Positions 1-64,000 of a stretch of DNA of 64,000 bases are shown here, piece after piece. The notes beneath the pieces are model-generated. The model made no database searches. It saw only the letters and a list, made by a program, of their open reading frames with translations, and was not told the origin of the DNA. This DNA is from Candidatus Bathyarchaeota archaeon. GTDB lineage: Archaea; Thermoproteota; Bathyarchaeia; Bathyarchaeales; Bathycorpusculaceae. The number at the start of each line of letters is the position of its first letter. The first letter of the stretch is position 1. The stretch is from assembly GCA_963826715.1 (NCBI GenBank), contig CAWGYA010000002.1:32001-96000 (forward strand), read 5' to 3'. The position numbers and the translations under genes are program-made.

Positions 1-1908
1 TGGTTTAATTTTACGATTACAATACCCTATCAAACATACATTCTCCTAACATTAGCCACAATCATTTACGTCTATGGTGGTTGGCCATTCTTAAACGGCC
101 TAACCCATGAGGTAAGAAAACTTCAGCCGGGAATGATGACCCTTATTGGCACGGCAATCTCTGTGGCTTTTTTCTTTTCAGCGGCAACCGTGTTTTTCCC
201 TATCGGAAATGACTTCTTCTGGGAGCTCGCCACCCTAATTGACGTCATGCTTTTAGGGCACTGGATTGAAGCTAGAAGCGTTCTTGGTGCATCCCGAGCA
301 ATTGAGGAACTTGTAAAGATAATGCCCACTTTAGCTCATGTGGTGAAGAACGGAGAAATTGTTGACGTTCCAATTTCAGAGTTGAAGGTAGGCGATGTTG
401 TTTTGATCCGCCCGGGCGAGAAAATTCCCTCTGATGGTACAGTTGTTGAAGGGGAATCGTTTGTAAACGAATCCCTACTCACGGGTGAATCTAAACCTGT
501 TCATAAACAGAATAAAGACATGGTCATTGGCGGAGCGGTAAACGGAGACGGCGCCTTAAGAATTAAGATCGAGCGAACCGGTGAAGAGACATACCTGTCC
601 CAGGTTATAAGGCTGGTCAAGCAGGCTCAAGAAAGTAAGTCTCGAACGCAGGACTTAGCAAACCGGGCGGCTGCCCTTCTATTTTACATAGCAATGACAG
701 CGGGAATACTAACTTTTTTGGTTTGGTATTCTTTAGGTAACACTCAATTTGCGCTCACACGAACGGTAACGGTCTTAGTTATAGCGTGTCCGCATGCTTT
801 GGGATTAGCGATTCCTTTGGTTGTGGCTCTTTCAACGTCAATTACAGCAAAAAGTGGGATTCTAATCAGAGATCGAAGAGCCTTTGAAGAAATCAGAAGT
901 GTAACTGCAGTGGTTTTTGACAAGACAGGTACCTTGACGATGGGTCAGTTTGGAGTTAGCGATGTTGTTTCATATATTTCGGAGAGTGACCTACTGAGTT
1001 TGACTGCTGCTGTAGAGCAAAACTCAGAGCACGTAATAGCAAAAGCGATTGTTGAATATGCCAAGCTGAAGGTTAAGAAAATTTCTAACGCTACAGATTT
1101 CAAAGCTATTTCTGGAAAAGGCGCTAAGGCAAAGGTTGGAGCTCATAGCGTGTACGTTGGGAGCCCAAATCTTCTAAAAGAATTAAACATTGAGGCAAAT
1201 GACGAAAAAATCGTTGAGCTTCAAGAACAGGGCAAGACCGTTGTTTTCTGCGTTGTTGATGGAAAACTTGCAGGTGCTTTCGCTCTTGCCGACAAAATTC
1301 GAGAAGAATCACGAACTGCTATTGAGGATTTGAAAGCAAAAGGAATCAAAGTCTACATGTTGACTGGTGATGCTGAAGCGGTTGCGAAAGGTGTCTCAAA
1401 GGAGCTTGGCATTGACGACTATTTTGCGCAGGTCTTGCCCGATCAGAAAGCGGAGAAAATCAAGTCGTTAAAAGATCAGGGTTACAAGGTAGCTATGGTG
1501 GGTGATGGCGTCAACGACGCTCCAGCTTTGGTAACGGCAGATGTTGGTATCGCAATTGGTGCAGGAACTGACGTGGCTATAGAGAGTGCCGATATTATTC
1601 TTGTTAAGAATGATCCTCGTGATGTCCCAAAGGTGGCTGAGCTTTCAAAGAAAACCTATTCTAAAATGGTTCAGAATTTATGGTGGGCTGCGGGTTACAA
1701 TATCTTTGCTATACCTTTGGCTGCAGGTGTTCTTGTCAATTTTGGGGTAGTTATAGATCCAGCGGTTGGAGCGATTCTTATGTCTCTTAGTACTGTTTTG
1801 GTGGCGATTAATAGTCAGACTCTTCGACGATATGAGCCGCATTCTTTGAAACCAAAAATGGAAATGCAAGCATCAGGGCAGGAAATGGGGCATATGCATC
1901 ATTCTTGA
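1..1908 (+). CDS. copB: Copper-exporting P1B-type ATPase (CopB-like), 5'-truncated by the window edge
   Basis: Frame is open from base 1. Motifs TGES, CPH (IACPHALGLAIP), DKTGT, SEH, GDGVND, YN and MSLS; His/Met-rich C-terminal tail. Confidence 0.9.
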   Translation, partial: WFNFTITIPYQTYILLTLATIIYVYGGWPFLNGLTHEVRKLQPGMMTLIGTAISVAFFFSAATVFFPIGNDFFWELATLIDVMLLGHWIEARSVLGASRAIEELVKIMPTLAHVVKNGEIVDVPISELKVGDVVLIRPGEKIPSDGTVVEGESFVNESLLTGESKPVHKQNKDMVIGGAVNGDGALRIKIERTGEETYLSQVIRLVKQAQESKSRTQDLANRAAALLFYIAMTAGILTFLVWYSLGNTQFALTRTVTVLVIACPHALGLAIPLVVALSTSITAKSGILIRDRRAFEEIRSVTAVVFDKTGTLTMGQFGVSDVVSYISESDLLSLTAAVEQNSEHVIAKAIVEYAKLKVKKISNATDFKAISGKGAKAKVGAHSVYVGSPNLLKELNIEANDEKIVELQEQGKTVVFCVVDGKLAGAFALADKIREESRTAIEDLKAKGIKVYMLTGDAEAVAKGVSKELGIDDYFAQVLPDQKAEKIKSLKDQGYKVAMVGDGVNDAPALVTADVGIAIGAGTDVAIESADIILVKNDPRDVPKVAELSKKTYSKMVQNLWWAAGYNIFAIPLAAGVLVNFGVVIDPAVGAILMSLSTVLVAINSQTLRRYEPHSLKPKMEMQASGQEMGHMHHS

Positions 1909-1952
1909 AAAGATGTGGAAATTTGTATAGTTATCCATCAATTATTAATATG

Positions 1953-2705
1953 TCATTGACGTCTTCTTGATTTTCTCTTGCTCAATAGAAGGATGGCGCT
2001 AATTACTACACTGATTACTATAACAATTGCTAAGACAATCAAGATTGCGAATTGGGTGCCGAATTCTGTAGTGGTTGGAGAAGGCATTGTTGAATCGAAA
2101 ATGTTTGTTTCTATGATGCTGTATGAGTAAGTTGATGTTATAGGTGAAGGTTCGGCATCAGTGCTTGTTGTAGACGCTGCTTCTAGTAACATTCCGGAAA
2201 GCTTATCATATACATAGTTTAGTGTCGAATTGTAATTAGGCGTTGAAACTGTAACATCAAGAATGTTAACGCTTCTATCAACTCCTAAGTAGGTTTTGCT
2301 AACTGTTTGATTTATGGAGTAGGTGTTTAGCGGGGGGATTTCGTCTCCCTGCTTGAGGTTAGCGGCTATTATTGGTCCTTGTGTGCTTGGAGTTCCATTG
2401 TCAGTCCCACTTTCAAGATTCCATGTGTCTATAGTGTTGTTACCTGGAAGGGCTGTTCCGTTTTTATATTGTGAAGTTGAACGCAGCGTTACCGTGTTAG
2501 CTGACACGCTTTCTACTTGAAGATTTAGAAAATCAAACTCGCTGAAGGATTCATAGCCTGGACCGCTTCCAACAAAATTTCCATACTTTACGTATTGACC
2601 TTCTGTAACTCCAGAATTGTATTGAACTGCAAAAACTGGAAGGGCTAAGGCTCCCAAAATAAATGTAGCTATAACAAGCGCTGAGAGGAATTTAAAATTT
2701 GACAA
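1953..2705 (-). CDS. Secreted Ser/Thr-rich protein with C-terminal membrane anchor
   Basis: N-terminal signal peptide, C-terminal TM helix followed by a basic tail. Confidence 0.7.
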   Translation of the reverse strand: MSNFKFLSALVIATFILGALALPVFAVQYNSGVTEGQYVKYGNFVGSGPGYESFSEFDFLNLQVESVSANTVTLRSTSQYKNGTALPGNNTIDTWNLESGTDNGTPSTQGPIIAANLKQGDEIPPLNTYSINQTVSKTYLGVDRSVNILDVTVSTPNYNSTLNYVYDKLSGMLLEAASTTSTDAEPSPITSTYSYSIIETNIFDSTMPSPTTTEFGTQFAILIVLAIVIVISVVISAILLLSKRKSRRRQ

Positions 2706-2917
2706 ACCTATTTCTCCTATACTGTAAACTGTGTTTTAGTTAAATAATTATGCGGTTCTCCTTGCTCCGCAATTTGGGCAAAATGTCGCAGTTTGGGGAA
2801 AAAGTGTTCCACAATACTTGCATGGAATCATTACAACCTCACGAATAACTTCTTTTTTATCCTGATTTGCCTCTGAGCCGCAACCACAACCGCATCCAAA
2901 ACCAAAGGGCGCCATTC

Positions 2918-3271
2918 TCAAATCATCCTTATTTCCGAGTAGTTATTTACAATTTCCTGTTTTTGGTTTAGTTGTTCTCTGAGTACTTCTTGCATTATAT
3001 CACAGGCTTGGCTGATTTTGGGGTTTGCCACTTGGTAGTAAACAGAGGATCCTGTTTTTCTGGTTTTTACGATTTGTCTTTGTCTCATTAATGCTAAATG
3101 CTGTGAAATATTGGATTGACTTGCACCAATTATGCCAACCAGTTCACTGACTGTTTTTTCTCCATCTTTCAATATATGCAAAAGCGCTAATCTTAGAGGG
3201 TGCGCAAGTGTTTTTGAAATCTCTGCTTGTAAAATATAGATGTTCATATCAAACTCTTTTTTCGCTATCAA
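2918..3271 (-). CDS. ArsR/SmtB family transcriptional regulator
   Basis: KTLAHPLRLALL...TVSELV...SQSNISQHLALM winged-helix signature. Confidence 0.9.
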   Translation of the reverse strand: MIAKKEFDMNIYILQAEISKTLAHPLRLALLHILKDGEKTVSELVGIIGASQSNISQHLALMRQRQIVKTRKTGSSVYYQVANPKISQACDIMQEVLREQLNQKQEIVNNYSEIRMI

Positions 3272-3356
3272 AGTTTCTTGCCTACTTGTCTTTTAGCTCG
3301 TATTTTTTTTATTAAACAAAAAATGGAGCGGTGAAATTTTGGTTAGTTTCTTTTAG

Positions 3357-4175
3357 CTAAAGGTCAATTGATTGTATGTAGCTTCCATGCCAGGTGTGGT
3401 ACCACACTATTCCGCTGTAGCCGTTGACGCTCATCATGCCGTAGTCTTCGCCATTAAGCATTGCCATCACATGGTAGTATCCGTAGAATGGGAAAACTTC
3501 TCCAACAGTAGCTCCGGGTATGTTAGCGTTTAGCCATTGTTGTGCATCAGCTTTTGCTTGATCTGCCGAAACAGGCATCGCTACGGTTGGTGCTCCAAAG
3601 ATTCCGCCGAGAATTCCGCTACGCATCATTCCGTACTTTATGTTCCAGATCATGTTAGGACCCATCTCGGGGTAGATGCTGCCAGTGTACTTGTCAACTA
3701 AGAGTTCGAAAGCTCCAGTGTTTGTGCTTTTCTCATAAACTTGAATATAGAAGTTGGCAGAATACTCCTCAACCTCTTTTAATGCTAAGTCAGGGTTGCC
3801 AATTGAGCCAACGTAGTTCTCAGCAATGTTTTCTGCAGCGTTTATGTCAAGAGTTGTTCCAGTGTAAGTGTAGGGTGCTGTGTATCCATAGTGACCCATA
3901 ATTCCGCCAAAGCCATAGCCGTTGCCTAATCCACCCATGCAGCCGCCTCCATATTGGAAGGGGTAAACTGGCTGATAATACTGAGTAGAGAGCATTGGAT
4001 TGTAGTTATTATAGTGGCCGTTGTTGTTGTATCCGTACCCGTAGCCTCCGCCCATCATTCCACCAAATCTGCCAAATAGACCGCCCATCTGTGCTGCGGC
4101 AAAGGCTGAAGTAGTTAGAAGGGCTGCTATAATGACTGCGACACTGACAAATGTTATTATTTTCCAGGTTTTCAT
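3357..4175 (-). CDS. Secreted Gly/Met/Tyr-rich protein with two PepSY-like repeats
   Basis: Signal peptide; GGMMGG low-complexity segments; repeated LLVDKYTGSI / MSVNGYSGIV motifs; C-terminal WYHTWHG. Confidence 0.6.
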   Translation of the reverse strand: MKTWKIITFVSVAVIIAALLTTSAFAAAQMGGLFGRFGGMMGGGYGYGYNNNGHYNNYNPMLSTQYYQPVYPFQYGGGCMGGLGNGYGFGGIMGHYGYTAPYTYTGTTLDINAAENIAENYVGSIGNPDLALKEVEEYSANFYIQVYEKSTNTGAFELLVDKYTGSIYPEMGPNMIWNIKYGMMRSGILGGIFGAPTVAMPVSADQAKADAQQWLNANIPGATVGEVFPFYGYYHVMAMLNGEDYGMMSVNGYSGIVWYHTWHGSYIQSIDL

Positions 4176-4504
4176 TTTTTTACCTCATTTTTTATTATTA
4201 TGATATGCTAATGTATTGGAGTGTTAAGATAGTTTGCTGAAACAGATGTGAAACAGTTTTGAAACATGCTCTAAAGACCCTGAATAGCTGCTTTGGCTGT
4301 CTTATTCATGATCTTGAATTATGTTATAATATTCTAATATCGCACTTTTAGACGTTGTGGTGGATTATAGAAATTCTTCCTTAATTCTGAGGAAAGCAAG
4401 CATTGACTATCTATTGGCGCTGATAGTGGGGAGTTATCGAACGCTGAGCTACCCTTAAGTAACTCTTATATTCAGTTATCAATAAGTTAGTAAGAGGCTT
4501 TTTA

Positions 4505-5005
4505 GTGAACTTCAAAGATTCTGAGTTCTTGCTGGCGTTATTAATTGTCATAGTAACAGCCTTGTTTATGGTCGCTGCCTTCCTACATTGGATAAACGTA
4601 AGTTTCTTTGTTGGTCCGCTTCGTTTCAGTCATTGGCTTGCCATAATTGGAACTAGCTACATTGCCATCGATACCCCAGTATTCGTGCTCTTAAAGCGTT
4701 ATTATCCTGAAAAATATAAGGGACTTCTTAGGTACCACATATTCGGTAATCTTCTATTCTTTTCGCTAGTCTCGATTCATTTTTCGGGTCAACTAGGAAG
4801 GTCCGCATTATTCTTTCCGTCTTTGGGAACGGGTTTAGCTATTTACATTTCCATGACTTTAGAAGTGATATCAGGTTTCGCTGAGAGATTCCCATTAATA
4901 AAGCAAATTGACCATAATACTAACAAGTTTATTCACGCCAGTTTGGTTATGGTATTTTTCTTGGTGATAATTTTCCATGTTCTTATCACATTAGGCATTC
5001 TCTAA
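4505..5005 (+). CDS. Integral membrane protein with His residues in TM helices (possibly heme-binding)
   Basis: About 5 hydrophobic helices carrying His (SHW, YHI, IHF, IHA, FHV). Confidence 0.55.
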   Translation: MNFKDSEFLLALLIVIVTALFMVAAFLHWINVSFFVGPLRFSHWLAIIGTSYIAIDTPVFVLLKRYYPEKYKGLLRYHIFGNLLFFSLVSIHFSGQLGRSALFFPSLGTGLAIYISMTLEVISGFAERFPLIKQIDHNTNKFIHASLVMVFFLVIIFHVLITLGIL

Positions 5006-5112
5006 AATCGGGTAGAACTTATCTTTAATATATAACGACCATGCAAGACACGAGTGCTTGCTTGCAAGAAGGGTACCCTTTAGTGATGTATCCTGCTTCA
5101 AGAGGAGGTTCT

Positions 5113-5142
5113 TAGTCGGCGGCAACCCTTGTGGTTGCTCGC
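5113..5142. repeat. 30-bp hairpin motif identical (inverted) to 58820-58849
   Basis: TAGTCGGCGGCAACCCTTGTGGTTGCTCGC is the exact reverse complement of 58820-58849. Internal stem GCAACC-cttgt-GGTTGC. Confidence 0.95.
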
Positions 5143-5182
5143 TTCTATCTATTTTATTCTTTAATCTTACTGTTTAATGTGC

Positions 5183-5202
5183 GGCTGGTGTGTTGGTTGT
5201 AA
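5183..5202 (-). repeat. att site: displaced 3' fragment of rnpB
   Basis: 19/20 identical to 10492-10511, the 3' P1 strand of RNase P RNA. Confidence 0.85.
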
Positions 5203-5284
5203 TTCCACTCCTGTGGAGATATCTCCCGCACCTCTTCCCTTTTTTCATGCTATGGCAACTTAGGGCTTCTGCTGTGCCTAAAAA

Positions 5285-6232
5285 ATGGCATCCCTTCGAG
5301 GCTTCCTCAAAGACTACCTACGACAAAACTTCTCCGTCGATGAAATTGTTGAGAAATACAAAGAATGGGTTTCCGAAAACACCTACATGATACTCTCCAA
5401 ATGGAATAATAAAAAATGGAAAAATGACGTTTTCGCTGTCAAATGCTCCAAACGTGGAAATGATATCTATCGCTGGCGAGTAAAAAGCAGATTTGTAGGT
5501 CTGAGTCATAAAGCAGAGGATTTAGTTTTTTTCAACCCTAAAGACAGAAGTAACGATAAAACTACGTGCGCCCTTTGGACTACACTAACCTATGATACTA
5601 AACTCTGCTCATACAAAGAAGCATGGGAACAAATAGGCATAGAATTTAACGCATTCATGGCTTATGTTAGACGTAATTTTGGAAAGGTTTCCTGTTGCCG
5701 AGTGTTTGAATCCTTCGAGAATGGCTATCCACATATTCATTGTATCTTGCTCTTTTCACAATACACTTTTCAAGTGTTTAGGGATGCTAAAGGTCAATTC
5801 AGAGTGCATGAGAAGGATACTATTGCTAAAGGCTGGCATAGCAACGTTGACGTAAAAGCCATGAGTTCCCTTGCTGGCGGTTTCTCATATCTCAAAAAGT
5901 ACCTGCTAAAAGGCATTGACGCTGAAAACGCTGATTCTAAAGGCTTAAAGACATTGGCTCTCTGTTGGATTTACCGAAAAAGAGCCTTTGCCGTAAGTGG
6001 AACTTTCCGTAAGGCGTTGTCCGACTTGATTACTGATTTGCATAACTCAAACAAACCCACAACACAAGTTACTCTTTTAGGCGAAATAATCCCTGAAGAA
6101 CATTTCTATTTACTCGGTTTCGCCTCAGCTCAGGAACTACAAATAGACAAAAATATTTGGTTCACTATTTTAAATAGTAAACAGTTGACTTTGCTGAATG
6201 ATTGTTTAAAGAAGACATATTATGCTAAGTGA
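5285..6232 (+). CDS. HUH rolling-circle replication initiator (Rep, YxxKY two-tyrosine type)
   Basis: Motif I WTTLTY, motif II GYPHIHCIL, motif III YLKKYLLK. Confidence 0.88.
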   Translation: MASLRGFLKDYLRQNFSVDEIVEKYKEWVSENTYMILSKWNNKKWKNDVFAVKCSKRGNDIYRWRVKSRFVGLSHKAEDLVFFNPKDRSNDKTTCALWTTLTYDTKLCSYKEAWEQIGIEFNAFMAYVRRNFGKVSCCRVFESFENGYPHIHCILLFSQYTFQVFRDAKGQFRVHEKDTIAKGWHSNVDVKAMSSLAGGFSYLKKYLLKGIDAENADSKGLKTLALCWIYRKRAFAVSGTFRKALSDLITDLHNSNKPTTQVTLLGEIIPEEHFYLLGFASAQELQIDKNIWFTILNSKQLTLLNDCLKKTYYAK

Positions 6233-6367
6233 AAAAAATAAAAACAAAATTTAAAAAATAAACCACTGATAGAATACATATAAGAAGCATTCAATAGATT
6301 TTTAATTCTTTATGGTCAACAGCAACAGATTCTTCAGAAACTTAAATAAATATACTTGTTGTAGACT

Positions 6368-7024
6368 ATGGTTGCAATCGATGAAGGTTATTCTATGGCT
6401 CAAGTAATTAAAGCTCAACCCATGGACATGTCCCTTAATTCAATCTGGATGTTAGATCCCGAGTATAAGGGTATCCGCCAATCTTTAGAAAGTAAAGGAT
6501 ATACATTAAAAGAAGAATCAAGAGGCATCTTGACTATAATTGCATCCAAAGGTACAGTAGAAATATTTGTGAATCTGCAAAGGCGTGTATTGGGTATTGG
6601 TAGCGAAACTTCGTCTAAAGATATGCTTGCAGCATATGACGACTTGGATCAAACCTTTACTGATATCGGTATGGAACCTTCTAATCTAATGTTTATTGAG
6701 TTTATAGGCAATTTTATAGTAGAATCCCCTGTAAGTCCAATAGAGACACTGAAAGGTCTAAAATTTGAAAATGATTTATTAATGAAAATAGGTGTAATTT
6801 TAGAAAAAGATGTTGCAAATGTCGGGATAAATCTTACTCTGAAGGAAGCTAATCCTACTGGATCCAATTGGTTGCATATGGTAATTGAACCACTATATCC
6901 AAGCCCTAATAAAAAATATCGTGTTAGAACGATATGTAGAGGCGACAAAGAAGAAGTACTAAAATTTGTTAAAAATATTGAGAAAAGACTGCCAAGAATA
7001 ATTGAAAAAATTGAGAGGAAATAA
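6368..7024 (+). CDS. Hypothetical cargo protein, first gene of a three-gene operon
   Basis: 218-aa ORF, AT-rich; next gene starts 3 bp after its stop. Confidence 0.7.
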   Translation: MVAIDEGYSMAQVIKAQPMDMSLNSIWMLDPEYKGIRQSLESKGYTLKEESRGILTIIASKGTVEIFVNLQRRVLGIGSETSSKDMLAAYDDLDQTFTDIGMEPSNLMFIEFIGNFIVESPVSPIETLKGLKFENDLLMKIGVILEKDVANVGINLTLKEANPTGSNWLHMVIEPLYPSPNKKYRVRTICRGDKEEVLKFVKNIEKRLPRIIEKIERK

Positions 7025-7027
7025 ATT

Positions 7028-7585
7028 ATGGCTCTTTCTGAAGAAAGCACAGGTTTTAGTTTATACGATTGTTCATATTTAACCGAAAGAGATATCGCTT
7101 CTTCTCAGCCAGATTTTTACAAAGAGAGACAATCTTTGGAGCAAAAACCTGAAAAGCTAATAAATATTCTACAAACGCATGAACCGATTTCTGTTGTAAG
7201 TAGAGTTGAAAATTTGCTGTCAAGTGCTGCCGCAAGTGACTACCCACTTAGCCTAAATACTAAACCAATTTATGAAATTTCAGAAGATGCTAATACTTAC
7301 ATTAGTAGACAGAAAAATTTTTCTAAATATGAAAAAGAAATTACGAAAATATCTTGTTGCATATCTGAATTTTTAACCAAGGAAGGTATTTCATCAAAGA
7401 TCACAGTGAGTCTCTTTTCTGATCCTGAATATTCAAACTGGATTGAACCAAGAATCCAAATCGGGGTTAGACAGGAAACTCTACAGAAAACTTATGCCCT
7501 TTTTAATGAACTATTAGAATACTCATTTGTAGGAATATCAAAAAAAACATTAAAAAAGATCGTCGTTACTATTGATAGCCAATAA
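7028..7585 (+). CDS. Hypothetical cargo protein, putative antitoxin partner of the downstream HEPN protein
   Basis: 185-aa ORF abutting the HEPN gene; C-terminal domain contains SLFSDPE. Function inferred from context only. Confidence 0.55.
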   Translation: MALSEESTGFSLYDCSYLTERDIASSQPDFYKERQSLEQKPEKLINILQTHEPISVVSRVENLLSSAAASDYPLSLNTKPIYEISEDANTYISRQKNFSKYEKEITKISCCISEFLTKEGISSKITVSLFSDPEYSNWIEPRIQIGVRQETLQKTYALFNELLEYSFVGISKKTLKKIVVTIDSQ

Positions 7586-8032
7586 GTGGTAATCATGATA
7601 GCTCCCTGCAGCTTCATGCTGTTTGCAAAGAAGCTCGTTCAGCAAACAAATGCTCCTGAAGAAGAGTATCGATCAGCAGTAAGCAGAGCATATTATTCAT
7701 TATACCATGAAACGCTTCATCATTTGGTTCAAAAATATTCATTTGATTTAATAAATAGCATTGAAAAAGCCAAAAGAAGACAATTGACTCAGCATGAAAA
7801 AACCAGACTTAGCGCGCTTGACCCCACCTTTTTGAGAAAATTTAACCTTCATCAAGCAATTTCTGACACGCTTTTTGACCTAAATTATCGGGCAGTTGCA
7901 ACAACTTTTAAGGGTTATAGAGCTCATCGAAATCAAGCCGATTATGACCTAAAACGAAATTTAACACATATTGAAGCAGATGTTATAGTAAAGAACATTG
8001 ATGTTTTTATTGGCGCCATTAAAGCGCTTTAA
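7586..8032 (+). CDS. HEPN domain protein (UPF0332-like)
   Basis: YRSAVSRAYYSLYH and RNQADYD motifs typical of this HEPN class. Confidence 0.82.
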   Translation: MVIMIAPCSFMLFAKKLVQQTNAPEEEYRSAVSRAYYSLYHETLHHLVQKYSFDLINSIEKAKRRQLTQHEKTRLSALDPTFLRKFNLHQAISDTLFDLNYRAVATTFKGYRAHRNQADYDLKRNLTHIEADVIVKNIDVFIGAIKAL

Positions 8033-8161
8033 AACAAGTCAGGTATTAATAAATTAAATAAAAATTTTCCAAAAGCTGATTTAAGAAAGTCGTAAGAGAA
8101 TAAAAGTAATACGTGTAAATCATAGGAGTTTTTGGGATTGTGCCGAGGGAGGAGTGCGGGG

Positions 8162-8260
8162 GGGTACCCTTTAGGGTGGGGTCATCCGCTACGACGACCG
8201 AGGCGCTTAACGGTCGTCGTCTGGAACGTGCGAGGCGAGCGGTAGCCGCCGAGCCACAAA
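8162..8260. other. GC-rich hairpin cluster in element 1 (candidate replication origin or terminator)
   Basis: Perfect 10-bp inverted repeat ACGACGACCG (8191-8200) / CGGTCGTCGT (8211-8220) between convergent genes; 13-mer GGGTACCCTTTAG shared with 5071-5083. Confidence 0.5.
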
Positions 8261-8263
8261 AAA

Positions 8264-8983
8264 CTACTTTCTTACTCTTTTTCCAGTTTCCTTTCTTTTT
8301 CGATATAGCTCACGGTCACTTCTTAACGCATTGGTCAATAGCTCAATTTTCTCAAAAAGTGCTTTTTTGTAGTTATCATTGTAACGACATTTTTCACTTG
8401 CTCTTTCCAATTGAACTCTATATGTAGGTCTTACGACGTAGTTCCAAAAAGATTCGTCGTTTTCGCCATTTTTTAGCTGTAAACCGTCATTTATTGAAAG
8501 TCTCAATTCCCAAAGGTTCAATGCCATAATATCATGTAAATCTCGGTCAGTTTCAAAATCTATTTCGTCGTCAGAAAGATTGCTGTAAAACTCTTCTGTG
8601 GTTATGGGTAAAGCTCGCAATTCTGGGGGAAGGCATGCATTGTTACCAAGGTCAAGGTACTCCAGAATTTCCTCCTTTGGCATAATCATTATGCTTCTAA
8701 ACTTGTCGCTTAAAGCGTAGGTTACCTCTTGAAAGCCAGTTTCAACCCGCTTAACCAACTTCTTTTCCTCTAAATGTTTTAGGTGTTTAGACAAAACCTT
8801 ATTGGTTATCTCGGTGTCTGTCAATTTGGTAACAGCGCTTTTTAGGTAACCAAATCTAAGAATTTTATCCTCCAACAAAATTCTAAGAATGCTCTGGCAA
8901 GTATGGTCAAGAAATTCGGCTGAATCAAACAAAGACTCTCTTTCCTTCTCATCCATTGGCGTTTCATTAACCATTAGATACAC
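8264..8983 (-). CDS. Winged-helix (HxlR/MarR-like) regulator of element 1
   Basis: LRFGYLK...ITNKVLSKHLKHLEEKKLVKR...VTYAL wHTH; divergent from the integrase operon. Confidence 0.75.
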   Translation of the reverse strand: MYLMVNETPMDEKERESLFDSAEFLDHTCQSILRILLEDKILRFGYLKSAVTKLTDTEITNKVLSKHLKHLEEKKLVKRVETGFQEVTYALSDKFRSIMIMPKEEILEYLDLGNNACLPPELRALPITTEEFYSNLSDDEIDFETDRDLHDIMALNLWELRLSINDGLQLKNGENDESFWNYVVRPTYRVQLERASEKCRYNDNYKKALFEKIELLTNALRSDRELYRKRKETGKRVRK

Positions 8984-8992
8984 CCTGTGAAT

Positions 8993-9014
8993 TGGGTACC
9001 AGACTGGGTACCAG
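8993..9014. promoter_or_regulatory. Tandem TGGGTACCAG repeats, putative operator in the divergent promoter
   Basis: Two exact 10-bp copies (8993-9002, 9005-9014) next to the TATA-like TTATTAATAT. Confidence 0.5.
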
Positions 9015-9056
9015 TTATTAATATACTCTTTTTGAGCCTTAAACTCCGTTGGAGGT

Positions 9057-9290
9057 TTGACGGTGAAAAATCAATTAAAACCTAACCAGATAGGCATAGA
9101 AGTAAATGATGTGGACTTAAACAAGATCTGTCGAGTAGGCAAAAAAGTGCAAGTGTTCCTATGCAGAAAAATCGATGACCCATTTGAAATCTACTTGCTC
9201 CTAAAAATCCTCTGCTATTCACTTGAGGAGAAAATGCATTTTCTTCTAGACCCTGAAGACGAACAAGCACTAAGAAAAATTTTTGCTTAA
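9057..9290 (+). CDS. Small hypothetical protein upstream of the integrase
   Basis: 77-aa ORF preceded by a GGAGG Shine-Dalgarno; co-oriented with the integrase. Confidence 0.6.
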   Translation: MTVKNQLKPNQIGIEVNDVDLNKICRVGKKVQVFLCRKIDDPFEIYLLLKILCYSLEEKMHFLLDPEDEQALRKIFA

Positions 9291-9314
9291 TAATCAACTA
9301 AACGAGGTTTAGAG

Positions 9315-10463
9315 TTGACTGCTCAAATAAATGTGAGTGGAGGTGAAAAGGCAAACAGAGAATGTCCTAATTGTCATAGTAAGAAAAACTGGAAAAGAGG
9401 AAAAAGAGAAAATCAATTTGGCTCAATTCAGCGGTTTATTTGTCGAGAATGCGGTTCAAGTTTTAGTGAAAAATCATATAAAGATTATCAGCTATCAAAC
9501 AATAGCCAATTATGCGCTAAATTAGAGGCGAAAAAATTGGATACTGCAACAGAATTAAAAACTGTTGCGGGAGATAACAACGAACAAGGGGAAATCATAG
9601 CTTTCCTATGGCACCTAAAAAAGCAAGGGTACAGCGAGTCTACAATCCATACAAGAGTAAAGATACTGAAATTCATGAGAAAACAAAGCGTGAACCTACA
9701 AGATCCTGAAGCGGTCAAGCTTTTCATTGCAAAACGCGAAGAATGGAGCAATGGACATAAACAAATTGCCGTAACCTCCTACGATGGCTTTGCAGAAATG
9801 CTAAAAATAAAATGGGAACCACCGTTCTATGAAAACAACAAAACACTTCCTTTCGTTCCAACAGAAAAAGAAGTCGATGCACTAGTTTCCGCATGCAGCA
9901 AAAAAATAGCTACCTCATTATTAGCAATGAAAGAAACAGGCTTTAGAATAGGCGAACTATGGAAATGCAAATGGACTGACTTAGACGAGGAAAATAGTAC
10001 ACTCAAATGCATAGCAGAAAAACACGGCAATCCAAGACAAATCAAAATATCAAGCAGATTAGTTTCGATGCTCTTAGCACTACCAAAGATAAACGATTAC
10101 ATCTTCGCTAACTCCAATCTAAACGGTCACAGATGGCGATTCGACAAACAGAAAAAAGCCCTATCGATAAAACTACAAAACCCAAGGCTCAAACAAATAA
10201 AATTCCATAGCATGAGACACTTCAAAGCATCAAAAGAATACGCCCAAACCAGAGACATACTACACGTCAAAGAGTTTCTCGGTCATAGGAACATCAACAG
10301 CACCTTAGTTTATACACACTTAGTTCCTTTCGATGACGACGCACAAGGCTATAATCACGCAACCGCAAAAGACGAGAAAGAAGCAGGAGAGCTAATTGAT
10401 AACGGTTTCCAATATGTTTGTTCTACTCCACAGGGAGTCATGATGTTTAGAAAACGCAAGTAA
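9315..10463 (+). CDS. Tyrosine recombinase/integrase with N-terminal zinc ribbon
   Basis: CPNC...CREC ribbon; catalytic residues in GFRIGE, AEKHG, HSMRH, LGH and TLVY. Confidence 0.92.
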   Translation: MTAQINVSGGEKANRECPNCHSKKNWKRGKRENQFGSIQRFICRECGSSFSEKSYKDYQLSNNSQLCAKLEAKKLDTATELKTVAGDNNEQGEIIAFLWHLKKQGYSESTIHTRVKILKFMRKQSVNLQDPEAVKLFIAKREEWSNGHKQIAVTSYDGFAEMLKIKWEPPFYENNKTLPFVPTEKEVDALVSACSKKIATSLLAMKETGFRIGELWKCKWTDLDEENSTLKCIAEKHGNPRQIKISSRLVSMLLALPKINDYIFANSNLNGHRWRFDKQKKALSIKLQNPRLKQIKFHSMRHFKASKEYAQTRDILHVKEFLGHRNINSTLVYTHLVPFDDDAQGYNHATAKDEKEAGELIDNGFQYVCSTPQGVMMFRKRK

Positions 10464-10491
10464 AGATACACCTAGGCGGGTTAGTAAAATA

Positions 10492-10801
10492 GGCTGGTGT
10501 ATTGGTTGTAACCCGCCTTTTGTTATTGTGGCATTTGGCTAATCGGGCTACCCGCGCCTTCCGGTAGATGCTTCATCGGCGTCTGTTTGCCCTTTCCACT
10601 TGCAGGACGGCCGTTTCACCGGTTCCCGTTCAGCGGACTCGGCATCACAAATGCGTCATTGCCATATCTGAAGGGACGTTTCGTTTCTGCTCTGTTGCCA
10701 AGCCTTTAGGCCTGCCCCATAGGAGCTGCAATTCTACATGTGGGCGGAGTTTCCTCAGACCCTTTGCAGGGTCCGACAGCCACGCACCAACCCACCAACC
10801 C
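10492..10801 (-). ncRNA. rnpB: RNase P RNA
   Basis: Minus strand has CR-I GAGGAAACUCCGCC, GAAACGGC and CR-V AACAAAAGGCGGGUUA (P4 pairing). 5' GGUUGGUG pairs with 3' CACCAGCC (P1). TATA-like CTTTATCT about 25 bp upstream. Confidence 0.93.
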
Positions 10802-11049
10802 ATGGTGTAAAAGGCAGTCGCAAGAAGATAAAGTTTAGCTGCGGTAATTTTACAAATAGCACACAAAAACGAATTGTTCAAGCGTGAGCTGAAAATGAAA
10901 GGTAAGGTAAAATCTGAAATATCAGGAAAATTTGATGCCGTTTCGTTTATGAGATTTTGGTGTTGTGCAGATACAGTCACAAATTTTTAAAAGCAGTATA
11001 TCTCAAATGATACTGGCGACATGTAATTTATCTTTGGGAGGTGCATTTT

Positions 11050-11247
11050 ATGCCTGAATCAGAGAATATAAATGAAAGATTGCAGAAAATCGGTGAAACC
11101 GCACAAGAATACAAAGATGCTATCATGAACCAATTCAAGGACATGGAAGTTGAAGTAAAAAACTGGAACTTTGCGGTTGGAAAAATGGAAAAGGATTACA
11201 CAGTTGAGATAAATCTTAAACTAAATATCCGCTCCAAAAAACCTTAA
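11050..11247 (+). CDS. Small hypothetical protein
   Basis: GGAGGTG Shine-Dalgarno before ATG 11050; charged ~65-aa ORF. Confidence 0.6.
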   Translation: MPESENINERLQKIGETAQEYKDAIMNQFKDMEVEVKNWNFAVGKMEKDYTVEINLKLNIRSKKP

Positions 11248-11285
11248 AAAATAATCTAATTCTTTTTCTGTTAAGTTTGGCTATT

Positions 11286-12512
11286 TTATATAGTTTGGTT
11301 CCAAAGGTAAAGTTGGTTGTAGTTACTTTCTATCGAGAAAGCCGAGTCGTCATAGATTATGTCTAAGCTTATGCCATAACGGTTTAGAAGTTTTTGTAAA
11401 TTATCCCATATGATGGTTGACTTGCTATCTGAACTCCAAAAACCCCAGATTTTGTCATTTGCACTACGCATGCCCCAACCGTAATCTTTGGGAAGAACCA
11501 ACGCAGCTTGTCCATGGGGTGAGCTTGGGGGTTGTTTAGTAGCAATTTGGGTCCAAAACGTTTGTAACGCCTGAAAATGTTCAGTTTTCATGATGCCATA
11601 GGGATTATTAGTATTATTGAAGGGGTAATCAAAGATCACGATATACTTTGCTCCTGCATTATAAGCAGTTTTCATTTGGTCATAGATGTTTTGTCCACTG
11701 TCGAGATATGGCGGGTGTGTGTACTTCCAAGTTATGATTGCGCCCCAATCGCGATTTTGCACAGTTGCCGCACCTCGAATTTGAGCTATTTGTAGGATTA
11801 TGCTTTGGTTCCAGCCGAACTGCGCAAAAAGGGTATCGTATTTTGCGAGGTAATCAAACCAGTAAAGGGCATAGTCGGAGGTGAAGGAGGTAATGTTATT
11901 TGCTATAAGGCTGTTGTGACCTCGATTGTTTCCAAGGAGCTTGTCAACAAACCACTTTGCTTCAACGCTGTAGTTGTCAGGTTTTATTCCGCTTATTTCC
12001 GCGATCTGCATCCTATAGTGAATCTTAGTTAGATCAAGGGGATTTGCACCTGTGAAAAGTGAGCTATTGGTAGTGAAGTAGGTTGGCCAATCCCAATCCA
12101 GAGGTATTCCACCCACTTCGTCATCATAATATGCACCCAAGAATTTTTCACCATAGATCTGTTTTGCAGCTTGGTAGAATTCAAGTTTCCAAGGCCATTC
12201 TTCAATGGTCCAAGTTCCTAGGTTTACAATAATGTTTAATCCTGAGTTTGTAGCATAATCGCAAATTTCCTTAACTGCTGACTCGTTATTACTAATGGGG
12301 TTTAAGCCGGAATCCAGAATGAATAAGTTCGTGTAGCTTTTGGTTCTATCGATTATGAGCTTTGCGCCTTCGATAGTTTCCCCGCCGTATGCTACACCGC
12401 AATAAATTGATGTTATTTGTTTGTCTTCGTCGTATGAAAAATTAAGAAAGATAAGGGATGAAGTTAAGATTATTGTGGTAAGGATGAGTGCGGAAACATA
12501 GTTTGATTTCAT
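11286..12512 (-). CDS. Secreted/membrane-anchored hypothetical protein, possibly glycoside-hydrolase-like
   Basis: N-terminal TM/signal; GAYYDDE motif; Trp/Tyr-rich. Fold is an inference. Confidence 0.6.
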   Translation of the reverse strand: MKSNYVSALILTTIILTSSLIFLNFSYDEDKQITSIYCGVAYGGETIEGAKLIIDRTKSYTNLFILDSGLNPISNNESAVKEICDYATNSGLNIIVNLGTWTIEEWPWKLEFYQAAKQIYGEKFLGAYYDDEVGGIPLDWDWPTYFTTNSSLFTGANPLDLTKIHYRMQIAEISGIKPDNYSVEAKWFVDKLLGNNRGHNSLIANNITSFTSDYALYWFDYLAKYDTLFAQFGWNQSIILQIAQIRGAATVQNRDWGAIITWKYTHPPYLDSGQNIYDQMKTAYNAGAKYIVIFDYPFNNTNNPYGIMKTEHFQALQTFWTQIATKQPPSSPHGQAALVLPKDYGWGMRSANDKIWGFWSSDSKSTIIWDNLQKLLNRYGISLDIIYDDSAFSIESNYNQLYLWNQTI

Positions 12513-12660
12513 CCATTTGACTCCAAAGTTATCATACTAAGTTTTACTTTTACTTTTTCTATTAATATAGAAAATTTACTGAATATAAGCTATGTTGAAC
12601 CAAAACAGATAAAAACTCGCTCAGCTATCCATCACAGCGAACCATAACGGAATGACAAAT

Positions 12661-12864
12661 ATGCCATCTGAAATTACTGATGTTGATAAATTTGTGGCGA
12701 TGAGCGCCAAAGCCAAGCAATGCCAAGTTAAACGTCTCAAAGACGGCGTAAAACTAAAGCTTCGCACACCAAGTCAGCTCTACACACTCAAAATCGAGAC
12801 ACTCAGAGCTGATGAAATCATAAAGAAGCTTCAATGCGAAATCAAAGAAGAAGAAAAAGACTAA
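12661..12864 (+). CDS. rpl38e: 50S ribosomal protein L38e
   Basis: MPSEITDVDKF...VKLKLRTPSQLYTLK matches the L38e pattern. Confidence 0.85.
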   Translation: MPSEITDVDKFVAMSAKAKQCQVKRLKDGVKLKLRTPSQLYTLKIETLRADEIIKKLQCEIKEEEKD

Positions 12865-13994
12865 GTCTTCTCTTAACATTCATTTTTGCATTTCAACGAT
12901 AAGCACCAAGCGTAGCTGATGTTGATCTGCTAATCACGCCTCCCAAATGGACAGGGTATCCAAATTTGGATTGTTTTGTTTTATAGTGTTAAATGCGGGC
13001 AAGAGCCCGCCCTATCTTGAGGTTGTCGGACGGTTTGCTTTTTCGTTTAGGGCTTGAGATTGCGTTGCAGGCTGGTTGGCGACTTCCTCAAGCAGAAGCA
13101 AAGAAATGGGTTTCTTTGAACCTGCACCTGCATATCCTGGCTCTTTCCCGTCAACACCTGTTTTCAGGTTAACATGATAAAAAGCAGCTGTATACAAAAG
13201 CATCACCAAAACACATTTTCTGAAATTCCCGAAAAACTTCTGAATAACCGAAAACAAGCGAACCTTATATAATCATACCTGCCGACTGCGACTCAACAGC
13301 ATCGACTCTGCCAGTAACCTTTCAGTTTGCGTAGAAGACAACAAAAAAGACATCAATCAGCTCTAAAATCGCCCCGAACAGCCCACTTGCCAACCTAGTT
13401 AAAATTCCAAAGAAGGCAAAACCCCCCTTAAACCCGAAAAAGTTGTTTACAGAGTTTAGACAAAGCTTTTTGAGTAGTTACAATCGCCTGTTTAAGCAGG
13501 TTTGCAGGTGAAAACTATTTTACCGCATTGTATTGGTTTTAGGCTTGGCTTAAATGAAGACCGACTCTTTAAAAATGGCAATCTTTTTGCGAAGTTTTCT
13601 TTAATAGGCACGTGGACACTACGAAAAAAATTCGAACTGTCACTTTTTACATTAAAAAGTTAAAATGGAAAGGTTGATTGATATGAAAAAACACAGAAGA
13701 AGGCATTTTTCCCATGAATAATGAAATTTTTGGCTACGATTAACGAAGAACCTGAAAGTTTGCGCAGCTCAGTGAGTAAGCTCAAAAACCTTGGAAACTG
13801 GAAAGTTTATTCCGAAGTTTTCCCATAACCGTTTGAGATGTGATGGCGTATGGCTCATGGTTCTGTTTGGCTTGGCGGGTGGGATTTAAAACTGTGTTTG
13901 GGGGATGCTTTCGTATACGGAGCTGCACCGGAGCGCCAGTTTCTGATGAATTCTGGAGGGTTTTGCTTGTTTTTTGTGGAGAATATAGCAACTT

Positions 13995-14750
13995 TTGGGT
14001 TGGGTAGCTGTGAGTGTTGAACGTAATATGTTAATTTCGCTGCTAAAACATACCCATAATCAGCCTGCTTTAATCGAAGATGTCAATAAGGAGGCACACC
14101 TGCCCACGGTTATTTGTATGGTTTTGCTTCAGAAAATGCAAAATGAAAACCTTGTTTATTTAAAAAATGGCTGCATCGAAGTGAACAGAGAGAGCCGCCT
14201 TAAACTGGCCATAAAAGCCATCACATTAGGTGCAGACATCCAAGCTGTTAGCAACCTGCTCCGCTGGCAAGAATTCGAGGAAATCGCTGCCATAGCACTC
14301 AAAGCCAACGGCTACACCGTAGCCAAAAACGTGCGCTTTAAACATGGGGGCAGACGCTGGGAAATCGACGTGGTCGGCTGCAAAAAGCCACTGGTTGTTT
14401 GCATTGATTGCAAGCGATGGCAACATGCAATTTCCCAGTCGGCGCTAAAGCGCATAGTGGAATCGCAGATGCAGCGAACCGAGGAGTTAGCTGACTCTCT
14501 GCCTAATCCTGCGTTAAACCTTGAGTGCATCCGCTGGGAAAAAGCCAAATTTGTCCCCGCCGTGCTTTCGCTGATGCAGAGTGCCTTCAAATACGTTTTT
14601 GACGTGCCTGTGGTGCCTATACTGTCGCTGCAGGACTTCATCTTCCAGTTGCCCGTTTACATCTGCGACGTAAGGTTTTATGGAAAAACCTTCATGAATT
14701 TAAGGCATGATAACGGTTTTTTCTTGCCTAAAAGCACGTTAGAGACTTAA
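13995..14750 (+). CDS. PD-(D/E)XK restriction-endonuclease-like protein (Mrr-cat/NERD-like)
   Basis: WQEFEE...EIDVVG...IDCKRW motif set. Confidence 0.75.
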   Translation: MGWVAVSVERNMLISLLKHTHNQPALIEDVNKEAHLPTVICMVLLQKMQNENLVYLKNGCIEVNRESRLKLAIKAITLGADIQAVSNLLRWQEFEEIAAIALKANGYTVAKNVRFKHGGRRWEIDVVGCKKPLVVCIDCKRWQHAISQSALKRIVESQMQRTEELADSLPNPALNLECIRWEKAKFVPAVLSLMQSAFKYVFDVPVVPILSLQDFIFQLPVYICDVRFYGKTFMNLRHDNGFFLPKSTLET

Positions 14751-15455
14751 AGGAAACTTCGCAGGCAACGCCGATGCCAGCCAAACCGCTCGCTGCGATG
14801 GTTTGGGCGGCTATTAGGGGGTTTGTCATCAAAATCAGCACACAAGCAAGAAACCCTAACCCAGGTCCAAGCCAAAAATCCTAAAAGAACCACCCCTTTT
14901 GGATTGTACGGGTGTTAGCGATTATTCACGACTTCGCACCCCTCAATTCCTGGTATAACAAAATCTTGGCGTTACTCATCCACCGAAAATCATGTTTACG
15001 ATGATGAGGTACATGGCAACCAGCGCCAATGCGGGCAGAGCAGAAGATGATGGTTTGCAAGTTGAAGCCAAAACTCCTTGTTCTGCGACAAAATACTGGA
15101 TAAATTAAAAAAATCCAAGTTAGCATCAAGGGATTTTAAGGTGTTACTAATCTGCGAGATATCCTCGATCGGTTAACTAAAGCCGTTTAGCTTAGCCAGC
15201 AGGTTGGGGCTCTCGGTTCCCGCTGATGATGCTTAAACGTGTGTTTTTGCCTGAACCTGAGATTTCAGTGAGCACGACAAATGCCCTCTGGGTTGGTTAT
15301 GTTGATATTTTTAGGCAGTTAGTTTGCTGTTGCCTACAAGGAAGTTTTTCTTTAAGTCCATGGATTGGACTATAAGTGCTCTTGGCTGGTTTTCGTCGAT
15401 TTGCTTCTAAAGCATAGTTGAGGCTTTGCTAATAATAACTTTGAGGAACACTCAC

Positions 15456-15899
15456 TTATGGAGTATCGAGGTAGCAGGTGTCAATATTGAGGTTTCCCCG
15501 GTCCCGCTTAAGGATGCGCACTTTATCAGGTATCTTGTTTTTCTCCCAGTCCACCCAACTTATTTCTTTAAAAAGCCATCTTTTCCCTAGGTGCGCACCG
15601 ATGACGGCGTGTTTGTATTCATTTGTTGAGGGGATAAATTGGTCGAGAAAGCGAAAAAGTTTGTCGATTTGTTGTTGGGGAAAATAGGCGTAGTATGTTG
15701 CGTTTTTGACTTCAAAGGCGTAATTGTGTTTGCCTTTGCGTGCCATGAGATCAGGAAGAGGACTTAGGCTTGGGTTACTGACTGGGACACGGACAGCATA
15801 GTAACCTTTTTTCAGGAGCAGTTTGACTAAGACAGTTTCACTATAAAACCCACGTTTACGCCATCGGCGAAGTCTAATTCGATCGATTTCAGTTGCCAA
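15456..15899 (-). CDS. Archaeal Holliday-junction resolvase (Hjc/Hje-like) nuclease
   Basis: G..SE..LV..L..KGY.AVRVP.S...PDL.A...AFEVK. Confidence 0.75.
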   Translation of the reverse strand: MATEIDRIRLRRWRKRGFYSETVLVKLLLKKGYYAVRVPVSNPSLSPLPDLMARKGKHNYAFEVKNATYYAYFPQQQIDKLFRFLDQFIPSTNEYKHAVIGAHLGKRWLFKEISWVDWEKNKIPDKVRILKRDRGNLNIDTCYLDTP

Positions 15900-17377
15900 T
15901 TTTTTTCTCTCTACTCTTCTATACGGTTTTTTTGGGATAAAAATTGTTCCCCTGGAGACACAAGAATAGGTTCTGGGGATGCTTTTGTATTCTCAAACTT
16001 ACCTTCGGTGTTGCTGGAGCGGTCTGGTGCACATCAAATTTCAAAGTAATACAATAGCAACCTAAATCACTGAACAGGTATTATTCACCATCAACATTTC
16101 CCAAATATTGCCCATATAGCCCTCATTAATAGGAACAAAAGTACTATTCAAAACCCTGACTGCAAACGTATAAAATACAAAAAAAGAAAGCAAACACCCA
16201 ATCTCTCTATGGATACAGAAGCATCAACCTAACCCACATAAAAAACGGAAAATCGCTAAAAATCGCTGTTCTCAAAACCTCAAACGAGTGAAGGTCCCCT
16301 TAACAGACGGTTAAACCCTGAACCAAGAAAACTATCAAAAATTAGCAAAGTTTGATTTTCTACGCAAAAAGACAAAAAATAGCTCTTTAGGCTCGAAGTT
16401 TATTCGAAAAAACCTGTTTTTGTTTCCGATGGAGATTTTCGAAGGTACTTATATGAGGCCCCGATATTCACCATGCCAAGCAACTACTCAATACCCTTAA
16501 GAGGGCATTATGAGGTGGAATTGACGTTTAAGGCATTATTTATACGTTTAATTTTGGTATTTGACATTATAACGAGAGACACTTTTTAGAGTTCAAAGTT
16601 TCGTAAATAAACAACGACAAATCTCACGTTTTATCTTAAAATCAGGTCATTTTAGCTTGATTTTAGGAAAAAAAGTGATCCGGTTAAGCGTAGTTACTAC
16701 TACTAGAAAAAGAAGAAAAAAATTTGACAATTTATAACAAACTTTCAAAAATAAGCAACTACACATTTGAGTTAAAAATTAAGTAGGAAAAGTAAGATAT
16801 CAGACTTACTTAAGCATCAATAGTCAGATCTCTGTTGCGACTCTTTTTTTTAAACTCACAAAGCCAATAAACCTTTAAGATACATTTTGAGTCCATTGAA
16901 TATCCGATTTTTATAGGTGATACCTACTCGAGCGCGTTAACCATTGGTGACCCACCAGGCATCCTAAAAGAAGAGTAAACTTCAAGCAATAAAAGAAAAA
17001 TGGACCGCGACTGTTTAGAACTCGTATAGTAACTTGATCTAAGAGACATTATGCTATGTTGTTATATTGGAGTATCCGAAAGAGTGCGAATTAATAGTTA
17101 CTCTTCGGTATGCTTTCAACATTTTGTATTTGTAATTCAAATTATTTCTTAGTAAATTGCTATCAAATTCCTATGGGATTAAGTTGCAATTAACCCTAAG
17201 CTACGGGGCAACTTAGAAAAGTTGCATGTTTTTTTTGCCAAATTGCTTTATTTTTTTATGCCCAAAGACGGAGATTATTTTTCTGGATTCTAAAGCTCGG
17301 TATACGAAAGCATCTCCCAAACACAGTTTTTCGAAAGGTTTTTCTTAAAATAGCTTAATATTTTATAGAAGATAAAA

Positions 17378-17791
17378 ATGTCAGGCTTTAGAATTGTTAA
17401 CAAAACTTTAAAATTCACTACCCACAACGCTGTAGACTTCAAAGATCTCTCGAATGAAACCCAAGAAATCGTTAGTAACTCTCAGATTAAAAACGGAATA
17501 GTCCACGTTTACGCCCCACATGCCACAGGAATTCTAATTCTAACGGAGAACGATGATGCTCTATTCGAAGACATCAAAAAATTCCTCGAAGAAGTAGCAC
17601 CTAAATATGGCAACTACAATCACCCGTCAAATGCACATTCGCATCTGCGTTCGATATTGCTGCCACCTGACAAAACACTGCCTGTAATAAATTGGCGTGT
17701 TGCGTTTGGAACATGGCAGTCATTAATTTTTGTTGAAACCGACGTATACCCGAGAGAGCGGACCGTAATTTTTCAAGTTATGGGCGAATAA
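17378..17791 (+). CDS. yjbQ: YjbQ/UPF0047 family protein
   Basis: PHAT..L.EN, NAHSHLRS and GTWQ motifs. Confidence 0.88.
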   Translation: MSGFRIVNKTLKFTTHNAVDFKDLSNETQEIVSNSQIKNGIVHVYAPHATGILILTENDDALFEDIKKFLEEVAPKYGNYNHPSNAHSHLRSILLPPDKTLPVINWRVAFGTWQSLIFVETDVYPRERTVIFQVMGE

Positions 17792-18124
17792 ACTAATCAT
17801 TTTTTTTAATATTGTATTCGATATTTACTTTGATTGGGTTATTTCAGTTTGACGATAAAAGAAATGTTGGCATTTTAACTATTTATTGTAAAAAATGTAT
17901 ATTCGATTTATTTTCGTTAATTATTATAGCTTAATTTCCTTAGTAAAGAGAAAGACAGGCTAAAAAAGCCATAAAGTAACCCTTAACAAGGAAAAATATC
18001 TAATAACTTTCTGCAGGTTCAGATAAAAAAATGTGAAACGGCTTAAATTATCATGCTATTTATAGATCATTTCAACATTCAAGCCGTTACTATATAATAT
18101 TCGAAGATCTTCGAGAGAAATCAG

Positions 18125-18856
18125 TTACTTCTCCGACGGTAATCGTTTGTTAGCACCCTTAGGGCGCATTCTTGCCTGTTTTTTCTCTGCAGCTATGACT
18201 GTTGCCTCATCTGCTAACTGATCAAACTCTACCTCCTCCAATGGTAGTGTGTCAATTGACGCAGGAAAATCTAACTCAGTTGCCTGTCCTGCACCACTGT
18301 TTTGCATACTCTCAATAGCTTGGTCAACATCTCCTGATTTCAAGTTGATCCCCAAGGTTGCATCCATCAAAACAATTACTTCGAAGCCCAATTTGCTAGC
18401 ATCTAAAACAGTATTTACAATGCAGTAATCCGTTGCAAACCCAGCTACAAACAGTCTCTTAATTCCCAATTGCTGAAGTTGAAGAGCAAGATTGGTTCCG
18501 TCAAAGGCTGAGTAGGCTTCTTTATCCGACTCAGTAGCTTTGGAAATTATGATCGTGTTCTCTGGAAGTTTTAGATCCGGACTAAATTGTGCACCTGTTG
18601 TGTTTTCCACGCAGTGAGGCGGCCATGGTCCTCCCTGGGCTTTAAAGGATATATGATTTGAGGGATGCCAATCACGGGAGGCTATAATGTGGGCTTTACG
18701 TGATTCAAATATTTTAATATAGTCACGTATAATGGGAAGAATTCGGTCTCCATTTTCTACTGGCAGAGCACCACCAGGAAGAAAATCAATTTGTATATCG
18801 GTGATTAGCAAAGCATCAGAAACAGTTGGGTTGTAGAGTTTGTTCACATACCACAC
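18125..18856 (-). CDS. pncA: Nicotinamidase/pyrazinamidase
   Basis: DIQIDFLPGGAL, DWHP, WPPHC, YSAF and ATDYC. Confidence 0.9.
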   Translation of the reverse strand: MWYVNKLYNPTVSDALLITDIQIDFLPGGALPVENGDRILPIIRDYIKIFESRKAHIIASRDWHPSNHISFKAQGGPWPPHCVENTTGAQFSPDLKLPENTIIISKATESDKEAYSAFDGTNLALQLQQLGIKRLFVAGFATDYCIVNTVLDASKLGFEVIVLMDATLGINLKSGDVDQAIESMQNSGAGQATELDFPASIDTLPLEEVEFDQLADEATVIAAEKKQARMRPKGANKRLPSEK

Positions 18857-19854
18857 CTTAATAAAATCAAATGCATGTTAAAAACCGTATTAGAATAAGC
18901 TTAAACTAATGAATAAACCTTCTCTCCTACAAACTGGCACTAAAAATTATTTAACTCTTAGAAGTACTACAGGCTCCAGGAATTTTTTTGTTTTCCTCAA
19001 AGCAGATATTTTAAAAAATAACTTAGCATAGAAATTAATGAGCTAAATAAAATTAAAAATAAGAGAATGTCGCCAATCTCTGAGGTGGATTTCCCAGGTA
19101 GGTACAATTTATTCACAGCAAACATCCGCATACCTTGATTATTCCTTGAGATGCTAAAAAAATGACTGCCTAAACATCACAGTTACCCGTCCCAGCTTTA
19201 ATTCTTCCAAAGTTATTTTCAGTTAATAAAAAATTCATTTCTTCGCTACATTTAGAGAAACTATTATGTTTTATTGGTGAAATTGCACTCAAACATATAA
19301 TTTTACCCGATCTTAATAATCAATTTTTATCTTTTAAATGTAAAAAGTGTACATTCGAAAATTTTTCGTTTAGTAAAATTATGGTTAAACCCTTGGACCA
19401 AAAACTTGACCCATAAAAAATCTCAAAAATCCCTGAACCTATAAAAACAAAACAGAACATCTCCAAATAGATCGGACTCACAAAGTTCCAAAATTTGGAA
19501 AAATCGAATAAAAAACCAAAAACAAGATACAATTAAACCATAAAATAACAACACGAAAACTTAAAAGCGAAATTTTAAGCTTTTCAGGACCCAAAAACTT
19601 TTTGAGCGTGACACTTTTGATATCTCTGAAGTTATAAATTTTGCCTAAAATTAATAATTTTGTTTCTGTAATTTCTAAAGGTTTTGCCCATTTTTTTGCA
19701 TGGCTATGAATATATAAGGTTCGCTCTATTTCGAAAAAAAAACAGTTTAAGTCTAAATCTCGAGTGGGAAAAAAGTGTGTTGGGCGATGCTTTTGTATAC
19801 AGCTCACGATAGCCTTATCTTCAAAGCCAAACAATAGGTAGAAAGGCGTCAAAC

Positions 19855-21390
19855 ATGAATAAGACAGCAGAGTTCATATCCGGCCGAGAAATGCGAACAT
19901 TAGAAGTCAACGCGGAATACTTTGGGTTTAGCCTTCTGCAGCTAATGGAAATAGCTGGGAAAAATGTGACACAGGTAGTTACTTCACGTTTCTCCAAAGA
20001 CAAAACCGTAGTCATCTTCTGTGGACTTGGTGGAAATGGCGGTGATGGCTTTGTCGCGGCTAGGCACCTTTTGGCAGCTGGATTTACAGTGACAGTGGTT
20101 TTGGTTGGTAAAGCGATTGACATCAGTCATCCTACCACTTTAAAAAACTGGCAAATTTTACAAGAATTAAGAGGAATGGTTCCAATAGTGGAGGTAGTAG
20201 ATAGCTCCGAAATACCCCAAGTAACAGCTGACATTGTTATAGATGCAATGCTTGGTACAGGCACTAAAGGTAGGCTCAAGTCACTAATAGCTCAAGCGGT
20301 TGAATCTGTCAACAGCATAATGGCATTCAAGGTATCTGTTGACGTCCCTACTGGTATCAATTCAGATACCGGAGATATCCTTGGAACAGCTGTTAAGGCA
20401 GATTTAACGGTGACTTTCCATAGAGCCAAACCAGGTTTAGAAGTAGCAAAAGCCTACACAGGCGAAATTGTAGTTGGAGGAATTGGGTTGCCTTTAGAGT
20501 TAGAAAGATTTACAGGACCAGGTGATGTTCAACTTGCCACTATTCCACGCGATGCCTCATCGCATAAAGGCGATTTTGGACGGCTGCTTGTAGTGGGTGG
20601 AAGTGAAGTTTTCTCAGGTGCACCCACATTGGTTGCACTATCAGCATTACGTACTGGAGTGGACATTGTATACCTTGCCGCTCCGCAGAAAATCGCACAG
20701 GCAATCTCATCCATTTCACCAGACCTGATAACTATAAAGCTTGATGGCGAAAACCTAAACCCTGCTAATTTGGAGACACTAAAACATTATTTGGGGATTG
20801 TAGATGCTGTTGTTATGGGTCCCGGATTGGGCTTAAATTCTGAAACGGAAAAATTTGTTAAGGTTTTCGTGGATGAAGTTGAAGCAGTTGGTAAACCGTT
20901 ACTGCTGGATGCAGATGGATTAAAGGCTTTTTCCAAATTCAAACATGCACTTAAAGTACCATTAGTGCTAACGCCACATAAAGGAGAATACAATATCTTA
21001 ACAGGAGAAAAACTCCCTGAAAATCAAAATGAATGTATCAAAGCTGTTCAGAAAACAGCTATGGAACTTGATGCAACCATTCTAGTTAAGGGAAAAACCG
21101 ACATCATATGTGATAAGAATAAGGTTAAGTTGAATTTCACAGGCAACCCTGGGATGACTGTAGGCGGCACAGGCGATGTACTCAGCGGTATTGTCGGCGG
21201 TTTGCTAGCCCAGCATGTCAGTAGCTTTGAAGCAGCAGTAGCAGGTGCGTTTGTGAATGGTGCAGCAGGCGACATTGTTGCTTCCGAAGTTGGCTACCAC
21301 ATGCTTGCGTCTGATTTGATTGATTGGATTCCACAGGTACTAAATGACCCCTGTTTTCACAAAAAGGTGCAAAAAACAAATGGAAAATGA
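19855..21390 (+). CDS. nnr: Bifunctional NAD(P)HX epimerase/dehydratase
   Basis: YjeF_N (LME.AG, NGGDG, DVPTG) fused to the dehydratase domain (HKGDFG, DADGL, TPH.GE, GGTGDVLSG). Confidence 0.93.
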   Translation: MNKTAEFISGREMRTLEVNAEYFGFSLLQLMEIAGKNVTQVVTSRFSKDKTVVIFCGLGGNGGDGFVAARHLLAAGFTVTVVLVGKAIDISHPTTLKNWQILQELRGMVPIVEVVDSSEIPQVTADIVIDAMLGTGTKGRLKSLIAQAVESVNSIMAFKVSVDVPTGINSDTGDILGTAVKADLTVTFHRAKPGLEVAKAYTGEIVVGGIGLPLELERFTGPGDVQLATIPRDASSHKGDFGRLLVVGGSEVFSGAPTLVALSALRTGVDIVYLAAPQKIAQAISSISPDLITIKLDGENLNPANLETLKHYLGIVDAVVMGPGLGLNSETEKFVKVFVDEVEAVGKPLLLDADGLKAFSKFKHALKVPLVLTPHKGEYNILTGEKLPENQNECIKAVQKTAMELDATILVKGKTDIICDKNKVKLNFTGNPGMTVGGTGDVLSGIVGGLLAQHVSSFEAAVAGAFVNGAAGDIVASEVGYHMLASDLIDWIPQVLNDPCFHKKVQKTNGK

Positions 21391-21940
21391 CTTAAAAAAC
21401 CAAAGTCAACTGCTGTTACCTGTCAGAATCACTATCTATCACGCTGCTCAGGATGATCCCAAAAAGAACACAGCACTTCGTCTAAAACGGCGAGGACTCG
21501 CCAGAATTGTAAGTCGAACAAGATTTCTGCCTAAACGTGCCATTGTGTTGAATCCATTTGGTGAAATCGCGTTTTCCCCTGCTGATAGGGCGCGACTTGA
21601 ACAATTTGGTTTGGCGGCTCTTGATTGTAGTTGGGAACACGCTCAGAAAGTCATGGGAAAGCAGGTTAAGGGAACCAGCCGTTGCTTACCAATTTTAATT
21701 GCAGGTAACCCAGTTAACTTTGGAAAGTTTACAAAACTGACGACTGCTGAAGCCATTGCGGCAGCTCTCTACATCGCAGGTTTCATGGAGGAGGCAAAGA
21801 AGGTCCTGGAGATTTTTTCATGGGGACATACATTTTTTGAGCTCAACGACATGCTCCTGAACAAATATATTGAGGCCAAGGATAGTGCTGAAATCGTGGA
21901 TATGCAGACACAAGTACTTAAAGGCAAAAAATGCGAATAA
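21380..21940 (+). CDS. tsr3: 16S rRNA aminocarboxypropyltransferase Tsr3
   Basis: QDDPKKNTA, LDCSW, LP.L.AGNPVNFG, LTTAEA and FSWGHTFFELN. Confidence 0.9.
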   Translation: MENDLKNQSQLLLPVRITIYHAAQDDPKKNTALRLKRRGLARIVSRTRFLPKRAIVLNPFGEIAFSPADRARLEQFGLAALDCSWEHAQKVMGKQVKGTSRCLPILIAGNPVNFGKFTKLTTAEAIAAALYIAGFMEEAKKVLEIFSWGHTFFELNDMLLNKYIEAKDSAEIVDMQTQVLKGKKCE

Positions 21941-22026
21941 CTCACAATTCAATATTTCTTTGTGGACGGAGAACCCGAAAATCCTTATACACGACTTTAA
22001 AATTATTGATTAAGGCTGCATAAGAA

Positions 22027-22659
22027 TTGGTATATATAACAGATTTCTATGTATTTCTGTCGTCGGTTTTGGTCATTTCCCTATCAGGCGTTCTTATGCC
22101 AGGACCATTGTTTGCAGTTACTATTCAGAAAGCCTCGAAAAGCAAAATTTCAGGAGCTCTAATCGCCTTGGGGCATGGTATAGTCGAGATTCCACTGATT
22201 TTTGTAATTTTTTTTCTGCTAAATAAATTCGAGATTCCAGCGGTGTTTCAAGTTTTGGTTGGGTTAATTGGCGGGACATTTATGGTTTTTATGGGCGTTC
22301 ATACCTTCCACAACCGACATAAGCAGCAGATCACAGCTGTTAGCCCCAAACTTGATTCGGTGCTAGCAGGAGTCTATACAAGCATAGGTAACGCAGGTTT
22401 CATCCTCTGGTGGTTAACAATAGGCACCACATTAATTCTTAACGCTAAAATCTTTGGACTTCTGGGTTTCTCAGTCTTCGCAGGGGTTCACTGGTTGACT
22501 GATTTTGTATGGTATGCAGTTACGGCGTTTGCGATTTTTAAGTCTCAGAAATTTTGGAACGAACATGTAAAGACGGTTATAACACTATTCAGTGCGACGG
22601 TTTTCATTGGTTTTGGTTTGTACTTTATTGTTTCGGCGTTATGGACACTATTTGCATAG
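22027..22659 (+). CDS. LysE family transporter
   Basis: SGVLMPGP motif; about 6 TM helices. Confidence 0.85.
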   Translation: MVYITDFYVFLSSVLVISLSGVLMPGPLFAVTIQKASKSKISGALIALGHGIVEIPLIFVIFFLLNKFEIPAVFQVLVGLIGGTFMVFMGVHTFHNRHKQQITAVSPKLDSVLAGVYTSIGNAGFILWWLTIGTTLILNAKIFGLLGFSVFAGVHWLTDFVWYAVTAFAIFKSQKFWNEHVKTVITLFSATVFIGFGLYFIVSALWTLFA

Positions 22660-22689
22660 TTAAATAGCAAGATAACATTGTTGGTAAAT

Positions 22690-23247
22690 ATGGAATTCAA
22701 AGTAGGGAAAGCAACCCTTCAATTTATTGAGGGAGACATCACAGAGTTAGATGTGGATGCAATTGTCAACGCAGCTAACTCAACGCTTTTGGGAGGAGGT
22801 GGAGTGGACGGTGCCATACATCTAAAGGGTGGACCTAAAATACTCGAAGAATGCAAACGCATACGCGCCACCGAGTGGCCTGATGGGTTGCCCACTGGAA
22901 ACGCCATAATCACAACAGGAGGTACCCTCAAAGCTAAACATGTTATCCACACTGTTGGTCCAATATGGCGAGGTGGGGTATATGAAGAACCGAAGATGCT
23001 GAGACGAGCGTATTGGAATTCTCTTAAACTTGCCGTAGCCAATAAGATCAAGTCCGTTGGATTTCCGTCGATTAGCACTGGTGCCTACAACTATCCTACT
23101 CAGCAAGCCAGTGTCGTGGCAATTTTGGCAGTTAAAGATTTTTTAGAAAAAGAAGATAGAATAGAAAAAGTGGTGTTTTCGCTTTTTTCAAAACGCGATT
23201 TTGATATTTACTTAAAAACGGCCGAAGAACAATTCGAGATTAAGTGA
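22690..23247 (+). CDS. Macrodomain O-acetyl-ADP-ribose deacetylase
   Basis: GDIT, IVNAAN, GGGGVDGAIH, VIHTVGP and FPSISTG. Confidence 0.92.
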   Translation: MEFKVGKATLQFIEGDITELDVDAIVNAANSTLLGGGGVDGAIHLKGGPKILEECKRIRATEWPDGLPTGNAIITTGGTLKAKHVIHTVGPIWRGGVYEEPKMLRRAYWNSLKLAVANKIKSVGFPSISTGAYNYPTQQASVVAILAVKDFLEKEDRIEKVVFSLFSKRDFDIYLKTAEEQFEIK

Positions 23248-23494
23248 TTTCTTGCACTTCCGTTATAGACGCCACAGGGATATTGAGGTGCTCCTGAACC
23301 ACTTCGAGCACCACATCTTGACTAGGTCCTTCGATGAGGAAGGAAACACGGTTCTCGCCTCTGCAACAGTAGCAGGCTTTGGCTTCAATATCCTTGATTT
23401 TTCCTCTAGCAAGCATTTTTGCAGCGCCTTCTGCGCAGCTCTGGGGATTTTGTCCGGATCTTAGAATGGCTGAATTAACTAAATATTTTGGCAA
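23240..23494 (-). CDS. Small hypothetical protein
   Basis: 84-aa ORF with a GGAG Shine-Dalgarno. Confidence 0.55.
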   Translation of the reverse strand: MPKYLVNSAILRSGQNPQSCAEGAAKMLARGKIKDIEAKACYCCRGENRVSFLIEGPSQDVVLEVVQEHLNIPVASITEVQEIT

Positions 23495-23806
23495 AAAATT
23501 CTCTCCTATCTTAAAGTTATCCTGCAGAAGTTAAAAAGTCTTATGGCTGGTCCAAACTCAATATTTTTGATACAGAGATCTTGTAGCGACATAGGGGGTA
23601 AACAATTTGATAAGATACATAAGTAAATGGAATAAAGAAAAACTGTTCACCCGTGCAAGTACGTTTAATTGAATGATCCGTAATCGAACAAAAAAATCTC
23701 TTGACTTATTGAAAATGGAAATAGACAGGGTGATAAGTAACATTATTGGGATTTGGAGGAATAGAGTTGAATTGTCTTTATTTCAAGTCAACCCCATAAC
23801 ATTGCT

Positions 23807-24355
23807 TTAGATGTCAGTAGGGGTTTTGTAGTTGACCAGTGAGAAGATTTCGTATTTGTTGCCGATGAATTTTCTGCCGCCAAGATAGTCTAACTCGATA
23901 AGGAAACCCAGCCCTGCTACTTTTCCGCCTAATTTTTCGACTAGTTCGATATTGGCTTTCACAGTTCCACCTGTTGCTAAGAGATCATCTATTATTAGCA
24001 CATTTTGTCCTGCGGTAATAGCGTCTTCATGGATTTCAATGCAATCGTTACTATATTCCGTTGTGTAGGTGAAGTCTAAGCATTTGTATGGCAGTTTGCC
24101 TTTTTTCCGGACTGGAACAAAGGCAACGCCGAGTTCGTAGGCTAAGGGTGCGCCTATTATGAAGCCGCGTGCTTCGTTTGAGACTATTACGTCGATTTTT
24201 TTGTTTTGGTAATGATTAGCAAGTTGCTTTATGGTTTCTTTGAAGGTATCGGGGTCTTTTAGGAGAGGGGTTATATCCCAGAAGACTACACCTTTGAACT
24301 CTGGGATTCTTCGGATTTTTGTTTTCAGGTTTACCTTTTTTTCTAATGGATTCAT
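23807..24355 (-). CDS. apt: Adenine phosphoribosyltransferase
   Basis: EARGF, VRKKGKLP and IIDDLLATGGT. Confidence 0.93.
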   Translation of the reverse strand: MNPLEKKVNLKTKIRRIPEFKGVVFWDITPLLKDPDTFKETIKQLANHYQNKKIDVIVSNEARGFIIGAPLAYELGVAFVPVRKKGKLPYKCLDFTYTTEYSNDCIEIHEDAITAGQNVLIIDDLLATGGTVKANIELVEKLGGKVAGLGFLIELDYLGGRKFIGNKYEIFSLVNYKTPTDI

Positions 24356-24368
24356 GAATAGTTATCTC

Positions 24369-25160
24369 CTAAGCGAAAGCTCCGTCTAATGCAGAATTAC
24401 ATTTGCAGTTGCATTTGCACTGCGTCTTTGTTATGGTTTCTGCGATTATGAGTTTAACGTTTTCGAGGTTCGTTCTCATAGTATTTACGATATCGTCTAC
24501 GCATACAGCATGATCTTTCCAGCAATCATAGTCGGTAACTGTTGAGATGTTTGCATAGCAGATTTCGGCTTCACGGGCCAACACTGCCTCGGGGACCATA
24601 GTCATACCGATGACGTCTGCACCCCACTTCTTGTACATTCGCGATTCTGCCTTGGTTGAAAAACGCGGGCCCTCAATGCAAACATAAGTTCCGGTTTCAT
24701 GTATTTTTATACCCAAATCTTTACCGACATCAATTAAGGTATTACGCAGTTCGGGGCACATTGGCTCAGCTACTGAAATATGGCAAACCCGAGCGTCTGT
24801 TAAGCTATAGAAGGATTGTTCACGTTTCGTTGTTCGGTCGATAAATTGATCAGTGAAGACAATATCGCCAGGAGCATAGTCTTCACGCAAGGATCCAACT
24901 GTAGATGGAGCAAGTATGCGTTTAACCCCTAATCTTTTTAGAGCGAATATGTTCGCCCGAACATTGATATCGGTAGGGCGTATAGTGTGCAGTTTTCCAT
25001 GTCTCGGCAAAAACGCAACAGATTTCCCACCTAATTCACCAACCGTAATAGCATCAGAAGGTTTACCGTAAGGGGTATCCAAGGTTATTTCCTGAACGTT
25101 TTTAAGAAGTTTAGGGTCATACAGACCAGTTCCGCCGATAACTCCAAATTCTGCTTGCAT
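24369..25160 (-). CDS. mtnP: 5'-methylthioadenosine phosphorylase
   Basis: GVIGGTG, LPRHG, EGPRFSTKAES, GMT and VTDYD. Confidence 0.93.
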   Translation of the reverse strand: MQAEFGVIGGTGLYDPKLLKNVQEITLDTPYGKPSDAITVGELGGKSVAFLPRHGKLHTIRPTDINVRANIFALKRLGVKRILAPSTVGSLREDYAPGDIVFTDQFIDRTTKREQSFYSLTDARVCHISVAEPMCPELRNTLIDVGKDLGIKIHETGTYVCIEGPRFSTKAESRMYKKWGADVIGMTMVPEAVLAREAEICYANISTVTDYDCWKDHAVCVDDIVNTMRTNLENVKLIIAETITKTQCKCNCKCNSALDGAFA

Positions 25161-25239
25161 GAGAACTAACAGCTATCGTTTGGCCTTATAAAATTAGCGA
25201 AAACAGATCATTATTAAACCTCAAAACACAAAAAAATCT

Positions 25240-25809
25240 CTAAATTAGGGTACTCAGGTTTATGCTTATAAACACGGAAAGATAAACCAGAAAGAACACC
25301 GCGAATACTTTGTGGTAGGACTGGTCTTTTGTAAAAATAGTTACTACACTCAAAATTGTAATCAATGGTATGGTAACAAAGTATACTGGACCTTGAGCCA
25401 TCAGATGCGAAACTCCCTTAAGGAGAGTGTCAATGAAATCCAGCGCTGGCAATAAGGCAGCAAGCGAAAAAAACCAGCGGTTATCTTCATACCAGTGCTG
25501 CTTAAAATCCATCACTTCATCAAAAGGATCCGGAAACAGAACTACCGCTAACAAAAAACAAACTGTCGGCGTCAAAAGAAGGAACATGAATAGTGCAAAA
25601 CTCCATTCTTGTTGGGTTGGTCCAACGGAAAAGAATCCACCAATTCAGAACCATATACAAAAACAGGTTTAACGACCATAAAATGTGTACCCAATAGTTT
25701 TTGACTTTATCGCGGCGTTCCACGATTTTACCTATCCAGTTAAGAGCCTAGTTATGACTAACGCGATGATTATTGAGTGAACGATGGATATGAATGAAAA
25801 AGCATCCAT
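25240..25809 (-). pseudogene. Membrane protein pseudogene with two frameshifts
   Basis: MDAFSFISI... joins IGKIVERR...WWILFRW and then QQEWSFALFMFLL only via frameshifts near 25735 and 25615. Confidence 0.65.
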
Positions 25810-26140
25810 GCTCAAATAGGTCAACATTACACAAAAACTCATATTGGTTATTTATTACTTGCCATATAATGCCCCAGCTACTGACCAGATAACCAGAGGA
25901 AGGCGATTCTATTTTTAGTCTTTCTTTATATTATATTGGAATCTTTCAAATCGGGGTCTTATCAAGTAGTAATGATAGTAATGATTATTGTAGCTTTCTG
26001 AGATTCATTAGATCAAATATTCCACGAACTTCTTTTCGCCCAGCATTATTTGACTAATAATGAGTTTTTGCCGTTTCAATCCAACTGGTTCTTCTATTGA
26101 AAACAGCCAGGTTCCACTTTAACAAAAGTAACTTAAATTT

Positions 26141-26419
26141 TTATTTTTTGCCATTTTTTTGGTCATACTCACTAATAATGTCTTTGACTTTTTTTTCCAG
26201 TTGTCGTTCATATACATGCTCAGGTACTGGTGGTGAGAGGACCTTTTTATTATGAAGAGTACTTGGTTCCACTATGCGTTGTTCGCCCATTTTAACCTCG
26301 ACTCTTGTATCGTTTAGGTAATCTTCAAAATTCTCTTGGGCTTCCACAATCCAGTATCCTTCACTTTTAGTTAAAACTTTTACTTTGTATAGTCCTTTGT
26401 AGAAGTAGAGTTCACTCAT
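26141..26419 (-). CDS. Hypothetical protein
   Basis: 92-aa ORF with typical composition. Confidence 0.65.
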   Translation of the reverse strand: MSELYFYKGLYKVKVLTKSEGYWIVEAQENFEDYLNDTRVEVKMGEQRIVEPSTLHNKKVLSPPVPEHVYERQLEKKVKDIISEYDQKNGKK

Positions 26420-26470
26420 ATGATCCCCAGTAATAGTTTCTCATGCTGAGTAAATAACTTCATCGGTAAA

Positions 26471-28087
26471 CTACTTTTGAGCTTTCTTACAGACAGTTGA
26501 TATTGCAACTATGATTGATGGCATGGTGAAGATACTAAACACCCTCGTATACTTTGATAACCCTGCTTTACGCACGTCCTCCAAACTTCCTCCCGCTGTA
26601 AGGTAGCCTGTTATGAAGGATTTGGTTACATCTGCTGCTTTCTCGTTGCTATCAAAAGGTTGAAGATAATGCCCGCAATAGTAGAGAAATACAGCAATAT
26701 CCCAAGCTTTATCTCCGCCTTGCAACGCCTGTTCAAAGTCAATTAGAAAAATTTCGCCGTTGGCTTTAATGAGTACATTATCTGGTTTGGTGTCACCTAA
26801 TGAGACGCCGAGGATGTGAACACCAGCCATTGTTTCTCCGACCTTTTTCATCATCGATAATACACTAGCGGATTCTACAATGTCGGTTGCTGTAGAGTAA
26901 TTTTTGATTAGTTGGCTAAGGCTTTCACCTTCTATAAATTCCATAAACACAATACGTTCTGCGTTGCTTACGTGCAGTATTTTAGGCACGTTAAAACCTT
27001 CATTTAACAGATATTCGCTTATTGCACATTCTTTAGCCAACCGTGCTTGACCGGAAACCGTAAATGACCTTGCCCCAAGCGACCACAGCGTTAATGGAAA
27101 CCATTTAAATCCTGACCAATCCTTAAACCGCTTTGCCAATACTTTCTTATCGCCAGCGTTAATGAGGTACACATCGTTTAACATTGTACCCATATGCTGC
27201 ACTTGAATGTCCGCATTTGCACCTTTGAGAAGCATTTTCTGAGTATACCCTTTGATATCAATTTTATCTGAAAGCGAAACCATTCCATGAGATGTGGGAA
27301 AAAATACATATTTCTGGGGATCCACAAAATCATCTATCTGCTCGATAGGACGAACCCAATTAATTTTTTGGGTCCGTAAAAAAGCTTCAGTATTCTGTGA
27401 AACGATGCGCGCTAGCTGGGGGAGAACCCCAAAGAAAGAAGTAAATAGTGCCCGAGGTGCATTTTTTGAGAAGTTTACTAATCGAAGTTTAGGATTTTGA
27501 CACTTGGAAATAAAACTCTTGGTGAGGGATACGTACCCTTTTTCTAAACTTATTTTACCTTCTGCTTCGAGCTTGGTTAAAGCTTGTTTGTAGCTGGTAA
27601 GCGCCTCTTTTTTATTCTGAGTTATGTTGCGGGATAGGTCGCCAAAGTCGTATGCCAGAAGCGGAAAAACACGGAGACGGCTAGAAAACACTTCATACAT
27701 AAAATATTCCGGCAAAATCCGTATTCGATGAGCAAGCTCAGGGAAGTTTATGACCAGGTTCTCCAGTAACTCCAAAATTAGACGTTGCTTAAGCTCAACC
27801 TCCCGGTCAATCAAATAACCTTCGCCTTCCAAAGCATTATATGGAAAGACAAGTTTGCTGGCTATAGCCTCTCCCAATAATCCTCTATCAATGTCCCTTT
27901 CAAAAACCCACTGGTCTACAGCGAAGACAAAAACGGTTTTGTTTCTTACGGTTTTTAGATAATTAATGACGCGAGGTTGAAAATCACGAATGACCACCAA
28001 AACCTCATATATGTTCCGTCCGTTTGAAAGTTTACTTGAGAAATGATCTACCTGCGCTATAGCTACAATTTTTGATTGACCTGCCAC
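26471..28087 (-). CDS. Kdo/RIO/Bud32-like kinase with long N-terminal domain
   Basis: C-terminal MEFIEG, GDTKPDN and LIDFEQ kinase motifs. Confidence 0.78.
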   Translation of the reverse strand: MAGQSKIVAIAQVDHFSSKLSNGRNIYEVLVVIRDFQPRVINYLKTVRNKTVFVFAVDQWVFERDIDRGLLGEAIASKLVFPYNALEGEGYLIDREVELKQRLILELLENLVINFPELAHRIRILPEYFMYEVFSSRLRVFPLLAYDFGDLSRNITQNKKEALTSYKQALTKLEAEGKISLEKGYVSLTKSFISKCQNPKLRLVNFSKNAPRALFTSFFGVLPQLARIVSQNTEAFLRTQKINWVRPIEQIDDFVDPQKYVFFPTSHGMVSLSDKIDIKGYTQKMLLKGANADIQVQHMGTMLNDVYLINAGDKKVLAKRFKDWSGFKWFPLTLWSLGARSFTVSGQARLAKECAISEYLLNEGFNVPKILHVSNAERIVFMEFIEGESLSQLIKNYSTATDIVESASVLSMMKKVGETMAGVHILGVSLGDTKPDNVLIKANGEIFLIDFEQALQGGDKAWDIAVFLYYCGHYLQPFDSNEKAADVTKSFITGYLTAGGSLEDVRKAGLSKYTRVFSIFTMPSIIVAISTVCKKAQK

Positions 28088-28299
28088 ATGTCTGCAAAAA
28101 TCTAAAATTTGCTTTGTTAATTCGCTGTTTTCGGTGTTATTTTGCAGTTTTAAAGGAAATCACCTACAGTGCAGATTATAGCTATGCATAGTTACATATA
28201 TTTAAAATGAAGTAAAACAACCAACAAAAACTTTTATGGTTTTCGTGAATTTAAAAATTACTTTCAAGATTTTTTTTCTGCCAGTTTATTGGGAAACTT

Positions 28300-28686
28300 T
28301 TACGAAATGCCTTTTGTTTTTGAAGTGATTAAACCCATTTCGGGTTCAATTTCTGGATTAACTATTGTTATTTTTCTGCAGATTAGATTCAAAGATTCTT
28401 CTGTATAGTTTAGCATGCTTTGCCCTTCGCTAGTGAGGCTATAGATTTTGCGTGGGCGTTCGCATTTCATGTTCCATTTACTTTCTACGAAACCCTTCTG
28501 TTCTAGGGTACCTAGAAGTGGGTAGATGGTGCTTGGACCGAAATAAACGCCAAAGTTTTTGCGGATTTTTATGATTACTTGGTATCCATGCATAGGCTCG
28601 TTATTGAGAAACTGTAGGATTATCATGTCGAGCAAACCCTTCATAAGTTTTGTTGAAATCTCTTTTTGTGAACTTGCTTTGAACAT
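28300..28686 (-). CDS. PadR family regulator
   Basis: KGLLDMIIL...MHGYQV...GPSTIYPLL..LE..G...RPRKIYSLT.EG; likely start ATG 28686. Confidence 0.88.
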   Translation of the reverse strand: MFKASSQKEISTKLMKGLLDMIILQFLNNEPMHGYQVIIKIRKNFGVYFGPSTIYPLLGTLEQKGFVESKWNMKCERPRKIYSLTSEGQSMLNYTEESLNLICRKITIVNPEIEPEMGLITSKTKGIS

Positions 28687-28745
28687 TTTTGTGTCTTCCT
28701 TTTGTGTATTTGTGTCGAACAGTCTTTCTGTTAGACTCACATACA

Positions 28746-28767
28746 ATATGTCCTTATTCGGACATAT
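28746..28767. promoter_or_regulatory. Putative PadR-family operator
   Basis: Perfect inverted repeat ATATGTCC-N6-GGACATAT (ATGT-N10-ACAT) between divergent padR genes. Confidence 0.55.
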
Positions 28768-28922
28768 CACAATCAAAGAATATGTAATGGGAAGATATAA
28801 GTCTTGGCACATATTCAAAGCATATTGAAGCATACCTCAACACAAAAAAAAGTAATAACAGACATAATCTAAATAAATCCAAACATCAAACACTACAAAC
28901 AAAGCTTGCAAAGAGAAAAAAT

Positions 28923-29252
28923 ATGTCTGAAATCTACAAAAAAGAAATTGTACAACACATAATCAGAAATTTGCTTGACATCCAACTCCTACGAATCATC
29001 CAAGAGCAACCTACATGGGGGTACAAGATAAAAAAGCAGGTTGAAAGCGATTTCAGCATAAAACTTCGACATGGAGCGCTTTACCCTACCCTAAATAATC
29101 TCGAGGAGAGAGGGTTTGTTGAAAGCAAACAAAGGCAAAAAGATGGGCGATCACGAAAAGTTTACACAATAACTGCCAATGGCAAATCGTATCTACAAAC
29201 ATACTATAACATCATGCAGGGACCGTTGAATGGTAGTTACGATGATAAGTAA
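28923..29252 (+). CDS. PadR family regulator
   Basis: WGYKIK...HGALYPTL..LE..G...RSRKVYTIT.NG. Confidence 0.88.
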   Translation: MSEIYKKEIVQHIIRNLLDIQLLRIIQEQPTWGYKIKKQVESDFSIKLRHGALYPTLNNLEERGFVESKQRQKDGRSRKVYTITANGKSYLQTYYNIMQGPLNGSYDDK

Positions 29253-29350
29253 ATTGCTAATTTTTTAATATATGAAAGACAGCATATGCGATGTTTTTGA
29301 TGCAAAAGCTTTTATCTTTAGTATTCTGAAGGTTTTTAGAGGATAAAATA

Positions 29351-30019
29351 ATGAACTTTGATACGAGCAAAACTTTAGGCGGCATAGGCGCAATTCTGAT
29401 GTTTATTGGCATAATCCCCTTCATTAGCTACTATGGCATTTTGGAATTTGTCGGAGCAATCTTGATTTTGGTTGCACTCTACGGACTGAGTGGTTACTAT
29501 CAAAACAGCGGAATCTTCAGCAATGCACTTTATGGAATTATCGCAGGCATCGTTGGCGTAATCTTGGCTGTAGTTATTACATTTACAGTTATTTTAACAA
29601 CCATACGACCATTTTTAATGCAGCTATTCCCCGGATGGGATGGAAACTGGGCATCGCTTCAAAACTTGACACCTGATCCTAACATATTTACTTCAGGCAA
29701 CTTTGACCCCTCCGCGTTTGTACCACTCGCCGTCGGCATAGTCAGTATTTTAGCTATCCTTTGGATTTTCGCTATAATTGGAACCTTCCTTATTAGGCGT
29801 TCACTTAAACAGGTCTCAGACAAATCAACAGTTGGATTATTCGGTACCTCTGGCTTGCTATTACTAATTGGTGCATTCTTAACCATAATCGGGATTGGAG
29901 TAATCCTGATGTGGGTAGCAGCTTTGTTGCTAGCAATTGCATTCTTCCAATTAAAACCTACAAAACAAATGGAACAACCACCATACTATTCCCCACCTCC
30001 ACCCCCAACAACTGTATAA
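29351..30019 (+). CDS. DUF996-like archaeal membrane protein
   Basis: KTLGGIGAIL N-terminus; multiple TMs; LLAIAFF and a poly-Pro tail. Confidence 0.72.
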   Translation: MNFDTSKTLGGIGAILMFIGIIPFISYYGILEFVGAILILVALYGLSGYYQNSGIFSNALYGIIAGIVGVILAVVITFTVILTTIRPFLMQLFPGWDGNWASLQNLTPDPNIFTSGNFDPSAFVPLAVGIVSILAILWIFAIIGTFLIRRSLKQVSDKSTVGLFGTSGLLLLIGAFLTIIGIGVILMWVAALLLAIAFFQLKPTKQMEQPPYYSPPPPPTTV

Positions 30020-30251
30020 AAATATTCTTTCCTCTTTTCCTTCTTTTTTTATAATCAGGCATCGACTTTTTTAACTAACTAACTATCAAATTAGTTACAT
30101 TTCACAATGCAAATTAAGTAAGTTACTGCGTAGCCCAAATCCAATCGCTAAAAAAGGAATAAAAATAGAATTTATTGAAGGCCGCTTTGCGTTAGGGAAA
30201 AAGTGAGGGAAATAGATAGTTTGTTAAGACTAAATAAAAACTTTTTTTTAC

Positions 30252-31055
30252 TTAAAAAAATTCCTCTGTGGAGAATAAAAGTTTTTTGCATGATCCACAT
30301 GTGTCGTCTGTGATTTTTATTTGGGCACTGCAGTGAGGACATTTACTGCTTTTTTTGGCGAGATGTAATCCTTGTTTTTCTTTGGCAATTCTGCCGTCTT
30401 TGAGCAGCAACATGCGCTCGGTGTGGTTTGCTGCTTGACCATCGTGAGTAACCATGATTATGGTAGTTCCTTGGGTTAGGTTAAGGTTGGCGAGGAGTTT
30501 TATAATTTCGGCTTTGTTTTGGCTGTCAAGGTTGCCAGTAGGTTCATCGGCAAGGATTATTGCGGGTTCATTGGCAAGTGCTCTTGCAATGGCGACGCGT
30601 TGTTGTTCTCCAGCACTTAATCGTTGTGGTCTGTGGTTTTCTCTTCCTGAGAGACCCACGAGTTTGAGCAGTTCATTGGCGTGTTTTTTTCGGTCAGCTT
30701 TGGATTTAATTTTGCCTTCCATGGGTAACTCAATATTTTCGCGTGCGTCGAGGTAGGGAAGCAGATTAAAGGTTTGAAAAACAAAACCCATTTTGTCGCG
30801 ACGCAGCTTGTAGAGTTGGTTTTCGGGCATTTTGCCAACGTCGATGCCATCTATGAGAACTGTACCACTGGTGGGTTTGTCGATACAGCCAATGACGTTA
30901 AGCAATGTGGTTTTGCCTGAGCCCGAGGGGCCCATGATAGATATGAATTCGCCCTGGTTAACTTGCATTGAAAGGTTTGTTAGTGCGTTAACGGGTCGTT
31001 TGCCTAGCATGTAGGTTTTCTTTAGGTTTTCTATTAGCAGGACTGGTTTACTCAT
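30252..31055 (-). CDS. ABC transporter ATP-binding protein (MacB/LolD-like) with C-terminal zinc ribbon
   Basis: [17 protein letters not shown] and DEPTGNLD; CPHC...CGSC tail. Confidence 0.92.
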
Positions 31056-32529
31056 ACTTCATCGCCTCTGCAGGTCTGATTTTTGCTGCTCTCCATGCTG
31101 GGTAGAGACTGCCGATTGCCCCCAACGCTACGGAGGCTCCGAACGCTAAGAGGACAAGCTCAATGTTAACTGAAGCTGCAGTGGCAGGTATTGTCCCTGC
31201 TCTTGCAACTAGCGGTCCGGCTGTGTTGCCCAAAAGGTTAATGCTTGGAAGAAGCAGAGCTGAAAGAGATGGAGCAGCAACTACGCCAATGGCCACGCCT
31301 ACCGCCCCAGCGATTAAACTGAGCAGTATGCCTTCCAGCATAAATTGCCCCATAACAGTTGAGTTACTAAATCCTATGGCTTTGAGGGTACCGATTTCTT
31401 TAGTGCGTTCTCGTACGGTGTAGAGCATGACGAAAAACACGATGAGACTAGTTGCTGCTACTACGACGATAATTTCTTCAAGTGCAGTTATCTGGCTTTG
31501 ACCAATGGATGCTTGCGCATTTTCGAGCGCTGCGGTGTAAGTGGATTCAATGTTTTGAAGTTGGCTGAGGCGTTCTTGACCTGTGGTTATGGCGAGTTCT
31601 GTATGCAAAGAATTAATGGAGTCTGCTACCTGAGAGACTACGTCGCTGCTTTGGGCGAATACTCGTAGGCTGGTTATGTATCCTGTGTTATTGGTTACTA
31701 TTTGCGCATCTGAGAGATTCATGTATAGCACAAGTCTGTCGGAAATCGATGAGGTTCCGTGAATGCCTACCACTGTAAAGTCTTGCCCCAAGATTGATAT
31801 GTTGTCACCGACGCCAGCGTTGAAGTAGGCAGAATTATTCTCGCTCAGCACCACGACACCGGTGTCGCCTGCTTGAAGGTTACGTCCATCAGTGAGGTTT
31901 GTAGGCAAAAGGGGATAATTGTTGACGAGTTCCGAAGTCAAAGGCAAGCCCTCAATGGTGTATTCAGTTAACATCCGTGTGAAGGATCGCCCCATAAACG
32001 AAACGGTTTCGTTGCTACCCTCTGACGCCTGCAAAATAGGCACAACCGCAGCCACACCAGCAACGCTAGTATTAATATCTGCATAGAGGGTTTCATTCAT
32101 TGGGTTTGCTTCTCCCCCGCCGAATTCTCCACCGCCAAAGCGTCCGGGGGTGTTTCCTATTCCACCGCCGAATTGGTTGGGATCAAAAACAAAATTATTG
32201 TCATCCTCTCTTTGAAAGAAGCCTCCGTTCTGTGGTGGACTGAAGTTTTGGGAAGCATTAGATGCCCTAAACCCGAAACCTGCGAAATCTGACGCTAATG
32301 TGCAGTCTATCTGGGTTAAGGTTTGATTAATTGACAGGCCCGTTTCAGTTATAGTGCTACTGAGGTTATCAGCGAGGTTGTTGGCTTCGTTTTGGTTTGC
32401 AATTACTCCAGCTGGAATGGATATCATAATAGCCATGGAAAACCCTAAAGCGATAATAACAAGTAGAGCTCGAATTTTTCTTCTCGATATATTTCGAATT
32501 GCACGATTAATTATTCCCACATGTGACAC
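31048..32529 (-). CDS. ABC transporter permease (MacB/FtsX family)
   Basis: ERTKEIGTLKAIG and YPAWRAAKIRPAEA. Confidence 0.9.
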   Translation of the reverse strand: MSHVGIINRAIRNISRRKIRALLVIIALGFSMAIMISIPAGVIANQNEANNLADNLSSTITETGLSINQTLTQIDCTLASDFAGFGFRASNASQNFSPPQNGGFFQREDDNNFVFDPNQFGGGIGNTPGRFGGGEFGGGEANPMNETLYADINTSVAGVAAVVPILQASEGSNETVSFMGRSFTRMLTEYTIEGLPLTSELVNNYPLLPTNLTDGRNLQAGDTGVVVLSENNSAYFNAGVGDNISILGQDFTVVGIHGTSSISDRLVLYMNLSDAQIVTNNTGYITSLRVFAQSSDVVSQVADSINSLHTELAITTGQERLSQLQNIESTYTAALENAQASIGQSQITALEEIIVVVAATSLIVFFVMLYTVRERTKEIGTLKAIGFSNSTVMGQFMLEGILLSLIAGAVGVAIGVVAAPSLSALLLPSINLLGNTAGPLVARAGTIPATAASVNIELVLLAFGASVALGAIGSLYPAWRAAKIRPAEAMKYE

Positions 32530-32894
32530 CGTTAAGTCTAAATTTTATGAAAACCAAGAAGGGACCTGCAGGAATTTTGGGCAGTTACTGGGGTGAAGGG
32601 AAATTTGTTGTGTCAGACCCCTTCTTGGTTATCTGGGTTCTTTTAGCCTGAGGTTTTATTAAACAATTTTTCATAATATTACCCAAATCAGACCCGAATT
32701 GTCACAGCGACAAGGCTTAAGGAATTAAATCTTCACACTAAGATCCAGCAAAGAGTTTGAAAAAGCGAAGACATTTTTAGTAAAGGATTACGGATATGTT
32801 TGCGGAATCCTTTTTCTGGGTATAAAAGCACACATTTATTACTAAAACTAACCAAACACTGATCAAGAATCCTTACGCACGGAGTGGTGAGAAA

Positions 32895-33197
32895 ATGTCT
32901 TCAAACGCACGTTCATTGAAGTACCTGCTTGGATGGCTAATCGCAGGCACTCGAGGGGGACCAACCCGTGCAAAAATAATTGAATCTCTAAAAGAGATGC
33001 CCCAAAACGCTAATCAATTGGCTACCTCATTGCAGATGGATTATAAAACCATGAGGCATCATCTTGAGGTGCTTGAGAAAAACCGAATTATAACCACCGT
33101 AGGGGACAGATATGGAGCTACCTATTTTCTCTCTCAAGCCCTTGAAGAGAATTATGGTTTATTTGAGGATATTATGAAGAAAATCGGGAAAAAGTAG
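32895..33197 (+). CDS. ArsR-like winged-helix regulator
   Basis: GTRGGPTR..I...PQNANQLA..L.MDYKT.RHHL. Confidence 0.85.
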   Translation: MSSNARSLKYLLGWLIAGTRGGPTRAKIIESLKEMPQNANQLATSLQMDYKTMRHHLEVLEKNRIITTVGDRYGATYFLSQALEENYGLFEDIMKKIGKK

Positions 33198-33208
33198 AAA
33201 AGGGAGAA

Positions 33209-33664
33209 ATGGAATTGGACAATCAAATGCAAAATAGCAAATTAAAAGCCGTATTAATTTTAACTGTTTTAGTAACAGTTACGTTATTAACGGTTTTCTG
33301 GGTTACAACAACCCTAAACGAGAAACCTTTTGATATAAGACGCGCACCTCCGCCGGGAGGCTTTATACCAGGTGACCTTGAATTCTTCTATCTTGTACTC
33401 GCAGTCATATCAACCATAAACATAGCCTTGCTTGTTATGGTTCTCTTTACATACGTGAACATTTACATTAAAACTCACTCACCATTCACCATAGGACTAA
33501 TAATTTTTGCTGTCGCCTTCCTACTAAAGGACATTGCAGCAAGCCCATTTATTTCTGGGCTTTTTAGCTTTCGTGCTTATGGCCTTGGACCCTTCGCGTT
33601 TCTGCCGGGACTCTTTGAATGTGCTGCACTTTCTGTTCTATTGTATTTGAGCGTAAAATACTAA
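33209..33664 (+). CDS. Membrane protein
   Basis: About 4 TM helices; co-oriented with the regulator. Confidence 0.7.
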   Translation: MELDNQMQNSKLKAVLILTVLVTVTLLTVFWVTTTLNEKPFDIRRAPPPGGFIPGDLEFFYLVLAVISTINIALLVMVLFTYVNIYIKTHSPFTIGLIIFAVAFLLKDIAASPFISGLFSFRAYGLGPFAFLPGLFECAALSVLLYLSVKY

Positions 33665-33710
33665 CAGCTGCCCTACAAATTCGAGTTGGTTGACAAGTAA
33701 ATAAGAGTCA

Positions 33711-35834
33711 ATGTCTACAATAAAAGTGGAGACTTTAATGGAAAAACCTGCGTATAAAAAGCCCAATCGATTAATCAAAGAGAAGAGTCCCTATCTTCTT
33801 CAGCACGCCTACAATCCTGTTGATTGGTATCCCTGGAATGCAGAGGCATTCCATAGGGCTGAGGCAGAGGATAAACCGCTTTTTGTCTCCATTGGTTATT
33901 CTACTTGCCACTGGTGCCATGTTATGGAGAAAGAATCATTTGAAGACGAACAGGTAGCCGCACTGATGAATAAATCGTTCATATGCATCAAAGTGGATCG
34001 TGAAGAACGCCCCGACCTAGACGCTGCCTACATGGCAGTTTGTCAAGCGATGGGACGTAACTGTGGATGGCCCCTCAACGTGATCATGACCCCCAAAAAA
34101 AACCCGTTCTTCGTAGCTAGTTACATTCCTAAAGAAAATCGATATGGTGCGGTTGGTATGCTGAGTCTTGTGCCGCAGATTGAACAAATCTACAAGACCC
34201 GTCGTTCAGAAATGGAAAAAATTGGAATTGAACTTAAAAAGCAAATAACAATAAAACCTCGCGTAGAGAATGAAAAAGCATTGGGTGTACAGGAGCTCAA
34301 TGAAGCTTTCGACCAGATGTTCCTGGCTTTTGACCACGAGAATGCAGGTTTTGGTCACGCCCCTAAATTTCCATCGCCTCATTATTTGCTGTTTTTGATG
34401 CGTTATTTCAACCGCACAAAAGAAAAGACAGCCTGGAATATGGTAGAGCAAACCTTACGAGCAATGAGACTCGGAGGCATTTTTGACCAGGTCGGCTTAG
34501 GGTTCCATCGTTACTCAACTGACGCACGGTGGCTGGTACCCCATTTTGAGAAGATGCTTTATGACCAAGCTATGCTTGCTTTAGCATACACAGAAGGTTA
34601 TCAACTATCTGGTCAGCTTAAATTTAGAGTCACCGCGAAAGAAACTTTAGATTACGTACTAAGGGACTTACTGGCTATAGAAGGTGGTTTTTACTCAGCG
34701 GAAGATGCAGATAGCGAAGGTGAAGAAGGCAAATTCTACCTCTGGACGCAACAAGAAATCAAGCAAGTACTGCCATCTGAACTCTTGGATTTCGCAATTA
34801 AAATCTTTGGTGTACAAGCCCAAGGCAACTATGTTGAACCAAATATGCAAAAAAGCGGTAAAAATATTTTGCATCTATCAGTTCCTTTAGAACAAATCGC
34901 TTCAGAAACCAATTTGACAGTGGATCAAGTCATAGGTAAATTAGGCAAAATCGTGAATTTTCTGTTTGAGGCACGTGAAAAACGGGTACATCCCGCTAAA
35001 GACGATAAAATATTGGTGGATTGGAACGGCTTAACTATCGCGGCAATGGCTAGAGCCAGTCAGGTGTTTGGGGAAAAAAGATATCTAATTGCTGCTGAGA
35101 AAGCAGCAGATTTTATTTTGAGCCAGATGCAAACTGAAGGGGGAAAACTTTTTCACCGCTACGCTAAAGGTGAGAAAGCTATTTGCGGTTTTCTGGATGA
35201 CTACGCGTTCTTTGTATGGGGCTTAATTGAGCTCTTTGAGGCAGATTTTAAGAAAAAGTATTTGGAAGCCGCAATATTATTAACTAAAACCATGATTGCT
35301 GAGTTTTGGGACATCGATGCCGGTGGCTTTGGATTCACAGGTAGAGATGGCGATAAGGCGGTGCCTAACATAAAACAGATTTACGATGGTGCTATCCCCT
35401 CGGGGAACTCTTTAGCGCTACTTGATTTGTTAAGGATAGCGCGTTTAAGCGGCGATGTCTCCTTTGAGCAGACTGCGCAGAAGCTTCTTGATTCATTTGC
35501 AGAGGACATTAAAGGCTATCCCATGGGTCACACATACATGTTAGTTGGGCTGGACTTCGCAATTGGACCCACCTTCAGCATAGTTTTAGTAGGCAACAAA
35601 GAGTCAGAGGACATGAAAGAGATGCTTTCGGAAATCAGGAAAAACTATCTCCCCAATCTTACAGTTAAAATTTGGGAAGATCAAGATAATCAAACAACAA
35701 TCCCCGGAGTAAACTACGAAAAAATCAATGGTAAAGCAACCGCATATGTTTGCCAAAACCAGACCTGCATGCCCCCAACGACTGAAAAACACGAAATGCT
35801 AAAATATTTAGGCATTAGTGCGACACCTGAATGA
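33711..35834 (+). CDS. YyaL/DUF255 thioredoxin-domain protein with (alpha/alpha)6 domain
   Basis: [26 protein letters not shown] and [12 protein letters not shown]. Confidence 0.92.
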
Positions 35835-35875
35835 TCGATAGCTAAGAGAGGTACATTAAATCAGGATCTTGTAAC

Positions 35876-36736
35876 ATGAATTACTCAATCAGCAATAAAG
35901 AAAAATTAACCATCGAACATATGACTCCACAAGAAATATCCCTTGCCATCGAATGGGCGCAGATGGAAGGGTGGAATCCTGGAATTCATGACAGCGAATG
36001 TTTCTACAACGCTGATCCAAACGGTTTCTATGTAGTAAAACTTTCAGGCGAAATCGTCGGTACAATATCGCTTGTGAATTATGCACCCGATTTCTGTTTT
36101 GAAGGGCTCTTTATTGTAAAACCCGAATTTAGGGGGAGAGGAATTGGGCGACAAGTTCAAAAATTTGCGTTAAATATTTGTAGAAACGGCAATCTTGGGC
36201 TTGACGGGGTGTTATCAATGCAACATCAATACGAGCAATACGGATTGAATGTTGCTTATGGAAACACACGCTATTCTGGAACTGTCGACACAGAATCTAA
36301 AGGCGGTTGCTCCCCCATTAAACCGCAAGATTTTAATGAAATCGCCTCTTACGACAGGAGTATCTTCGTTTTTGACAGAGAACGGTTTTTGAGGTGTTGG
36401 TTGTTCCAGAAAGAAACCTCCAGTTTAAAGGCTGAAGATACGACAGGCAAAATAGTAGGCTACGGTGTCGTCCGCAAGTGCATTCATGGGTACAAAATTG
36501 GTCCGCTCTTTGCCGATGACGCTACAATCGCGGAACGGTTGTTTGATAACCTATCTTCAACAGTGAACGGTGAAACGATTTATTTGGATACACCGCAACC
36601 CAATTCTTCGGCGGTAGCACTCGCTGAAAGGAAGGGTATGACTGCAGTTTTTAGTACTGTGCGAATGTACACTAAGAAGGAGCCAATGGTGCCGTTGAAC
36701 AGGGTCTTTGGAGTAACATCTTTTGAGTTGGGCTGA
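35876..36736 (+). CDS. GNAT family N-acetyltransferase with tandem domain (YitH-like)
   Basis: EGWNPG, FRGRGIG, KIGPLFAD and GVTSFELG. Confidence 0.85.
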   Translation: MNYSISNKEKLTIEHMTPQEISLAIEWAQMEGWNPGIHDSECFYNADPNGFYVVKLSGEIVGTISLVNYAPDFCFEGLFIVKPEFRGRGIGRQVQKFALNICRNGNLGLDGVLSMQHQYEQYGLNVAYGNTRYSGTVDTESKGGCSPIKPQDFNEIASYDRSIFVFDRERFLRCWLFQKETSSLKAEDTTGKIVGYGVVRKCIHGYKIGPLFADDATIAERLFDNLSSTVNGETIYLDTPQPNSSAVALAERKGMTAVFSTVRMYTKKEPMVPLNRVFGVTSFELG

Positions 36737-36782
36737 TAACGATTAAATTTTTAATTGTTTTAAGGACAAAATAAAACAAATT

Positions 36783-36870
36783 TGGCGCCGAGAATGGGAT
36801 TCGAACCCATGCGGACCGGAAGGTCCACGGGCTCTCAAGGCCCGCGCGTTAACCACTCTGCCATCTCGGC
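36783..36870 (-). tRNA. tRNA-Ser (UGA), CCA encoded
   Basis: GCCGAGA acceptor stem, anticodon loop CUUGAGA, long variable arm, GGUUCGAAUCC and 3' GCCA. Confidence 0.95.
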
Positions 36871-36993
36871 ACCATGAATCAACAGTTTAATCCATTGTGT
36901 CTTAAATGTTTACCGAATCCTATACGACCATACTACATCTTCATAATGTCTTTTGAGCAAAGTTCTTAACCCACAAGATTAACCGTTAACGAT

Positions 36994-37413
36994 ATGACAC
37001 CCGCCATTACAATTCAGATACCCAGCAATTTACTCGAAGCCATCTACGCTGGCGCTAAACAACTTTATCCGCGGGAAAGCTTTTTGTTACTTAGGGGCAA
37101 GAAACGTAAAGAAATTATTCAAATCAATGATTTAGTTTTGGCGCCGTTTGCTATTCATGGTGAAGGCGAAGTCCATTTCAATCCATATATGTTCGCGGGA
37201 GACTTTTCACTAGTTGGTACTGTACATTCACATCCCTCAGGCAATATATCTCCAAGTCATGTTGACCTCAACTACTTCTTTGGACGGGTACTGCTAATTG
37301 TAGGTCCCCCCTTTCATGGCAAAGGGTGTATCGCTGCTTATGGATCCAGCGGCAACCTATTAACAATAGAAATTACTGATCCAATCGAAGATAACTGCGA
37401 AGAATTTTACTAA
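36994..37413 (+). CDS. JAMM/MPN+ metalloprotease
   Basis: E...HSHP...PS..D motif. Confidence 0.88.
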   Translation: MTPAITIQIPSNLLEAIYAGAKQLYPRESFLLLRGKKRKEIIQINDLVLAPFAIHGEGEVHFNPYMFAGDFSLVGTVHSHPSGNISPSHVDLNYFFGRVLLIVGPPFHGKGCIAAYGSSGNLLTIEITDPIEDNCEEFY

Positions 37414-37772
37414 CTCTCCTGGTTCCCACTTAAACTTACAATTTGGTAAGCTAAAAGGTAATCCAACGCAAATTTGTCAGCATTCCCCTCTGTGCCACGG
37501 TGCACCCGATCCACCGCTTTACTGCGCATATGGTGATAGAATTCGTGCAGAATTACAAATGGGTTCAAAAGCGCGTCGCTGTCTAGAACAGCTATGGTTT
37601 GAGTTTTAGCAGTATAGCAGCCGTAAGCTGAGCGCTTGTGCTTCTTGGGTAATCCAACCTTCAATGCAGGAACCTTAACATGATAGTTTTTTGCGAGAAT
37701 TTCGACGGCTTCTTCTGGTTTTCCTTTCAGAATCAGCGCCACTAAATTTGCTTTAAAATTTTGTTCAACCAT
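37410..37772 (-). CDS. Small HExxH zinc-metalloprotease-like protein
   Basis: ILHEFYHH...E..AD.FA. Confidence 0.7.
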   Translation of the reverse strand: MVEQNFKANLVALILKGKPEEAVEILAKNYHVKVPALKVGLPKKHKRSAYGCYTAKTQTIAVLDSDALLNPFVILHEFYHHMRSKAVDRVHRGTEGNADKFALDYLLAYQIVSLSGNQES

Positions 37773-37796
37773 ATAATTTACGACCAGTAAATAACA

Positions 37797-39044
37797 TTAT
37801 TGTCCATAAGTACCTCGCCTAATCTTTTCTGCGAGTAAATGAATGAATTCAATCGGCCACACATCATCACAAACATCATCAGTTAATATTTTGCGTTGAT
37901 GGTACATTGGAATCAAGTCATTCTTTAAAACCAAAATCAACAGGAACTGATGTCCATATGTACGTTTAAAAAGTGCATACTTTCGGGCTTGTCGCTTAGT
38001 CATTTCAAAGTGAGGTTCAAGAATGATTTTTCGCCCATGTACTTTTTTCTCTAGAATAAAATCGGGAGTGTAGACTTCGTTTGGCAATGGAAAACTGATA
38101 GTTTCATATCCATAAGGAATATGCATATTGAGGAGGGTCAGCGCAGTTTTTTTTTCCCAACCGCTTTTGTATCGACTCATCTTCTGATAATATGCTTGAG
38201 ATTGTCCCGTAACTTTCTGCATCCGCTCCAAAAAATCCAGCGCCATCTTTAGGGTATACCGATTGAGCGTCTTTCGCTTGAGCCATCGACCCAATAAAAA
38301 GAAAGGATAATCAACCTTTGCAGGATCCATTGGAAACAATCGTTTAGCATAATCGGTTAATTTTCGACGAGCGTCACCCTCAGTTTTTTCGTCTCGCCAA
38401 AGGGAGGGCGAAGCAAAAGGTATAATTCCTAAGCTAGCAGCCACGTTGGCATTTTCTTTAGTCAGGGGAACGTAGAGACCTTCGGGAAGCAGATGGTCGT
38501 AGATTTGAAGGTCAGGTGCAGGGCGTACCATCCAACGCATGTATATCCATGCGCGGTCGCGGTGTGGACCAGCGAACGCAGGAATATTTTGAGCTATGTC
38601 TTTGATAAAATCGACGGGTTTAGTAAATTTTTGGGCGTACTTTAGCAGGTTACGCTCTGCGTTAGTTCTTATGAAAAGGTTAACTGAGGCTAAAATCTCC
38701 GAGGCCGCTTTCTTATTAGGACCCAAGTCCGAATAAAAGTCAGCTTTGATGATCTCCTCTTCAAAAAGGTGCCCCTTCTTTATTTCAAAGAGGGTGCTGC
38801 CAAAGGCAGTGTGCAGGTAACTTAGTAGCATACGAGCGTTTTCGGGGTAACCGACTATAGTGTCGTCAAGGATAGATGCAGCTAGCAAAAAGTAGTGGGC
38901 AGAGATTCGGCGTTCCTCATATTTTTCTGAGTAGGGGTTAAAAAGTAGCCGTGGGCTCATACGTCGATCCCATTGGATATCAGCAACGTTAGAGTTTTTG
39001 TTAATAAAATCGATGAGCAGCGCGGTTATTTCGTCGGTTCCCAT
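37797..39044 (-). CDS. DUF2400/HhH-like domain fused to C-terminal PD-(D/E)XK nuclease
   Basis: YMRWMVR, L.VPL and PMDPAKVDYPFF, followed by YKSGWEK...YE...YTPDF. Confidence 0.65.
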   Translation of the reverse strand: MGTDEITALLIDFINKNSNVADIQWDRRMSPRLLFNPYSEKYEERRISAHYFLLAASILDDTIVGYPENARMLLSYLHTAFGSTLFEIKKGHLFEEEIIKADFYSDLGPNKKAASEILASVNLFIRTNAERNLLKYAQKFTKPVDFIKDIAQNIPAFAGPHRDRAWIYMRWMVRPAPDLQIYDHLLPEGLYVPLTKENANVAASLGIIPFASPSLWRDEKTEGDARRKLTDYAKRLFPMDPAKVDYPFFLLGRWLKRKTLNRYTLKMALDFLERMQKVTGQSQAYYQKMSRYKSGWEKKTALTLLNMHIPYGYETISFPLPNEVYTPDFILEKKVHGRKIILEPHFEMTKRQARKYALFKRTYGHQFLLILVLKNDLIPMYHQRKILTDDVCDDVWPIEFIHLLAEKIRRGTYGQ

Positions 39045-39226
39045 TGCCCTTACCTATTTTTGTATGTTATATGTGAGGATGCTTAAAACAGCTATCGTTC
39101 CCCTGCTTCAAAAATTAAAAATATTTGTAGATTTAGAAAAATCAAGAATGGTTTGTGAAACTTAAACACATCTTTATATCAGTCTCTTTAAAAGTCTAAG
39201 TTACAATATTACATAGAGGTAACATT

Positions 39227-39946
39227 ATGGCTACATTTGCACAACCAGGAGCATATGATTATAATCCAACTGTTTTCTCGCCCGATGGAAGACTTTACCA
39301 AGTCGAATATGCAAGAGAATTAGTTAATCGGGGAGGCACCATTTTAGGTATCAGATGTGCAGAAGGCGTGGTTTTCGGTTCAGAAGAAAACACCGAAATC
39401 CTTGAAGAAAAAGGGTGCTCTTGGAAAATCTTTCAAATTGACGAGCACATCGGAGCAGCCATTATCGGTTTAGCATCCGATGCACGAGTCTTAATCAACC
39501 AAGCACGGATATTGGCACAAAGTAACAAACTAACATACGATGAACCTATTGATGTAGAAATCGTTACCGAAAAAATATGCGACATCCAACAAACGTATAC
39601 ACAACACGGCGGAGGAAGACCCTTTGGAGTTGCCATGATCATAGGCGGAGTCGACAAAACAGGTCCACATGTTTTCGGAACTCATCCAAGCGGAAACCGA
39701 ATGGGATACAAAGCTACAGCCATAGGAGCAGGATGCGAACAAGTTCTATCTATGCTTAAAAACGAATACAGCGAAGATTTAACTCTCGAACAAAGCAAAA
39801 AGCTTGCAGTAAAATGTTTAGTAAAAACATTACAAACTAGGGAGCTATCACTTAGAATAAAAATTGCCGTTACACCTGTAGACACAAAGAAATTCGTTAT
39901 ACTCTCTGACGAAGAAATAGAAGGTTACATCAAAGAGGTAACTTAA
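39227..39946 (+). CDS. psmA: Proteasome alpha subunit
   Basis: YD...TVFSPDGRLYQVEYA, DARVL, YTQ.GG.RPFG and AIGAG. Confidence 0.9.
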   Translation: MATFAQPGAYDYNPTVFSPDGRLYQVEYARELVNRGGTILGIRCAEGVVFGSEENTEILEEKGCSWKIFQIDEHIGAAIIGLASDARVLINQARILAQSNKLTYDEPIDVEIVTEKICDIQQTYTQHGGGRPFGVAMIIGGVDKTGPHVFGTHPSGNRMGYKATAIGAGCEQVLSMLKNEYSEDLTLEQSKKLAVKCLVKTLQTRELSLRIKIAVTPVDTKKFVILSDEEIEGYIKEVT

Positions 39947-40100
39947 ATTATAAAATTTTTGAGCTCTTTGGCAAATTAGAGTCTTTGCTTGCGACGAGGC
40001 ACTATTTAATAATACCTTGATTCTTTTTCCATGCTTTCTTGAATCAGAAATAATGGATTCAAGTCATGAAATAAAATACACAACACAACGGAGGTAAATA

Positions 40101-40462
40101 ATGCCGACTTACCGTAAGCTTAATCGAAGAGATTGGTCAAATCACTTCTCGTCATAGCTATATATGTTGTAGTCATTTCAATCACTGCATTATTTTTACT
40201 TATTGAATATTGGTATTTTTGGCTATCACTTGTAGCAGGCGGATTGTTTGTCATTATATTAGGGCATAAAAAATCAACTGCTTATCGTTACCCAAAAGGT
40301 GCCAACGAATTTGAAATATCTTTCTTAAGCGATTTTTTCAGTCCTCATGGAGTAACTAAAGACGGCGGCTGGATGTACTTAAAATGCCCCAGGTGTCAAA
40401 ACAGAAGAAGAATGAAAATAATTGTTAAGGAAAACTCCAACGATCAGAAATCAACTATATAG
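40101..40462 (+). pseudogene. Small membrane/zinc-ribbon protein, probably degenerate
   Basis: GGAGG plus ATG 40101 joins the 40133 ORF only by a frameshift. First CxxC appears decayed (YPKG); second (CPRC) is intact. Confidence 0.45.
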
Positions 40463-40631
40463 GAATTCATACCCAAATAAATCTACCGATACTAAACTCT
40501 GTCATGAATATCATGGTGAATCTGCTGTGTAAGCTAGCTATAGGAAGCGTAAGTTATGATGAACAAAGCGCGTGCTTCAGGATCAAAGCGCATATATAGG
40601 AAAACAACGTAGAAGACAGGTGCAAATGTGT

Positions 40632-40706
40632 GGGCCGGTCGTCTAGCCTGGTTAGGACATCTGCTTGACGTGCAGAAGGTCGCCGGTCCGAATCCGGCTC
40701 GGCCCA
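40632..40706 (+). tRNA. tRNA-Val (GAC)
   Basis: GGGCCGG/UCGGCCC acceptor stem; anticodon loop UUGACGU; slightly atypical T-loop UCCGAAU. Confidence 0.93.
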
Positions 40707-40768
40707 CTCCATCTTCGGTCTGAGTCCGCACAACCTTTTTATGGTAAAAACATCAAATAATCATTTAT

Positions 40769-40957
40769 GCTGCCCGCCGCAAGTCTTCTACTTCAAAACG
40801 CATATACCAGTTTTTGTTAGATGACATGGACGTGAAGCGTTGGCATGATAACGTTTCTCGGAGCTCATCTATAACAACTGACGTGCACTTGAGGCGACTT
40901 GGGTCTTTTTGCAAGAGCACTCCGGAGAAAAATAATCATGCACTTGCAGTTCAATAG
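40769..40957 (+). pseudogene. N-terminal remnant of an archaeal tyrosine integrase
   Basis: LLDDMDVKRWHDNVSRSSSITTDVHLRRLGSFC resembles the D.DV.RW..N...S..T.DV.LRRLG.FC N-terminus of archaeal tRNA-adjacent integrases; no catalytic domain follows. Confidence 0.6.
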
Positions 40958-41204
40958 TCTCAAAATCAGCTTCCATAAACAAAAACATAGTAGAAAATAG
41001 AAGAATTGGACTAAATAGATAGTTAATGGTAGCTATTTTTCAAGCCAAGGCGTCATTCGAGGTACCTTCATTTTATTCACACTTCTCTCTTGAATGAACT
41101 TACCTTATCCTTATCAAAGGATCTCGTAAGCATTCATGTTCGCTTTAAGGCATGAACTGAATCCTTCTATCGAAAATGAGCCAGTTGGTTCATGTTGGTT
41201 CGAT

Positions 41205-43601
41205 TTATTTTTTCTCCTTTTCGGTTTCAGCTACTTTACGTTTAACCTCTATTACACTGTCAGGATTAACTGAAATTGAATCTATTCCTAATCGAACCAG
41301 AAAAGCAGCAAATTCAGGATAATCACTAGGTGCCTGCCCACAGATACCAACTTTACGGCTAGGATGATGAGCATGAGCAGCCTTGATAAGGTCTTGAATA
41401 GAATCTTTCACTGCCTCATTACGTTCGTCGAAAAGATAAGCAAGCTCAGAAGAATCCCTATCAATACCCAGTACAAGCTGAGTTAAATCATTAGAGCCAA
41501 CTGAGAAACCGTCAAAGTGTTCAGCGAATTTGTCCGCTAAAATAATGTTAGAGGGTATCTCTGCCATAACATACACTTCAAACCCGTTCTTTCCTCTTTC
41601 AATGCCATTTCCAGCCATAACCTTAATGACTTTTTCAGCTTCGTCCACAGTTCTGCAAAACGGAATCATCACCACTATATTAGTCAATCCAATTTCTTCC
41701 CTAGCCCGCTTAATCGCTCGGCATTCAAGACCAAAACCTTCCCTATACCTGTCACTGTAGTATCGGCTGGCACCTCTAAACCCTAACATAGGATTGTCTT
41801 CTTTAGGTTCAAAGTATTTTCCGCCTATAAGATTAGCGTACTCATTAGTCTTAAAATCGCTCATCCGTACAATTACCTGATAAGGAAATTGAGCCGCAGC
41901 AATCCGAGCAATCCCCTTAGCCAAATTATCAACAAAATACTCAGTCTTGTCAGTGTAACCTTTTGTAAGCTCATTAATCCTGGAAATTACATCATCATCT
42001 TTTATGATGTCAAACTTTACCAAAGCCATTGGATGAATTTTAATGATGTTGGTGATTATGAACTCCATTCTTGCTAAACCGATACCTTCGCAGGGCAGTC
42101 TCCACCATCTGAAGGCCGCGTCAGGGCTTGCCATATTCATCATTATCTGCGTTTTTGTTTTAGGAATCCCTTCAATATCTACTTTAGATTTTTCAAATTT
42201 AAGAATGCCTTCATAGATGTGCCCTGTTTCGCCCTCTGCACATGACATTGTAATCTCCTTATCCGATTCTAGAACCTTAGTTGCTTTTTCTGTTCCCACG
42301 ATTGCAGGGATCCCTAATTCTCTACTTACAATGGCTGCATGGGAAGTTCGCCCCCCAAAATCAGTTATTATACCTGCAGCATCTTTCATGATGGTAACCC
42401 AATCAGGGTCTGTCATTTCAGTAACCAAGATATCGCCTTTTCTAAATTGATCTATGTTTTTGACATCTAGTATTTTGCATACTTTACCTGCAGCTATTGC
42501 TTCACCAATGCTTATACCAGTTATCAGTTCTTTTCCTTTCTCTTTAAGGGTATAAGACATTAGGAAACTGGATTCTTTCCGGCTTTGGACAGTTTCAGGT
42601 CTTGCCTGTACAATAAACAAGTCGCCGCTTTCTCCATCTTTAGCCCATTCAATGTCCATAGGTCTACTGTAATGTTCCTCAATTCGGCATCCCCAACGCG
42701 CTAATTGGAGTATTTCTTTATCAGTCAAAACAAACGCTTCTCGTTCTTTCTGTGATGTTTCAATGTTTTTTGTGGTATTTCCCAGTTCTTCAGAGTACAC
42801 TAGTTTTTTGCCCTTGCCCCCTACCGCTTTTTCTATTATTGGATTAATTTTTTCGTTGTTGAGCGGGGGTTTGAAGACAACGTAACGGTCAGGATTTATC
42901 GCTCCTTTTACGATGTATTCTCCTAATCCCCATCCAGCGTTAATGATGATTGTTTTTGGAAATCCTGTTTCGGTATCTATGGTAAACATTACTCCGGACC
43001 CAGCTTTGTCAGATCGAACCATTTTCATCACTCCGATAGAAAGCGCTACATCCATGTGTTTGAATCCTTTTTCAGTTCGATATGTTATTGCTCTATCAGT
43101 GAAAAGAGAAGCAAAACATTTTTTGCACGCTTCAAGAAGCTGTTCTTTTCCTTTAATGTTCAAGTATGATTCTTGTTGGCCTGCAAAGCTTGCATCCGGA
43201 AGGTCTTCGGCAGTAGCGCTACTTCTAACAGCAACATCAACATCTTTTTTTCCGTAACGTTCACATAATTTATCGTAGGCTTTTGTGATTGCATCAGCCA
43301 TCTCGTTTGGGAAAGATGCATTAAGAAACAGTTCACGAATGGAGGATCCAACTTTTTCTAGGGGTTTTCCGCCTTTGGCGAGTTCTTGCAGTTGCGATTC
43401 GATTCTGTTTCTTAAATTATTTTTCTCCACAAAATCCCAGTAAAGTTTAGCTGTAGTGGCGAATCCATCTGGAATGCGGATGCCTTCTTTTCTTAATGTA
43501 CGAATCATTTCTCCTAGCGAAGCGTTTTTTCCACCAACTTTTGGGACATCATGTATGGTAGATTCTTCAAACCACATTATGTAAGATTCTTGATTATTCA
43601 T
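41205..43601 (-). CDS. ppsA: Phosphoenolpyruvate synthase (PEP synthase)
   Basis: VGGKNASLGEM, AVRSSATAED, GGRTSHAAI and GICGQAPSD. Confidence 0.95.
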   Translation of the reverse strand: MNNQESYIMWFEESTIHDVPKVGGKNASLGEMIRTLRKEGIRIPDGFATTAKLYWDFVEKNNLRNRIESQLQELAKGGKPLEKVGSSIRELFLNASFPNEMADAITKAYDKLCERYGKKDVDVAVRSSATAEDLPDASFAGQQESYLNIKGKEQLLEACKKCFASLFTDRAITYRTEKGFKHMDVALSIGVMKMVRSDKAGSGVMFTIDTETGFPKTIIINAGWGLGEYIVKGAINPDRYVVFKPPLNNEKINPIIEKAVGGKGKKLVYSEELGNTTKNIETSQKEREAFVLTDKEILQLARWGCRIEEHYSRPMDIEWAKDGESGDLFIVQARPETVQSRKESSFLMSYTLKEKGKELITGISIGEAIAAGKVCKILDVKNIDQFRKGDILVTEMTDPDWVTIMKDAAGIITDFGGRTSHAAIVSRELGIPAIVGTEKATKVLESDKEITMSCAEGETGHIYEGILKFEKSKVDIEGIPKTKTQIMMNMASPDAAFRWWRLPCEGIGLARMEFIITNIIKIHPMALVKFDIIKDDDVISRINELTKGYTDKTEYFVDNLAKGIARIAAAQFPYQVIVRMSDFKTNEYANLIGGKYFEPKEDNPMLGFRGASRYYSDRYREGFGLECRAIKRAREEIGLTNIVVMIPFCRTVDEAEKVIKVMAGNGIERGKNGFEVYVMAEIPSNIILADKFAEHFDGFSVGSNDLTQLVLGIDRDSSELAYLFDERNEAVKDSIQDLIKAAHAHHPSRKVGICGQAPSDYPEFAAFLVRLGIDSISVNPDSVIEVKRKVAETEKEKK

Positions 43602-43837
43602 GTCTACTCCTCCAAAATCCTTTATTTGAAAAAAACAATTGCTTTACGTCGCACAGACAAAAGAACTGACTCCGCAAAAAGGTTAAGTGATTCAACCTTA
43701 AAAATGAATGGGGAATTTTCTGAAATTACGAAGCCAAAGAAGGCGATGCTCGGCTAAACTACATTCTGTGGGTTGCCTGAAGCGAAGGATTCCTGGAGTA
43801 TATATCCTATTTTTCTGAATAAATGTTCGCTCTCACT

Positions 43838-46282
43838 CTATTCACGAAATTTAATTCCAGTATGGTCAAGTAGTTTGTACAAGCGTACTTTTGCAAAGTC
43901 AGTTAAGACAAAGAGAAGCAACGCATAACCCCACACCAGAGCGGCCAGTTCCCAGCCCATTGCGGGGAGCAGAATCCCGTAAACAGTGATTATCGTGGCG
44001 GTAAGTTGAGTAGCTATAACTGCAAATAGTAGCGGTTTTGCGGGTTTAACTGACCAAAAGTGACCCTTAGTCCTCGCAACAAACACAGTCAAATGCCCTG
44101 CAACAGAAAGTTTGAGGTATATAAATGACTGCAGAATAAGGGGGTTTAACTTAAGAACAACCAATCCGATGTAGAAAATTCCGAAAGTTGAGAATACCCC
44201 GATTATTCCAAGAAACGTGGCTATTCCCAGCAGTGTTCTCATGTCCCATTTCTCAGGTTTATCCGAGTACTTCACATTATCATAAGCTATTGTCATGATC
44301 GGCAGGTCATTTAGAAGAGCAAGCAAAACAAGCATCAGGGCAGTAACAGGGTAAAACTGGAAAATGACGATTGCTGAAGTCATGAAAAGCAGAATCCGTA
44401 TCGTTTCTGCGATTCGGTAGGTGCAATAATTCGTCATGCGCTGGAAAATCTTGCGACTCTCTTTTATCGCGTCGATAATAACAGAAAGCCCCGGCTTAGT
44501 CAGAACTATGTCCGCAGCCGATTTTGCAGCGTCAGTGGCGCCCTCGACAGCAATACCCGCATTAGCTTTCTTCAAAGCAGGAGCGTCATTAACTCCATCT
44601 CCAGTCATACCAACAACATGGTCTTTTTCTTGGAGAAGCTCCACAATGCGGTACTTGTGCTCAGGGAAGACCTCGGCAAAACCTTCAGCTTCTTCAACTA
44701 CGCGTTGCGCCTCGCTGTCAGACTTATTCAAAAAAGCCTCAGGCAAAACAATATCGTTTCCAAGGTTTACTTGGCCAGAAATTTCTTTGGCAATAGCTAT
44801 GTGGTCGCCCGTGACCATTTTCACATTGACACCCATCGATTGAGCGGTTTTTATTGTTTGAGCCGAATCTTCCCTGGGTGGATCGAATAAAGCAATTAGA
44901 CCTGCAAATTGCCACTTGTTTTCATTGCTTGTTCGAGCCACACCTAGCGCACGGTACCCTTTCTTGGCAAATTCATTAACATCTTCTGTTAATTTTTTGT
45001 TGATTGATTTCTTGTCGTCGATCAAAGCCAGAATTGCTTGAGGTGCTCCCTTAGTTACTTTAAACTGGCTTTCATTTTCTTGCACTGTGGCCTCAGCTCT
45101 TTTAATGACAGGATCAAACGGCTTGAAACTGGCAACTATGATATGACCAATTCTTTCAGAAATGGCGGGTGTGCTCTTGGTTTTGGTTAAGATTGCTTCG
45201 TCGATAGGGTCTTTATCTTCTTCTCTGGAAGCGAGTGCACTGAAAAGTAGTAAATCATTTTCTGTGAATTTATCATAAGGTTTGGTTCCTCCCAGGGTAA
45301 GCTCGTTTTTGGTTATCGTGCCTGTTTTGTCTGAGCATAGCACATCCATGCTTGCCATTTCTTCGATTGCAACCAATTTGCTAACGATTGCCTCTTTTTT
45401 GGCGAGGGCTATGGCGCCTATGGCCATTGTAACTGAGAGAACCGCGGGAAGCGCTGCAGGTATTCCTGCAACAGTTAAGATCAATGCAAATTGGATGATG
45501 TCTAAGATGTTTTGGCCTCGAAAGATCGAAACTAAAACGATAACTATTACGAGTCCTATCGCCAAGAAAATCAGGTAATCGCCTATTTTGCTGATGGCTT
45601 TTTGAAAGTGGCTTGGAGTTTGGGCTTGTTCTACTAATTTAGCGGTTTTGCCGAAGAAAGTTTTGGCGGCAGTGTTTACTACAAGCGCGTTCATTTCGCC
45701 TTGTTTGACAATTGAGCTTGCGTATCCTATGTCAGAGAGATGTTTTTCAACAGGAAGCGACTCTCCCGTAAGTGCAGATTCGTCGGTTAAAAGATAATCT
45801 CCATCTATCAGTTTTACGTCAGCGGGAATGATATCTCCTAAACGAAGGCGAACAATATCTCCCGGCACCAGTTTTTCAGCCGGCATTCCCTGCCATTTCC
45901 CATCTCGCAGGACACGCGTTTTTAAGGCTAGTCTTTTCTTTAGCAGTTCTATAGCATTACCTGCTTTACGCTCCTGCCACGACCCTACTATGGCATTTAC
46001 CATTAGCAATGTCAAGATTATTGCAAAATCAGGCCATCGTTGGATAAATGCAGACATTATTACTGCGGCTTCAATCATCCATGGTATTGGACCCCAAAAA
46101 TAGTGAAGAAACTTTAGTAGTGGGTTAACTTTTTTCTCCTGAATTTCATTAGGACCGTATTGCACAATTCGTTTTTCTGCTTCGGAGGAAGAAAGACCGT
46201 CTTTGCCCGCCGAAAGGGTGCTTAATAGTTCATCAATATTGGCTTTCTTTGCCTCCTCTGTCGTTAAGAGACCTTCACTCAT
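43838..46282 (-). CDS. Plasma-membrane proton-efflux P-type ATPase (P3A)
   Basis: FWGPIPWMIE, IPAALPAVLSVT, CSDKTGT, FKPFDP and NDLPIMTIAYDN. Confidence 0.92.
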   Translation of the reverse strand: MSEGLLTTEEAKKANIDELLSTLSAGKDGLSSSEAEKRIVQYGPNEIQEKKVNPLLKFLHYFWGPIPWMIEAAVIMSAFIQRWPDFAIILTLLMVNAIVGSWQERKAGNAIELLKKRLALKTRVLRDGKWQGMPAEKLVPGDIVRLRLGDIIPADVKLIDGDYLLTDESALTGESLPVEKHLSDIGYASSIVKQGEMNALVVNTAAKTFFGKTAKLVEQAQTPSHFQKAISKIGDYLIFLAIGLVIVIVLVSIFRGQNILDIIQFALILTVAGIPAALPAVLSVTMAIGAIALAKKEAIVSKLVAIEEMASMDVLCSDKTGTITKNELTLGGTKPYDKFTENDLLLFSALASREEDKDPIDEAILTKTKSTPAISERIGHIIVASFKPFDPVIKRAEATVQENESQFKVTKGAPQAILALIDDKKSINKKLTEDVNEFAKKGYRALGVARTSNENKWQFAGLIALFDPPREDSAQTIKTAQSMGVNVKMVTGDHIAIAKEISGQVNLGNDIVLPEAFLNKSDSEAQRVVEEAEGFAEVFPEHKYRIVELLQEKDHVVGMTGDGVNDAPALKKANAGIAVEGATDAAKSAADIVLTKPGLSVIIDAIKESRKIFQRMTNYCTYRIAETIRILLFMTSAIVIFQFYPVTALMLVLLALLNDLPIMTIAYDNVKYSDKPEKWDMRTLLGIATFLGIIGVFSTFGIFYIGLVVLKLNPLILQSFIYLKLSVAGHLTVFVARTKGHFWSVKPAKPLLFAVIATQLTATIITVYGILLPAMGWELAALVWGYALLLFVLTDFAKVRLYKLLDHTGIKFRE

Positions 46283-47601
46283 AAATTGACACTCTCTATC
46301 AGGTTGGTCATTTCAGCCTTGAGTTCATCAAGTCTTTTTTGCTCTCTTGCCTCTATTGATAAGCGGAGTATAGGTGATGTGTTTGACGCTCTGATAAGAG
46401 CCCACGAATCTGGAAAAACAATTTTGACGCCATCAATTGTGTCTATGTTTTGATATATCTCAATTGCTTTTGTTTTTATCTTTTTGACAACTTGAAACTT
46501 TGTTTCGTCTGAGCATTTTATTTCGATTCTTTCAAAAAGCCTCGATGGTAATTCTTTCACTGCTTCTGACAGTTTCTGCCCCATTTTTGAGACTATTTCT
46601 ATCATGTACATACTGTTTATTATAGCATCGTCAAACCAGAAGAACTTTGGAACACATATGTGACCGGATTCTTCAACGCCAATAACAGCTTTATGTTTCT
46701 TGGTTTCCTGCACCAAAAACGTGTGGCCAACTGGTACTCTAAAAACTTTTTCCCCGTATTTCTTAACTTCATCCTCTATGATGTCTGAGCATTCTATGTT
46801 GGCAACGACAGGACCCCTCTGAGTTTTCATAATTTCCCTGATGAAGAGGATGGCGCTTTGCTCGGTCATGATAACTTTGCCCGTATCGTCAACAAAAATG
46901 GCTCTGTCGCCATCGCCATCAAACGCTATTCCGAGGTTTGCCTTCTCAGCCACAACCTTTTTGCAGAGAGCAGTCAAGGCTTCTGGTTTCGGTTCAGGGT
47001 CTCTATTCGAGAATGTTGGGTCGGGCCAATCAAATAGGAAAGTGGCTTTGATACCGATTTTCTTCAGTATATTAGGCACCAACAGGCACGCGGCACCGTT
47101 TCCGAAATCGACAACCACGCGGATTCGCTCTGGTTTTATTTTTTCAGCCACGAAATTAGCGTATTCTGTATTCATTCCCTCAATCTTCTTCGCTGACCCG
47201 GCGCCTGTTTTAAAATTTTCTGAGGAGCTTATCTCGCCCAGTTCTTTGTTTTCATCTTCGAAGAAGCCGACTCCGTCTTGATGGAAGAATTTGACGCCAT
47301 TCCACTCCGCTGGCAGATGAGACGCGGTTATATATGCGGTTACATCGTTTTTCATTTTCCAGTTGGCAAAGACGCACAAGCTCGCAGGGCAGGTTCCAAT
47401 GAGATTTGCATTTGACCCTGTTTTTTTTAATCCTGAAACGAAGGCCGCCTCAAGTTGGACTCCATGCTCCCTGAAGTCTCTTCCAATCGTAAAAGTGCCA
47501 GGACACAAGGTTCCAGCGGCTTGACCTATTCGGGTCATAATCTCTTCTGTCAAATCTTTACCGTAAATTCCTCTTATGTCGTAAGCTCTAAAGATACCCA
47601 T
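46279..47601 (-). CDS. Phosphomannomutase/phosphoglucomutase
   Basis: FRAYDIRG, TASH, FDGDGDR, EESGH and RASNT. Confidence 0.92.
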   Translation of the reverse strand: MGIFRAYDIRGIYGKDLTEEIMTRIGQAAGTLCPGTFTIGRDFREHGVQLEAAFVSGLKKTGSNANLIGTCPASLCVFANWKMKNDVTAYITASHLPAEWNGVKFFHQDGVGFFEDENKELGEISSSENFKTGAGSAKKIEGMNTEYANFVAEKIKPERIRVVVDFGNGAACLLVPNILKKIGIKATFLFDWPDPTFSNRDPEPKPEALTALCKKVVAEKANLGIAFDGDGDRAIFVDDTGKVIMTEQSAILFIREIMKTQRGPVVANIECSDIIEDEVKKYGEKVFRVPVGHTFLVQETKKHKAVIGVEESGHICVPKFFWFDDAIINSMYMIEIVSKMGQKLSEAVKELPSRLFERIEIKCSDETKFQVVKKIKTKAIEIYQNIDTIDGVKIVFPDSWALIRASNTSPILRLSIEAREQKRLDELKAEMTNLIESVNL

Positions 47602-47607
47602 TTTCTA

Positions 47608-47904
47608 TCACTTCACAGTTTTGGATTCAAAATGTTCATAGACCCAAACGCCGATTTTGACATCTCGCCCAGAAATTTTTATGCTTGAAGTCTCGGGTAA
47701 TAGTTTTATGAATTTTGATGGAGCCCATTCTTCAGGATACTCCATTTGCCAGCCGTCAGGCGTTAATTTCTGTTTAAGATAGCCTTTTTTGCTGACTAAG
47801 GTTAATACAACTAACGGAATTCTCAAATCTGCACTTGACCTAATCACGTCACCCGCCAAAACACCTAATCCCCCGCTATACGATGGCATGGTAGAGTCAT
47901 GCAA
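47608..47904 (-). pseudogene. glgP: N-terminal fragment of alpha-glucan (glycogen) phosphorylase
   Basis: PSYSGGLGVLAGD signature; only ~95 codons remain. Confidence 0.78.
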
Positions 47905-48441
47905 TACTCGCTGTCAAAATAATATTGCTTAGTCAAAAAATTCGCGGCGAACTGAGTTGTGGATGGGTCTAAAGGCATTCCACAAACAGGATCCTTGACA
48001 AGCATATAAACAAAAACCTCACTTAAGAAAGAGTGCTACTTTCAGCAATAATTAGTTTTCGTTCAGTCAAAAATGCGTTTTCGAACGTTTATTATTTGAG
48101 GCAGCCGAGACTCTGATACGTCTTTGGCTGAAGAGCATTCGTATAGTATTTTTAAAACCGTTGAGTATTTAAAAGAAACTATTCTTCACTCCCCGACGAG
48201 TTCAAATCGAAATAAACAACAATTTTCTAAAATTAAAAGTATTTTCATCTAATCTTAACTATGCTTGAAGAAACTTGCACAGAATTAACTTAATTGGTAA
48301 TACTCTCATATCCTATTATTAACTTGCTCAAATGCAAAAACGAAAATTGCCTCAATCTTGACGACACTACAGGTAGGCTAAAAAATTGGTGCACACTTAA
48401 ATGTAATTCAGAGCTAAACTTTTAGAGAATGGTGATTTTAA

Positions 48442-48872
<431 letters not shown>

Positions 48873-49143
48873 CACAATATCTGGGTCCACCTTAGGATTG
48901 GCAGCATCAACCCCTTTGAAACCGAAAACTTTTTTCCATTATTTTCTAAGCATTTGTTGTACTGAGGCGCGTAGAGACTTTTTCAAAATAGTTTAATATT
49001 GCTCTAGGCATGAATTTAATTACTTACAGTTGAATGCTTATGGATGAATTGCTACAGAATAGAGATTTGCATACATGGAAGAAACAACGTTCACGCTTTT
49101 CCTGTTTAGAGACCCATAAATAGGCTTTTGGTGGTTTAGAAAA

Positions 49144-49647
49144 ATGGAGAAAAATGTTAGTTCAAACAAAGGACAACTGGCTTTAGCAGAGGTTGTTGAT
49201 TGCGTTAAGAACCATTTGGAAATCGCAGGATACAATGTTACAACGCTCGCCGATAAATTTGGGATTGGCGTGAACATAAATGCTACAAAAAATAAAGAAA
49301 ATTTCGCAATTGTGGCAGTGGGGAAAAATAAAGAAAGCTCTATTACCATACAATCAAAAGAGATTTTGTTCGCTATTGGTGAAATAGTAAGGAAAATGAA
49401 AAAACTTGACATATGGAGTTTTTATGGAATTGCCATCCCCAAAAGCTATTTCAAACTTTTGACGGACTTTGAGATTTACGGGGTTCAGCGGTTAGATTTT
49501 CATCTTTTCATTGTCGAGAATGTTTGGTCTCTATATCATCTTGATTCAAGAGCAACAATTGAGCTCATTCAAAATCTCAAGGCAGACAAACCTGAACTCC
49601 TAAGAGATTTAGATGTTGATTTCAAGAACTATGATTATGATATTTAA
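49144..49647 (+). CDS. Hypothetical protein, possibly a degenerate PD-(D/E)XK fold
   Basis: 167-aa ORF; pattern GVNINA...AIGEI...YGIAIP without clear acidic catalytic residues. Confidence 0.55.
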   Translation: MEKNVSSNKGQLALAEVVDCVKNHLEIAGYNVTTLADKFGIGVNINATKNKENFAIVAVGKNKESSITIQSKEILFAIGEIVRKMKKLDIWSFYGIAIPKSYFKLLTDFEIYGVQRLDFHLFIVENVWSLYHLDSRATIELIQNLKADKPELLRDLDVDFKNYDYDI

Positions 49648-49708
49648 TTTTGAACTCTAACTAAATATAGACTAAAAGAATAGAATAAAATTTCCGGAGG
49701 AAGTAATA

Positions 49709-50005
49709 TTGTCTGAGCCAGTTTCAACAAAATTGAGACTTCTCGAAGGGGTTATGTTTAAGGTTGAATTTGACGTAGATGGTGTTTCAAACCTTGTTGT
49801 CGATGAAATGAAGCCTATTGGGGACGGTTTGGGACCTAATCCTACGCGGTTATTGTCAGCTGCAGTTGGTCAATGTCTGGGCTCTAGTCTTTTGTACTGT
49901 CTGGGCAAATCCAAAATAAAAGTCAAGAAGTTTGACACATTAGTCAAGGCTGATGTCGAAAGGAATGAAGACGGTTATCTTAGAGTTGCAGGCTTAGATG
50001 TCTAA
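49709..50005 (+). pseudogene. OsmC-like protein, C-terminally truncated
   Basis: DE..P.G.G.GPNP..LL.AAVG.C motif; second conserved Cys region is absent. Confidence 0.7.
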
Positions 50006-50853
50006 TTTTGGGTATCGTCCTCTTTTTTGCAAAAGGCATCCAAGATATGCTCGTATTACCCGTCTTTGGAGTGATATTTTGCTTATTGCCGGAATTCTTT
50101 ACAAGCCCCACAAGAAAAAGACTTAAAAAAAGTACAAGCGACGCACCGTAGAGCCCAAAATAATTCATGTGACAGTTTTTTTACTGGTAAATTGGGGTTA
50201 TGATCCCCCAATACTGTTGAATATCCAGTAACACATTGAAAATAAAACCGGTTGAACTGCGGTTAATTCTTTTCTTTAACGGTATTGAACCCAACTGGTT
50301 TAGAGGCGGGAGTCTACTAACATTGGTCCAAATTTATGAAAATAGCATTATTAAATGGGTTTGAGCATAGGGACTCATACCGTTACAAGGGATAAGTCCG
50401 GTTCGGCCCACCACAAAAATTCTAAAATACCATAGCCTTTAAGGATTAACTATTTTCGTCTTCACAAATAATTCAAAAAAAAGAAAAAGAAGAAGGGGTG
50501 GTGCACCATCATCTTTCTTCTATTGGAAGAAAAATCTTGTTGTGCAATATTTTTTATTCGGCAGATTAATTTTTACTAAGGGGAAAAAGCGGCAATAAAA
50601 TGAAAAGGACAAATAAACTGTCCAGAATAAGTAAACAGATTTGAGGAAAGGAGCTTTCACTGGCGCTTGTCCACACCACCACCTTTTTGTCAAATTTGGG
50701 GCTCCCAAGATATATGGGAAACATGAAAGGGGCTTTACGCGTGCATAGCAAGCGACACTTAGTGAAAGCCATAATATGTTTTGGCGTAATTACTTTTGTA
50801 TTTTACGGATGAAAAAGATGAATTGTTAATAAACAAAAAAACCCGTGCGGGTT

Positions 50854-51120
50854 TTATTTTTTTCGAGATTCGATGATTCCGCGACATTTATCTGCGAATT
50901 GACAATATTGAAGACATGCAGCGTTGCTATCGGGACGTTTCCATTCCGCTCCACAGCTTTGGCAAGTAGTTTTATCTTCGTCAGTCCAAATTTCCATTTC
51001 TCCTCCGCAAACATGACAGTTTATGTAGGCAGGTTTTGGCTGCAGTAAATCACGCAGACCTGGACATGTTTCTGGGTTTTTGGCTATAGGTTTATCAGAG
51101 CTCAACAATGTCACCTCCAA
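50854..51120 (-). CDS. Small Cys-rich zinc/Fe-S-binding protein
   Basis: CPG, CHVC, CQSC and C..YC..A..C. Confidence 0.7.
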   Translation of the reverse strand: MEVTLLSSDKPIAKNPETCPGLRDLLQPKPAYINCHVCGGEMEIWTDEDKTTCQSCGAEWKRPDSNAACLQYCQFADKCRGIIESRKK

Positions 51121-51733
51121 CTTTTACTTCCAACTCTTTAACAGGAATATTTTTGCCTGAGGCTTCCAACGCCTTGGTCACTGCCCATTTAAGCCCTGTA
51201 CAACAAGGGACTTCCATATGCATAACTGTAACTGATGATATGTTATTGTTCTGGAATATTTCAGATAACTTCTGTGCATATTCACGGGCATCATTGAATT
51301 TTGGACAGCCGATGATCACGTATTTTGATTTCATATATTCTTGAAAGGTTTTCAGAGCCACGGGTGCGCAGTCGGCAGCAAGGAGAATATGTGCATTCTC
51401 GTAAAATGGCGCCTTAGGCGGTACGAGGTTTATTTTGACAGGCCATTGGGGTTTTTTCCCTACCTCGTTGGTTGGTTTAGACGTTTGTGAGGTCTTTGCT
51501 TTCTGGAATTCGTGCACCTCTGCCTCGTTAAAGGCTTCAGCTTCGCGTTCGGTAATGGTTATAGCGCCCTTTGGGCACTGTCCAAGACAAGCACCTAATC
51601 CATCACAATACGTTTCCTTGATAATTCGCGCTTTTCCATCTACAATTTGCAAGGCGCCTTCGACACATTTGGGTATGCATTCACCGCAACCGTTGCATAG
51701 TGATTCATCAATATTTACGATTTTTCTTTTCAT
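51095..51733 (-). CDS. 4Fe-4S dicluster ferredoxin-domain protein
   Basis: CNGCGECIPKC and CDGLGACLGQCP, plus QWPVK, ADC, GCPK and MEVPCC; likely start ATG 51733. Confidence 0.85.
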   Translation of the reverse strand: MKRKIVNIDESLCNGCGECIPKCVEGALQIVDGKARIIKETYCDGLGACLGQCPKGAITITEREAEAFNEAEVHEFQKAKTSQTSKPTNEVGKKPQWPVKINLVPPKAPFYENAHILLAADCAPVALKTFQEYMKSKYVIIGCPKFNDAREYAQKLSEIFQNNNISSVTVMHMEVPCCTGLKWAVTKALEASGKNIPVKELEVKVGGDIVEL

Positions 51734-52062
51734 GGTTTTTCCTCCCGTAGGCATTTTCCGCCCGAGGGACAATATTTTTGGGCATGGTTTTCTATGGCGG
51801 CGAAGATGGGTTTGATTGTTTCTCGGTTGACACTCAGAATGTGTTGTTTACCCTGATGATTGATTGTTATTATGTTGCAGCGCAGTAAGGGTTTTAGGTT
51901 GTGTGAGATCATGCTTTGTTCTTGCCCTAAAGCTGTGGCAAGTTCGGTGACGCTCATAGGTTTTGTCATGAGTTGCTCAATGGCGGCTAGGCGAGTAGGG
52001 TTGGATAAGTTGGTAAAGAATTGGTGACAGATCGTTGTTAGGCTTTTTTTCGTTTCCCACAT
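51730..52062 (-). CDS. ArsR family regulator
   Basis: LSNPTRLA...MSVTELA...EQSMISHNL; palindromic ATGAATTATATTTCAT / TTCATATGAA just upstream (52076-52096). Confidence 0.88.
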   Translation of the reverse strand: MWETKKSLTTICHQFFTNLSNPTRLAAIEQLMTKPMSVTELATALGQEQSMISHNLKPLLRCNIITINHQGKQHILSVNRETIKPIFAAIENHAQKYCPSGGKCLREEKP

Positions 52063-52580
52063 CTCCAGACCTTAAATGAATTATATTTCATATGAATAAA
52101 ACGTCATATAAATTTGTCGGTGGAAAACAATCAAATTACAGAGTGTACCGATCAAAATTCATACCTGAACCTGTATCAGGTGTCACAAAAAAGAAAATAA
52201 ACCCGCAATCACAGCACTTAATTTCCTGGTTTCTCTGACGCTCAACTTTTAGCGAACCACATTTTGGGCAACGCATCAACAAATCATCCACAAATTACCT
52301 TATTCGTCCATTCTTAAATATTACTCTGCCCCAAATCTAAAGGGCAACGTATTTGAGCAGCCACATATTAAATGTTTGCGAAGGATGTAAATTTGTCAAA
52401 GAAAGCTAAGAAAACAGAAGGTTTAGAAAAACATAAGCAACTCCTAAGAGAGAAAGAACAAAAACGAAAAGAAAGAAAGCAGGTCTCTCTGCCAGCAAAG
52501 CATGCTGCCAAGGGCAAAAAATAGCTCTTATCTACACCCGAATATTTTATCCATTTTTTACGTTTTGCATCTCGAGTTAT

Positions 52581-62425: not shown

Positions 62426-62672
62426 TATCAAGGGCTTGGAAATTCCGCATACGTAATAATGCATGCTTTAGAATCAGCATATGAACCACATATCTGATAA
62501 AAAATCACATCAAACCGAGCACAGGAAATTTTAGGAACCGAAACTTTTCCTTAGTTATCATTTAAAAGATTTTTATCAAGTTGCGAAAAGAACAAGAGAG
62601 TTATACCAAGCGCTGACTTGGAGGAAGAAAATCTTATAAAGAAATCAATCTTAATGAAGTGTAGGGATTAAA

Positions 62673-62957
62673 TTGGAAAAAGTATTAGAAATGATAGGAA
62701 AAATGGTATTTGCACAAGATTTCGTTTTAGGCAAAGTCACAAATGTTCTCTTTGACCCTGAAGACCTCAAAATATCGCATCTGGAAATCGAATTAAACAA
62801 TAAAGCTACCAGTGAATTATTCGGTGCAAAAAAAGCATTCAAAAACAATCTTGCCATTTCAGCTCTCAAAGAAGGCGCCCAAGCTTTTTCAGGAAGAGGC
62901 ATAGAGCTCAAAGTCAGCAAAGGGCAACTAAACATTTACCTACGGCCTACTACATAA
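62673..62957 (+). CDS. PRC-barrel domain protein, paralog of 58939-59232
   Basis: Shared KI.HLEIEL...A..E..GA, N.LAISAL..G and GI.L.V.K.QL.IYLRP. Confidence 0.75.
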   Translation: MEKVLEMIGKMVFAQDFVLGKVTNVLFDPEDLKISHLEIELNNKATSELFGAKKAFKNNLAISALKEGAQAFSGRGIELKVSKGQLNIYLRPTT

Positions 62958-63404
62958 CAACCTTTTTTGACCATATTAAATTTCTTTTTTGATTTTTTTA
63001 TAATTAATTATTATGAGTTAGTATAATTTTTTCCTGAAGAATAAAATCCTGAAAAACACCCTTTAAGATCCTTCCTCACATGCCTGCCTTCAAACGTGTA
63101 TTTTCTCGACTAATCCACTTTATAGAGAGTAGTTAATGGTTTAGTTTGATCTATTTCTGAAAAACATCTTACCGATGATACCAATCAATTATAGCTTCGC
63201 AGACTTTTTTTGAATACCCACAACTTGGAAGAGTAGCAAAAACAGAATCTATTTTGGCGTAGTCAATTACAGCATTCATACGTAAATTCTGATATTTTAG
63301 CATATAAATTATATGGATTCTAGTTAACAACGTATATTTGTAGAACAACAATACAGAATTAGTTATCGTTTAAGAAAGCATAGGGGAACACTTATGAATC
63401 ATTT

Positions 63405-64000
63405 TCATAGGCGGAACTTTCGACTCTTGGAAACATCTGAGCCGAACTCTTTTGCCAGTTGTTCAAGCAGAGCCTTTTGGCTTGCAGTCAGCTTCTCAGG
63501 TACATGGATACCAATACGGAGAAATAAATCGCCTTTTCCGTACCCACGAAAACGAGGCATTCCTTTTCCTCTCAAAGTAATGACATCACCCACCTGAGTT
63601 CCCGGGCGAACTTTAACTAATGTTGATCCTTCCAGCGTTGGTACCGAAATATCTGCTCCCAAAGCCGCTTGGGGATAAGTTATCATAGCTATGTGCCAGA
63701 GATCATCACCTTCGCGGACGAACTGAGGATGCTGCCGCACATGAACAAGCACATACAAATCTCCCGGTTCACTGGTGCTTGATGAATATTCTCCCTCACC
63801 CCGCAACCGAAGCTGATAACCTTCATCTATGCCTGACGGTATTTTCACAGTAATTCTTCGACGCTTTCGCATAAGACCTGACCCGTGGCAGTTGCTACAT
63901 AATGTATCTATAAGTTTCCCCCTGCCTTTGCATGTAGGACAAGCAGAAACCTGCATATACATTGCGAAACCGGCTTTACGCATATTTTGAACTTTACCTG
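63405..64000 (-). CDS. dnaJ: Chaperone DnaJ, 5'-truncated by the window edge
   Basis: CPTCKGRG and CSNCHGSG repeats; VKIPSGID.G..LRL.GEG, GDL and QAALG C-terminal domain. Confidence 0.93.
   Translation of the reverse strand, partial: GKVQNMRKAGFAMYMQVSACPTCKGRGKLIDTLCSNCHGSGLMRKRRRITVKIPSGIDEGYQLRLRGEGEYSSSTSEPGDLYVLVHVRQHPQFVREGDDLWHIAMITYPQAALGADISVPTLEGSTLVKVRPGTQVGDVITLRGKGMPRFRGYGKGDLFLRIGIHVPEKLTASQKALLEQLAKEFGSDVSKSRKFRL

What the first reader, a model, noticed from the sequence alone, without database searches (positions are those of the whole stretch)
5183..10518. Element 1 integrates into the 3' end of the RNase P RNA gene and repairs helix P1
Seen: the last ~20 nt of rnpB (10492-10511) are duplicated at 5183-5202 with one difference. 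The distal copy would give a G-C pair in P1, while the copy now in the gene gives G.U. This is the asymmetry expected if the element supplied a replacement 3' end and displaced the original, as tRNA-targeting elements do. The integrase stop is 28 bp from the site. I know of no well-described use of rnpB as attB, but could not search for one.
Basis: partly seen in the sequence, partly recalled or inferred. Interest (0 to 1): 0.85.

Follow-up and report, generated by a model that had tools for sequence, protein, structure and literature searches.

The report
Mobile element inserted in RNase P RNA gene
A 5.3-kb mobile element with its own integrase sits in the last 20 bases of an archaeon's only RNase P RNA gene and replaces that end, as other elements do with tRNA genes, and a whole group of related integrases in Bathyarchaeia uses this same unusual target.

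Summary
rnpB (Rfam RNaseP_arch, 170 bits, minus strand) ends at 10492. Its last 20 nt recur at 5183-5202 with one mismatch, and nowhere else in the 2.64-Mb genome.

Between the copies lie an HUH-type Rep, a wHTH protein, unknown ORFs and an intact 382-aa tyrosine integrase that stops 28 nt from rnpB.

Contigs of two metagenome runs from two studies join 5192 directly to 10502. This is the predicted empty site, and it carries the distal (G-C) allele.

Among the 80 best integrase relatives, 19 abut the rnpB 3' end and 3 more abut a bare core. All 23, window included, fall on one side of a branch with 99% support. On the other side, 36 of 58 abut tRNA genes in the same geometry. Nine of 16 same-genus rnpB loci carry insertion signatures, some tandem.

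Eight literature searches found no report of rnpB as an attB. Verdict: a new target for a known mechanism. Not shown: a circle junction, integrase activity, and whether the U allele came with the element or arose later.

The parts
10492..10800 (-). RNase P RNA gene (rnpB), type A archaeal, the only copy in the genome. Its last 20 nt form the proximal att core.
   Evidence: Rfam RF00373 scores 170.2 bits and spans 10795..10497, full model 1-288. The P1 extension to 10800/10492 rests on pairing and on conservation in 28 relatives. Single copy.
10492..10511 (-). attL core (proximal copy). RNA sense: UUACAACCAAUACACCAGCC. It holds the whole 3' strand of P1 and carries the U allele at 10501.
5183..5202 (-). 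attR core (displaced native copy). RNA sense: TTACAACCAACACACCAGCC, with the C allele at 5192.
   Evidence: The empty-site contigs keep this allele.
5193..5202 (.). The 10-bp segment (identical to 10502-10511) within which strand exchange must have occurred, if the U allele came with the element.
   Evidence: the joint runs 5192->10502 and 10 letters fit either side. Inference.
5203..10491 (+). Element-specific DNA. The excised circle would be 5309 bp, with G+C of 0.33-0.40 against 0.38-0.45 in the flanks.
5203..5250 (-). Conserved element-side arm abutting the core (P-left arm). It includes the palindrome GGAGATATCTCC and lies upstream of rep.
   Evidence: Alignment A2 with L055, L152 and L162. 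Conservation ends exactly at the end of the core.
5285..6232 (+). Replication initiator, rolling-circle (HUH) type, 315 aa. It shows HIHC and YLKKY motifs.
   Evidence: Pfam PF23343 scores 30.9 bits against a cut-off of 27.8. The motifs were read. A 59%-identical homologue sits next to a related integrase on L079.
6368..7024 (+). ORF of 218 aa, no family match.
7028..7585 (+). ORF of 185 aa, no significant family match.
7586..8032 (+). ORF of 148 aa, member of viral family phrog_5176 (function unknown).
   Evidence: E = 8e-15.
8264..8983 (-). Winged-helix (HxlR/MarR-like) DNA-binding protein, 239 aa. A candidate regulator.
   Evidence: Pfam PF01638 scores 23 bits against a cut-off of 20.8. The NCBIfam hits are below cut-off.
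9057..9290 (+). Small ORF of 77 aa just upstream of int, no family match. A role as excisionase is only a guess.
9315..10463 (+). Tyrosine integrase, 382 aa, intact. It has an N-terminal four-cysteine zinc ribbon and a catalytic domain.
   Evidence: Pfam PF00589 scores 65.4 bits. R211, K236, H298, R301, H324, Y333 and C17, C20, C43, C46 are invariant in 17 sequences. The open frame has no stops.
10464..10491 (-). Element-side arm after the core (P-right arm). RNA sense: UAUUUUACUAACCCGCCUAGGUGUAUCU. It supplies the new 3' trailer of rnpB.
   Evidence: Conserved in the window, L055, G014, G012 and L160, and in 39 metagenome contigs.
10475..10517 (.). 9-bp inverted repeat: GGCGGGTTA (10475-10483, element) and TAACCCGCC (10509-10517, core plus rnpB), 25 bp apart. 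Role unknown.
   Evidence: Read. An AACCC[GA]CC motif stands 9-12 nt after the core in 10 of 10 class B junctions.
5160..5182 (-). Native downstream flank of rnpB (GCACATTAAACAGTAAG...).
   Evidence: It is contiguous with rnpB in the empty-site contigs. The same flank follows rnpB in L010 and L023 and follows the attR of L073.

Best explanation
Positions 5203-10491 are a 5.3-kb integrative plasmid-like element carrying an HUH Rep, a wHTH regulator, cargo ORFs and a tyrosine integrase. It entered the chromosome of a Bathyarchaeia archaeon by site-specific recombination. The partners were a 20-bp core in the element (attP, lying between the int stop and the rep start) and the identical last 20 bp of the single RNase P RNA gene (attB).

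As with tRNA- and tmRNA-targeting islands, the element's core plus its right arm now form the 3' end and trailer of rnpB, while the native 3' end is displaced 5.3 kb downstream (5183-5202). The gene stays whole. At most the 3' strand of P1 is exchanged, and one G-C pair becomes G.U.

Shown here: the repeat, the intact gene, the intact integrase, the empty site with the C allele, and recurrent use of the same site by a distinct group of integrases. Inferred: that the integrase catalyses the reaction; that strand exchange lay within TTACAACCAA (5193-5202 = 10502-10511); that the U came from attP; and that the element can still excise.
For: rnpB ends in the repeat, and the repeat is unique in the genome.

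Empty site. X2 has a 697-nt contig covering 4904-5192 joined to 10502-10908. X5, from another study, has a 357-nt contig covering 5058-5192 joined to 10502-10723. Both skip exactly 5309 bp and both keep G5192.

The integrase is intact, with its catalytic residues invariant in 17 aligned sequences.

Of the 80 best integrase loci in species-representative genomes, 19 have rnpB beside the gene. Ten share the window's geometry, with the rnpB 3' end 16-34 nt after the stop in 9 of them and 288 nt in L088, where the frame is cut short. Nine have a shorter, co-oriented integrase. Three more have a bare core.

In a quick ML tree all 23 rnpB/core-associated integrases, window included, lie on one side of a branch with SH-aLRT 99. 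On the other side, 36 of 58 have a tRNA gene within 400 nt after the stop, 30 of them on the opposite strand -80 to 150 nt after it.

Complete attL/attR pairs with the same arms occur in L055 (20/20, 6.46 kb) and L057 (20/20, 5.3 kb).

The exact rnpB-end/right-arm junction occurs in 39 metagenome contigs, 22 with rnpB directly upstream.

Nine of 16 same-genus rnpB loci show second cores or integrase remnants.

The U allele also stands in the attL of G014, whose integrase remnant is 88.6% identical over 140 aa.
Against: No circle junction (10491 joined to 5203) appeared in the contigs of the 4 runs laid. No circular contig or clear free attP was found: 0 terminal repeats in 19 small contigs and in 39 metagenome contigs, and 0 hits in viral contigs.

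The empty-site contigs may come from strains that never held the element, so excision is not shown.

The U allele is rare among related junctions. It occurs in 1 of 22 metagenome attL copies and 0 of 15 junctions without rnpB upstream, so it could be a later mutation.

Positions 5-6 of the core differ between array members in L152 and L164, so the comparative data do not fix the crossover point.

Apart from the integrase and the arms, the cargo is not shared with the related elements. Only Rep found a homologue, on L079.
Confidence: 0.9

Rival explanations
1. The integration is the same, but the U/C difference is a point mutation that arose in rnpB, or in the displaced copy's lineage, after integration. 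In that case the crossover could lie anywhere in the 20 bp, and the element need not have supplied the P1 strand beyond a few bases.
For: Only 1 of 22 metagenome attL copies and 0 of 15 junctions without rnpB upstream carry T at this position. The closest full integrase relative, L055 at 84% identity, has C in both copies. C-to-T is a common change. U also occurs at this position in rnpB genes with no element detected downstream, in L003 and L007.
Against: G014 has the most similar right arm (26 nt nearly identical) and an integrase remnant 88.6% identical over 140 aa, and its attL also has T. The identity block ends exactly at the end of P1. In tRNA-targeting elements (recalled: Williams 2002) this means the block exists to restore the 3' end. 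In 15 within-locus pairs, 19 of 20 differences lie at core positions 10-20, as expected if that part comes from different parents.
Confidence: 0.3
2. The element is a fixed fossil that can no longer move. The empty-site contigs come from sister strains that never acquired it.
For: No circle junction was seen. In relatives the same integrase type is often decayed: G014 keeps 140 aa, G012 keeps 18 aa, and L061, L065 and L067 have shortened frames.
Against: The window's integrase (382 aa) and Rep (315 aa) are intact, and the cores match at 19 of 20 positions. The flanks of the empty-site contigs differ from the window by 0-1 letters plus 1 gap over 357-697 nt. Gain or loss is therefore recent within one population.
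Confidence: 0.2
3. The 20-bp repeat is a target-site duplication made by a transposase-like or HUH Rep-mediated insertion, not by the tyrosine integrase.
For: An empty site with one copy of the repeat is also what a target-site duplication predicts. The element does encode an HUH protein.
Against: The element has no terminal inverted repeats and no transposase or Cas1. The same core is carried next to integrases of one group whose cargo was not found in the related loci searched. Their relatives abut tRNA 3' ends in the same geometry. The conserved element arms abut the core on both sides. The two copies are not identical.
Confidence: 0.03

Closest known systems
Genomic islands and proviruses that integrate into the 3' part of tRNA and tmRNA genes through tyrosine integrases (Islander-type islands; abstract of PMC4383910 seen in the listing; Williams 2002 recalled)
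   Same: The identity block runs to the 3' end of a stable RNA gene. The element restores that end and displaces the native fragment. The integrase gene lies next to the att site. Tandem arrays form at one site. The window's integrase groups apart from Bathyarchaeia integrases that abut tRNA genes, 30 of them on the opposite strand -80 to 150 nt after the stop. One of these (L122) repeats 24 nt that run from the 5' T-stem to the 3' end.
   Different: The target is the RNase P RNA gene, not a tRNA or tmRNA gene. The exchanged part is the 3' strand of helix P1 rather than an acceptor or T arm.
Phage phiEf11 integration into ffs (4.5S/SRP RNA) of Enterococcus faecalis (PMC12540744; abstract and passages read)
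   Same: A non-tRNA stable RNA gene serves as attB. The core is 27 nt there and 20 nt here, and attP lies tens of nt from the integrase gene (74 nt there, 28 nt here).
   Different: That case is bacterial and involves a tailed phage and a different RNA. The paper's list of known non-coding RNA targets gives tRNA/tmRNA and csRNA and does not include rnpB.
Archaeal integrases that stay intact on integration (often called pNOB8-type or type II; name recalled; review PMC8371274, passages only)
   Same: The att site lies outside the integrase gene, which remains whole after integration. The element is a small plasmid-like replicon.
   Different: The N-terminal four-cysteine zinc ribbon is unusual. 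It is weakly like the IS1/IS1595 zinc domain (26 bits against a cut-off of 28). The review contains no occurrence of 'RNase P' or 'rnpB'.
SSV-type 'suicidal' integrases of Sulfolobales and Thermococcales (PMC7253208, abstract in the listing)
   Same: An archaeal tyrosine recombinase on a small element that targets a stable RNA gene.
   Different: In SSV-type systems attP lies inside the int ORF and integration splits the gene. Here the int ORF is intact and the core lies 28 nt beyond its stop.

Membership tests
Tyrosine recombinase / phage integrase (Pfam PF00589) | Catalytic domain matches the family profile above its curated threshold | tested here: met
   65.4 bits against a cut-off of 27.1, residues 183-336. 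phrog_1 integrase, E = 1.3e-22.
Tyrosine recombinase / phage integrase (Pfam PF00589) | Catalytic residues R...K...HxxR...H/W...Y are present (motif recalled) | tested here: met
   R211, K236, H298, R301, H324 and Y333 are invariant in the 17-sequence alignment A1.
Tyrosine recombinase / phage integrase (Pfam PF00589) | Catalyses attP x attB recombination | not testable with these tools
   Needs an in vitro or in vivo assay.
Integrative element that restores the 3' end of a stable RNA gene (tRNA/tmRNA-island type) | Direct repeats flank the element, and one of them is the 3' end of the RNA gene | tested here: met
Integrative element that restores the 3' end of a stable RNA gene (tRNA/tmRNA-island type) | The target gene remains full-length after integration | tested here: met
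   Rfam model positions 1-288 are all matched at 170 bits. P1 folds with the new strand.
Integrative element that restores the 3' end of a stable RNA gene (tRNA/tmRNA-island type) | An empty site exists in which a single core joins the two flanks | tested here: met
   The joint 5192->10502 appears in contigs of X2 and X5, from two studies.
Integrative element that restores the 3' end of a stable RNA gene (tRNA/tmRNA-island type) | The target is a tRNA or tmRNA gene | tested here: not met
   The target is rnpB. The nearest tRNA genes are at 36786 and 40632.
Integrative element that restores the 3' end of a stable RNA gene (tRNA/tmRNA-island type) | An excised circular form with attP exists | tested here: inconclusive
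   No circle junction and no circular contig. Junctions of left arm, core and right arm exist (L152, L164, L172), but L152 and L164 are tandem arrays.
SSV-type (self-splitting) integrase | attP lies inside the int ORF, and int is split on integration | tested here: not met
   The 382-aa ORF is intact and the core lies 28 nt past the stop.
Archaeal RNase P RNA (Rfam RF00373) | Covariance-model score above the gathering threshold over the full length | tested here: met
   170.2 bits against 84, E = 9.9e-49, not truncated.
Rolling-circle (HUH) replication initiator | Family profile match plus HUH and catalytic Tyr motifs (motifs recalled) | tested here: met
   PF23343 scores 30.9 bits against 27.8. 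HIHC and YLKKY are read in the translation. No match in the plasmid or phage collections.
Transposon or casposon with target-site duplication | Terminal inverted repeats and a transposase or Cas1 | tested here: not met
   No terminal inverted repeat among the 25 longest pairs listed. No such protein family.

The most novel reading that the evidence does not exclude
In Bathyarchaeia the 3' end of the RNase P ribozyme gene is a dedicated landing pad, owned by a group of integrases that stands apart from tRNA-targeting relatives. Through repeated integrations the elements, not the host, write the sequence of the P1 3' strand and the 3' trailer of the ribozyme. This would explain the free variation at core positions 5-6 and 11 across species. 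The element-supplied trailer carries a 9-nt complement (UAACCCGCC) of what I take, from recalled RNase P structure, to be the P4 3' strand (GGCGGGUUA). It could let the element influence maturation or folding of the host's RNase P RNA.
Probability: 0.15. Interest if true: 0.85.

Novelty: new variant of a known kind. Interest (0 to 1): 0.62.

Why it matters
Site-specific integration into tRNA and tmRNA genes is textbook knowledge. Other stable RNA genes are rarely reported as targets: a 2025 paper still presented ffs as a novel site.

Here the gene for the catalytic RNA of RNase P serves as attB. It is single-copy in this genome, and RNase P is generally held to be essential (recalled, not tested here). 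It is used not once but by a whole group of archaeal integrases, with tandem arrays and decayed remnants in many genomes. This has four consequences.

1. It adds rnpB to the targets that island-finding software should scan. Integrations there are probably being filed as 'intergenic'.
2. It offers a natural case of target switching within one integrase family, tRNA 3' end against ribozyme 3' end, for studying how tyrosine integrases acquire new specificity.
3. It provides a 20-bp site plus an integrase that might become a genetic tool for Bathyarchaeia, which I recall as lacking genetic tools (not checked here).
4. It shows that mobile elements exchange part of a ribozyme's P1 helix. This matters for using rnpB as a phylogenetic marker and for reading covariation in P1.

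Tried and rejected
Chance repeat: rejected.

Second rnpB-type element left of 5183: no further core with up to 4 mismatches, and the class B left-arm motif is absent near the site (4 matches in the window against 2.8 expected, none near).

Circle junction or free attP: the 4 runs laid are low-depth contigs and show no back-joint. There were 0 hits for the junction in viral contigs and no terminal repeats in 19 + 39 small contigs. L061, L063, L157, L158 and L172 carry a core with non-rnpB sequence upstream, but I could not tell free attP from array junctions. L152 and L164 are arrays.

Parts of the element without cover (for example 5844-7187) are not evidence of anything.

Synteny of the flanks with relatives: protein searches found almost none. 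Only the 17-23-nt native flank and one ORF (4505-5005; 46% to a gene 2.4 kb downstream of rnpB in G001) are shared.

Crossover from comparative data: I first read the identity of core positions 5-6 within genomes as marking the overlap region. I dropped this after L152 and L164 showed arrays with different positions 5-6.

Identity blocks of the tRNA-targeting relatives: a second copy was found in only 1 of 30 loci (L122, 24 nt). The first script found none and the second found one. The elements are probably longer than the 8-kb flanks.

A resemblance of GGGTTACAACC to a tRNA T arm is weak and went untested.

Rep has no match in plasmids or phages. NCBIfam adds nothing for the cargo.

The tree is the quick tree (SH-aLRT only); the careful search did not finish. 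One row of alignment A3 (L142) was given in the wrong orientation and is ignored.

Literature: (8 searches), with passages from 11 papers, gave no report of rnpB as an integration site. Supplementary tables are closed and could list one, as could the TIGER paper, which is not held.

Full report
OBSERVATION. The window carries an archaeal RNase P RNA gene on the minus strand. Rfam RF00373 scores 170.2 bits against a gathering score of 84, with model positions 1-288 matched at 10795..10497. Five further bases on each side pair (10796-10800 with 10496-10492). The fold of the two ends gives an 8-bp and a 6-bp helix separated by one unpaired G, so helix P1 and the RNA run to 10492. The ...CACCAGCC end is conserved in the relatives.

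The last 20 nt (10492-10511) recur in direct orientation at 5183-5202 with one mismatch (D8). With up to 3 mismatches these are the only two matches in the window, and 0 of 100 shuffles gave any. With up to 2 mismatches they are the only two in the 2.64-Mb genome. rnpB is single-copy.

The mismatch gives G.U in the gene and G-C with the distal copy. This costs 1.5 kcal/mol in the ViennaRNA fold: -25.0 against -26.5 for the P1 duplex, and -117.4 against -118.9 for the whole RNA. The integrase stop (10461-10463) lies 28 nt from the repeat.

WHAT LIES BETWEEN THE REPEATS. The interval 5203-10491 has lower G+C than its flanks (0.33-0.40 against 0.38-0.45). It encodes:
- a 315-aa replication protein of the ORF2/G2P rolling-circle type (PF23343, 30.9 bits; HIHC and YLKKY motifs);
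- three ORFs without known function, one in phrog_5176;
- a winged-helix protein on the other strand (PF01638);
- a 77-aa ORF;
- a 382-aa tyrosine integrase (PF00589, 65.4 bits).

In an alignment of the integrase with 16 relatives, R211, K236, H298, R301, H324 and Y333 are invariant, as are four N-terminal cysteines of a zinc ribbon. The frame is open with no stops.

If the two cores recombined, the 5309-bp circle would read: int stop, 28 nt, core, 82 nt, rep start. Rep has no relative in the plasmid or phage collections. One 59%-identical homologue lies beside a related integrase on a 5.6-kb contig (L079). Homologues of the integrase are named Bathyarchaeia/Bathyarchaeota by their sources, so the host is a member of that class.

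THE EMPTY SITE. I looked for public runs holding the stretch and laid four of them, all Logan contigs of soil or sediment metagenomes from two studies, on 4500-11200.
- X2 holds a 697-nt contig whose letters 408-697 lie on 4904-5192 and whose letters 1-407 lie on 10502-10908. It has one other letter and one inserted letter.
- X5, from the other study, holds a 357-nt contig on 5058-5192 plus 10502-10723 with no difference.

Both skip exactly 5309 bp. Ten letters fit either side of the joint, so it lies anywhere between 5192/10502 and 5202/10512.

Both contigs run through G5192, so the element-free rnpB carries C in the RNA, the G-C allele. X1, the best holder, has a contig across the attR junction (5053-5256). 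The population therefore holds both states.

If the U was already in attP, strand exchange lay within TTGGTTGTAA (5193-5202 = 10502-10511), and the element supplied at least the last 10 nt of the ribozyme. No contig shows the circle junction. The data are sparse contigs, so this says nothing about its absence.

THE SAME SITE IN RELATIVES. A DNA search for rnpB in 40 relatives found it in 21 of 24 same-genus genomes, and it also found extra short copies of its 3' end. I fetched the DNA downstream of the rnpB 3' end for 16 same-genus loci. Nine show an insertion signature:
- G003 has two further cores, 4.5 and 11.1 kb downstream, with integrase homologues.
- G002 and G008 have two further cores each.
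- G021 has a perfect second core at 1.4 kb and a weaker one at 2.0 kb. G023:C13 has a perfect second core at 2.9 kb.
- G013:C25 has one with 4 mismatches.
- G014 has a second core and a 140-aa integrase remnant 88.6% identical to the window's.
- G012 has the same right-arm junction and an 18-aa remnant.
- G015 has a 75%-identical integrase, after which the contig ends.

Nothing was detected in G001, G005, G007, G010, G018, G019 (only a 4-mismatch match) or G020:C75. The window's native flank (CACATTAAACAGTAAG) follows rnpB directly in L010 and L023. It also follows the distal core of another element in L073.

THE INTEGRASE FAMILY. A scan of one genome per species with the integrase alignment gave 516 confirmed stretches, of which the best 80 were kept. 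A profile of the relatives' rnpB found the gene in 19 of the 80.
- Class A, 10 loci (L055-L060, L065-L067, L088), shows the window's geometry. rnpB lies on the opposite strand, with its 3' end 16-34 nt after the integrase stop in 9 of them, and 288 nt after it in L088, where the frame is cut short. The junction reads ...CCAGCC|TATTTTACTAA or a close variant.
- Class B, 9 loci (L062, L064, L068-L071, L073-L075), has a shorter integrase without the zinc ribbon. It is co-oriented with rnpB and starts just after its 3' end. Its identity block is longer (AAGGCGGG plus the core) and it has a conserved left arm, AAATTACTAAG...AAAGG.
- Three loci (L061, L063, L072) have the core without rnpB.
- Of the other 58 loci, none has rnpB. 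Thirty-six have a tRNA gene within 400 nt after the stop (Cys, Arg, Leu, Ala, Pro and others), 30 of them on the opposite strand within -80 to 150 nt of the stop. Seventeen have neither, and 5 end too soon.

In a quick maximum-likelihood tree of 81 integrases (SH-aLRT only; the careful search did not finish), 22 rnpB/core-associated sequences form a group with support 100. All 23, window included, lie on one side of a branch with support 99, opposite all tRNA-associated ones. The tree is rooted at its midpoint for drawing only, so it does not show which target came first.

Complete pairs with the window's arms exist in L055 (84% integrase identity, cores 20/20, 6.46 kb apart) and L057 (20/20, 5.3 kb). 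The roughly 45-nt left arm is conserved up to the core, and conservation stops at the end of the core. Outside the integrase and arms the cargo differs.

The exact junction of rnpB end and right arm occurs in 39 metagenome contigs. Twenty-two have rnpB directly upstream, 15 have an element arm upstream and 2 are too short. At least L152 and L164 are tandem arrays beginning at rnpB.

WHERE THE EXCHANGE OCCURS. In 15 within-locus pairs of cores, 19 of the 20 differences lie at positions 10-20 and one at position 5. This fits a crossover in the 5' part of the block, with the 3' part coming from different parents. Positions 5-6 lie largely outside the helix (position 5 is unpaired in the window's fold), and the facing 5' strand does not vary with them. 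They vary among species. They usually agree within a genome, but they differ in two metagenome arrays, so I do not use them to place the overlap.

Whether the window's U came with the element is open. It is shared with the G014 attL, which has the most similar right arm. But it occurs in only 1 of 22 metagenome attL copies. I give about 0.65-0.7 to 'element-supplied'.

MECHANISM. The best reading (0.9) is ordinary tyrosine-recombinase integration of a small Rep-bearing replicon with an unusual attB: the last 20 bp of rnpB, which is the complete 3' strand of P1. The element's core and right arm restore the gene and give it a new trailer (UAUUUUACUAACCCGCC...).
- Shown: repeat, intact gene, intact integrase, empty site, recurrent use of the site by one distinct group of integrases.
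- Inferred: catalysis by this integrase, the 10-bp exchange segment, present-day mobility.

Rivals are a later point mutation for the U (0.3; compatible with the main reading), a fossil element (0.2), a target-site duplication by another enzyme (0.03) and chance (rejected).

COMPARISON AND NOVELTY. The system works like tRNA/tmRNA-targeting islands, and its integrase is a regular tyrosine recombinase of the kind that stays intact on integration. It is not SSV-type, since the gene is not split.

It fails one defining feature of the tRNA/tmRNA class: the target. The closest published parallel I could find is phage phiEf11 in ffs. That paper's list of non-coding RNA targets gives tRNA/tmRNA and csRNA.

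Eight full-text searches and passages of 11 papers gave no report of rnpB as an integration site. Among those papers:
- the review of archaeal tyrosine recombinases has 0 occurrences of 'RNase P' or 'rnpB';
- the survey of thaumarchaeal integrated elements names only tRNA genes, intergenic regions and protein genes as targets;
- the Bathyarchaeia virus survey has 0 occurrences of 'RNase P'.

A database entry may therefore exist that I could not see. I rate this a new variant of a known kind, with interest 0.62. The mechanism is familiar. The target, its use by a whole group of integrases and the arrays at a ribozyme gene are not.

UNEXPLAINED. The right arm carries TAACCCGCC, a perfect complement of GGCGGGTTA, which lies just 5' of and overlaps the core. 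From recalled RNase P structure I take this to be part of the P4 3' strand. The two halves are 25 bp apart. A related AACCC[GA]CC stands 9-12 nt after the core in 10 of 10 class B junctions. Many class A arms have AATACACCAGCC there instead, a direct repeat of the core's end. These could be integrase-binding sites or act in the RNA. I could not test either.

Noticed in passing
window 54737-55456 (G000:C2:86737-87456); also G000 contigs C1, C2, C5, C7, C8: The genome holds many paralogous tyrosine integrases. One search lists 21 matches, 12 of them other open frames (249-455 aa) at 30-45% identity. One lies inside this window at about 54.7 kb. The host seems rich in integrated elements.
   Followed up: no
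G003:C1:934500-949500 (L032): Tandem array at rnpB in a complete genome. Three cores lie at locus positions 1405, 5945 and 12461, bounding elements of 4.5 and 6.5 kb. The first element has a co-oriented integrase right after rnpB.
   Followed up: partly
G013:C1:97000-111000 (L036): A 56-nt fragment and a 28-nt fragment of the rnpB 3' end lie 5.9 kb apart on a contig without rnpB. The full gene is on another contig (C25). This could be displaced fragments, a secondary site or an assembly split.
   Followed up: no
window 4505-5005 (+); L054 701-1198; L040 2707-3141: The 166-aa ORF left of the element has no family match. It has a 90%-identical homologue in G022:C36, 200 nt from a class B left arm plus core, so inside or at the end of another rnpB-type element. 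A 46% homologue lies 2.4 kb downstream of rnpB in G001.
   Followed up: partly
window 10475-10483 and 10509-10517: A 9-bp perfect inverted repeat (GGCGGGTTA / TAACCCGCC) brackets the att core. One half comes from the element and the other from rnpB. Related motifs sit at the same offset in both integrase classes.
   Followed up: partly
L078, L079, L102 (genome contigs): Short contigs carrying integrases of this Bathyarchaeia family are binned in MAGs labelled Thermotogae, Tenericutes and Thermoplasmatota. They are probably mis-binned mobile-element contigs. L079 (5.6 kb) also carries the only Rep homologue found.
   Followed up: no
window 7586-8032: A 148-aa ORF in viral family phrog_5176 (E = 8e-15) contains an R-x-H-R-N-Q stretch that recalls HEPN-type motifs (recalled, not tested). 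With the preceding 185-aa ORF it might form a toxin-antitoxin-like pair.
   Followed up: no
window 36786-36870 (-) and 40632-40706 (+): Two tRNA genes lie here, the first with a long variable arm. I did not check whether either is occupied by an element, although the genome's other integrases of this family favour tRNA 3' ends.
   Followed up: no

Follow-up and report, generated by a model that had tools for sequence, protein, structure and literature searches.

A candidate accessory integrase site that copies the target's far half-site at the att junctions of two archaeal integrated elements

Two integrated elements in the stretch of DNA analysed here (64 kb, hereafter the window), one at the 3' end of the RNase P RNA gene and one at a C/D-box-like small RNA gene, each carry a 10-bp dyad at the integrase-proximal att junction. 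We favor the reading, at a probability of roughly 60%, that each dyad marks an accessory integrase-binding site that copies the far half-site of the target and lies beside a conventional crossover core; we refer to the copy in the element's arm as the P-site. Both dyads had been described in a first-pass annotation, and we recovered them at the same positions in an exhaustive scan for perfect inverted repeats (at least 10 bp, spacer of 3 to 60 nt) across the window and the 2.64-Mb genome. The window holds five such repeats, two of which are these dyads. Its sequence is archaeal, and ten host ORFs compared with NCBIfam proved to be common archaeal genes, none of them a taxon marker. A perfect 12-bp inverted repeat (AACCAAGAAGGG, 55-nt spacer) at 32552-32630 is unrelated to both elements.

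The features of element 1 and its target are as follows:

5183-5202, plus strand: distal att core (attL), the displaced 3' end of the RNase P RNA; G at 5192
5201-5208, plus strand: putative element-side far half-site of attP (C'), AATTCCAC, a weak copy
5285-6232, plus strand: replication protein of the rolling-circle type (PF23343 REP_ORF2-G2P, E = 3.3e-07, 30.9 bits, cut-off 27.8)
9315-10463, plus strand: integrase 1, a tyrosine recombinase of 382 aa (PF00589, Phage_integrase catalytic domain, E = 6.9e-18)
10474-10483 and 10509-10518: left arm AGGCGGGTTA and right arm TAACCCGCCT of the dyad, spacer of 25 nt
10475-10482, plus strand: P-site GGCGGGTT, the core of the left arm and a putative accessory integrase site
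10492-10511, plus strand: integrase-proximal att core (attR); A at 10501
10496-10503, plus strand: putative near half-site GGTGTATT, following the pattern GGnGnGTT except for the element-derived A at 10501
10504-10509, plus strand: overlap GGTTGT (putative limits), the candidate strand-exchange region, within 10502-10511
10510-10517, plus strand: far half-site AACCCGCC, host DNA and the core of the right arm
10497-10795, minus strand: archaeal RNase P RNA gene, the target (RF00373, 170.2 bits, model positions 1-288)

Direct repeats of 20 bp (5183-5202 and 10492-10511, 19/20 identical), a pair that the RNase P RNA gene overlaps, mark the two ends of the 5.3-kb element 1. The gene for integrase 1, whose N-terminal part has a CxxC...CxxC stretch, lies at the end of the element with its stop codon facing the 3' end of the RNase P RNA gene. 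Given these repeat limits, positions 10512-10518 fall outside the direct repeat and inside the RNase P RNA gene, and the first-pass annotation was right to describe the right arm as mostly host sequence beyond the shared core. The far half-site lies within an RNase P stretch, GGCGGGUUAC, that is unpaired in the Rfam model. The near half-site, the P-site and the far half-site of element 1 have the pattern GGnGnGTT in common. Just upstream of the P-site, ATACACC (10466-10472) is an inverted copy of GGTGTAT (10496-10502) in the near half-site, an arrangement seen only here and at one other locus (L119).

We compared contigs of four public runs with positions 4600-11000 of the window. In run X2, a 697-nt contig passes straight from 5192 into 10502 and represents an empty RNase P site; ten letters at the junction fit either side, and it has G at the single variable position of the repeat. 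Runs X1, X3 and X4 yielded no contig spanning the empty site, a lack of coverage that carries no weight. Since G is found in attB and in attL (5192) and A in attR, the A at 10501 comes from the element and strand exchange falls within 10502-10511, an interval that includes the putative overlap at 10504-10509. A contig of run X4 contains an attP-like junction of a related element, in which the integrase end and the P arm are joined via the core to sequence like 5203-5359. This arrangement suggests that excised or tandem forms of such elements exist.

Element 2 has the following features:

54517-54587, minus strand: C/D-box-like small RNA gene of about 70 nt, the target; boxes assigned by eye
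54562-54571 and 54599-54608: left arm ACTGGGACGG and right arm CCGTCCCAGT of the dyad, spacer of 27 nt
54563-54570, plus strand: far half-site CTGGGACG, the core of the left arm
54571-54577, plus strand: putative overlap GCGACAT, the centre of the 23-bp identity block
54578-54585, plus strand: putative near half-site CATCCCCC, 5/8 to the inverted far half-site
54600-54607, plus strand: P-site CGTCCCAG, the core of the right arm and a putative accessory integrase site
54644-55588, plus strand: integrase 2, a tyrosine recombinase of 314 aa (PF00589, E = 5.4e-07)
59661-59683, plus strand: distal att core, an exact copy of 54563-54585
59698-59705, plus strand: P-site-like sequence CGTCCCCG, 7/8 of the right arm, after the second core copy

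Element 2 spans 5.1 kb between exact 23-bp repeats (54563-54585 and 59661-59683, 23/23) and takes the place of the upstream flank of the small RNA gene. Its left arm lies almost entirely within the identity block, and the dyad is therefore present in the free element too. Integrase 2 is 27% identical to integrase 1 (E = 9e-23); it begins where the N-terminal residues of integrase 1 (about 95) end and has no CxxC...CxxC stretch. The stretch to the right of element 2 (59684-63000) has low GC, and its first 30 nt or so are identical to the arm of another element (L052), with no integrase after them; because of this identical flank we take the stretch to be a tandem relic element rather than native host DNA. 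For the same reason we rejected a second CCGTCCC (59697-59703) as proof that the dyad is a host feature.

The small RNA gene is present in 53 of 60 other genomes of the genus. Rfam gave weak C/D-box matches below the gathering threshold (snR67, E = 0.058, 20.4 bits), and a search of the genome for a guide target gave no rRNA match, though the rRNA is possibly unassembled. Judging from the loci compared (54517-54587 on the minus strand of the window, L043-L071 and L173-L190), the gene is an integration hot spot, with an integrase or a relic directly upstream of it at nearly every locus examined in the genus and at many in the family; no undoubtedly native upstream flank was found among the loci examined. 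Fifteen other genomes of the genus have a second short core copy, and one of them a third, mostly on the same contig as the gene and 1-7 kb from it (22 kb in one case).

The geometry of the two junctions is alike. In both elements the P-site equals the far half-site on the opposite strand at 8/8 positions, and it lies in the same orientation 21 bp (element 1) or 22 bp (element 2) from the near half-site. Candidate cores can be laid out as 8+6+8 bp in element 1 (symmetry 6/8 in the native G form) and as 8+7+8 bp in element 2 (5/8), and the 23-bp identity block of element 2 is exactly 8+7+8; the 16 short second core copies in the 15 other genomes of the genus span about the same stretch as this block. 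The internal core dyads, at 6/8 and 5/8, are weak and not significant alone. We infer that the half-sites and overlap delimited inside each wide dyad form an ordinary tyrosine-recombinase core. Of the possibilities raised by the first-pass annotation, unusually spaced binding sites came closest, but the 25- to 27-nt spacer is no crossover spacer: it contains the near half-site and the 6- to 7-bp overlap.

We propose that the integrase-proximal att junction holds three integrase-recognition sites and that each dyad is made up of two of them. The core at which crossover takes place would be conventional, with an 8-bp near half-site, a 6- to 7-bp overlap and an 8-bp far half-site, and the P-site would be the third site, in the element arm, two helical turns (21-22 bp) from the near half-site. 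The appearance of an inverted target copy with a 25- to 27-nt spacer would arise because the P-site is the far half-site read on the other strand. An extra integrase protomer could bind the P-site through the same DNA-binding surface that reads the core and could help to build the recombination complex at attP and attR, or to orient or bias it, a role for which DR1/DR2, used by TnpI on the Tn4430 IRS, may serve as precedent. In element 2 the P-site lies between the core and the start of the integrase gene, and binding there might also feed back on integrase transcription. Both the binding and the role of the P-site are what we infer from sequence. As a counterpoint, the P-site resembles the near half-site less closely than the far one (in element 1 a piece of host DNA), a preference that a simple cooperative-loading model would not lead one to expect.

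The first-pass annotation had proposed asking whether the inverted copy co-varies with the target across relatives. It does, and no arm carries the copy of the other target. We took all distinct arms flanking an RNase P 3' end in the loci collected (n = 15) and 42 distinct arms at the small-RNA core. At a threshold of at least 7/8, 10 of the 15 RNase P arms match AACCCGCC, five of them perfectly, and 29 of the 42 small-RNA arms match CGTCCCAG, 27 of these at arm position 14-17; on both sides the copy keeps a fixed distance. These counts, like the Wilcoxon values also obtained, overstate independence because the loci are related. The small-RNA motif reached this threshold in 0/15 RNase-P-side arms and the RNase P motif in 0/42 small-RNA-side arms; shuffled arms matched at 7/8 in 62 of 3000 trials. 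The far half-site stretch is identical in 15/15 RNase P loci, an invariance that holds by construction because the search pattern demanded it. A copy at 7/8 or better is absent from 13/42 small-RNA arms and 5/15 RNase P arms, several of which look like relics.

The RNase P set includes relatives of integrase 1 (44-87% identity, copy at an offset of 20-21 bp) and also an integrase-2-like lineage, 31-35% identical to integrase 2, in which the gene is reversed and the copy lies at offset 24. The latter is represented by loci L194-L201 at the RNase P RNA 3' end, where the gene start faces the att site; because this lineage has inserted there too, RNase P RNA has been targeted repeatedly by separate lineages. 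Offsets of 24 and 44 occur in other lineages, as compared to 20-21 in the integrase-1 lineages and 22 in element 2. Some RNase P relatives (L015, L017 and the X4 contig, whose P-site is of this version) have a direct copy of the near half-site at the P-site position. All versions, the near-half-site ones included, fit GGnGnnTT, as would be expected of protein recognition and not of pairing. Among 34 small-RNA P-sites, C.TCCC is almost invariant, with variation elsewhere.

Integrase 1 has relatives in 200 of 301 genomes drawn from the order, and this genome alone has about a dozen integrase paralogues; paralogues and relatives alike lie for the most part beside tRNA 3' ends, where the identity blocks run from the 3' end to the T-loop. 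We collected 136 junction strings. In 61 of them a convergent tRNA was called 15-100 nt past the stop codon of the integrase, and these were dereplicated to 54; the remaining 75 were set aside for lack of such a call, for running into a contig end or for having a different target. In 23 of the 54 tRNA junctions the arm repeats the core start in direct orientation, as compared to 7.6% in a cross-target control using the cores of other tRNA types, and 17 of 25 direct-copy matches lay at offsets of 20-21. The target's first 45 nt recurred as an inverted copy at 17/54 junctions (control, 11.6%). The arm repeats of these tRNA-targeting relatives are heterogeneous, being direct or inverted and present in one to three copies. 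Phased target-matching arm repeats are thus a trait of the family, and their orientation is not fixed. We also tried to assign half-sites in the tRNA relatives from GGGTTYRTCC-like arm repeats and rejected the attempt, as the symmetry of the T-arm makes direct and inverted copies inseparable.

The copy might instead serve the host RNA gene, supplying a terminator, promoter, leader or processing structure because the element has replaced one flank of an essential gene. Both elements do replace such a flank: element 1 provides the RNase P RNA with a new 3' trailer, in which a T-run directly follows the 3' end, and element 2 supplies a new upstream region for the small RNA, in which TATA-like strings adjoin the P-site. 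Oligo-T is sufficient for archaeal transcription termination, however, and the native RNase P trailer lacks the P-site motif, so that the P-site is the element's own rather than a property of the host gene. As RNA, the copy could pair with the terminal part of the gene, but the RNA would probably suffer if its P4 strand or guide were paired in this way. Moreover, one gene has the motif downstream and the other has it upstream, while its geometry relative to the crossover is identical. We consider a service to the RNA gene unlikely.

A comparably low probability attaches to the arm copies being leftovers of past recombination or core duplication with no present function. Tandem arrays and relics are common at these sites, and the arm repeats of the tRNA relatives, with their one to three copies, resemble degenerate core duplicates. 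Yet the position and phasing of the copy recur with integrases that are 27-45% identical and with the opposite gene orientation, and the pattern positions are conserved while the spacers diverge. Simple core duplication would also not yield the copy in element 1, which is inverted and corresponds to host sequence lying beyond the identity block.

Pairing between nucleic acids, in which the arm copy and the far half-site form a single-stranded DNA hairpin during rolling-circle replication or a base-pairing address that chooses the target, was raised by the first-pass annotation and appears to us improbable. The arms show perfect complementarity, single strands of both junctions fold (about -10 kcal/mol, z of -2.2 to -3.0) and the copy changes with the target across lineages. 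Element 1 encodes a replication protein of the rolling-circle type, and single-stranded intermediates are therefore possible for it; relatives from the same integrase family, however, reside in elements of 20-40 kb. For element 2, attP includes both arms. The folded single-stranded attP nevertheless fails for element 1, where the partner arm is host DNA outside the identity block, which the free element does not have. Only 6/10 positions of the counterpart that the element itself carries, TAATTCCACT (5200-5209), are complementary to the P-site arm, and an attP of element 1 rebuilt by slicing folds differently and without this stem, although the attR stretch does fold. A 10-bp stem would also yield a duplex of just one half-site, with the near half-site and overlap falling in the 25- to 27-nt loop, and we know of no tyrosine-recombinase substrate in which a one-half-site stem is combined with a single-stranded near half-site and overlap.

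The idea of a base-pairing address is disfavored by the variation among the copies. Within one target, an invariant target sequence faces copies with up to 2/8 non-wobble mismatches, and the copy differs between targets. The commonest deviations of the small-RNA P-sites, CATCCCAG (12) and CGTTCCAG (2), would be wobble pairs on opposite strands, other deviations are plain mismatches, and the RNase P copies vary likewise; the mismatches of P-site variants with the invariant target include C-A, G-A and T-C types. The direct near-half-site copies that some RNase P relatives have instead point the same way. The specific proposal that a tyrosine integrase is guided to its target by an unwound or transcribed P-site strand pairing with the far half-site there is, in our estimate, highly improbable. 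Were pairing correct, retargeting from tRNA to RNase P RNA to C/D small RNA would need a short change of address alone.

Finally, although each repeat is just 10 bp, coincidence of two unrelated inverted repeats has a negligible probability: the genome-wide scan found 227 such repeats in 2.64 Mb, and since this background of about 1 per 11.6 kb gives a chance of about 1% per 100-bp junction while both junctions have a repeat, and the copy recurs among relatives, the dyads at both att junctions are not due to chance.

Returning to an accessory site that repeats the far half-site, the closest verified precedent for accessory motifs sharing the core motif is TnpI of Tn4430. Its IRS has two inverted core motifs and two adjacent accessory motifs with a common 9-bp sequence, and the extra protomers, bound to the accessory motifs, fix the architecture of the synapse, the order of strand exchange and directionality (PMC2847244). 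As with TnpI, the candidate accessory motif here lies beside the core and has the core recognition sequence, the P-site being the far half-site at 8/8. The IRS serves cointegrate resolution between two identical sites, whereas the reaction here would be integration and excision between unlike attP and attB; each of the two elements has just one candidate accessory site, placed 21-22 bp away from the core and copying the far half-site.

In lambda, the arm sites are unlike the core sites in sequence and are bound by a separate N-terminal domain. In both elements here, by contrast, the arm site has the sequence of a core half-site and changes with the target, and integrase 2 lacks the N-terminal extension of integrase 1 while its P-site is still present. 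There is also a likeness to lambda-type integrases, which a review on tyrosine recombinases of archaea summarizes (PMC8371274), in that attP exceeds attB in size and extra candidate sites lie in the integrase-side arm and are kept in one prophage junction. By a term search, the review mentions arm binding for lambda only and does not mention RNase P (PMC8371274). For SNJ2, conserved P and P' arms have been noted and a separate DNA-binding protein has been proposed (PMC5861418).

Further comparisons concern folded sites and RNA-gene targets. With the CTX-phi attP(+) and integron attC, the two elements have in common inverted repeats in a mobile element near the recombination point, and element 1 adds a replication protein of the rolling-circle type. 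In the CTX-phi attP(+), used by XerCD, and in attC, both arms are mobile DNA and the folded stem forms a recombination site with two half-sites. Here one arm of the element 1 dyad is host DNA, the stem would make a single half-site, and both hairpin arms lie in mobile DNA in element 2 only. As in tRNA-gene integration, insertion occurs at the end of a structured RNA gene, which is restored; integration into tRNA genes reportedly falls at the symmetric T-arm or anticodon arm (the sublocation classes of Williams), while the two elements here target the RNase P RNA 3' end and a C/D-box-like small RNA in its 5' part. Our full-text literature searches turned up no account of RNase P RNA serving as an integration site in archaea.

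If the P-site has the role that we propose, a very widespread family of archaeal integrases would use an attP arm site that repeats a target half-site at a fixed phase. The target of such an element could then be read from the element alone, the crossover point would be easier to place, and simple integrases without a lambda-type arm-binding domain would gain a testable model for directionality. The two elements also document two unusual integration targets, the RNase P RNA 3' end and the C/D-box-like small RNA, each used by separate lineages.

Outside the window, tandem arrays of elements occur at tRNA-Pro and tRNA-Leu (contigs C7 and C8), and C8 has three copies of one 24- to 25-nt core within 24 kb. 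Inside element 1, a 40-bp island (8154-8193) is the sole match to contigs of runs X1 and X2, with divergence on either side, and it is adjoined by a perfect 10-bp inverted repeat (8191-8200 and 8211-8220). The region 8154-8220 may be the replication origin of this Rep-encoding element.
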